From: Catajapyx aquilonaris
Lineage: Eukaryota
Direction of reading: 5' to 3'
Assembly: GCA_000934665.2 (NCBI GenBank)
Contig: KZ538667.1
Span: forward strand, 1 to 54,937
DNA length: 54,937 nucleotides
The notes under the pieces are model-generated. The model searched no databases, was not told the origin of the DNA, and saw nothing but the letters and a program-made list of their open reading frames with translations. The translations under genes were made by a program, and so were the position numbers. How positions within the stretch are numbered: the stretch's first letter is position 1; every line of letters begins with the position of its first letter. Shown one piece after another: positions 1-54,937 of the stretch.

Positions 1-139
1 CATGTAAGGGGGTATCCATACTTGTCAGGATATACATCGTCGCTGGCCTTTTGACCCATGGGCCATATCATGGTTCTTTCATATGCACCCCATATAATTT
101 TGTCATATGAATTCATTTTCTGACGATGCAATTCAGTTA

Positions 140-534
140 TGGGTCTGTCAGACAGGCGTTCCGTTCGCTCGTCGCCCCGCTCGCTTCGCGCGCATGGGTC
201 ACACTGGCGAGCGTTGCGCTCCGCTGTGCCCTGGGGGCCTCGTCAGTCGAGGAAATTGGGGGATTTTGGGAATGACGCAGCGAGGCAGGACCCTCTCGCT
301 GCGTTCTCCTCCAGCGGCTCGTCGGGCTCCGATTGGCCGAGACCCTTTTCCCCCCAGCTGCCCACCCCAACCACCCCTGCCATCATGACCCACTTGTCCC
401 CCGAGGCGAGGTCGCCTTTCACTTCTCCTGCTAAACCCTACGACCGAGTCAGCGCATGTCTGACAAGTTTGGGCACAGCGATCGCAGCGACATTTTTCGG
501 GGCGAGCGAACGGAACGCCTGTGTGACAGACCCA
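140..534. mobile_element. PIF/Harbinger (Tourist-like) MITE
   Basis: About 33-bp TIRs: TGGGTCTGTCAGACAGGCGTTCCGTTCGCTCG at 140 and CGAGCGAACGGAACGCCTGTGTGACAGACCCA ending at 534 (1 mismatch). Flanked by a TTA duplication (137-139, 535-537). GC-rich non-coding interior. Confidence 0.9.
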
Positions 535-870
535 TTAGGCCGACATTTGATTTTATGCCGTACATTACGCAGCAATAATTCGAGTATAACCTATGAGTTT
601 AGAAATATTAATATTAGTAATCTGAAACCTCAAATAACTCTTATGAAGTGTTTGCAATTTTGATTGTTTTCCTTGTATTTTTTCCTTGTATTGAGACAAC
701 ACACCTCTGTATAAAATCAACACGTTTTTGTGCAAAAAATAACTTGTTTTGTATATTGCTAGACTAATTTAATGTGCATAGAACTCAATAGAGCTTCACT
801 CGAAGCTTTTCATTTTAAGCAAATACTCTGACCGCCTTGAAACGGAATGAATTTTTCATGAAACGAGCTG

Positions 871-950
871 TGGCTGTTTGAAAACAACCAGACCTAGTTC
901 TGGCTAGTTTGAAAACGACCATACCTATAGGTTTGGCTGTTTTGAAAGGT
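871..950. repeat. Three degenerate ~31-bp tandem units (TGGCT..TTTGAAA core)
   Basis: TGGCTGTTTGAAAAC at 871, TGGCTAGTTTGAAAAC at 901 and TGGCTGTTTTGAAAG at 934, with similar intervening sequence. Confidence 0.6.
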
Positions 951-3907
951 CAGGTCGTTTTTTTCAGCCAATGGCCGTTTAAGGGGTTTGAGCCTAACAT
1001 GCCATGATCATGAAAATCGATTTATTAGGGCAATAATATACGAGTTAAATAAATGAAATTAAAATCGCGCGTGCGCATGTACATGTGCAGTAAATAGCCT
1101 AGCATCGGCCTAGCATGGTTTTGAAAATATGCAATGTACAGTAGTCTCTCTCATGTTAACATCCTTACCAAAGCAAGAAGGGGCAAACAAACAGGTGCTG
1201 TGTCAAGAAAGAAGGCTCGAAAAATGTGGTTTTAAAGATTCAGTTGTGCGAAGCGTGTGGTAAGCCTGTTCCCATACAAGAGCACTTTTGGTCGACCCTT
1301 CTCAGCACGGGACTGTTCGGACAATATGCGAGGACCGACTTTTGGGGTAGAGTGTCGTCGGAGGGAAAAATAGGGAGGTAGAAGAGGGTGAGGGAGACAT
1401 ATTTTATCCCAATGGACCCATTAGACGTCGATTGCCTTTTGTGAACGCGCCCAGTTGGCTGCTAGGGGGGAAAATTGTGCTCAGGGCTTCTCACCCAAAG
1501 CCAACAAGCATCTGAGGGTGGTCCTTTGGTTTCCTTTTTCATTTGCCCCCAGGTCACTAGTTAGGTTCCGCACAAATCCACCGTGCAGGATGGCCAAACA
1601 TTCATCCCATAATACGCTTGACACCTGTGAAACCCTATTTCACCAGAGCTCCTGATTAGACTCGTAGAAAGAAGTGGTCGGGGTTTGGCTTTAATAGTGG
1701 AAGGCTTTAATAGCCTTCCAGCCACACACACGCTCACATACTGGCATGCCATTTCCAGTTCCCCTTTTCAAGCTCGTTAACGAAGGAGCCAATCCGTGTC
1801 ACATGTCATCGACGCCGTCTTTCATCAACTCGGAATATTTTGATGGCATCTGCAACTGGAATGCATTTATCAATTTCACATTTGATTTTTGCCTAGTTTG
1901 GTACCTTCAATCTGTCTCCCCTCTGTATAGCAGACAACTTCAATTAGGCATCAACATGAAAGGTAAGTCAAATTTTTAAACATCTATATAATGGTACCTC
2001 ATATATTTTGATCAGTATGTACGAGTAAGTTCATTACATTTCTGTCATTGTTTTTTTTATTCTTGTGACATATACAATCATCACCAATTAATGTGCATAA
2101 ACTTCTTTAGCCTTTTATATTTAACTAAGGATTTAAATCAACCATAGTGTCCCTTCCTTTAAATGTTAATAATTTTCTCAACTAATCGCCATCAGTGATG
2201 TCCAGGTGTATGTGATATTGATACACTGATAGAACAGGTTCTTCGTTAAATATTCTCGCGAATAAGTTGATATTGCATTTCACTCTAAACACGTAAAGAG
2301 TGCTGAAAAGGTCAATTAGGAGATATTTGGTGTGCATTTGGCGGACGGTAGACAGGCAACTCCGGTGAGTCAGTTTTTTGGTAGTCCCTGGCCAGAGAAA
2401 ATGGCAGTGTCTCGGTCATTAGCGCTAATTCGGAGTCGCGCCACACTAATTGGCACCCCGCCATCTTTTTTACAACCCCTGCCATCTGTCGTCGGAGCTG
2501 ATTGTGGTCCTTAACTTTCCAACCCTTTTCCCTAGTGTGTGATTCTTGCCCCCTGCGTATCGATATACGATGGATAAATTACTTCAGCCTGGTCTGTTTT
2601 AATCACCGTAACCTATATTCACGCTCAAATTACGGTTTCCAGATGAATCAGCCGCGGGATTTAATTAAATATCATGTTAGCATTCTGTACTTGTATTTTG
2701 TAAAACATTGGGAGTTATATACGAAATATTTCACTTTGTTGATGAAACTTGTGTCGATTAGATTAATTAATAATGTGTTATTTTATACAATTTCTAACTG
2801 CATAATAACTAGCCTACTATAAAACTATAATAAAAGTCAGCAATGTTTCCATCGGTTTCCACGTATTATTTTGTCAGTATCCAACCATGTAAAAATTAGA
2901 CACTAATAAATGATGCAGTTGTTTCTGAACTATTGCGACTAATTCTGGTGATCTAAAATAAGTAATATTTAAGAACACTTTAAGATAACTGATCTAATAC
3001 AGTTTACAAAACACTCACATTCTAGCTCCTACAGCGTGAATGAAATGCAAGTACCACACATATGTTCCCAGCTGAAAATTGATGGGGTGACTCAGATTTC
3101 TTTCCGACCCGAAAGACAAATGTGTGAGAATTTGTCAAGAATGCTACCATAATATTCACGTCGATGAAGAGCTCGTGTGGAGAAGTGACTCCGCCTTCAG
3201 GAAAAATTACTGCTTGACATATCTCAAGCTCAGGCATCTAGGGAGAGAGGACGGAAGGAGCGAGTGTGGGGTGAATGTGGGTGGATCTTGTAGGAAAGGT
3301 ATGTCTCCAAGAGTTGTGTGTGCTCCTACGTCGTCTGTTGTGTGTCTCCGCAAATAGCTTGAATGCTGAGACGATTTTGTCGTTCAGGATGTGAAGAATG
3401 GTCACCGCTAAACTCTCATGAAGGGTCGTGTCTTTGCCAACTGCCCAGGTGTCAACTCGAATTAGTCAAGTGCTGAAAGGAGTCGATTAAGGAATCTGCG
3501 TCACTCTTCCCACTAACAAATACCTACCCTGCTAGAGTATTTATGTAAATTTTTATACACTGCTGTTTTTTTTTTTTTACTTGAGTAATAGTGAAGAGGG
3601 GTGTGCCAGACAACTTGAGAATGTGAGCTCACCCATTACAAAATGAAATTTCAGTCTTTATTGTCATAGTTTCTTGTTTAGTACAGGATACAGATGTATT
3701 ATTAATTCAGACACATTATATGCATGAATGGTCATTACGAGGGTTGTAAATATGGCTCCCAACGGCTCCCAAACTACACATAATTTTTATTACAGGGTGC
3801 AATATGTTTTCATAGACAAAAACTCATCATAAAATCAAATACAGGAAATACGCTTCTAATCCCTGGTAATACCTACCAAATCTACGAACGATATGGCGAA
3901 CAATTAA

Positions 3908-4416
3908 CCCTTTCATTCCCACTGTAGCCATATGGCAACAATTAATCTGGCGGCAAAGCGTTCGCATGCAGAAGGCAAACTTTGTGGGTCAAACTTCTTG
4001 TGGCATCTAGTGGATGGTGACTCAGCACCCACAAAGTCGGATTGTTATATTTTGCTCGCGCCCTTGAAAGGTAAACAACCCCCCACCCGGCCGCGTAATT
4101 ACAGGGTGTCCCATAAGTCTGGACTCTTAGGAATTTCTCATAGTGCAGTGTTTTAGTATTATTTTGCAACCATCGTAACAATTTTATAGTGATTTTAAAA
4201 ATTTAAATTAATTTAATTGCATTTAAAGTTAATTGCCTTTAAATTTTTTTCTGGAACACCCAGTAGGGGAATGTTTTCGGCATTTTTACATTCCAAAGGA
4301 CCACCACGAGTAAAAATGATAAATATTGAGGAACATTGTTTTTCATTATATCACTCCTACTACAAATTTTTTTCAAAAAGAGAAGAAACGGCCCAAAAAA
4401 TTCAGGAATGAAAGGG
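3908..4416. mobile_element. piggyBac-like non-autonomous element (MITE)
   Basis: TTAA target duplication (3904-3907, 4417-4420). Perfect 12-bp TIR CCCTTTCATTCC / GGAATGAAAGGG. A related copy lies in reverse orientation at 51195-51630. Confidence 0.9.
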
Positions 4417-7400
4417 TTAACGGGTTTTTTAACTGTACACACAAAATGGACACAAACCCTCGACACAGAACCACTTGTCATATGGCATGTAAAAATTGTC
4501 AACCACTCGCCAGCGTATTTTATTAAAAATGACACAAATATGTTTGCTGTGTGTACATGTGAAATACAGTATGATACGCTGCACATCCTAATATTCCCAG
4601 ACAATATTCACCCAGTAACTGGATATTTATAGAAATCATATACCGGTATTGCATTAAAAGTTCACATTCACGTCTACATGTGAAAATAAACTTTCAAACG
4701 TCTGGAAATATCAAATCAAAGCTTAGAAGACATTTGAGGGGTCTGATATCGAAAACGGCCAAGTATACACTTGGAACAGACTTGGAAACACTGGTCGTAG
4801 AATGAGCAAAAACGGATGATTACTTAACTTTTACTGGTACAAGTACAATCTTGAAGCTTTTTACCTCCATATGTTGCCGCAGTTCAACTACATACGTGCA
4901 AATGTGCAATTCATACCCAATGACATTAAAATACATAATTTCTGTGCAATAGTGGGGTTTAAAAAATCTCAGGCCCTTACTTTTTCCGTATTTTTCAGCT
5001 GATTGAAAAGATCATCAAGTAGCTAACAGGGTCGTCAAGGGAATATTACTTCTGCACGACAAAATCAGGAATTAGTCGTACTGAAAATATTAATGAACCC
5101 GAGAAAACAACTCAAGCCTAAAAACAACAAAGGAAAAGCTTAAACAGACAGTTCAAAGGTAAACACCCCATTAATGTAATTACTAGCTATACACTTCTTT
5201 GATTGCGTGAAATAGAACCCTCAAAAGACAACTCCTAATGGGCTAACCGAAGGTTCCTTTGTTGCAGTAAAGCTCGTCGTGTCCGGAAACCTTAACAAGG
5301 CATCATCCTCATTATAGTATAGTGTTGAAAATTTCCTTACAGTAATGTGCCAGAAAGTGTAGAAAGAAAGGTTGCTAACCTCGTTGCTAAGGTATAAGAT
5401 ATCAAGTTAAATCGGTTTATAGAGTGTCTATTGGGACTTGTAAATCCCAAAAATTACACACCAATACTCTCCACGAATATGACTGAACCCCATAAACTCC
5501 TTCGACAAGTATAATTATAACAGAAAAACATTTTGCAAATAGGTGTCTCCAATCCTGATAACCCAGCCTTCTAGAGACCATTCATTCTGACTATATCGGC
5601 TGACTGCAAGCCATATAATGACAAGAGAACAGCCGGCTTCTGACAGACTTATGAGGCGTGAAAACGGATCAACCCCCCGCACCCTCCATCTATTTCTTTT
5701 TTCTTTTTTTTCCTACCTCACTTCCACCCTCTTTTTTGGCACAGAACGAAATGAGTCTGAATGGGAGTGGGAAGGACAGCTCCCAAAAGCAGGGTCATGC
5801 CCAGGCGTGGGATCAGAAAAAACTGGGGCAGGGCTGAGGCAGTGCGGAGGCAGGGCAGGGGCGGGTCATGGGGCGGACAGAACCTCTCTTCTTACCCACC
5901 ACGAATCGAATTGAAATCAAACATTTACAGAAAGCTTTGCATGCAGGTGCATCTCAATGCGACAAGGCATGTACAAATATGGGACAAACTCATATATATT
6001 GGAACATGATTTTGTGAGAAATATATTTAATAAATTAATATGGTAATGATAATTACTCATATTTAAATCAAAATATATGCAGATTAGAGCTTGCACAATT
6101 CTAATATCATTTTATAACTCTGGATGGCAAAACAATTTGTAAATATGTGATTTAGAATGGTCTGAATGCAACTTTTTGGCAGTTGCCATGATGGGGTACG
6201 ATTATAATATTTTTTTTGGTGGTGGCGCAGTTGACGTCGACGCTAGCGACGCCTTCCCCTAGGGGCGTTTCAGGCGCATTGTGCGTGCGGGGTCCAGTCG
6301 TTTGTCAACGTCAGTCCCTGCTGCCCCGGCCTCAAGTGGGCCTTTCAACTTCGCCTTTTGCCTTTCCAGACCCATCCATCTGCCACCAGCCTCTTTCTAT
6401 CCTCCCCCTCTCTCTCCCTTTCCTCCCCACCTTTTCTCCCAACCCAGTAAAACCCACCCTTTCTTCTCTCCAATATCTGCACATGTCCATAAAAACTTAT
6501 TTTAAAATTCGCGCAGGTGAAACGGTGTGCCCACCATTCATGAAATTCTACATATCCTTCTCTTTCTTTCTCCCCCCCTCTGAAAATTTCTTGGTCTTCT
6601 TCCCCTGTCGTCACGAAATTTGTAAGTTGCATGGTAAAGAATAGCACGAACATGACAGTACCAATTTTTGAAAGTGTTGTTGCATGTGGCGTCACTTGGG
6701 TGAGACAGTCCTGACCAGAACTCACACACCTTTATTAAAATCAAAACATCAAACAAGGCAAGGGGGACTCCAACGCCAAAAAATTACAGCCTTCAACCTA
6801 ATTAGGACCGGACGCTAACTCTTTGATCCCGGCATTAGAAATCCTTCCAGATATGTTATTATTATCCATCATTCTCTTTTAGTTTCAGAGAGTTTTTTCG
6901 ACTTTACTAAAAAAATGTTTTATTGAATCAGATATGATTTTAATGTAAAATATCGATGGATTCTCTAATGTGACTCTAAATTAGACACAGTGTATGCTAA
7001 TTTTAGGAATATATTACATGGGCAATGAGTACAAAAAAAAAAGGTACAGTGCTCGAAGGAGGCGGGTAGCAGCGGTGCGACACCACGTGGATCCGGGTTG
7101 GAACCAGAGCCTGAATGAATAGCATGCGTTGGTCACGGGCCACCCATCCGGGGGCTTCCAGATGGTTATGACACTCGCCGACACAATGCCAACATTTATT
7201 CCTTCATTGGTTCCACCGCGGGATTCCAAAAGTAGGGTTCGGCAAGGAGGGTGTGGGGAACTAGAAATGCGGACAACTGCGATCCATACATTTCAGTAGC
7301 CATTTTGCTACCCGGGCCACTTTGTTCCGCTCAGTGACAGTGTCGAGGGTGAACCCCAACCCATCTGGTCATGTACTTTGCAGTGAGGATGGGTACGCAA

Positions 7401-9719
7401 AACCTGTATTGTAAGGACTGTGTGCTCATTTTCTTGCGGAGTTAGGCCAGAAAAAAAATAAAATTTTATCGAATCACAATACACCTGATTACATTTTATG
7501 CCAAAACATACATAAGTTACATAATATTAAAATAGCTTATGGTTACTGTGATGGCATATTATATTAATTAATTATATTGAGCAATAAACCGTATATGAAG
7601 CAAGTGCCATACATGCCGTGCAAAGGCCATTTCATACGATTTATTATATTGCCTTCCCTCGTGGAAAACACCTCAAACGGAACTATTTTGGGTTGTTGGG
7701 CGGGGCAGAAGGATGCGAAGAGTTACGAGTGGCCTCCTCCTTCTCCTAGTTGATTTTGTTCCCCCGCCAAGGACTCGGAATAAATATGGGAATAATTACG
7801 CTACAAATGGGTTGTGAACGCCGACACGGACCATTCGAAACGTGACCCAACTCTTTTTTTTTATTTTTACAAGATTTGTTTTAGAACCATGATGTTGCCA
7901 AGTTTCATGGACTAAATATCGTTAATTTTAATGTTACATTAGATGTAATTACAACAAGTAAAATTGTCATACGAAATGAAAGAGAAAAATGTTGCTGTAA
8001 TATAAATTGTGCCGTGTACTCACAAAACACTACATCCAAAGAAGCTTTTTCCATTGTGACCGGACGATTAGTTGCCAAAAGCAAACAAGTCTTCTCCCTC
8101 TCAATATTCCACCAGTAATTGCTTGCTAGTAAATTCTGGGGAGATAATTGCATTACAGGTTTGGTATTGTGTGGTTTATACGCCTAGCAATTTTTTAGAT
8201 GGGTTTATGACCCCCCCTGGTTAATGTTAATTCATTATAATGTTTGCCATTTTAATTTATTTGCCTCACCTTTTGACATTTTCGAAATAATAATTTTCTC
8301 CAAGTTGCAGTTTCGCAACTGCATGACTTACAAGACACAAGAGTACGAAGAGCACACTTGTTAATTGTGCTTTTTAAACTAATTGTATGCATACATAATA
8401 GGTACCGCAATTACTGTTCTATAGGAAAGTACTTAGAAACTTCTTTCATTTTCATTTAGAAAGTTTATAGCACGACACCTCCAGAAATATTGGAAACCAG
8501 TATTGGTTCTAAAGCTGGATCATGATGTAACTTATTTGTCAGTGTCACTACTTTTATTAAAAGTTACACGTGTAATTTGCGTGACTCTTTAAATGTGTGT
8601 AGAGTAGGCCTAACACGGTAGCAGCAGGTCAGCAATGCACTGACAACCAAATAATAAATGCCAGTAAATTTAAGTTAACTTGTCGGCGGAAGAGTAAAGT
8701 CGTATGATGAGTAGGGTTTGTCTGAGATTGGTTTCTGGCCGGGAAATAACTGATCCATATCTCAAGGTGTAGGCCTGGCTTGGGTCTCGATTTATGAGCG
8801 TAAGAAGTGAGTAAATTTTTCCCCGGGGCTCCCATTTTACAGGGCCTAGGCCCTGGAGTCCTTAGACTGTCTAGAAGCTTCGTTCTCTCGGTAGCAGTTT
8901 ATATTTATGGACGGACTTAATGCTAGCTTCCTTTTGTCGTTGCAAGTCTTGGAAGATATCATGTACCCGTATAGCTCTTTCATGTTAACTGGTGCCAAGG
9001 ACAAGTATTATATTATTGAGCACATCAGTTAGAGCTCCAGGACTACTATTCTTATGGGGGTCATCATAAATTATACTGTATATACGTATGCACGCAGTTA
9101 CATTCCCGCTCTTAATTTTCAACAAAAATTATTATTAATCCCTAATGTTTACCTAACAATTAATGACAACTACTATGAGCCGTTTTTAACCTTTGTTACG
9201 CAACTCTCAAGTGACATTTCATAATGCATAAATAATAAAATTGTATGATTGGAAGCATCTGCAAAGTGTATAAGATGATAATGTTATATCATGCAGCGTA
9301 TGACCCTGGTATGACTTAAGAATTTCGCAAAAATTGCTTATGTTATTAGGGTAGGGTACTTTTGAATACCGATAGTGCACACCGGTATAATAGGGACCTT
9401 TTACTGATAAATAGGAATGTTATATTTTATGCTGAAACCGGAGGTAAAGTCTCGGGTAAAGTACCGTTATGTTCTCTCAGTAAAACTGGAATATTTTTTA
9501 CAAAGTGGCTCGATATTGGTGGCATTTTCACCTTTATACCATTAAAAACACACACACATTAGGTTGTGTCTGGAACACAAGCCGCAGCTTTTGACGCGAA
9601 TACTTCTTTAAAGTCGGATCACTATTGGGGGGAGTGAATTTATTGCTTATTATCGGTATTGAAGTCTGGACACATGCATGGTAATCCTATAAAATCTGGA
9701 TATTCAGGGTGACCCTCCT

Positions 9720-9975
9720 AAGAATTTCCCTGCATGCCCCCCTGCATGCCCCCGTCATGGACCCCATGGCAGGCCCCCCTGGCATGGTCCTGACTATAAC
9801 ACTCATGTACGCCACTTCGGATATAGTAGACTCGGTTATAATAGACTGTAACGCTCAAGTTTGCCTCCATGCCCCCTGTGCAGATCCGAACGTAGCCCTG
9901 CCATGGGCCCCCTGGCGGCCCCCTCTCAGGGTCTGACTGTAACGCTCGAGTTTGCCTGCCCCCCCCNCCCCCCGC
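9720..9975. repeat. C-rich degenerate tandem repeat, probably TE-internal
   Basis: GACTGTAACGCTC(A/G)AGTTTGCCT at 9844 and 9935, a weaker copy GACTATAACACTC at 9792, and repeated CATGCCCCC / CCATGG motifs. Confidence 0.55.
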
Positions 9976-10435
9976 TATACGGACCCGATTTTAAAGACGT
10001 ATTCACGTCAAAAACTGTCTATTACAAGAATTCCACAATAATTGGGGCAAATATGTCGGTTTTTGCAAAGTCTGAAGAAATTATTATACACAAAAGGCTG
10101 ATTACTTTTGACTGTACGGTTTGTTTTAACGGTATTTAGTACAGTAGCCTACGAAGTCTATATTCTTCTACATCTACACATATTGCAGAAACTGCCTGTG
10201 TACGTTTGTCAGCTTCACTTTCAGACTGGCTAAAGACCTTGAAGTTGGCACAGTGATGGCTGACATGTCACAATGTGTTAGATAAGTCAGAAAACCTCAA
10301 ACCTTTGGTGATTGGAGTAGTTATTGACGGATTTCCCCCAGGCCTGGGCTCTATACAGCAGTGCAGAATCAGGGGTTCTTGGCATGGCCACCATGGAATT
10401 GTGACACAACCACGATATAGCGACTTGTCTTCACT

Positions 10436-10732
10436 AAGGTGTGGGGACGTGAAAATTCTACTTTTCGAAGCTACTCTAAACTAACCTAACCTACCCTACC
10501 CTACCCTACCCTATCCTAACTAACCTAGGCTGATAAAAATTGACTTTTGTGAAACCCTACAAATGAAAATAGTGGGGACATGTCCCACTAATTTCGACAT
10601 GTCCCCACTGTAATAGTATACACATCGCGCATGAAAACTCTGTGAGGACCGACAAATGTCCCCGCAATTCGAACTGTGGGAACAGACGTCCCCACAGCTT
10701 CAGTAAAAGCAAAAACGTCCGTCCCCAGACCT
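10436..10732 (+). mobile_element. Non-autonomous element with subterminal inverted repeats and an (AACCT/ACCCT)n tract (Helentron/HINE-like or MITE), copy 1
   Basis: TGTGGGGACGTG at 10440 is inverted to ACGTCCCCACAG at 10686. Contains the palindrome TAGTGGGGACATGTCCCACTA and a CTAAC/CTACC pentamer run at 10480-10527. A second copy is inverted at 21189-21440. Confidence 0.75.
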
Positions 10733-10792
10733 CATTGAAGACATAAATATCGATACACACCATTACTAATACACACAGTACTGTATGTAGTT

Positions 10793-10843
<51 letters not shown>
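10793..10843. repeat. (GTA)17 microsatellite
   Basis: Perfect trinucleotide run. Confidence 0.97.
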
Positions 10844-13703
10844 TACACTACACGGAATATCGATGTGGCAGAATGGGGTGGGGGTCAGTAGTTAAAGAAG
10901 ATGCCCATTTATTTGTGAGAAGTCTTGACAATTTTCATCCAATAAAAGAACAATTATTTTCAAGCAAAATGTGACACTGCCCGACCTGTAACGACAGAGC
11001 TGTATTTAGTGGAATGTATATCGTTTCAAGTTAGACAATTTTGTCAACAACATCGGTAATTCCCTACTTGGCGACTAATATGGCTATTTACAATCAACCT
11101 GTAACTCCTATAGCATTAGCACCCGAATACTTTTGTTATCCAATATAAAAAACGGTGCAAAAGTACAGTAACTGTGCGCTGTGTGACTGCTGACTCCAAC
11201 TGGCCCAATATGTGATGAACTGACGAGAATTTTGTTACGATTGTAAAGGGCTATGATAGAGCTAAACAACGGTATTTCACAACCAATGTTCCAACCAGAT
11301 ATCGCCTATATAGCTCAGACCATGAAAAGGAACATGCTCTTCCGCTATAACCGACTACAACACTTTTGAAGTCTTATATAGTATATCAAGAATTCGCTTT
11401 CCTCTGTGACTGATTGTAACGAGTTGATTTCAAAAATCGTCACAAAAATTGAGTCAGGCATGTATTCTGCGAATTGAACATTCTCGGTCCAAGTATAGGC
11501 GCACGTCAGATATATCAGTAAGGGGCCTGGCGATTTCGAAGGTGATTATGGGTGCATGTGCGTGGGTCATTCTAAATTTACTCGCACTTTTCCACTTTTT
11601 TCCGCAGTAATTTTATTTTGTTACATTTCAGTCACAATATATTCAGGTGCTTAAAACAAAAGTGGTCCAAGTCCAAAAAAAATTAAGATACGAAAATTGT
11701 CCTGAAATGCTCCATGGCGTAGGCAATTCTTCTTGGAGCATAAATAAGATTATGCCAACTATTGGCCAAATGTCCAACTTATGACACACTAATTTTGCAC
11801 CAAGTTCAAGTATAGCCTTCTGAGCGTGACATCGTATTTCGAAAGTGGAAAAAATGGACTCGGGCAAGGACCTCAATTAAATTACATTCTGCACTATGCA
11901 ACAAAAATTAACTATTTGTTCTGTCCATGAAAATTCAGCGCTGTTTCCATGTTTCTTAGGTCAATCGTAACTGATATTGACAATTCATTTTGTCTAGAAT
12001 TTGTTTTTGACCTCGGACCAGTCAAAAAAACAAGCTGTTCAAAATGTAGCTGATGCAAGAGCTGATGGGTCATTCCAAATCAAGTGGCTCGAAGTCGCTC
12101 GAAGTGTTGTTAGACAATCTCGGATTTTGATGAAAACATCACAGCTGTATACACACCTATATGCCATAACAGTGAATATCAAGTTTCAGCCAAATTGAGA
12201 AATACCGTGGAAGTAAAATATCACGAAATTTTGGAAATGAGACCTTTTTTGAATAATTTTCTACGGTTAGTGGAAGTTGTCAAAACCCAATCAATATACA
12301 GTATATTTCAAATGAAAGAGAAAGACGAGGAGAAATGCAGCTTTGTAATTTGTATTCCTCGAAAATGTACCCAGAAGCACGCGTGATATTCAATTGGCAC
12401 ATGCTCATCAGTCATCACTCGTCCAAGTACCCCAACAATATTAGTTATGTATTTGCGTAAGATATACCGTACCATTAATTATCACGTGAAACAAAAATAT
12501 CTGAAAGCAGAGCTAAATGTTAGTTATGCAGACCAGCCGAGAAACCAGCAGACCTTTAGAACACGTGCAGGTGTATCTGTAACTTAACCTCCGTTTTAAA
12601 AGGGAAAACGTGGGGAAAACATGTTTTTGTTATTTGTTTTCCATTCACGATAAAGGCGCTGATTTTCCCCATTCTTTACCTTGTGGCAGCCGAGGTGGCA
12701 TAATTTATTTTTGGGTCCCATTATGAAAAAAAATGTCACAGTTGTGGTAAGATTGGCCTAATTAGGCCTATCATACCCTGGCTGTAATACACAGTAAGCC
12801 CTGTTACAGTTTATAACCTTTCGTACTGTTCTCTAATACCTGTCTGTAGGTGGTAACATGTTACATTCACTATGTAAAAAATCTTTTTTGAAGGCAGGAT
12901 TGGTTTTAACTGAAATTATTCGTCAAATTTCCTGATAGACGTACACCTAATGTCCAAATCTACACTGGTGAGTTTTGTAGCTTTTCCTAAATCTCATCAA
13001 AAAAGCTATAAAAATCGCTAACAGAGCTTACATGCATCTGCAAAATAATATCAGAACCTAACTGTACTTGAAGTTCACATTACATGGGCTCCAAAATGTG
13101 TACTGCGTTTGATCCCTCCTGACCTTCACTTATGTCCAGTGTTGTCCCTCTCGGTGGCCCCACATGTGATAAGAATGGAAAACTGCGCAAGTGGTAACAG
13201 ATCGTAACAGATGTAACACAAACCCCGGACACAACTATTTCAGCAAAAAATGTATACAGGAAAGGGATTTCTAGAATATATACTGTCTTTGTAATAGCAT
13301 GTTTACCATAGTGTTTGCTATTGTGACAAAATGCTTAAAGAGGAGAAAATTACGGGCATGCCTGGAATTGAATGAATGAAAAAATCAGGAAAAAATAGAG
13401 TGTTATTATGCATGTGATTTGGGGTCTTCTCGGGTCTTCTCTTTGCCTGGTGTCCCAACGCCTATGATACACGGATTGCCTGGCCAGCCGGATAATAAAT
13501 TATGCTGTACCTATTGTGCCACCTAACACAACTTACTATAGCAATCAATGAGCCACTGCATCACGACTTTTTATATGAATAGATAGTCAGCAATGTGAAG
13601 AAAAACCAAATCAATTATTCCACAGCGACAGAATGGTGAGACTACCAGCGGTGGTCACAGCATACAGTGGTTGGACAAAATAATAGGAACAAATGCAAAA
13701 AGT

Positions 13704-14426
13704 GGTTGAAATTTCGCTCCTGTTTTTTTCCGAAATTGGAAAAGTTACAGAGGTGACTTTTACCAGTTTTGAGCTCTGTAGATGTACATTGGTGGAGGTA
13801 TGCAAATGAGGCAAAAATCACAAGAGGGCCCCCCCCCCCCNNNNNNNNNNNGAAACAAAAGATGATCGACACCCCTCTCCCCAGCCCTATTTTGACCATA
13901 GCGTTCTATTCTACCCCTTTCATTTAAAAACGAAAACAGTTACGGATATATACTTTACTGGGTTTTGAAGCTCTACCGATGTCACTTTGTGTGGTATAGA
14001 AATTGACCAAAATTACCGACAGCTGGAGGGTAAATAATAGAATCGGCACCCTCCTTCCCCATCACTAAATCAGAGAGAAGAGGTTGGACAAAATATTTAT
14101 ATGTATAGTAAGTTTGGGTCGAATTTTCGTCCCACTAGTAGTTACTACCAACTAAGCAGTACCATATTTGGCACTGGTACTGCTAAGTCAGCATTAACTA
14201 GCAGTGGGACGAAAATATTTCCTTGTTTGTATTCAAGCCGTGGCGGGGGAGGTGTTGTTTCTTCTTTTTTTTTACCCCGCCCCCCTGTCGGTAATTTTGG
14301 TCTATTTCTATACCACACAAAGCGACATCGATACTTGATAGAGCTTCAAAACCTGCTAAAAGTCACCTTTGTAACTTTTCCAGTTTAAAAAAAAAAAAAA
14401 AAAAAAACAGACGCGAAATTTCAACC
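13704..14426. mobile_element. Foldback-like element with internally repeated inverted arms
   Basis: GGTTGAAATTTCGC..GGAAAAGTTACAGAGGTGACTTTT (13704-13780) and GGTTTTGAAGCTCT..CCAAAATTACCGACAG (13960-14022) are both reverse-complementary to 14285-14426. There is an assembly gap at 13841-13851. Confidence 0.7.
14113..14216. mobile_element. ~105-bp hairpin MITE, copy 1 (nested in the foldback element)
   Basis: ATTTTCGTCCCACT ... AGTGGGACGAAAAT inverted ends, with an inner AGCAGTACCA/TGGTACTGCT stem. Homologous to 30929-31039. Confidence 0.8.
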
Positions 14427-15451
14427 GCACACGTTGTTTTATTTATTAAAATGTGAATGTGACAGCAAATTGTGCTTGAAGATCCCTGCCGATATGGCCA
14501 TTTGTCAATATAGCCTACTACCTTCGCGATTTCTCATGGAATTTGTGATGCCCACATGATGTTGCTGATGATATGCTTCCACTGCATCCATATCTATATT
14601 TGAGTTAGTTAGTGAGTTTGTTTCTTTGTCCCTTATAGAAATCCAGGGGAAGGACCCTACACCGCCTTAAATTAGCATGTCGGGGGTTACATTTTTCAAG
14701 GAATTTAACGTCGCATGTTTCAGCTGCCGAAAATGAACCTAACTCCCACAACACTCATATTCTCGAATCTTCTCACTACTCGGTCCTCAACAATTAACTT
14801 ACATCAATATCAATAAATCAATTCGCATTCCCATGCAACTCTTATGCAACAACAGTAAATTAAACTATCGCCGTAAATTCAACGCATTCACCAATTACGC
14901 TAATTGGCCATCTCACGTGGGTTCGTATCATATGGTCATTCCGGGATATTGTGGGATTTGAAACTAGACTTCTGGACAAAAATTAATACAAAAAAAAACA
15001 GTATTTACAAATATCACTCCATGTTGAAAACAAAATTTCCCGTCATGCATCTGTACGTACTGTACATTTCGAAAGTTCTTCTGAGAAAACATATGGAACG
15101 AGGTGGGGGTGTGAGGTGGAGTTGGGGGTGAAGGGGTCAGATATTCTGGAGGAAAAACACGGTTCAGTATTATCCTTGGCCAACTCTATCCACATTCCTC
15201 TTATTACATATCCAATCATAATATCTGTGTCCACTATAAGTTATAAGATATCACAGATAAGTGCGGACAAACTTTGGCTTATTGTATCTTATAAGGCCTA
15301 TTTTAAGACATACGTATCGAGTTTCGAATGTATGGAAGGGACATTTTTGCAAACAAACACACTTCCTCAAATACTGTATAATTATGTGCCCCTACCTTTA
15401 CCAGCACCCCAACATACCCAGGCAACGCCGGGTAACCTGCTATAGTAACTT

Positions 15452-16361
15452 ACCCAAATCGCGCCCCAAAAAAAGTGGAGGGGTGGGGTAGAAAACAAAA
15501 TGTGATGAAAAGTCTCCGGTAAGATTATCTGGACTCTATAGAATTGATAATTATGAAGAGTAACAATGGAGCTAGAATGGCACCGAAGTTAAAGTTAATT
15601 TGACAGTTAACAACTGAAACAAATATTATTACACTTTGGACAGGGAATTTCTGTGGGGTCTGGTAATAATTGCTGTCACTACATTAATTTTTTACGTAGC
15701 AGGGCATTAATTTTAATAATGAACCTGAGGGGCCACACAAACCTGAAGACTGAATTGAAGTTAATTACAAAAAATATGTCGCTGAATTAAAAATGTCGGT
15801 ATATCGTTTAAGTTTTCAGAATTTGCTACCCCTTTGCTGAACTACAGTTAACATTGTTATTTATAAATAAATTTAAATGTGATGACATTGTGTATTTAGA
15901 ACTCAGTGTGCTATGTGCTACGATAAAAATTCCAATTGAATGAATGTGAAATGGCTTTTTAAATTCCTGCACTCAAAAATGAACAGAAAATTCGACATTT
16001 GCAAGCCGTGATAAACATTTTAAAATTCTGTGGTGGATTTTTTGTAATTAATTTTAATGCTGTCTTCAGGTTTGTGTAGCCCCTCAGGTTCATTATTAAA
16101 ATTAATGTCCTGATACGTAACAAATTAATGTAGTGACAGCAAAATTACCAGACCCCACAGAAATTCACTGTCCAAAGTGTAATAATATTTGCTTCAGGTG
16201 TTAACTGTCAAATTAACATTAACTTCGGTGCCATTCTAGCTCCATTGTTACTCTTCATAATTATCAATTCTAAAGTCCAGATAATCTTAACGGAGATTTT
16301 TCATCACATTTTGTTTTCTACCCCACCCCTTTGGGGCGCACGTAAACTATGGGATTTGGGT
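15452..16361. mobile_element. Long-TIR element (~330-bp arms; Mutator-like or foldback MITE)
   Basis: 15480-15750 is a near-perfect reverse complement of 16062-16330, with weaker similarity extending inward and outward. The AT-rich spacer is about 210 bp. A possible degenerate 9-bp TSD reads CTATAGTAA / CTATGGTAT. Confidence 0.85.
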
Positions 16362-16710
16362 CTATGGTATGATACTAATTTGATTAAAACTAATCTTGAA
16401 CACTGGTAGCACAATAGACACAAACTTCTTCGTATGTTGGTCGTTTGTGTATTCACCGTTATTCACGCGTGCCAAAATTATTTCTGATGCCATGCCACTA
16501 AGTGATTGCAACTTGAGGCCAGCCTGCTGCAGCATGTTTGGAAATATTATTGCGGTATGACACTCGACAATGTCAGACTGCAAAATAATATCGTCAAATA
16601 TCTGTCTCTGAGCAACAATTACCCACAATTCGCGAATAACTTTTTTTGGTCATCCATATCATGGTCCACATTTTGCTCATAATAATATTTTACTTATTAT
16701 ACTCTGCCGA

Positions 16711-16795
16711 CTGCCAAAATATTTGTGGGGATAGAAGTCTAATCCGAGGTTTAGACCTCGGATTAGAGTTCTATCCCCACAAAATACTTTGGCAG
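16711..16795. repeat. 85-bp near-perfect hairpin (40-bp arms, TTAG loop)
   Basis: CTGCCAAAATATTTGTGGGGATAGAAGTCTAATCCGAGGT-TTAG-ACCTCGGATTAGAGTTCTATCCCCACAAAATACTTTGGCAG, with 2 mismatches and 1 indel. Confidence 0.9.
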
Positions 16796-19700
16796 AAAGG
16801 AGCCTGGTATTGACCAAGAGATGACATGACAGGTCTAGACCGGTCTATGTCTTACAAACTTACAGCATGATAAGAAAATTCTCTAATCGACTTGTTTATG
16901 TCTTGTGCTCGGTCTTGTGGTAACTAAAGAATTGTTCCGTAATACACATGCTATGTTGATTTTGGAGAAAATTCATAGGCCTAACGACAATTTATTTGGA
17001 ATTTTAGGGATAAATATCAAATCAGATCGAAAATTCAAAAAGTTATATCTTTTACGTATCAAACTGTTACGCGCAGGAAAAATGTTTGCATAAGGGATTA
17101 CCACTGAAAATTACACGGCTACTGGCTGATTCCTCAAGCAAGGGTTTATTGGATAAATGGCTACAGTTTAATTTTTTTCAAATCCCGCCAGTTGCCGGTT
17201 TGCATTACATAAATTCTTTTGTCTACCAATATTATTATTAAGAAGTTACAGTAATGTGATATAGCATTGTAAACTTATATGTAGGCCTACAACTATGCTG
17301 AGAGTGTCTTTCCTGTAATTAGTACTCAAGGAAATAAATATATCTATCTATCCATCTATATCAGCAAATCAATGAAAAAGGTACGTCTCATCATAATATT
17401 AATTCAATTTGAATCGGGATGTAAGAGTAACGCAGTACACCATCATTATGACGCTGCCCACTGACTGACGTCCTATATGACCGATGGCCCTGCCCGGCCC
17501 TGCTCGATTTTCAAAGAACTTTTGATAGCCACAGTCAAGCCCTCTAAGGATTTGGGGTTAGCAATCGAATGTGAATCACAATATTTGTCAGGTTCTCTGC
17601 AATATTGGAACTCATGGAAGTTGTAACCCTTGTTGTATAACCTTTCGGAATGTTTCGCTCTCTTTATGCAGGCTATAGAAAATCCACCAAGTGGCACAGC
17701 CTGGGCCACATATAGAACAAAAGTCACCACATTTAAAGTGACTGTATCATGTCGATCAACATATTTCAGAACAGCGGTACTACCTCTCCTTTTGTAAACC
17801 GGCGCAGAGAACCTTTACCTCCAAGCATTTTTGTTTCTTGATGCTCACCCTCCTCTATATAGTCTGGCTCTCACAAAAAGATTATTGGTCAAAATTATCC
17901 CATCACTGAAAATGTGACGTTCTTTGCAAGCTCGCATGTCAACTGTCACAGTGTAGTGCGTCCTCTGAAACACTTCAAATGAGTCTCCTTTCAGATGTCT
18001 TTCATAAAACCAAATTGGTTGCTCATGGAAACGCTTTATAATTTCTCCTCTGCTCATTAGTGCCGATTAGTGCAATATGACATGGGGAAATATAAACCAC
18101 CTTTAACAAGTATTACCATATGGAAGCATATCCTTACACTACATACTGTAGTGTAGGCCTACACGGTATGCAATGTGCGGATTCTTCTGCAGTAATGCTC
18201 AGTATAAACATCACATGAGAATACAATTATTGCAATCTTTCTTTATATCGTGGTAACCAACGGTACCTGGTTGATGAAGATATATGAAATTTGACACCTT
18301 AATGAAGATAATATAAGTCTGCCACGGAGATAAGCTTTATTTGATTGTTTGTGAAATAATGTTTTATAACACGTGTATGCACGACTTCCACTCAAATAAC
18401 AGGTCTAGCTTTCCCGTTCTTATGGATTACAATGAGTTTCTTGTTGAATGACTACAATACAGTTTTTTGTGTTACATTATTGTGGTTTCGAATTTATATT
18501 ATTTGAGCATTTGAAGTATAGTGCCCTGGCAGCTGTTCATAAATCTGCACTGTTGCATTGCGCGCCATAGCACGCGATCACTTTCTACTGGAGCCGCTGT
18601 GCGGCGCTGCTAGCACCTGTCTGCCATTTTAGCAGTTTCTATGCTACAATAGACGCCATTTTGGTAATTTTCTTTACTCTGATTGTTCTGACCATGAGGT
18701 TCCGCCATTGCAACGCAGCCTCTAAGCCTACTGACCCCACTCTCTCTAGATATTTTATTTATCAAGCCTTAAATCCTATTGGTGTAGCCTTTTGGCACAC
18801 AGTATAATTAAATCCTCTCCGTGCCCTCCTCCTTCCGTTTCATTTTTTTTACTACAATTTGCGTGCATTTCCCTCCCCCCTTCTCACCCCCTGCTGTTTC
18901 CCACCACCACTTATCCAACCTTCCATACGGATGACGGAGATGAGGATCTTAGATGGTCGCTTGCATGTTGGCTTGCATGCAAGTTTGCATCTGGATTCAT
19001 GCATGCTCTACTTGAGATAAAAAGTCGTCATATAACCCCACCAGTCTTTTAATTTTTTTTTTGTTACTTGCTACAACTTTCATCTCCGCTTATCTTTGGC
19101 CACGCGAGATGCAGCCATAATATGAGTAGTGATAATTATGATAATTATAGTGGGTGACTTGTGGCGCCGAAATGTCTGTATCCTTTCATTATTTTGAGGG
19201 TCACATTCACTGCAGACGGATCCTGTCTGTCTCCGCATAATGAACCGAGGTAACTATTTCATGAAATTTGAATCTGCAAATTACCATAAGGCTGCCGACG
19301 ATGCCGATATTGAACAATGATTAATTTTGACGTCTTTCTACACATTTTAACATAGTGATTAATGTCCCCCATATTTATGTTCATTTGTGAATATGTGCAG
19401 CATTGCTCTGATTCCTGACTGGTCTTTCTTAACCGTTTAGTGATCTTGCGCTTTCACATCATCACAAAAATTTCGAGACAAAAAGTGCAATGTTCCCCAG
19501 GCAGATTGGGCCAGCTGCATGAAATGCGGAATCCAAAACGGCGGCGCGCGCTACGATTTTGCATTTCAAAAGCGAGACTGAATGAATGGTCAATAGTGTT
19601 ATCAGGAACCCCTCTCCCATCTTTTACTGCGAAGGCACAGCAATGGACAATGTACAGGAAGTTTCCCTGCCTTTTTTGTCCATTATTTTCTGTTGGAGCG

Positions 19701-21188
19701 TTATAGCAGAGGTGATGGGGGAGGATTTAGGATATACAGTACCAGCATCTGCACCAATAAAGGCCCATATTACGTTCACTTCGAACAACCTTGTTAATTG
19801 CCCTTCGAATGACGAAAAATTAAAATTTCAAACAATTCTGAACCATTATTCCTATAATAACACACGTGATTACTGATAGCAAATGGAAGAATATAATATG
19901 TCCCAACATTTTCAGGTAACATAACCTTCATACGTAACAGCTGAAAGAGAAACTGATGGTTGAACCATACTAAAACGAATGGAATACACACAAATCGACA
20001 TCTGCTCCTCTCGACAGCCTCATCATCGGATAGTGAACGTTGGAAAAAACGAACGTGCTAAAACCGTCAGAGAATAGAAAAGAGGGTACGGCAGTGCCAC
20101 ACCCTTTGCCTCCACCCACCCCAATCCATGCCCTATCATTAGACCCGACCTGGGCGTTTTGTCACCATTGTCCTTTCAACACACCGGACAGGCACATTGA
20201 CCCCGCCGACTTCTCTTTGACATCATACACATACATCCATCCATGTGCCCTTCATCTTTTGTGGCCTCTTCTTATACAGGGTTTCTCGCCACCTTTAATT
20301 CCTGGCAGACGGGCAAAAATGACGTAATGAGGGGGTTGTGGGTCAGAAGAAAGGAAAGGGGTACTTCCGGCACTTTGATTTTGAGTCCCCATTCCCCTTC
20401 TACCTCTCCATCGAAGAAAGACCCGCGTTTCCTGGGTTGGGGTTAACCAGACCCACGCTTCGACAGCTCCACAGAAGGTAGGCCATTATTGTCTTTCATT
20501 GCTGCGTACTCCCCAATCCTTTTATTCTGTAGTTCTAGAAGGAGATGCTTTTGGACTCGTTTTCTTAGCCATGAACTTACAGCTGCACATTTTTCTGTGA
20601 TGATGATACTTGATTCCTTCTTTCGTCGTAATCCTCCTGGGTAAGAGTGTTATTTCAAAGGGGAAGAGCAGCTGCGGTTGTATTCAATATTGGAAGGCTG
20701 ACACACGACTACAGAATGTATACGTAAATTCTAAGATTATGCAGGATGGCGCAACACACAACATGGAAGAACTACTGGTTGCAGATATTTAGATTTTTTT
20801 TAGCTGGTTTTGCCGAAAGTTTTGATTTATTCGTATCGGTTGTAATTAATTGGGTATTTTACTATCCGAAACAAGAAAAAGGAAATAACAAGCTAGCCAA
20901 AATTCTGAAAGACTTTTCAACAACATTACTGACAAAGAGTGTAGTAATAATTTTTCTATCCGAAGTGTTCTTTTTTTTTGCATAAAAGGTCCTCAGTAAT
21001 AATGCGCATTAAAATGGCACAACATTGATTTTATACGGAAATAATTATCATCATCGTCAACTTTTGATATAATTTTTACACTTAATGGCCCAATGTCATG
21101 TCGTATAGGCCCTGTTGACAAAAAAGTGACACATTTATCGTCTGTAGTCAATGGTTCTTGGTTTTTTGTGTGTGTACAGGTCTTCAAT

Positions 21189-21440
21189 TAGCTCAGGGGA
21201 CGGAAGTTTGTGTGTTTTTTTTAATTTTACTATAGCTGTGGGGACGTGAAAAAAATAGTGGGGACATGTCCCCACTATTTTCATTCGTAGGGTTTCACAA
21301 AAGTCCATTTTTCTCAGCCTAGGTGAGTTATGGTAGGGTAGATTAGGTAGGGTAGGGTAGGTTAGGTTGGGTTAGGGTAGGGTAGGTTAGGTTAGTTTAC
21401 ACTAGCTTCGAAAAGTTGAATTTTCACGTCCCCACAGCTA
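21189..21440 (-). mobile_element. Copy 2 of the (TTAGG/TAGGG)n-carrying subTIR element
   Basis: Perfect 20-bp inverted repeat TAGCTGTGGGGACGTGAAAA (21233-21252) / TTTTCACGTCCCCACAGCTA (21421-21440). Perfect 30-bp palindrome at 21252-21281. The body is the reverse complement of 10440-10590. Confidence 0.85.
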
Positions 21441-22260
21441 ATTCAGAACAGAACTGGGTGCGTGTGTGTGTGTGTGTGTTTTTTGTCAACTCCTGCTCGG
21501 TAATATTTGACAGCGAAAACGACACCAAAATAGAACATTCTCCCGCCGTATCCAGTTTCCTGCATAAAACAACAAAAATGTGTGCCCTGTGCCATATACA
21601 CATATACATGTAACTTATGTTATCTTCTTATAGAGACGCTTCCTAGTTATCTTCCATCAGTCCAAAATTACACCTATTGGAGTGTCAGCAAGTGCATAAA
21701 ATATTTCACATAACTTGTAATTTTATACATAACTCATTGACGAGTTTGGCTGAAACTATTTTGTGTATTATGACACTTTGTTTTGTGTTTCCCTTTATGT
21801 GCACTTTTTACCAGCCTGATTACTAAAAATCTGTTAAAAAAGGTCGAATTTTTAAAATCCTTTGTTCGTCCTTGTTGTAGCATCACGCTATTAATGTGAA
21901 TGGTTAATAATAGCCGTTTTATGTTGATATAATAATACGTTTGCCGCCAGCGTTTTAAACATATGTGTATCGTTTCGTGCCATGGACAGTAATTTTTAAT
22001 TGATTTACAGTATACTGGATATACTTCACAGTACAGAAAAACTGTTTCAATATTCACAGTATGCTGCTTAAATTAATTTGCATTCTCTCGGGAAGAAGTG
22101 TCATTAACATTCATTTCATTTCATTAGGGACAATACAAATTACATATCAATCAGTTCATCCGTACGTGCGTATAAATCGTCGGTATAAAAATGCTTGTAA
22201 TGCATTTTTGCCCCCAAATTAAATTTTATGCACAACATGCCCCTTAGTTTGTTCATAATG

Positions 22261-22821
22261 CAGGTTGAAAATGTTTTCTTTATCCGAATTTCCAAAATCC
22301 GGAAGTTTTTTGAGTGGTATACACAGTATAACACGTCTCAAATGGGAATTATCTGCTTCTGTTCATAATTATATACAAATTATTTAAATTGTAAAGAAAC
22401 TACTTGCACACCGACTTGGAGGTGGTATTTTGTAATCAAGAAATACTGACTTATATACAGCACATCGTCCAGATGGTACTGACTTGAAAATAGTACATCC
22501 CAACTTACCGTTTCATGTACCGACTGGACGTCAAATACCGTTTACCTTGCCGTTTACAGTACTGACTCGTAGACGGTTTTTGTTGATTACAAAATACCAC
22601 CTCCAAGTCGGCACATGACTGACAGTGCAAGGTATCATGAAGAAAATGCATATGGACATTAGAGGCATTTATCCCACCCCAAAACCGTCCAATTATATAA
22701 ATGCAAATGTTACTGTATATAAATATTGCAATTACAAAAAAAAAAATCGAAATCCGAAACACTTCAGCAGGTCCTTTCTTTCAGGACCCAATTCGTATTT
22801 CGATAAAGGATTTTCAACTTG
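22261..22821 (+). mobile_element. pogo/Tigger-like MITE (Tigger4/Zombi-like ends), copy A, interrupted by a nested element
   Basis: Ends CAGGTTGAAAAT.. / ..GGATTTTCAACTTG-TA, with ATCCGAA subterminal motifs. Colinear with the copies at 43118-43445 and 44673-45056. Confidence 0.8.
22411..22611. mobile_element. 201-bp MITE with perfect 29-bp TIRs and a 4-bp (CACA) TSD, nested in Tigger-like copy A
   Basis: CCGACTTGGAGGTGGTATTTTGTAATCAA (22411-22439) / TTGATTACAAAATACCACCTCCAAGTCGG (22583-22611). CACA at 22407-22410 and 22612-22615. The host element resumes after it. Confidence 0.9.
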
Positions 22822-22969
22822 TATTTTATAACGACATTATTATGAACAGCTCCAGAATGCAATGTTGGTTATTATATTACAGAGCGGCATTTTAATGTCT
22901 ATGGTTTCACACAGGTGTGATATACAGGAACGAACTTACTTGAGCTGCTGTACTACACTTGAACAGCAA

Positions 22970-23540
22970 TATTTGTCCAGGGGCGATAGAAGTGTGAGAA
23001 AGATACACAATTGAATTGATGTGGCATCTTATTATCGACAAAGAGATCAAAACGTTCTCAGACGAAAATTCACACGAGCCCATCATTCTAAGGACACGAA
23101 GTATGCATTTTGGCCCGAAGCATCTGCGGCATCTCGAGTTCGGCGAAAAACAGTGCATGACTGCGGTGGACCTCCGGAAACACTGACCTCAGTTCCAGGA
23201 AAGGGCAATGCCTTGAGGGTAATATTGTTACTACATCATGACTGTGGTTAAACGATGACCAAATGAATGATGATTTTCAATTGCAAAAATTATGGTTGTG
23301 CAAATTGGGGTCACTGGTCATTCAAACTGCCGCACTTTGACACTTTCAATAGCAGTAATCAAAATTGTGCAAAAATAAAGTGGAGCAAATAAACCCAGGT
23401 TTGTGTGATTGCGGAACCCCCAGCGACTGTTTAGTATCACTGGAACTAAATAAAGGAGATACCGTGACGCTCGGAAAATTGAGCATGAAAAATGCAAGAA
23501 CGAAAAGAGTTTGCCAGGAAAAGGATACGCTCATGAATGA
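22970..23540 (+). pseudogene. Highly decayed mariner transposase remnant (N-terminal to central region)
   Basis: Frameshifted translations give GDRSVR, EVC..PKHL, EKQCMTAV..QFQE, NIVTTS*LW and LELNKGDTVTLGKL. They occur in the order expected for the mariner motifs DRRVT, KVCARWVPK, NIVTGDETW and FLEKGETI. Confidence 0.5.
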
Positions 23541-26529
23541 GTCCCGAGGGGGTTTTCACGATATAAATTCCAATTGAGCTTATCGTGATTTGCCCATGCA
23601 GAGAGTCTTTTTTCCTCATTACATATTAATTGGTAAATTAGGCGGATAGTCGGAAACGTTGCCGGCCAATTGGCCGTAATCACACACCGCTTTGATTTCT
23701 TCCACTGTCCTAAGCTTCAACATGATTATTATGATCATTACAGTTTGGATTAGATTTCGACACAGAGTGGATTACCTTTTTTTGCGTACCATTTGAACCT
23801 CAGATAGTATGCAGGGTCTGAGCTATATGGGAAAGACCACTTGCGAATTTATTTGAACTTGGCGGCACGACCTGGTGCCGCTTTTTGCGGTACTTGTGTT
23901 CTATGGGTCGCCATCTTTTGATGTGAGAGTGGTATGATCTAGTACATTATTAAAAATAGAGAATCGAATTATTATATTGGCATCTATAACTTTTTAATTT
24001 GTAAATGTTATTAATGGCCACTCCTTTTGACGAATGATTACGTCAATTCCCATAGTATTAATATTTTTTGATATGGGATATTTATATCTATGATATTATA
24101 TCACTACAAGATTCACTATAATAAATTCGGCATGCCAATAAAATTACTAATGTTAGAGTTCTATTGCTTAAAATATTGTAATAAATAAATCCTATCGTAT
24201 AGGATAGCTTTTGAATTAGCTATAACTTAAAATGATTATCTACAATTATCAACTAAAATATGTATCTGATATTATGATTACAAACACAATTAATATTTGT
24301 ACGCCATATTTGCTTAATGTCAATAATATCTCGACAATAGAAGTAGGTTCATATACAGTATTGTACGTATCATGTGAGCAGACGAACCTGGGAAGAAAAA
24401 GCATAAAATATAAAATAATTAATGAGTCCAACATGGTAAAAAAAACTCATTTTGTAATAAATGTAATGAAAGTTATGTTACTCTAATGAACTGACAGGTA
24501 GTCAGCGTTACTAATGAAACTAACGTGAAATCATTTTTTAGCTGTCACGTTTTTTCCCCCTTTCTTTTGTACTGCGTACGAGCTGGATCATCACCTACCT
24601 GCAACTCCATACATTTCAGCCTCGTTAGAAGTTTTTTCTTGATGAAAATTTATTTCAAGTCAAGCTTAGTTGCAGATGGGTTCAGCTAAAAAAAATCTAA
24701 TGAGGTGTTGATGGGATGCACTAGTACGTATGAACACTCAACTTAATCACCAATGGGTGAGTCAGAACTCAGAACTCTTTTCCGTCAGGGTATTTTTGTT
24801 CTAAAACCAGTCTAAAATTTCGGTAAAGATGATGAAAACACAAATGTTAAAAAGGTAAGACAATGATGACCGAAACTCATTGCTCAACCTATACGATCGG
24901 TGCTAGTCTAGCACCAGGTGTTCCACGCGTATACCGGTGTACGGCTGCCTACGTCTAAGGGGTACTTGCGCCTTGTATCTTTGTTTACATCGTTGTCTGT
25001 TTCTTTTGAGATATTTCTCACACCTATACATATTAGACTACATATTAGGCTAACAAATAACCCGAAATAACCTGACACAAGAATTACCCGCGAATTTTGA
25101 ATCACTGCATATTGTTTTGATATCGCAGCTTGACCAAGTTATTCCAGAATTACTGTGAAAATAACTTGATTAATGTCCATTTAAACGTGTTTACTCTGCC
25201 TGCATAGCATGGATAAAATGCCGACTCCTCTTCTCTCCACAGTCCAGCGTTGTGATTGAGACTCGGCAAGTTGGGATGCTGCCACAAAAAAATCTGTAAA
25301 AGACCCCCCTTGGAGTGAGGGGAACCTAACTCATCCATCTTAAGTGATTCTTCCAGAGGCTCTTCAGCACAGCAGGAATCTTTCACCTTTTGCTTCTCAC
25401 ATTGGGTTGCACTACAGGGGGTCTCAAACCCATCCTCCATCAATTTCTATCCCACTCCTTTTCTCACCTGACCCCACCTCTCAACACAAAACACTATTCA
25501 TTATGAGCATTAAAAATTTCTTCTTGAATCTCTGAATTATGATTTGAAAAGAGACCGACATACAGTATACATTATACGCATAGGTTAGTCGCCGAGTCAA
25601 ATGGACGTGAAGCAGTGCATGTACACAATCCACACTTTTGATTAAGGTCAATTATTTCAGTAAGCTTCCGAGACCGATTTAATATGTAAGGAAGAAATGC
25701 AGAGAGAGAACGCAAACATGATTTACTTATAGGAAATGTGTACTTATGTAATATTGTGATGCAAAGTTGACAAATGGAAGTGTCGAAATAAATTCCAAAC
25801 CTTACGAGGGAATTGTTGATACAACTATCGATGTTTTCAAGTATCGAAGAAACTGAATTGGCATTTTCCGAGGGTTAGGACGTGCGTCAAAGAGTGGTCT
25901 GCTCGAGTCTGCTTTAGTACTTGCCAATTTGTTGTTGCTTGGCGGTCATTAAAATCTTATTACATCTCATTGTCTGATTGCATTTAATTTACCGGTATGT
26001 GATAATACGCCATTGTAATTGGACACCACGTGATGGCCTAATTTATTCATTGTCGGCCCTAAGACACTAACAATAAGTGAAAACAAACAAACAGGAAAAC
26101 CCGGAGTAAACAACGCGAGCACAGAGAACTGAAACTACAACACAACTTTTTCCACTATTATCATCTGCGGGACTGCAGAAGTGGAAAGGCTGTGGCGAGG
26201 GCTGTGGCGATAACCACAACACCGCCGTGCCCACTTCCATTAATTTCTATTATAAATGATATGACATGCATTGTGAATTGCCAAACTACAAAGGTGTGTG
26301 TGTATACCAAAAATTATGGATATAAATATTAATTGTCTTCGAATTGCTTTTCATTAGTTTGATAGCCTTTTTCACTTTTTGCTGTACTCGCCTAAAGGTG
26401 CGGGCTAGAGAGAAATGTAGTCCAATGGAGATTGGATGTGTTCCACACAAAAGCTAGCCGTGAATTCGCAGCATTTGATCATATCGACTAACGCGGCACT
26501 TTTACCTACTCTCCTAGACTTGTAGGCAT

Positions 26530-26644
26530 ATATCTGCTGAAAGATATGCATATCCTCTGAAGATAGGCCTGTATCCGCTGACGTATATGTCTGTATACGC
26601 TGACGTATATGTCTGTATCCGCTGACGTATATGTCTGTATCCGC
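26530..26644. repeat. 22-bp minisatellite (GTATCCGCTGACGTATATGTCT)
   Basis: Near-identical units at 26571, 26593 and 26615, a partial unit at 26637, and two degenerate units upstream. Confidence 0.9.
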
Positions 26645-29598
26645 CAGAAGGAAAGTAAGGCCATGTGTTACATTATGTTGGTACCACGTACCCCTATACC
26701 CCTCCCAAATTCTGTCAGCCGATATAAAGGCCTTTCGTTCCAATTATAGTTCTGTTAAAATGTTGCTTTTCAAACAAAATCCAGCTGCATCTCAAGATCT
26801 CATTCTGCAACTCAAGATAAATTTGTCCTTCATAAAAAACAGTAGTTTCTTTGAAAGTTTTACAATTCAAATGCCGCAATTCACAGTTGCAGCATCCATA
26901 CTTATACGAAATTTAATATGTATGTTTTTGGCGTCTAAACTGACATGCTGAAACTGACAAATTAAATTTAGCAACGACATAATACCAGGAATTTAGAAAA
27001 TGAACGTTCTTCTGCACAGCATTGCCGCATTACGATAGTGGTTTGTTAATATGAGTACACCGATTCTCTTCAACAACACTACTTCAAAGTTCTGTGCCTT
27101 TTTTTGACATTTGCTTACGATTACAATGTTCCTTCAGTCAATTAAATTTTCAGAAACACTCCAAAAATGTGATATATTTTGGGAATACTTTGTCAGTTTG
27201 ATGAGGAATATGTGCGAGGGCAAAATTAATTCAGTGAGAAAACTATTTATAAAAGTAAAATCCTTCAGTAAATTTGTCACGACTGCATTAAAACACAACA
27301 AATGAAATAAATAAAACCCGATAAAACTTATTCATAGTGTCATCGCTTTGTTCCTACCCGTTTGGCGACAATATTATTTGCAATGGACAAAGTTTTGGCT
27401 AGCAAATTTTTAATCAGTGAAAACTGTCCACTGCGGGACCGCGTAATATTCAGTTTTGCACTCGGTTTTACACATGTTCCATTCCACTATCACTTATGGA
27501 AAGGTCGGAAGAGGTGCCACTGCAAAATATCCGAAAACGTGATTATCATTTGGCCAGAACATTCATGCCCAGCCGGAAAATGTCACGCCGCGCGCCACCG
27601 AGCCTCTGGCTAAGAAACGAGAAGTATCCGTTGAAGCGAAGGACATCTTGGGAGACTATAGTATAGACCTATCTATTTAAAAAGGCACTGAGCACCTTAC
27701 TGATTAATCATTAACGAATTAAGCTGTGTTTTTTCATATCAGCCTGGTAGCTGGGCTGTCCGTCTGGATGCCTATAGCAGTGACAAAGTCTTCCTCTATT
27801 TCCTGAAATCCATGGGTCCTCCTGGTATCCCACGTCCTTCGACGTCATCATTACAATCCTCGCTAACCCGGACAACCAACCACTTCTGTTGGTTGCCAAC
27901 CTGGCCCATGGAATTCCTGGCCGATTTCCGGCCACCTAAAATGGTTTCTGGTCACTCCTGCAAAATCTCTGTGTGAACGGGATATAGGCCACTTTGTGTC
28001 ACGAAACTTTCTGGCTAAAGGCAGCCCGTGTGAATGCATCTAATGACGTAAAGTACGTTGAGATGACAAAACATAATGATGTTATATTCACATTTCACTT
28101 CTGAGTTAATTTTATACATGCCACCTATTGCCACATAACATCAGAATCATGTTTTGAAAGGGAGTCAACAATTTTGTTTCAGTGAAGTTCTTCACCCACA
28201 ATTTGTCAAGTATTCTGCTGAAAAGCAACAGTTCATGGAGGTAAATGTGTAATGAGTGAGACTCTTATAATCAAATTATATAAGGGCAATGTCTTATGTC
28301 TGGAATTCTACACTAGAACTAGCATTTTGGCATTGCAGATCTTAGAACCATATAACGCATCATAACAAAAGAATTGGCATTCAGTTGGCATTATCAAAAT
28401 TCGTAGATTTTCAGTACACAAATATAATATGATATAGCAATCAAATTGCCTACAATATTGTCCTTAGCTTATAAGACCTTCGTATTTTTATTCTGGCAAA
28501 TTGATAACTGAATTGTTTCTAGGTTTCACGTATGTGCATTTTAATAAGTATTAAGACAATAAAAGACATTTAATACGATCGTAGTAGCAATTTGATATTA
28601 ATTTTTCCTATGGTCATATAAATTGAAAGCATAAGGAAGTAATTTGAAATATACTTTTAGCAACGAAGACTGACAGCAACTGCCAAGTGCGTCTGATAAT
28701 TATTTTCTGCGATCCTAGGACTGGATTAATTATTTAAAAAGTTGTGTGCAGGATACGCGTGTCATATCCTAGGCTATTTCGCGGAAACGGAAGTTTTTTC
28801 GTAATTTTGAACGCACATTCTCTGTAAAATCTCCAATAAAATCGCCCAACAAATATTCCAACAAATGTACCAATTGTCTATGGGAACTTTTTAAATTAAA
28901 TCAAATATCCTAAGAAAACAGAAAAAACTTCGTATGGTACCTATATCAGTGTGAAAAATTCAAGTGAATCCCACTGTTATTCACCAATTTTGTTCCATTT
29001 TTAACAGTATAATACAACACAGTGACACAAACTTTGACTTACGTATAGAGCTAAGGGCATAAATCCTATGAAAAAGTATTCCAACCTTACTGTAAACGTT
29101 GTTTTAAACTTTCTACTGAAATAAAAAAATGCGAATCCGGCTCCTGGAAAAATGAACGATGGCGACGACAACACCAAATGTTCCTGTTTTTGTTTACATA
29201 AAATGCAAGCCTTTAAGTATCAGTCAGAATGACGTTGGTCAAAATTGAGTCAGTTTTTGTTTTCTACAGAATGACAGTGATGATCAGGATATTTTTCTGA
29301 GAAAAAAAAAAGCGTAGCCCAGTGGAGAAATTTATTAATCTTCTTGTTTCAGAATAATTTTGAATGACATTTCTCGAAACATTTCAGTATACATAATCTC
29401 ATTCTACCCATTTCATATGAAGATCTGAAATCAAATATTGGCAGAAAATGTCACACATATTCAGTAATTAAAAGTGCTTTATTAAATATCTTCACTGCAG
29501 CAGGAGACTTGCCGAGCCCATGACTTCGTCTTCGTGTTCTGGGAAAGAAAAAGATGTTGATTAAAGTAGACAAATATGTAATATATAAATGAAATACG

Positions 29599-29881
29599 AC
29601 CGAAGCAGGTTGGCATAGTGGATAAGGCGTCCGACTGCTAATCGGGAGGTCCTGGGTTCGAATCCCGGGGCCGGCAACTCTGACCGTAGTTTTCTGTGGT
29701 TTCCCATGGTCCTTCCAGGAAAATTCCGGAGTTGCTTCCGTAATTAATAGGCCACAGCCGCTTCCTTCGGTCCCTATCCTATCCCAATGAGCACAGTAAA
29801 ATGAAAGCAGAGTTCCAGGCAAAACAAAACTTCCCCCCTAATGAGCCGATAGGCTGTAACGGGGTATGAATTATTATTATT
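29599..29881 (+). mobile_element. tRNA-derived SINE (family A), full length
   Basis: Pol III A-box TGGCATAGTGG and B-box GGTTCGAATCC. Central GTGGTTTCCC..GGCCACAGCCGCTTCCTTC domain and an (ATT)n tail. 11-bp TSD AATGAAATACG (29588-29598, 29882-29892). Homologous to 52090-52283. Confidence 0.92.
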
Positions 29882-30086
29882 AATGAAATACGTTTATATG
29901 ATAATTCTATCATAATAAGTGTTGTACCGCATTATGTAAAGTTTTATGAAGCTTTCAATTTTTTAAATAATGTACACCAATTTTAGTTGGCATTACTGTA
30001 TACATAGAAAATTAATACATCTGTCGTGTCAGGATATACTTGATTGCTCAATTCCTTGGATTATTGAACAAATCCCAGGGTTGAGT

Positions 30087-30185
30087 TCGGGTTAGTCACT
30101 TTAATACTGTAGGACTTGGTAGACTGACTTCACGAACTTCGACTGGACTTCAGTCTCGGATGCGAATGACAAGTGACTAACCCGA
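30087..30185. repeat. 99-bp element bounded by a perfect 15-bp inverted repeat (probable tiny MITE)
   Basis: TCGGGTTAGTCACTT (30087-30101) / AAGTGACTAACCCGA (30171-30185). The interior is rich in GACTT pentamers. Confidence 0.6.
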
Positions 30186-30928
30186 CCAGAGGACTTAGGC
30201 TTAGGGTCTGGCACTCATCGTTTTCTCGTATCCATCGGTTTTTTAAAAACATCTCATTATAATATGAATAGAGGTTTCACTGTACAACAATATCTAACGT
30301 CTAACCTAAGTCGAGTACAGTGATTAATGATTAATGACAACTTTTTTTTTAAATTAGTTGGCCGTGCCCAAATGAGCGTGAAAGCGTGTAAGTTCATAGT
30401 CCCACCATTATATGCGATCGTTCGAGGCGGTCGTATAGGGTTGCAAATGGTTTGATTTCTGTCACAAAGTGAACTACGAGGATGGTCCAATATACATTGC
30501 TGTGGTGAAGTGAATAAATCGTATAGAATAAATTCATCTGCCAATATGATATTACGTCCGTGGTAAGGGATGCGTATACGGAAGAGAACCCTCTACTTTA
30601 CATACATTATTGCATTCCTGGTTGCTGGGCCAGGCTGGTTGAGCAACGGTCTGGAGTGCAAAGCGTCGGGGCCCGGCAACCAGCAATGCAAGCCTGTAGG
30701 ATGGTGTCAAGACTTGTCAGGAATCATCGCCGACGGTCAAAGCTACCATCTCCAAAATGGATCGTCGCCACCCTTTCGGACCCATACCATCTCGCATGAC
30801 ATGCATGCTGCCTCTTCCATATGCGCCCCTTAATAATCTGTGCCTGTATCATTTTGACAGCTGATTTCATGTACACCGTGTAATATACAGTATAAGTTTT
30901 TCGTATCATCCATTGTGTAGTACTTTTG

Positions 30929-31039
30929 GGTGGAATTTTCGTCTCACTGATAGTTACTGCTAACGTAGCAGTACCACTGGCAACACTGCTGGTACTTCTG
31001 AGTTAGCAGTAACTATATAAGTGGGACGAAAATTCCACC
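30929..31039. mobile_element. ~110-bp hairpin MITE, copy 2
   Basis: GGTGGAATTTTCGTCTCACT / AGTGGGACGAAAATTCCACC ends, plus an inner TAGTTACTGCTAAC / GTTAGCAGTAACTA stem. Homologous to 14113-14216. Confidence 0.85.
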
Positions 31040-34000
31040 ACATATATTTTTACAAAAGAAATTTTCCAGCTAGCTATGCACTGTTTCTTCGATTACCTAA
31101 ATTATCACCTTTAATAATAAGACATTATTTGTCCAAAAGCTTCACGAACTTTTCGGAAATCATGGATTTTTAAAGAATATTTTTTTTCCATTGTTGGTTT
31201 TCAATTCTTTGGTACGAAACCGGCAAGAAGGCCCACTTACTGTATTATTAAAGGGTCAGCAGCATGCAGTTTGTCCGCGATCCGCGACGCAATGGCTTTG
31301 TGATCAATTTAATTGTAAGTTTGATTAATTTTATACAACTATTGTTTAAATTTAAACAAATGCGTCATATTCATAAGTTAAATAGTAAGTTTCTAAAATT
31401 ATTTTTGTTGTAAATATTTCAGGTTAGAGTGAACTAGATATTGTTGACTTCGTAGCAATTAATTACATCATTAATCCTATAGTAAAAATAATGGTTGCAT
31501 GATGCATGTCAGCGTATGATACATATAATCGAATAATGCCAGAGCGACTTTTTGAATTCTGAAAGAGTGCATCCTGTACTGTCTTCCTCCCTCTATATAC
31601 CTATTAATCATTTTCCCCCAATCCTCAGCTGTCAAAGCTCAATACCCAAGAACCACATTAGCCAGCCATTCAACTTAATTCAACCCAACCCTAACAAACA
31701 ATCGTGGCCCATGGAAAACACCGTCTCGTCGGTCGTAAAATGGACTGCCGCACTTTCCTTGAGGGAACCCATGGGGCTACCAGAATGACGGAGTAACTTC
31801 AATAATATATCGATGCTAACTTCTGGGTTCATATAAGATTTGCTGACTCCTGTTTATGTTGATGAGATAATAATTCACCGGGCCGAATTTTCAATGTAGA
31901 GGAGGTCACCACAACAATGCCAACGGAGCTATAACATCATTGCACACTTTTACAAAATATCAACTTGCACAGGGTGTGGAAATTTAAAGTACCGTCGCTT
32001 AGGGGGATTGTAGAATGGTTCTAGGCGATCATTGGCGAGCATAGTTACCAAGAAAATTAGCATGACATAAAACGTGCCTTATACCAGCTTATATGCTTCA
32101 TATAGCCCTACAGCCTACTACACTTTCATCGCCTATTAGGGCCTAGGCCATTGCCTGCTCCACCTAATGGGATCCTAGATTAAATTTAAATTGCATGATA
32201 AACACCTCAAATTGACGTGTTTGACGCCCATTATCTCGTTAACTGCGCTCCGGACCAGGTATAGCCGAAATGAAATGGAGATGTCAAGTTAAAGTTATGT
32301 TTGCCACGTGCTATGTAATGCAGTCTCCCAGAAAACGCAGAGTTAGTCGTAGCCAGTACTGTATTCCATAATATTGCTCATTATAATAGATATTCGCTAC
32401 CTGATCACCTAAAATATTCGCACTGTTTTTAAAATTCTTAGTGAATCCCTATAACGCCAAAGCTCACGTCAAAGAAATCAATAAGTTTTTAAAGCAATTA
32501 CCGAGCGACAATGAATTAACAGTTTTATACTGCATAAAAAGTAGTAGAAATAAAACAACGAAGGTGACTATAAAATAAATCAAATTACCGCATGTCGACT
32601 TGCAAATTAACAGCAAAAAACTTCAACTTCATTGACGCAGGACCATCACGACGTCGCGTCGCTTTGATGGGCTTTCGGACCCAACACCAAGCATTTTCCA
32701 GGTGCACCCCCATACCACCCATATCATTTTGGCAGACGAATTCGCAAACACCCTATAACAGTAGTTCACCGCTATGACAATTATTTCAAAGCCATTACGG
32801 AGATAAATGAGGAGGTAATTGACGGTGGGGTCACCTGATGCAGAGGATGGTACTTATGCATCGGCATGACAATGCGTGACATTGACATGCCATACACAGC
32901 AAATGCAATTTCTCCTTACTTTCTCCTTACTACATTTAAAGTAACTTGGGTTGGAGAGGAAGTGATGCATTGCTTTTTAATCACCCTGTAGAGAGCTTTT
33001 TCTTTTTACGCCGATCGTAATGCCGTAATGAAATGAAGGGTTACTGTCACTCGCCATAAAATAAAACATAGGTGATGACAGTAGTGCAAATCTCATCTCC
33101 AGAAATATAGTGATGTCTGAGTGATGTTGCTGCGGCTAATTATTTCCATCGTAGACTACAGCAATAGCCGGAATGGGGGAATTTGTAGGCCCGAATTTGA
33201 ATTTGTGCAATGTATATAGGTGCTACGAGTCCAACCATTTCCTATACACCTATACGCTGCATATGATAGTAATTTTATACTAATGTCGAGCAATGCCGTA
33301 TGAATGCGCAGGATACATTGCATAAGACGCGTACGCGGAAATAATTACCGCAAGAAAAGAAAGGAAGAAAAAAAATTGCTTTTCCTGCAGTAGTACATTA
33401 CGTGAGCCATTGTGTAAATATTCCATGATCCTGCTAATGATTTCTCATATTCATGCCATTTGTTGTACATGCAAGAATGACGACGAAACACTCACCACTC
33501 ACTAAGAACTTGATAACTTACTTCACATATTATATAGGAATTGAAAAACTGATACCTTAATTTAAAGATATTTGAATACTCTCCGCATATGTTGTAAAAT
33601 TTTCGTTCAATAACATAATATATTTTGTGTAGGGGTAAACGATACATTTATGGGCCACTTAAGATTTTCCAAGTTCACATCATCACATGAACCACAGTAA
33701 TTACATCTGCAGTTAGATTTTTTTAAAAAAATCTGCAGAATGTTCTCTTTCAAGGAGCAACTGTAATTTTGAAATTCTCCTTTACTCTCATTTTTGGCAA
33801 TGAAAAATTCCAAAAAAAGGCACAAAAGTAGAGTAATGGGCCACTTTTCACAGTTATTGGCCGCCTTTGGGATAATGGTAGGCCACCTAACTGAAGGGAC
33901 CGGATTGTTGTATGTCTCACTTTTGTAGTGCAGGGTGTTGCCCCAGTACTGTTTCCTATACTGTCTCAGCAGATTTTCAAAAGCGACATGAAAGGAAATT

Positions 34001-37000
34001 CCGGTGTCATTATGACGCAACTATAACATTACTGCCCTTTTATCATTGATGGAATTAACTTCTGACATTGAGTTTTTCAAGTACAATTTTAATGAAAAGA
34101 AAATTGATCCTAAATGGGATAATAGGCTGAAAATATTTTTACATACGCATTGTTTCTGCCTTCCTCCGGATCTAACGAGTTGCGATTTCTTTATGCTAAA
34201 ATCAGTGGCGATCGCATCCCGCTCCACAACGGAAATTGTAAAATTGCTGCCAAATAACCGATTCACACTTGCCACACCATTGGTTTACTTACAAGGAAAT
34301 AATAACACGGTAGGGATATACGCTATGAGACTTTTCTGTCCGCATATTTAATATTTTACGAGAATATTTACGAGAATATTTGACACGAGAAAATTAGAAA
34401 GCAAAATTTGTCAACATTGGTAAAGCAGCGAAGGTAAGAATAGTCGAGAACAGTAAACAGCAGTCTATCCGGCTATACTCACAAGATCCAATAATGACTT
34501 TGGGTCGAGCTAATTGTGGCGGCTGTTGGGAAGAGTTGGGAGCCATTTATCACTGGTAGTTGTCGCTCGGCTCGGCAGGGGCGAGTCGGGTAGAAACAAA
34601 TGCCGGCGGCCACGAACAAGGCAGAGGAGGAAACGAGAGATTTGTGGGTGTCTCTAGCGCCGAAAGGTAATCGGGGGGCCAGCGGTCAATCGGCGCTCTG
34701 GCCAAGAAACGACACCGCCAAAAGACCAGCAGGCGGCTTGCTTCGATGGATGGATGGGCTTTCTTTCCCAGAAAAAGAGCCCGAGAAGCCAAGCACCTGC
34801 AAATGGAGGCCGGAAGCCCGCCATTTCTTTGACCACCCAAATGTCCCCCCCTTTGGCTCATGCCGCCCTCCTAGAAAGGCCTTTGTCCATTCGTCTATAC
34901 ATGTAATTGAGGAAGAACTAGCACATGAATTGCTGGCCAACCGCTATCCAGCCCAATTGCACATTACGGATTGTCCATTTGGAGAGAGGCTTTTTACTGC
35001 TAAAAATATGATTGTCTACCTGCCAATAAAATTATGACTCTGAAATTAGCATATAATAATCGCACAGTTCGAGAAAGAGCTGCTAGATGTCTGATGCGGT
35101 TGGTATGCAATTTTTTTTTAACTGAAGAGAGAGTAGCAAAGTAAATTTCACATGTTCCTTTTATGCGCATGCCGTGAGTGCGCATGTCGGCGGAAAGAAG
35201 CCTGCATGAGAGGGAATCCTTATCAAACATGCACTTTGGGGACTGGGCGTTGGTTGCGGGCCAAGAAATCACGCCGCCGATTCTTATCCTTACCGGATGT
35301 GGCGCCGTCAATAAAACTAGCGTTGGTAACGTAACCCGTGGAAGCCACCAATTTTTCTCAAATTACACGAAGCAATTTTCTTTCCCTCTTAAACTTTGCA
35401 TGGATTTCAGGAGGAAAAAAAAAACATATCGTTATTCCAACGGGAGATTCAAATTCAACGCATGTGTAGCAAACAAATTGTGGATTTCAGGCGTCACAAT
35501 TGATAGTTGGAGGAGGTGGCTTTGGGTGGTACCCTTCCTTTTCCATCATCTGCCGCCCTTTCAGAGCTGGGCATCCAAGTCGAAAATGTACTCCTCCTCT
35601 CCCTTCCTTCGCCTCCACCCCGCGAGACATTTTCGCCGCCCATCATTGTGCATTGGGAGGATGCGAATCATTTCGCACTGCCATTTTCCCACATTGATGT
35701 GACACCTATAACACAACGGGGAGGATCTTATTTCCACTTTAGAGAACAAATGCCATCAGTCATGTGGTCAATTTTTTGGGGTGTTAACGTCAAGAGTGTG
35801 TAAATAATTTTGCACTGCATAATCTGAAGAGGTTGACCTTCGCATATGTTAAAAATTCTAATGTGCAAATTTCTTAATGCTATTTTGTTTTAAGATCTTT
35901 GGCAAAAGTAGGTCTAAACACCGTATTTACAAATAATGTGTAAATACGGTTAATATTGTGCATTATTAAATGTTTATTATTTTGCACACTTTCTAGATAT
36001 AGAGTAACTCATATGGAAGTACGCCATGCTTTATTTCTTTTCAATTGATTTGTATTTTACAATATTTGTACAAAAATAATAATCACCCATTTCATTTGAA
36101 ATTTATTTGAATGCAACTGACATCAAGTAAAGTAGAACTAAAAATGCAGAATGTTTAATTTTCTGACAATAAATGCTAATAATTAGCTATACATTTTTTG
36201 CAGTATGGACAGTATGAAAAGCTGCTGAGGCTGCAGACAATATTACTATTTGAAGACAATAATAACTTTTTGGTCTCCTCATGGATACAGCTGGAGCTGC
36301 AAAATTGGCGCATATTGGCCATCCCCGTCTCCCTGTTCTCATTGCTTTCTCTCTTGGTCCCCCTTCTAGCCGGCTTGGTAAAAAGGAGCCGACATCTGCT
36401 TGCTCCCTTCTTCAGAGTAGTTCCCCTCGGAAGGAAAAGGAAGGAAGAAGGTGTCCACGTGGAAAGACCCGTTTTCAAATCGGCGCCTTCAAAGTGGACC
36501 AACTCTTGAAGACGTCAAAGGAACCCCCTGCAATTGTTTAGTCAGGAAAAGCGGGAGAGGGCTAAGCTTTCATGTTTTTATGAAGAATTTTTTATGCGCA
36601 ATATATTCAGAGTAAAATCAGACACACCTACTTTGCTGTATATATTCACTGAATTTCTGTAACTGAGATGATTTCACCACATAGCCTACATAGTATAATG
36701 CCTTCGTCAATTTACTATTATGCAAGTCGATGTAAGTACAGCTCTCGGCGACAGCCTCCTGCACAAAATTACAGCGCAATTTATAAATTGCACATTGAAG
36801 CAATTAGGGTTGGGCGGGTTGGGTTTCGGGTTGGGTGGAAAAGAAGAGGTCGCTGGGTGGGACGCATACCGGCCAGGATATTTTACACTTTTATTTGAAG
36901 GAATGCAATGGTGCTGCTGACACGAAAAATGTATTTTAAAATATAGTGAGCCGCTGACAGGAGATGAAAGAGTCATTGTAAATTTCCATGTCTACAGCAT

Positions 37001-37245
37001 AATGCAAGTTACAGTATCGTAAAAGTCTAAATATAGAGTGGGGCCTCGCACTGGGCCAAGTAATCAATTGGAGGCAATATTATTATAATAATAATAACAT
37101 GTATGATGTCCAAAATGCTGTCATTGTATGTTTTATGTTTATGATGTACTGTATTTAAGTTGTCCTTGTCCATGTGCTGGATAACGTAGAATATAATGTT
37201 GTTATATCATCTGATCTACATATTTTAATGATTGAGACCGCCTAT

Positions 37246-37273
37246 ATAATATGTCGTGATGTTGTTGTTGTTG
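37246..37273 (+). mobile_element. 28-bp putative truncated retro-insertion with a (TTG)n tail and 14-bp TSD
   Basis: TTGAGACCGCCTAT is repeated directly at 37232-37245 and 37274-37287, around ATAATATGTCGTGATGTTGTTGTTGTTG. Confidence 0.6.
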
Positions 37274-38582
37274 TTGAGACCGCCTATTACCAATTTTTCA
37301 GTACTACCACCAGTGTTATATTTTGTCGGTGATGACGATATGTCCTGTCGCTGAACCTGGGAGGTGTTTGTGATTCCAACCTATTGAGACAAGCATGAGA
37401 AGGTTGGGTAGCCAGATGGCAGAAACACCCTTGTCCCATCTCTTTCCCTCCCCCCTGCCTCTCCACAGCCCGCCTTTTCCGCCCACTTTATATACGGCTT
37501 TCTAACATCCCTATACAGAACCCATGTCTGGTGACACTGTAATAGGTGGTTGACTCCGAGACTCACAATGAGATTCTGGGCCTTTATAGAAATGGGCACG
37601 TGTTTTGCTTGTTTGGATAAGTGTTGCTTGCTGCCTGAGCTGTTTGTTGTCGTCCTTTTCTGAATGTCACTTTGGCATTATGATTCAAAATGAGGCGTTT
37701 CTTCAATCAATATTTTGCATGATAATGTAGAAGTAGTACTATCTCGTGTAAAGTGTTTGAAATGAAATTCATACGAAGGCAGGAGATTGGGCCACCTTGT
37801 CAGCATCTGGTAGTAAAAAAGCAGGCTACACTACGGTATTGCCCCAAACTAAGAGATAATTGGGGTCATAAATGATCCGTCAACCACAATATACGTACGT
37901 GTAGATTATTGTGTGATGCATTTGATTTTCTGTGTCATTGTGATTCCTGCTGAAACACACTGGCTCTTTCGCTTAAACTGAGATATCGCTTGCTTAGGTC
38001 AGCATGCTGGAGACGTCAGACTCTTGATAAAGATTTTACCACAGTAGGTTATATTGCAATATTATTAAGTTCAATATAACTGTTAAAGAAGACAAGAGCG
38101 GCAAAGAGTGTTGTGAACGTGGGTGTGTATAGGCATATGTGAACATAATTTTTAGTTAATTCATTTTTAAATGATTTTCTAGGGGAAATAACGGAGGAAA
38201 GTCAAGCTTTCGCCAACAAAACATCTTCATCGGATTGTAAAGGAAAGTCGTGATATTACAAACACCACAACTTATGTATAATAAAGCAGGATATTCGCAC
38301 TGGAATTGAAAGACATTGGTGCCGTGGTATTGTGTTGACGTTACTATGGAGAAACAATGAATCAACAACAGCCAATCACTGTTGATGTCACAGAAATTCC
38401 GTTATGCTCAAGGTTATGCTATAGCTATATATGTAGCTACGATATCCCCGTTGCTATGGTAACTTGGGTGCCATGGTAATCCAGTTGCCATGGTACCTCA
38501 CTGATATGATGCAGAGGCTGTATGGGAAGGATACGGTGGGGAGAGGGGGACAAACGTACTTTGCCTTATAGACGGTATATTA

Positions 38583-38970
38583 AAGAGGTGCTACCCAAAA
38601 ATTCGCGAATAAATTTTTCCCTTTCACCGCACCCTTATTTTCCTCCGTCACCTACGAAATTTAAATTTTAAAATTTAAAATTTAAAATTTTGGAGCATAG
38701 ACGCCGATCTCAGTGCTCTTTCCACGATTAGAATGCATTGTGGACGTCATTTTTTGTTAGGGCTCTCATCACTGCCTGCGATTATTTGTGGATCTGGTTT
38801 ACGGAGTCAAATCTTCTTCCTTTCCGCTTAATTTTCATTTTCGGGATGAGGAAGAAGTCGCAGGGGGCTAAACATGACGAAAAAGGTGGGTGAGGGACAA
38901 TCGTCATGTTGTGGGAAGCCAAAAACTGCTGCGCGGCAGAGGCTGTGTTAGCCGGCGCGTTGTCATATGA
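38583..38970 (-). pseudogene. mariner transposon 3' part: C-terminal transposase pseudogene plus right TIR
   Basis: The minus-strand translation reads YDNAPANTASAAQQFLASHNMTIVPHPPFSSCLAPCDFFLIPKMKIKRKGRRFDSVNQIHK*SQAV..AF*SWKEH*DR, which contains the HDNA and YSPDLAPCD motifs with stops. The end is TIR-like: TA-AAGAGGTGCTACCCAAAAATTCGCGAAT. Confidence 0.9.
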
Positions 38971-39009
38971 TGTTCTCGCGCAACTTCGCGAGGCGTTTCT
39001 TTCGAATGT

Positions 39010-39095
39010 CCTCCACAGTCGCCATTTTCGCCAGATTCGACATCTTCCTCTTCCAGAAAATGAAAATTAGACTGACAGGAAGAATATTTGAGAAT
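39010..39095 (+). pseudogene. Second mariner C-terminal fragment in the opposite orientation
   Basis: PPQSPFSPD followed, after a frameshift, by DIFLFQKMKIRLTGRIFE. This is the same motif as the minus-strand copy at 38800-38900. Confidence 0.7.
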
Positions 39096-39399
39096 AAGAT
39101 CACGAACTTTCTATATGGGGTTGTGCTCGTCAAAGGACGTTGTGCAGAGTTTCTCCTATTTTTCTGGCCAGTTCTTTAATATTGCAATAGTTTTTAGAAG
39201 CTGCCCCATTCCGCAACACATCAACAGCGGCAACCTCTTCATAGACAAATCCGTGAACATTTCTACGAAGTTCTTGTTTCATATCAATTGCGGAATGTAA
39301 GAAAACGGCCGAAGGAGCATTTCTTAGCAGTAGCAGCCGCGGAAACCTATAGGTGGAAACTCATGGAGTGTCAGAGTGATTGTTTGTCTTAGAAGTTGC

Positions 39400-39603
39400 C
39401 TGCTTGCAGAAGCAGTACACCCGAGCACATCTCGAGTCAATATTTGCAATTTTTTCGTTTTCAGATTCTTCCGCAACTTGTGGAGCCAATAGGCCTAGGT
39501 ATATACTCTGATTGTTCACCACTTTTGAAGAAAGTCCAGTGAGCAGCATAACCGCACCCTCTACATCCCAGAAGATTCTTCTCATCACCATCTTGCTTGC
39601 CAT
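39400..39603 (-). pseudogene. mariner transposase central-region remnant
   Basis: ASKMVMRRIFWDVEGAVML, then after a frameshift LDFLQKW*TI..WLHKLRKNLKTKK..LTRDVL. This matches the mariner pattern AGKVMATVFWD.EG..IDFL.KG.TI..LL.KLR. Confidence 0.75.
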
Positions 39604-42212
39604 CTTGACGACTCCTGTAGGCCTACATTAAATTTTCTCTGTGGGGAAGAATCACTGTGTTTCCGGTGTTTCCACGGCTGAGCTTGGATATACGTTGGTA
39701 ACCGAGAATTCGTTGAGGGATTCTTCCTATGTCACTAACCTTGCCAGTATTCAAGTAGGTCCTTTTAGTTATCAGAATTTGACCAGAGCAGTTATTTCTG
39801 GTAGCTTTTTGCACTCGACCGAGGTGACCAATATAATATTGAGCGAAGCATTTTACGATCATGCCGGGGCGCGTTCTACAATATCATTCTTGCCTTCATT
39901 TCACTGCGTGACGTCAACATTTCGCTAGGTCCGACCGAAAAAACGCTAATAGCTCCGGAACTGAAACTGATTTCTTAAAACGGAATAGGCCAAAAAAGAT
40001 ATCAAAAAATATGGCCGAGTTTATGATGTAGTTTCCCGCGGTTTAAATGATCACATTAAGCCTTTAAAATAATATTTGAAAACTTTACATTGCAACTATT
40101 TGTCCTTTTTTAAATAATAAAAAAACATTCCATTGTAAATGAAATACAAGATCCACAACTAATGCACAAAATTAAATGATCCAAGGCATATTTTAATTGG
40201 CACGAAATAACGTACCGTAGCATATTAGTACACCATAGCAACGGGAAAGGTCCAAGTCGGTCCTAGTACAGTCCCTTACCATAAAAATAAATGTAATCTT
40301 GTCCATTTTATTTGAAAACCTAGTTTGAAAGATTAGTATCGAATTCTAATATTTGCTGTCACAAATGTGCCTGTTCGCAATGTATGACGGGAATAAGAAA
40401 AAAAGCTGTCATCCAAGCGCTTGTAATGAAGTCAATGCCAGGGGCAAAAGATCTCAAAACCGCGATTAAAGGTAGGCGCGGGTAGGTGTTGCTGCGTAAC
40501 ATGGGCTCACGGAAAAGCCACCGCGGATGATCACAGCAAATAAAAAAGCACTTTCGAATTAAACACCATATAGCTTGCTGTATTTATAATAACACCATAT
40601 GTATCACTAGCGTTTGTACGCCTGCTTTGCTAATAATTATCAGATAAGTGTGATTCAAATATTTTTTCTTGACTCTTAACACTGATAAACTCGCTAGTCA
40701 CAATTAGAGTGCTGTAATCGTACACTACTGCACGAATATCTCCTAGGCTTCATTTAAAGAACGGTATGGCCTAATTCACGGGGTGTGACAAGAGGCCGGC
40801 TGATATTTATGATACCTTAATTCAAGTTTATGACTTGATAAGCCCTTCCCTGAACGTAATTATTCTCATTCCAGTGCAGAAACCCCAGACTTTTTCACTT
40901 TCCGACACTTCTACATTTGATTGGAATCCTGATTTAAGGTACTCTTTAATACAGGATGGGTAGTTCCTCCCTCATAATAAGCAGGTTGACCTGTGTTACT
41001 AATTCAAAATAGTTGCACATTTTTGGCAGGAAGATGTAAGCCCAGCTTTTGGAGACAAGAAACTTTTGGTGACATCCGGATAAATCTCCTTGGAAAATAT
41101 AAAGTGTATACTAATGCAAATACTATTGCAAATAATTTTCCAATAAGAAAGCGTACCTCGACAATAATCCTTCTTTGGTAAACGGTATCGTCGGTATGAT
41201 TATAATGTAACAATCATTGAAGCTACTGCTACGTTGTAAATGAACAAACTGACCGCATACTTTGACATCCATGCAGGGATTATAAATGCAGGAAATTACA
41301 ATGATTTCTCATGCGGACACTGATGCGGCACCTACGTTCCAGCACTGTCCATCTATCATATGATTCATATCTAATCATCTTATACATACGACTACTATAT
41401 ATGCGAAAGCATAGTGAGTTGTGATTTCATACTCATTCTCAATTAATTCATCATAGGCCTACGCAAGGCACAGATTTTTTATAATAGTGATTCAAGTGAT
41501 TGTATTGGAAAACAATTATTTTTAACAACATTCACTCTCCGGATGTTAAGAAAGATAATTGCTTATGCTAAGTGCAATAATTGCTGGGAAGCACTCGTCT
41601 GTGTAGACTGAAATGGTTCGATTTGAACATATATGTATTACATGTACAGAGTACCCTGTAATCAATCAGCTCTATTATCGTAACAGGTAGTAGAAGGAGG
41701 ATAATGCGATGCAGAGAAATATAATATATTTAAAATTAATTGGAATTTTGAATTAGCCTGTAACAAGAGTTAACACTTATTATCTTATTAGATGCCACGT
41801 CGGAGATTTTCTCAATCCCCCCAAAATTTATCGAATTAGTAAAATACTTGTTTCATAATTAACTTTACATTCGTATCGGTGAAGATGTTCCTCTAGTCAC
41901 ATTGGTATTCCTGAGCCTGTTAATTTGGGTCCTCCAGAAAAAGGGAACATGACTGAACCCCCAAGTGCCAATTACTTTTCCCTCGACTTTTCCCCTTCTT
42001 TCCTATTTCCCGTTCCTCTCTTTCCCTAAGGCGATGAACATGGCTTATATGCATATACTTAACATTCACACTCATATACGAATGCAAAGTTAATTATGAA
42101 GGATGGGATAATAATGGAAGAAAACTTTTATATACTGTATTAACGCAAAATCTTTTAAGAATATGTCCCGAACATGTACTATATTCGACTATATTGGCCT
42201 ATAACTTAAATA

Positions 42213-42295
42213 CAGGTTAATAATTTTCAATGCTTCAGACCTAAAGCAATTCGGATATCAGATTTGCATCTATAAAATGAGACAGGTTTGGTAGC
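42213..42295 (-). mobile_element. Fragment of the Tigger-like MITE family
   Basis: TA-CAGGTT..AATGCTTCAGACCTAAAG..TTCGGAT..TTTGCATC aligns with 43118-43225. Confidence 0.55.
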
Positions 42296-43117
42296 AGAGT
42301 GTAGCTTAATGTGGTGGGCCCGTGTTCTCACATCACAAACAACGCTCAAAATGTTTAGGTCGGTTTAGGTCGAGGTTTAGGCACATCGTGGCACTCTGAT
42401 AGAAATCAATATGACGTTTGTTCTACGGTTCTACAGTATACTGTATATGGAGACGCGTGTGTGATGTTATGGCAAGCAATACTTCAGACTATGGAAGTGC
42501 GAAAATTGAGGAGAAAAATGCTATACTTTTACATCTCTCAGCTGCGCTGTGAAGATTATTATTTGCACGATTTGCACTCTTCTATGAAATGCATTGCACT
42601 CTGCTATGGAAACTATGCTGGCTACGAAATGGAGTGGAGATTTAAGAGGGGAATTCAATTGTTAGAGCAACACCACCAGAAAGGCCACGAGTCGGTTTCA
42701 ATGAAACCATAACCATGAATAAAATATTATGTGTTAAGCTATTGTAAGCATTTGTGACATATTCTAATCTCATATTTTGAGACAAACTTCTGTCTGGCGG
42801 AACAAAGCCTATATAAAATGCATAACGTTCAGGTCGGTTCAGATGGATAAAATAGTTTTTAATTTTCGAGAATGATTTGAAATTTAGGGCAGTTGTCTGG
42901 AAATTCTCCTCATTACTATACCTATTCCTCTGCCTTCCAGACATTATCTTTTAATGCCGCAAACTCAGAAATGCAGTAAAACGTGGCTTACGATAGTTTT
43001 CGCAGTACAAACAATTCTTATCTGCGGAATATGAAAAGTTCATTAAATTGTATAGCCTACAAAGTTTGTAAATATAAACATTTAAGCACTGAATTAATCT
43101 GAATAACAATTGGCATA

Positions 43118-43445
43118 CAATGAGAATTTTAAATATTCGAAATGCTTGGGACCTAAAGTGTTTAGGATTTTCGGATTTGGAATATTTGTATATTTGCATC
43201 AAAAAATGGGGCAGCTTTGGGATAGGATAAATGCCTTTAACGATATCCATATGAAGTTCTTAATAGCGGTTGTACATTAGCCCTGGAAGTAGTCTGTATA
43301 AATTTGAAACAACTTTAGAGAGACAGATAATGATGCAACTCATGTCACATTCACAAGAAATTTCCCATTTTTGACGCATACCGTATATGTCACCACAAAA
43401 CAAACTTTCGAATTTGGAATTTTGGATAAAGGATTCATCAACCTG
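43118..43445 (-). mobile_element. pogo/Tigger-like MITE, copy B
   Basis: AAATGCTTGGGACCTAAAGTGTTTAGGATTTTCGGATTTGGAATATTTG near one end and GGATAAAGGATTCATCAACCTG at the other. Reverse-complement colinear with copy A. Confidence 0.8.
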
Positions 43446-44870
43446 CAGGTACTTGGCATATGTCATGGGCATAAAAGAGAAATAAATACTTTCGATAGTT
43501 TCGAGATAATCAAAAGCAATGATATGCACTGGTACGGTACTTGTTTACAGTCATGTGGGTCAATTCTACAGACATTTCTGGCTATCTGGCTCATTATGAA
43601 TGTATAAGACTAAATGTGGATTTTACCATGGGCGTTAAAACAAAATAATGCGCATGGAATACCTAAAAACTGTGAAAATCAGTTATACTCAGTCGTTTTT
43701 CTTTTGGAGTCCTACAATATTACCATCAAAATTAGAATCAAATATTTTACTTTCCTTATCATTCATTACATCTGTAGCCTTGAATCCGTTTTGATTGTAG
43801 ATACAGTACTCTCTAACCACGGTTTTATTGAATTTTGTGCATTTAATTTAAACATATAAAGACTATCATTTCCGAAGGCATTATGTTTAAGACAAATAAA
43901 CTCACCCATATTCACCCCACAATTCCTTGTAAGCTTCATGCACACAAAAAATACAAAATCGAATGTAAATTACCGGTTATCGAATTGTTTCCATTAGGAT
44001 TAGAGGACCACCAAACCCGTACACACTTAGATGTCACTGCCAACATAGCAACTAACCCATTCTGATTCAGAAAGAAAGGGAAAAACAACCAAAACAACGC
44101 GGTTTCCAAATAAAAACAGAGGGGGACATGAAGGACGAGGGAGACAGGGTAGAGAACGGGGGGGAAAAAGTCTCCATGCAGGGGGAAAAGTGCACTAGTT
44201 ATCCATCTCGAACCTATAATAATCCGAAATACCCCCTCACTTGTCCACCGATTATAGCCTTTAGAGGGGGCTTTATGATACCGCTTCCCCTTCGCTTTCG
44301 GAGACACGCAAAAGAAGAGGAGGTTCCTATGCACAACCCACCAGAACAACAAAAAGAGACCATTTTTTCTATACGTTTGCCTAACAGCCACGTCTAATTG
44401 GTTGTGTCTTGAGGAAGACCTACTGAAGGTCGTTTCTTTGTCATTTTATTAACCAATATAATAACTACAGTAGTAGAGTACGTTAATGATTGTGGACTTT
44501 ACTAGTATTAATTTTATTGGAATAGCTTGAACTATTTATGAATTTAAGTTATTCAATTATGCAGAATATATATCGATATAGAGGTGAAAGGCAGAGATAG
44601 CAGTTACATAGCTACACAATGATATTCGAGCTTTCAAAAATCTGTGGCAAACTATTTCACTATATGTGTTATTGCGGAGAATCCTTTATTGAAAATGCTC
44701 GCGACCTGCTGTATTTTGGACTTGGAATACCGTATTTTCAGAATAATTGTATTTTTTCAGCTATAAAATGGGACAACTTACGGACGGGATAAATGTCTCA
44801 CCGTCATAGGCATAAATTCCATAATGAGGGTTATACATTAGGCCTGGAAGTAGTTTATATATATTCTGAA

Positions 44871-44928
44871 TAATTTTATAGACACAGGTAATATTGCTAT
44901 AGCAATATTACCTGTGTCTATAAAATTA
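44871..44928. repeat. Perfect 58-bp palindrome, no spacer
   Basis: TAATTTTATAGACACAGGTAATATTGCTA|TAGCAATATTACCTGTGTCTATAAAATTA. Confidence 0.97.
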
Positions 44929-45000
44929 CGCGCTACAAATGGAAAATTCCTTGTGAATACTATAGTATTCACAAGGAATTTTCCATTTGTAGCGCGTAAT
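44925..45000. repeat. Perfect 76-bp palindrome, no spacer
   Basis: ATTACGCGCTACAAATGGAAAATTCCTTGTGAATACTA|TAGTATTCACAAGGAATTTTCCATTTGTAGCGCGTAAT. Confidence 0.97.
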
Positions 45001-45859
45001 ATCGGCACTAAATATCGTTCGGATTTTGGAATTTCAGGTAATAAATTCTCAACCTGTACAGCAAAAAAAAAAAAAAATGACGAAGACCCCCCATAGAGTT
45101 TTTATAATTCTCTGTGACCGCACTGCAGCATCAGGTAATGTGTACTTGAAAGGAAATGCTGCATTTTTTTTTGTCAGATGAAGCACGCAAGTCAATGGCT
45201 GACATACCTACTAAATGAACGACTCCTTTGGTATGTAACAAAATGTTTTAAATATACTACTCTATATTTTATAGCTACTTTATGCAGACGTGTCTCGCAG
45301 GAACTCAACCATCAAAGATATGGAGTAAACAGAAATGAATCTGTTTTTGGACGCAGTGATGGCAGCAAATGGGAGAATAATACACGAATAATATGAACAT
45401 TATTTTGGTAAGCTATAAGCAGCATGGAAGACTGGAACAGAAGTTCAGGTAGACACAAAATGGGTTTTCGTGCTGGGAGGAGTGTAGGTACACTTCGCGC
45501 CATCTGTTGCATCAAGAGAAAACCACAACTGACATTCCAAATGTTGATATTGGTTATGCGTTTACTGTGACATTACTGACATAAAGAGCTGAATCGTCAG
45601 TTTAATAAAGTGGGATTTATGTACAGCTGAATATTACAGTTACAGTTACAGTTATTGGTACGTGTATAAATGCAGACTTTACCTGGTTCCTACATTACCG
45701 GTACATTCACTTGAAAATGTTATTCAGTGCCTAGTATTGATGGTGAGCAGCATACGTCAAAGTTCACTTAATGAAGATTAATGCATGCGTCAAATGCGTA
45801 TGTTTTACGTTGCACATCTTTATTACACTGTGGGATTTAATTTTGGCTGCTTCTGTTTG

Positions 45860-46004
45860 CCATAACGAGTAGGGTAATGGCGGAGGGAAGTGACGTCACT
45901 TTCCCGTCCGCCATCGCTGCCGACTGACGAGTCCACGCGAGAATATTGTTATTATTTTTTCCCCTATACAACTTTCGGAGTTTGTGACACATTTTCGGGT
46001 GAGT
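45860..46004 (+). promoter_or_regulatory. Putative OLA1 promoter and non-coding first exon with a splice donor
   Basis: Local CpG-rich patch. Consensus CRE TGACGTCA (45891-45898) sits inside an imperfect palindrome bounded by ATGGCG/CGCCAT. Strong donor CGG|GTGAGT at 45998/45999. CpG depletion begins just downstream, and the OLA1 ATG exon has an acceptor, so an upstream exon is required. Confidence 0.6.
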
Positions 46005-46684
46005 TGACTGACGTTTGGGTGTTCTGTTTGATGCGACGGGTTGTTTGGCTAGGGAAGGAGAGGCTGGGGTGCACAGAGTGAAACTGCCGGGACAATAGCC
46101 AATGGTATCAGTAGTTGTGTACCTTCAGTTTTGGGCTAATTATTTTTTATGCGAGCAGGATACTTATGTTGACATGTTAACAGTCGTGGGAAGGGCATGG
46201 GCATGACCTGCATAAGGCTACACCTCATTTAAATATCAGCTGAGCTGTACTATGTGACAGTCGCAATGTTAAATTTGTGTCCGTCAGCAATAGATGACTG
46301 GAGTGATGCTAGTAGGCCTGATCATAGGTGGACCAGGTTACAGCCAGAAGTCCAACAAGGCATTGCCTGTCAACTGGTCATGAGCCTGATTGCATATCAC
46401 TAGCCAAACTTTGTCCGCAACCCTCCCAGGTTGCACACATGTGATAACGTCCACTGGTATCAGTTCCGATGAGCATGGGCCATACAAGATGCAGATGTGC
46501 ATATAGCCACTGTACGATAACTTTAAAATATTTCAAGACCTAATGGTGATGCTGCAAACTCGGAATGAAAGGGCCGGTGTGAAGGTGATTCGCCTTCCTA
46601 AAAACCAGGGATTGAATGGAAACTTTGCTGAGTGCTAATGATATATTGTATGCATGATTATTTAACGCCATGGAACAGAACAAC

Positions 46685-46878
46685 GATGTAGTGGCTGTTA
46701 TCTCAGCCTGCCATCTGTGGGGATTTGAGGTCACTCCGTAGGCCAGGCGAAGGATTTTCTCAAAGAAAGAATTTTAATGGGTTCTCTCCAAGCTCACGTG
46801 GGTTTTCTTAGTGTTCTGTCTCTTCCCACAATAAAAAACATCATATTGGAGTTAATGAATAAAGTTGGAATTAAAAAG

Positions 46879-46935
<57 letters not shown>

Positions 46936-46950
46936 ATTATTATTATTATT
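46685..46950 (+). mobile_element. Degenerate tRNA-derived SINE with a V-domain-like core and (ATT)n tail
   Basis: Decayed A/B boxes (GATGTAGTGG, GAGGTCACTCC). Core TTCTCTCCAAGCTCACGTGGGTTTTCTTAGTGTTCTGTCTCTTCCCACA at 46782-46830. (ATT)~24 at 46879-46950. Confidence 0.5.
46879..46950. repeat. (ATT)n microsatellite, ~24 units
   Basis: Near-perfect run with one interruption. Confidence 0.97.
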
Positions 46951-47229
46951 CCATGTGTTTTGCACCCACGTCTCGCTGTCGCTGTGAAAGCGCATCTTGC
47001 ATTACCTTCGTGTGTTTTCAGTGCTTTTATCACTTTATTTTGATTTATTCGAATAATTAGATTAATTGTTCTGTATAATGGACCCTTTCTCTTCTTCTTA
47101 ACCTTCCTCTCTACCAGGCATAATGCACATTTAAATTTATTATACAATATTTACCTATTTTATTTATTGTTTTATTTTTAATTTATTATTTAGAGCATTA
47201 ATCGTGTTATTTTGACTTTAAATTATGTG

Positions 47230-47393
47230 TATTTACTTTTTAGGTTTATCGAAATGGGTGTTGTTCAAGGCCTGGGAATGGATCAATTTACTTTTCATTA
47301 TATCTTATGGGGAAAATTTATTCGAACTTCGAACAATCCAGACTTCTAATAACTTCCTGGAACGAATTAAGTTCGAAGAATGAGGCACCACTG
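47230..47393. mobile_element. One end of a pogo/Tigger-type DNA transposon
   Basis: CTGGAACGAATTAAGTTCGAAGAATGAGGCACCACTG-TA terminus, preceded by a TTTTCATTATATCTTATGGGGAAAA subterminal motif. I did not find the partner end. Confidence 0.55.
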
Positions 47394-48212
47394 TAATAGC
47401 AATGGAAATATCTCAGGTTGCAAGGTTCTCTGATAATATCTAGTAACCTTTAAAAATTTAATTATCATAATAAATAAAATAAAATTGTTGACAAGTTACA
47501 TATGTGAGCTGAAAAATGTATTCTGCTAATATTAGGTGTAATGGGTACATCACTTTTTACCACTTCAGAAGGATCTGGACTTCAGAATATAAGTCCAGTC
47601 ATTGACCTTGGATAGTACTGGGTGTCGAATCGTTAATTTGAAACATCCTAAACTGTAAAGGCCCCTGAGTCATGTAATGTGTCCCAAACTCCCAATGCAA
47701 TGCATGCAACTTTTTTGGTGGTGGGCAGCACTCCAAACTGTGCCATGTATCCCATTGAAAAACAATGTATGTACTGTAACAATATTTCACCAGAAGTGAA
47801 GCGTAGGCTATCTTGATTTATTTAAAGATTTTCTAAGACATAAAAATCTAAGAGATAAATTTTTTGTGCTTATTATTTTTTCCTGTCAAGCTGGATTTGT
47901 GTATTTCTGCAGTAGGCCTACCATATTGTAGCCATTTGTAGTTCGATAAATGGAATCGATTTTGAGGGATATAGGAGAGAAGACTGAATGCACTTTTCTA
48001 ATTTATTTTTCTGCCTTAGTAGTAGTTCAAAGAATACATTGCAGACATTTCAAGATTTTAAACTCCCCATGCTATATGTCCAAAGCTACATTAGACAAGA
48101 TGTCTTTGGACAAAATATGATATGATACTGTGGTAGCACTGGGTAGCACCTGCAGCAACATTTTGAAAGCGTTATAAAAAATGTGCACAAAAATCGCCGA
48201 AAATTTGAATTA

Positions 48213-48546
48213 CAGTAGAACCCTGATTATTATCCGACTCCTTGGTTTATCTGACCATCCTTCTCCAGCAATAAATATATTTTTCTCATCAAATACTGTA
48301 ATATCCTACGAATTTGTTTTGTATTGCATTCGTTAAATTGTAAATACAGTACAGTAGAGTGTGTATGTAAAAGATAACACTTCACTATTTCTTAGAAAAC
48401 CATGATATTGTGACACATTATTTCATGTTTTCATGTTTCTTTGTTGTGTTTAATTAAAGTTTTCTTTGCTCCTCGGATTATCCGACTTTTTGTGTTCCGG
48501 CCATGCCCCCCAGTCCTGCGGGTGGTGGATAATCGGGGTTCTACTG
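48213..48546. mobile_element. pogo/Tigger-like MITE in the presumed OLA1 intron 1
   Basis: TIR CAGTAGAACCCTGATTAT / ATAATCGGGGTTCTACTG with a TA TSD on both sides. Internal TTATCCGACT repeats. Confidence 0.88.
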
Positions 48547-49685
48547 TATTTATTTCTTATTTTAACAATGAGCATGATGTCATGATTGGACGATCCCTCC
48601 TTTACCCCCCCCCNNNNNNNNTATGACCTGTAATGGTTTGTAAAAGTTTGTCAGAGAGAGTGGTATAGTCAGTGATTTGAATTGCTGGTGCCTCACATGT
48701 ATACGTTATTAAAAATTAAAATGAAAGTTATTCAAATTTTCCATTTGTTCCTGATTATGATTATTTGACATGCCTTACACAGTTCCTAAAGTGCATAATA
48801 TACAACTGCCTGCATAATGGTAAGCAAATCATACTTGAGAGCCACACTATTTCACTCAGTACTCAAGACCAACAATAGAAATGAAAGTTTTATTATCGTG
48901 GAGTTGCATGCCGAACCTCACAATTGACAGGTACTGTATGTAGAGGAGAGGTACATTTATTTGGAATTACCTGAAGTGCTAAGGCAATGCTGCACTCCCT
49001 CCCTTAATTTTCATATTTAAATATGCAGGAACAAACTTATTAGCGATATTTTGCATTGGTGTAACTACAACTGGACATGTTTTTGCATTACCTTACATTC
49101 ATTTCTCCCTTCCCACAGGACATGTCAAGTCAAATTATACCAGGGAGGAGCATCAAGTTCTAATAATTTTGTAATTAGTAGGCTACATGTACCTGTGACA
49201 TACAGTATTTTGTAGTGACCTGCTCATGGCTGCAAGTAATGACTTTTGTGTAGGCTACACATTTGTGTACGAGTAGGCCTGCAGTACAAAGGGTTGAAAA
49301 GTTCTTTTTTCAGTGTCTGCTTTTTGCAGAAAATCATTGCCACTACATTTCTTGTTTATTATCCTGACCTGGCCACTCTCTTTCATTTTACCATGGTACT
49401 GTATTCATGCTATGCAGATCATTAATTATTATGAATTTTTTTGATACAGTCTACCTGAAGGTAAAGTGCTGCAATACATGACCTTGCATTTTTTAAATGG
49501 CATGTTGTGCTTAATGCCTGTGGGGTTGGAACACAGACCTCATGCCAGCATTATTTCACCCATCATCCAATTATGAGCAACTGGTGTCTTGAAAGACTAA
49601 TTGTAGGGTGTGACACTAAGTGATGGCATCTGATAAATTTCAGTGTTTGAATTAAATAAACTTCCTCTGGTCTAGAGAACATGTA

Positions 49686-49968
49686 CAGGGTGTTCTCCAA
49701 TTGAAGACCTCAGGGGAAGAATGCTCAATGTCTCCATTTTGTCAAAAATGAGTTACATATCTCAGAAGATAGTTTCACTAGTGTAGAATATGATGGCTTG
49801 GTCGTGGTTGTTGAGTAACGATAATAGTCCAATATAGAAAGCCCCTAAAGTGGGATTTACAATAGAACCTTTTGGCCCTTCGAAATTCAAAATTGGAATA
49901 TCTCAGTTTCACCTGAGGTGGACCTTGATCGTTCTTCCCCCAATATCTTCAATTGAAAGGTACATTTT
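49686..49968. mobile_element. Tc1/mariner-type MITE, degenerate
   Basis: TA-CAGGGTG start. CAATTGAAGACCTCAGGGGAAGAATGCTCAA is inverted to TTGATCGTTCTTCCCCCAATATCTTCAATTG (49925-49955). Confidence 0.65.
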
Positions 49969-50193
49969 TAACCCAACTTTTTGCCATTAAACTGGTCATA
50001 CTAAGCAGTTACGTTTTGCATGGCTACTTTAATGGTTATCAAAAGTACGAGGTGTTAATATTAGGTGATGTGGACTCATCTTTTGCAGAGGAACTTTATT
50101 ACTAAAGTATATTTAAATAATTAAAGAGTGACTTTGTTGGACACAATTTTATAAAGTGACAGAAATTTAACTTTCCTTAGCCAAACAGCTATA

Positions 50194-50467
50194 CATCAAA
50201 GTTCTCCTCAACTCGAACCTCTGGCAATTTGCGAGGGGGATCCAAGCAACATTTTTTTTTTGACATTGTTAGTGACATTAAAATCATTTATTCTTAGCAA
50301 AAAATAGCTTCCTGATGCATGTCATAGACTTCTCATCACAAATAAAGTGGCATGTCATTGTGGGGGGGGGGGGGGGGGNATTAGTTTATTTATTTGTCAA
50401 ATTTTTATAACACAAATCATCGATTTTTTTTGGTCCCTTGGAGATTTGAATTATGGAAATTTTACTG
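50194..50467. mobile_element. Degenerate Tigger-like MITE
   Basis: Right end TTTTTTGGTCCCTTGGAGATTTGAATTATGGAAATTTTACTG-TA. The left end is decayed, near CTCAACTCGAACCTC. Confidence 0.4.
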
Positions 50468-50746
50468 TAATTAGACTTTCCTAGAATGTAATTTTTGTGG
50501 GCCATGTGTGTATCAGGGCACAATTTGGGTTTTATAATGTGCACAGTATAATATCCCAATTATTCTTAGATACCGGTACATCATGATACTTCTGCACATA
50601 ATATTATGCATGCTTGACTTTATTGCCACTTGAGCTGGCAATGCAGTTGAACATCTCTTGTGTCGAATCAGTTATGAGATTGGTAATATTATTGTTACTT
50701 TTAATGAATAATAGAGAATTTTTTGACTGCTCTGTTTCAGGTAATT

Positions 50747-50924
50747 ATGCCTCCCAAGAAGACGGAACCAGAGCGCAAGGCATTAATTGGACGTGTGGGC
50801 ACCAACCTAAAAGTGGGCATTGTTGGTCTGCCTAATGTGGGAAAGTCAACCTTCTTCAATGTACTCACCAAGAGTCAGGTGCCAGCTGAGAACTTTCCCT
50901 TCTGCACCATCGATCCTACTGAGA
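50747..50924 (+). CDS. OLA1: Obg-like ATPase 1 (YchF family), first coding exon, partial. The exon starts at 50741 and ends at 50924 (AT donor) or 50928 (GT donor).
   Basis: [59 protein letters not shown] contains the P-loop GLPNVGKS and the switch-I motif NFPFCTIDP diagnostic of YchF/OLA1. Preceded by the acceptor TGACTGCTCTGTTTCAG. Homology stops after codon 59, and I found no further exon in the window. Confidence 0.96.
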
Positions 50925-51194
50925 ATAAGTACCTTTTTAATTTTTCAAAACACTGTACTCGTAGTTGCTGTAGGATTAATTTTTGGTGCTTTTTAAACTG
51001 GTGTGAGGTGGATGACCTAGCATGCTAATATGCTTGTGCTACAGATGTAGCTACATGGAGTAGGCCATTCAGTCATGCTAATTCAAAATCATATAACTGC
51101 CACATTCTGAAATTTACAAGGGAATTAAGAAATATAATGACAACGGCATTCATTTTGTATATATTTTATACGAGGTACCCACCTATCATCTTAA

Positions 51195-51630
51195 CCCTTT
51201 AACAGCGGTTTTTTTGGCCATTTTTTCCTTTTCTTGATTTGTAGTAGGAGTGATATTAATGAAAAACAATATACTCCAATATTTATAATTTTAACTAGTG
51301 CAGGTCCTTTTGAATGTAAAATGCAGAAATATTCATCTGCAGGGTGTTCCAGATTTTTTTTGAAGTGCAATTAACTTTAAATGTAATTAAACGCATTTAA
51401 AATTTTAAAGTCACTATAAAATTGTTACTGTGGTTACTAAATTATACTAAAACACTGTACTATGAGAAATTCCTAAGAGTCCAGACTTACGGGACATCTT
51501 ATTCTAACGTAGCGGGAGGGGGTATGTTTAGCTCACACTGGGAGTCGGAAAAACTTATTAGCATATGCCATGGTAGTTGAGCCCCCTTCCACGAGGTGGT
51601 AAAAGCAGTTTGAGCCCCAAACTGTGCCAT
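51195..51630 (-). mobile_element. piggyBac-like element related to 3908-4416 (one end intact)
   Basis: TTAA-CCCTTT terminus. 51235-51500 is the reverse complement of 4105-4370 (e.g. TATGAGAAATTCCTAAGAGTCCAGACTTA), with weaker similarity to about 51630. Confidence 0.8.
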
Positions 51631-51974
51631 TTCTGTCTAAACTCGAGCATGCCCAGTTAAAAAAATCATATGTACATAGGCTCAAAATCAGAGCTCATGC
51701 ATTGAATAGTGCAATAATATAACTTATGGTGGATTCAGGTAACTACCAATTTTAAAAATGCAAGCCACAAAGTATAGACCATTGTAATTGATGTCCAGTT
51801 ACCATCATTATGGGTCTGTAGCTTGTACTCAATTATAATTTTTGCACCTGATTTTTATCCCTCTCTATGATAAGATCTACCATACTTTTCCTATTTAAAA
51901 AATTTTAAAAATTATAACAGGCAGCAATACACTCCTTGTGAACCAAGGTTTTTTTCATCACCAGGAGTAAATCT

Positions 51975-52283
51975 TATTTTTATTTTTATTTACTGTATTT
52001 TATTTTACCCAGTGATAGGGCAAGCCCTTATAGGGGGTGGCATACCACCGTCAATTTTCTTTGATTTTTCTGACTCTTACTTAACGCATGGGTGGGGCCA
52101 AGGATAGGGACAGAAGGAAGCAGCTGTGGCCTATTTTTACAGAAGCGAGCTGGAATTATCTTGGGGGGACCATGGGAAACCACAGAAAACCACGGTCAGG
52201 GTCGCCGGCCCCGGTATTCGAACCCAAGACCTCCCGATTAGCAGGCGGACTCCACATCCACTACACCAACCTGCGCCGGTTCA
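51975..52283 (-). mobile_element. tRNA-derived SINE (family A head and body), full length
   Basis: Perfect 19-bp TSD CATCACCAGGAGTAAATCT (51956-51974, 52284-52302). Minus-strand A-box TGGTGTAGTGG, B-box GGTTCGAATAC and an A-rich tail. The body matches 29599-29785. Confidence 0.93.
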
Positions 52284-52357
52284 CATCACCAGGAGTAAAT
52301 CTATGATCTTCAAAATCTCAATAATGAGTCATACTGAATGATGATGATAATGGGCAT

Positions 52358-52717
52358 TATTTTTATATTTTTAAATTTTTTATTTTAGATATTTTACCCC
52401 GTGATAGGCCTACACAGGCCTTTTTGGGGGGTGGTACACCACTATCAATTTTCTTGTACTTTTTTCTTCAATCTCTGGTGCAAGGAAACAGGACAATGGG
52501 AAAGGATAAGGATTTTTTGGGGGAGGGGACACTGGTGCAAGTGCAATGTCTCAAAGTTGGGCCATGTGCAATCCCCCAGGAGATTAGGTTGCCAGACACC
52601 TCCAAAGGTGCAGGTCAGAAAGGTGCAGGTGAAAGGGAACTCCCCGGCAGGGATCGAAGCTGGAACCTTTCACTCAGCAAGCCGAGATGTTACCATCTCG
52701 GCCACCACACCTTCCCC
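52358..52717 (-). mobile_element. tRNA-derived SINE (family B head and body) sharing its 3' tail with the adjacent SINE
   Basis: Minus-strand A-box TGGCCGAGATGG and B-box GCTTCGATCCC. TSD ATAATGGGCAT / ATAATGAGCAT (52347-52357, 52718-52728). The tail at 52392-52456 resembles 52002-52062. Confidence 0.82.
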
Positions 52718-53380
52718 ATAATGAGCATAATAGGAATTGCAATACTGTAATGGGAGAACTGATGGTTCATTAACCTGCAAGGTGCCAAATTAATAGAACC
52801 ACAGTGTATACTGTATATTTTTGTAGTACCATGATCAAGGGAATCCACATGATAACTTTTTTGTGCCTTTCACTGGTTAGCATCATGTGCTAACCACCCA
52901 GATGAATAATAATAAATAAATAAAAAGAACTAGAAGTGCCAACTGTGCTGCATATGTACTCCTTCATGGAACACTGCATGAAGTAATGACTCTGTTAGTG
53001 TAAATGTGGCACACAGTCACTAAACTTGTACATACACAGTAGATTTGCAAGTTCTCGTTGAATTGAGTATGTCCAGTCAGTTATTTCAACTTTGCATTTG
53101 GTAAGGCACATGTTCAGGATGAAGTGGGAGGGCCATTTCAAACTTATCTAAAAGACACCCAACCTCATCATCACGGTTCATTACATTTAACTTTGTTATA
53201 TATTTACAATGAATTGCCTGTAATTAAGTACTAGTTACTTTTGATAAGTTATTTGTAGCAGCACACCTCATCAGTGTAGCAGTGTATAATAGGAGTGTAG
53301 TACCATAAATAGCGTATAGTGGCGGTAACAGGAGAAAGACCAGATCATCCTCATTCAGCAGTTACAATTACACTGCAAGC

Positions 53381-53710
53381 TTATCATCATCATCATCATA
53401 ATCATCATCATACATTTACGGCTTTTCCCAAAATATTGGGGTGCCAGTGGATAATGAGGAGGTCCAGACTGCTACCTTGAAAATGGGTAGTGGTCATTTA
53501 TTTGGGGATGTGAATGGACAATGTATGCGAATGAGTTACACCAATAGTCGACCAAAGTTGGTTCTGAATAAACACCATATAAGCTTACTTATTGCAACGC
53601 GATCTGTGATTCAACACTGCTGCCGCCTGATGCCACGTATTTTAAAATCCCTCCTCACCTTGTGCTACAGTTGCTGGGAACATCATTAGTGCCCATCTTG
53701 CGCCTGGATA
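53381..53710 (-). mobile_element. 3' remnant of an RTE-like non-LTR retrotransposon with a (GAT)n tail
   Basis: The minus-strand translation L*HKVRRDFKIRGIRRQQC*ITDRVAISKLI resembles the RTE ORF C-terminus (W.D.V..D....G......DR..WR.L). It is followed by a 3' UTR and an (ATG)n tail at 53383-53412. Confidence 0.5.
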
Positions 53711-54937
53711 CTATACTTTCCAAATAGAGTGGTTCTTTGGTATATCTCGTGATATCCCTCTCCAGCCTCATTTAGTCACGCACAATATTGGAAATAAGGA
53801 ATGCTGACCATAACATTTGGACTATAATATCACCACAGGCCCCTTCCGACTAGACAAATTTTTGTCTGTTTTAAACCGTTTTTGCTATATCTCATGTAAA
53901 CCTGTATATTACCAAGGCGAGTCAATATTTCTGAATTTGGAACCGATAATATCTCACGGCTGACCTTCTGCATGTAATGATATGTCGTCTAATTGAAGGG
54001 GCCCGGCGTTCAATACCCCCGAACGCGGCCATGTTACGCTTGAGAAGGTCGTCTGTTACAGGAGTGTAGTTGTGAAACGTGTAGCAAATTAAAGCTGGCT
54101 GGATATTTGATTGTTGCTTAATATTTCTTGTTAGGTTTTAGATTTTTTCTCATGCAGAGAATGAGTCAGCATTTAGTGATACTCTTTGTGAGCCAAATGT
54201 TACGTGGGTTAGTAGGTTACCTACTCAACCTGCAAAAGAAATATACGACATTTGAGTACTTCATCACAAGGACATTTCTTTGAAATGAAGAGTAACTGTT
54301 TGTACTCACAAGCTGTAAGTTTACCCCATGGCTTCATAAAGTTCGACCATTCACATGTGGTAAAGAGTTAGTGATAATTACACAAAATTAGTGCCGAGCA
54401 CTTCTGGACGAATCGTGACGTAATGACGTGATAGTGCGATTAATCAGGACTGCCTTGCAGGGGAATAATTATTATAAGCTTCCTATATACTGTAGGACAG
54501 GTGTTAGGTTGTTGAGTAAAGTAGAAAATCGCAGTGTCAACATCATCTGATTAATATCACTCCACAGACGTACTCACTGTACTGGCCGCAGCTGTCGCAA
54601 GCTGATTGACAATCGAATAAGGATCTCACTTCGACACGTCCCGAAGCGCAAACTCTGTTAATAATATTGCACACAATGTATTACCACCAACTGCGAATGA
54701 CCTCAGCTTCGAAACAAAGAATCAGATACTCCACGAAGTCACGATTTACTGGCATATGTCAATAATTAATAATACGTGACATGTGACCGCAATCAGTTGC
54801 GTACTTGCGTAGATGCTGGGAGAATGGGAAGTTGGCAAGCACTCTTCAACTTTTTATAGCAAAATTGAATCAAGATAATTTGCTTGATTTTTAGAATCAA
54901 ACTTTTCAGTACATGGCTGTGTCCATTTTAATATTGA

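Follow-up and report, generated by a model that had tools for sequence, protein, structure and literature searches.

A candidate major-spliceosome AT-AC intron after the first coding exon of OLA1 in Catajapyx aquilonaris and its arthropod relatives

The first coding exon of OLA1

The window analysed here is the whole stretch of 54,937 nucleotides of Catajapyx aquilonaris contig KZ538667.1, read on the forward strand, and toward its right end lies the first coding exon of the gene for Obg-like ATPase 1 (OLA1). This exon consists of a 7-nt 5' leader, an ATG at 50747-50749, 59 codons that run to a Glu (GAG, 50921-50923) and a single A at 50924. A tttcag acceptor can be read from the sequence at 50734-50739, immediately 5' of 50740, where we place the predicted 5' boundary. 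The frame from the ATG encodes 59 residues starting with MPPKK, and it would go on with N-K-Y if translation continued past the exon. The features discussed below are as follows.

50740..50924, + strand: OLA1 first coding exon in the AT-AC register, placed by exon homology, with a predicted 5' boundary
50925..50932, + strand: candidate AT 5' splice site, A|ATAAGTAC, U2-type at +2 to +7, from the sequence and the U1 duplex
50929..50934, + strand: nested canonical GT, AA|GTACCT, 4 nt inside the AT donor, from the sequence
50925..54937, + strand: 5' part of OLA1 intron 1, at least 4013 nt, running past the window edge, with no downstream VPVPD exon found in the window

The identity of the exon is clear from its peptide, which is 81-89% identical to arthropod OLA1 proteins and fragments among the best matches (E ~1e-25 to 1e-28). 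It carries the OLA1/YchF signature of an N-terminal G domain with the P-loop GxPNVGKS, followed by the ...FPFCTIxP segment. Full-length relatives have the precomputed Pfam assignments PF01926, PF02421 and PF06071; the window itself holds exon 1 only. A tblastn search with nine OLA1 proteins identified a single copy of this exon in the window, and neither that search nor a six-frame scan for VPVPD-type motifs found exon 2 there. One weak match to OLA1 at 48484-48516 was rejected as a spurious, chance similarity. Intron 1 is longer than 4 kb in this species and continues beyond the window.

Several interspersed repeats occur within the intron. Positions 51191-51635 match 4420-3969 in inverted orientation (76% over 459 nt), 52101-52280 match 29780-29599 (86% over 182 nt), and 51974-52069 forms a local direct repeat pair with 52357-52463 (73%). 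The window also contains four short runs of N, 21 N in total, at 9967, 13841-13851, 48614-48621 and 50379; the last is a single N that lies 360 nt upstream of OLA1 exon 1, behind a G run.

A candidate AT donor with a canonical GT nested inside it

Read directly, positions 50915-50936 of the window are CCT ACT GAG AAT AAG TAC CTT T. Homology to OLA1 stops at ...GAG A and the intron opens with AT, so that the boundary falls at 50924/50925 and, in the AT-AC register, the A at 50924 would be the first base of a split AGY Ser codon. The hexamer ATAAGT occupies 50925-50930 and contains the sole nearby GT, at 50929-50930; no other GT can be read between 50878 and 50929. Splicing from this GT would extend the exon to 50740-50928. 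Only if an AGY Ser codon is divided in phase 1 can the family sequence E-S-R be reached.

By the criterion of Sheth et al. (2006), the donor ATAAGTA is GTAAGTA with G1 replaced by A, and it otherwise matches the U2-type consensus. We examined its pairing with the 5' end of U1 across 50910-50945. The best duplex pairs 50926-50931 through six contiguous base pairs (-3.9 kcal/mol), which corresponds to +2 to +7 in the AT register; in the GT register at 50929 the longest U1-paired run is three. U12-type donors, by the main text of an insect survey, follow (A/G)TATCCTT and are accompanied by the branch site TCCTTAACT (PMC3291851). By our own reading, the window donor ATAAGTAC agrees with that donor consensus at three of eight positions, and it lacks the conserved ATATCCTT of U12-type AT-AC introns. 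The donor DNA that we compared comprises two sequences, the window and a metagenome contig from a relative (L001), which reads GAA A|ATAAGTAT.

The initial annotation, made from the letters of this DNA, had proposed that the OLA1 exon ends at ...ACT GAG A before ATAAGT, that this hexamer is an ideal U2 donor in which G+1 has become A, that the only nearby GT gives the poor donor AA|GTACCT, and that the site resembles U2 rather than U12 donors. The exon end and the hexamer are in the sequence as described, the six contiguous U1 pairs and the run of only three at the GT agree with the ranking of the two sites, and the U1 register together with the low U12 agreement confirms the U2-like character of the donor.

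OLA1 proteins from spliced sequences and from gene models

Use of the AT donor gives E-S-R at the exon junction, and a junction displaced by 4 nt to the nested GT gives E-N-K. Many full-length insect OLA1 proteins do read ...DPNE-N-K-VPVPD, and these were the source of our initial reading, in which the GT at 50929 was adopted as a phase-2 donor with E-N-K as a natural variant; that reading was given up in view of same-species pairs of N-K and S-R sequences, described below.

We sorted OLA1 proteins by hand into two classes, based on contig size and source. The first, which we call cDNA-like, holds full-length OLA1 proteins of at least 380 aa on Logan, JGI or ENA contigs shorter than 10 kb. Because many read-through fragments occur among them, the entries from these sources are contiguous ORFs, and a full-length OLA1 on a contig below 10 kb is therefore derived from spliced RNA. 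The second class holds scaffold gene models of 380-430 aa that continue with a VPVPD-like sequence. Proteins outside the size range and those that do not continue with VPVPD were omitted, and five OLA1 entries present only in UniRef were tallied separately (four ESR, one ENR).

cDNA-like OLA1 (n = 50): ESR 38, ENR 8, EAR 4, ENK 0
Scaffold gene models of OLA1 (n = 68): ESR 40, ENR 7, EAR 0, ENK 21

ENK is thus absent from the 50 cDNA-like sequences and present in 21 of the 68 scaffold models (Fisher p = 2.7e-6, a value that overstates independence since the sequences are related). Both protein queries end in N-K, and any bias in the sampling would favor ENK matches.

Comparisons within species isolate the two residues. 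In Bactrocera neohumeralis, isoforms X2 and X1 are identical at 395 of 397 positions and differ solely by N61S and K62R. The X1/X2 pairs of Condylostylus longicornis and of Cylas formicarius likewise differ only by N61S and K62R, as does the Musca domestica genome model from the UniRef-only entry T1PD99 of the same species, which we take to be transcript-derived. RefSeq lists both the N-K and the S-R form as isoforms X1/X2 in several species, and the GT-AG pair may be used to some extent.

Drosophila provides a further comparison. The reviewed D. melanogaster protein OLA1_DROME (Q8SWU7, CG1354, NP_001259389) reads ...CTIKPNESRVPVPD, that is, KPNESRVPVPD, and its sequence is also found on 13 Logan contigs, none longer than 1684 nt. 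Two genomic ORFs (P0061 and P0062) match its first 60 residues at 60 of 60 positions and then continue ...CTIKPNENKYS. With a genome that encodes AAY AAR TAY after the Glu, the reviewed E-S-R protein therefore cannot arise from a GT donor. Judging from that protein, the fly OLA1 intron is evidently annotated correctly, and we infer from it that CG1354 carries an AT-AC annotation in the fly.

The acceptor side, read through proteins

If the intron ends in AC and completes a split Ser codon, the DNA around the acceptor should read NNA C|GY AGR GTN and, when left unspliced, should expose an x-R-R-V frame upstream of exon 2. We set this prediction beforehand. Seven proteins leave this frame readable, and every one of them has x-R-R-VPVPD, with the acceptor judged by back-translation rather than from DNA. 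The x residues are A, T, A, P, A, L and A, each of which has a codon able to end in A. Five of the seven proteins are gene models (Cotesia typhae, Frankliniella fusca, Amphibalanus amphitrite, Danaus chrysippus and Apis florea), and the other two, P0037 and P0078, are raw contiguous genomic ORFs that start in exon 1 and stay open across the entire intron as far as exon 2. A pyrimidine tract with a plain AG acceptor would give no Arg, so the Arg before the AG in seven of seven argues against such a 3' end.

The barnacle Amphibalanus allows the codon to be fixed within one species. Compared with the same-species RefSeq protein P0090, the first R of model P0063 aligns with S; the two are otherwise identical in their aligned parts to about residue 379 of P0063, apart from a 19-residue insert, after which their C-termini differ. 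Because A plus GY makes Ser, this first R must be CGY. The introns implied by back-translation measure 99 nt in P0037 and 90 nt in P0078, and 78 nt in the Cotesia gene model. By homology with these relatives, the intron of Catajapyx aquilonaris would also end in AC.

Taken together, these comparisons of the orthologous junction in other arthropods favor the AT-AC reading in the relatives, and they bear on the remaining proposals of the initial annotation. It had stated that the family continues DPNE-S-R-VPVPD, as most relatives indeed do, and that this fits an AGY Ser codon divided in phase 1, which the seven upstream frames and the barnacle comparison uphold for relatives. Its expectation that GT-AG predictors would shift the junction by 4 nt and write E-N-K is matched by 21 of 68 scaffold models. 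For its central proposal, an AT...AC intron that gives E-S-R, support comes from relatives through the same-species pairs, the cDNA-like counts and Drosophila.

Conservation of the donor among arthropods

Proteins that read on past N-K without entering VPVPD report on the first bases of the intron. The proteins analysed include 164 such continuations, made up of read-through ORFs and a few fused models; N-K is followed by Y in 149 of them, by C in 6, by S in 4, by L in 2, and by E, F or N in one each. N-K-Y reads back as AAY AAR TAY, so that T-A-Y at +6 to +8 of the AT register is nearly constant. Conservation of T at +6 and A at +7, with Y in 149 of 164, is what extended pairing to U1 would lead one to expect. 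Beyond +8 the encoded residues vary freely.

ENK models or ENKY read-throughs were found in Hemiptera, Thysanoptera, Psocodea, Hymenoptera, Coleoptera, Lepidoptera, Trichoptera, brachyceran Diptera, Odonata, Blattodea and Collembola. Beyond insects and springtails they occur in the barnacle Amphibalanus and the oribatid mite Medioppia, and also in one spider record that is flagged as possible contamination. This spread over insects, springtails, barnacles and mites suggests that the AT type of donor may have originated in early arthropods.

DNA-level searches added one site. A metagenome scan returned 80 loci, among which L001, a contig that stops short of exon 2, is the one arthropod-like genomic donor; the others are transcripts from other eukaryotes or bacterial YchF. 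Pattern scans for the donor had no matches in genome contigs or viral contigs, and a scan for the acceptor pattern had none in genome contigs. A third protein search added many donor read-throughs and no further ORF that crosses the whole intron.

A major-spliceosome AT-AC intron is the best explanation

It is very probable that the intron behind the first coding exon of OLA1 starts with AT and otherwise looks ordinary. In the reading that we prefer, with a probability of about 0.78, OLA1 intron 1 begins with the AT at 50925, ends in AC by homology with the relatives, carries U2-type signals and yields an mRNA for E-S-R-VPVPD. The U1 snRNA would bind UAAGUA(Y) at +2 to +7, and cleavage would fall before the A at +1. 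A 3' end of YAC would then supply C-1, which would pair with A+1 where introns usually make a G-G contact and so enable the second step. For AT-AC II introns, the replacement of the terminal G/G by A+1/C-1 in the second catalytic step is treated as established in the main text of Sheth et al. (PMC1557818). The joint in the mRNA would read ...GAG A + GY AGR GTN..., translated as E-S-R-VPVPD. The inner GT, with its weak match to U1, and the AG of the Arg codon AGR would lie 4 nt inside the two ends and would keep the frame. Gene predictors would write E-N-K because this nested GT-AG pair preserves the frame and an AT-AC pair is not accepted.

The alternative that survives best, and one that we still regard as unlikely, is an AT-AC intron excised by the minor, U12-dependent spliceosome. 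Most AT-AC introns are indeed U12-type, and D. melanogaster has six U12-type against three U2-type AT-AC introns by the count in the main text of Sheth et al. (PMC1557818). If the intron were of this kind, its donor should resemble (A/G)TATCCTT beyond the three of eight positions noted above, and conservation might extend past +8, where the read-throughs diverge. The 3' ends argue the same way, as six of the seven orthologue tails leave no way to encode a U12 branch site (TCCTTAAC or CCTTRAY) within their final 43 nt. The exception is P0078, whose tail could specify TCCTTAAC at 7 nt from the 3' end. All seven tails could accommodate a U2-like CTRAY at 20-38 nt upstream, a weak test given the degeneracy of the codons. 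Finally, the main text of the insect U12 survey contains neither 'Obg' nor 'GTP-binding' (PMC3291851). At the donor, OLA1 intron 1 has the sequence features by which Sheth et al. define AT-AC II introns, in so far as the main text describes them (PMC1557818). Since the site pairs with U1 in the AT register and departs from the U12 consensus, we take this to be a pan-arthropod AT-AC intron of the major-spliceosome type; its dependence on U1 and U2 is predicted from these features of the sequence.

It is also improbable, and a little more so, that the GT at 50929 is the main donor, joined to an AG acceptor, with E-N-K-VPVPD as a conservative variant of E-S-R. Such an intron would have canonical dinucleotides, and it would account for ENK in 21 of 68 scaffold models, RefSeq models among them, and for the RefSeq X1/X2 pairs if these mirror real reads. 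Asparagine is evidently tolerated at this position, given the genuine E-N-R mRNAs (8 of the 50 cDNA-like sequences), and E-S-R-Y read-throughs of Anopheles (P0073, P0100) point to a GT intron at this very phase-2 position in some Diptera. However, not one of the 50 cDNA-like sequences has ENK, AA|GTACCT pairs poorly with U1, and a GT-AG intron gives no reason for a conserved R (CGY) codon before the AG in seven of seven relatives. The Drosophila, Musca and barnacle comparisons all point to ESR as the real product.

A much more remote idea is that the intron is spliced as GT-AG and that A-to-I editing then converts N-K to S-R (AAU to AIU and AAG to AIG). Asn to Ser and Lys to Arg are exactly the changes that such editing can produce, and A-to-I editing sites adjoining 5' splice sites are known. 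Nevertheless, the idea requires nearly complete editing at two sites of a housekeeping gene, in every tissue and throughout the arthropods, given that none of the 50 cDNA-like sequences is unedited, and it leaves the conserved CGY codon before the AG unexplained. Furthermore, the locus L002, which we know from transcript-like sequence alone, encodes this Ser as AGC, which cannot be obtained from AAT.

Least credible of all is an assembly error at 50925, a caveat raised by the initial annotation itself, with a perfect donor A|GTAAGT in reality, as N and never S precedes K in 164 of 164 read-through continuations, the L001 donor DNA has the same A, one sequencing run (possibly the source of the assembly itself) contains 17 of 17 sampled exon words, and a phase-1 GT would need a phase-1 AG acceptor where relatives show C|GY.

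Possible shifts of the intron boundary in Diptera and elsewhere

The E-N-R form is real in mRNAs, where it accounts for 8 of the 50 cDNA-like sequences, and among the matches with a species name it is confined to Diptera: sand flies, Anopheles nili, Diamesa, Contarinia and Megaselia. Fragments from Anopheles epiroticus and A. maculatus read E-S-R-Y, with a donor GT where the inner pair begins, at phase 2. The forms found in lower Diptera fit a canonical GT intron placed 4 nt downstream of the AT-AC position. We hypothesize that a single A-to-G change, from AAT AA|GT to AAT AG|GT, would redirect splicing to the inner sites and so produce E-N-R. If true, an intron would here be documented to have moved stepwise over 4 nt while its terminal dinucleotides changed as well. 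Across lineages, the boundary of this intron seems to differ by 1-4 nt.

The nested GT...AG pair might also be maintained for its own sake. We suggest, tentatively and with more doubt than confidence, that it is a conserved second lane rather than an accident, serving either a minor or regulated isoform or an escape route from the AT-AC 'trap'. An isoform made with the inner pair could exchange S-R for N-K just past the ...FCTIDP segment of the G domain.

Other records show further variety at this junction. Four Anopheles entries (P0073, P0100, P0152 and P0157) and other Diptera include E-S-R-Y read-throughs and E-N-R proteins, with N or S varying within Anopheles. Two ENA contigs carry contiguous ORFs that cross a short intron at this junction: P0375 reads E-S-QMIF...IL-G-R-VPVPD, compatible with a GT...AG intron at the same phase-1 position, and P0412 is compatible with a phase-0 GT...CAG intron. 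In six further entries (P0211, P0214, P0222, P0226, P0241 and P0242), exons 1 and 2 are joined, with ESR or ENR, and the frame then runs past ...HKPA into R and a stop. These ORFs could represent either partly spliced RNAs that keep intron 2 or genomes that do not have intron 1.

Relation to known AT-AC introns

AT-AC II introns number 15 in human, 6 in mouse and 3 in fly, with TAF2 among the genes named, and they are kept in orthologues, according to the main text of Sheth et al. (PMC1557818). A 'trapped' state of such introns is discussed in the main text of Lin et al. 2010 (PMC2831892). OLA1 intron 1 shares the AT start, the U2-type donor, G+5, A+4 and T+6 with the AT-AC II introns of human SCN4A and SCN5A and of TAF2 in human and D. 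melanogaster. It differs from these examples in lying in another gene and in having a frame-preserving GT-AG pair nested 4 nt inside both ends. In addition, dependence on the major spliceosome was shown by experiment for SCN4A and SCN5A, whereas OLA1 intron 1 is classed by features of its sequence.

The closest counterpart is the junction in D. melanogaster CG1354, which lies at the same protein position (E-S-R-VPVPD) and has the same genomic read-on (E-N-K-Y) on Drosophila-type contigs. This is almost certainly the same intron as in Catajapyx aquilonaris, which differs in that Thr replaces Asn ahead of the Glu and in that its intron exceeds 4 kb. With U12-type AT-AC introns OLA1 intron 1 has the terminal dinucleotides in common, but its donor does not have the ATATCC core and most of its orthologue tails have no place for the TCCTTAAC branch site. 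The twintrons of prospero and ZRSR2 in insects likewise have two intron definitions at one position, as described in the main text of PMC3291851. Those combine a U12-type with a U2-type intron and change many residues, whereas both OLA1 pairs look U2-type, are offset by 4 nt at both ends and would swap two residues.

A literature search found no paper that links OLA1 or CG1354 with AT-AC introns, and for CG1354 and splicing the titles and abstracts returned nothing relevant. OLA1, CG1354 and GTPBP9 are not named in the main texts of PMC1557818 and PMC2831892; the supplements of the former may list the fly AT-AC II introns. The passage of PMC7072748 that we consulted deals with GA-AG sites. The class of AT-AC II introns is therefore known, and we found no paper that describes the OLA1 case.

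Consequences for annotation and splicing

On the AT-AC reading, about a third of the sampled arthropod scaffold gene models (21 of 68) would have two residues wrong in a conserved housekeeping GTPase/ATPase. Predictors refuse an AT-AC junction, and we attribute to this both the wrong residues and the skipped or fused exons seen in ENN forms and in fusions with AK9. U2-type AT-AC introns are rare, with only three counted in the fly in the main text of Sheth et al. (PMC1557818), and the OLA1 intron would offer a natural substrate for the study of spliceosome choice, in which an AT site that pairs strongly with U1 lies 4 nt from a weak GT. Together with the E-N-R and E-S-R forms of Diptera, the nested in-frame GT-AG pair would also provide a testable path of intron-boundary change.

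In four insect models, from Danaus chrysippus, Acromyrmex, Apis florea and Camponotus (P0031, P0048, P0060 and P0081), OLA1 exon 1 is fused to an adenylate-kinase-9-like protein, and two of the four return to OLA1 exon 2 at their end. On this evidence, OLA1 intron 1 of those insects seems to contain an AK9 gene, merged into the model as the AT-AC junction went unrecognized. Finally, the 398-aa model P0178 of Macrosiphum euphorbiae reads E-N-N-R-VPVPD, which fits neither of the reconstructed splice pairs; a prediction program that does not insist on canonical sites may be its source.
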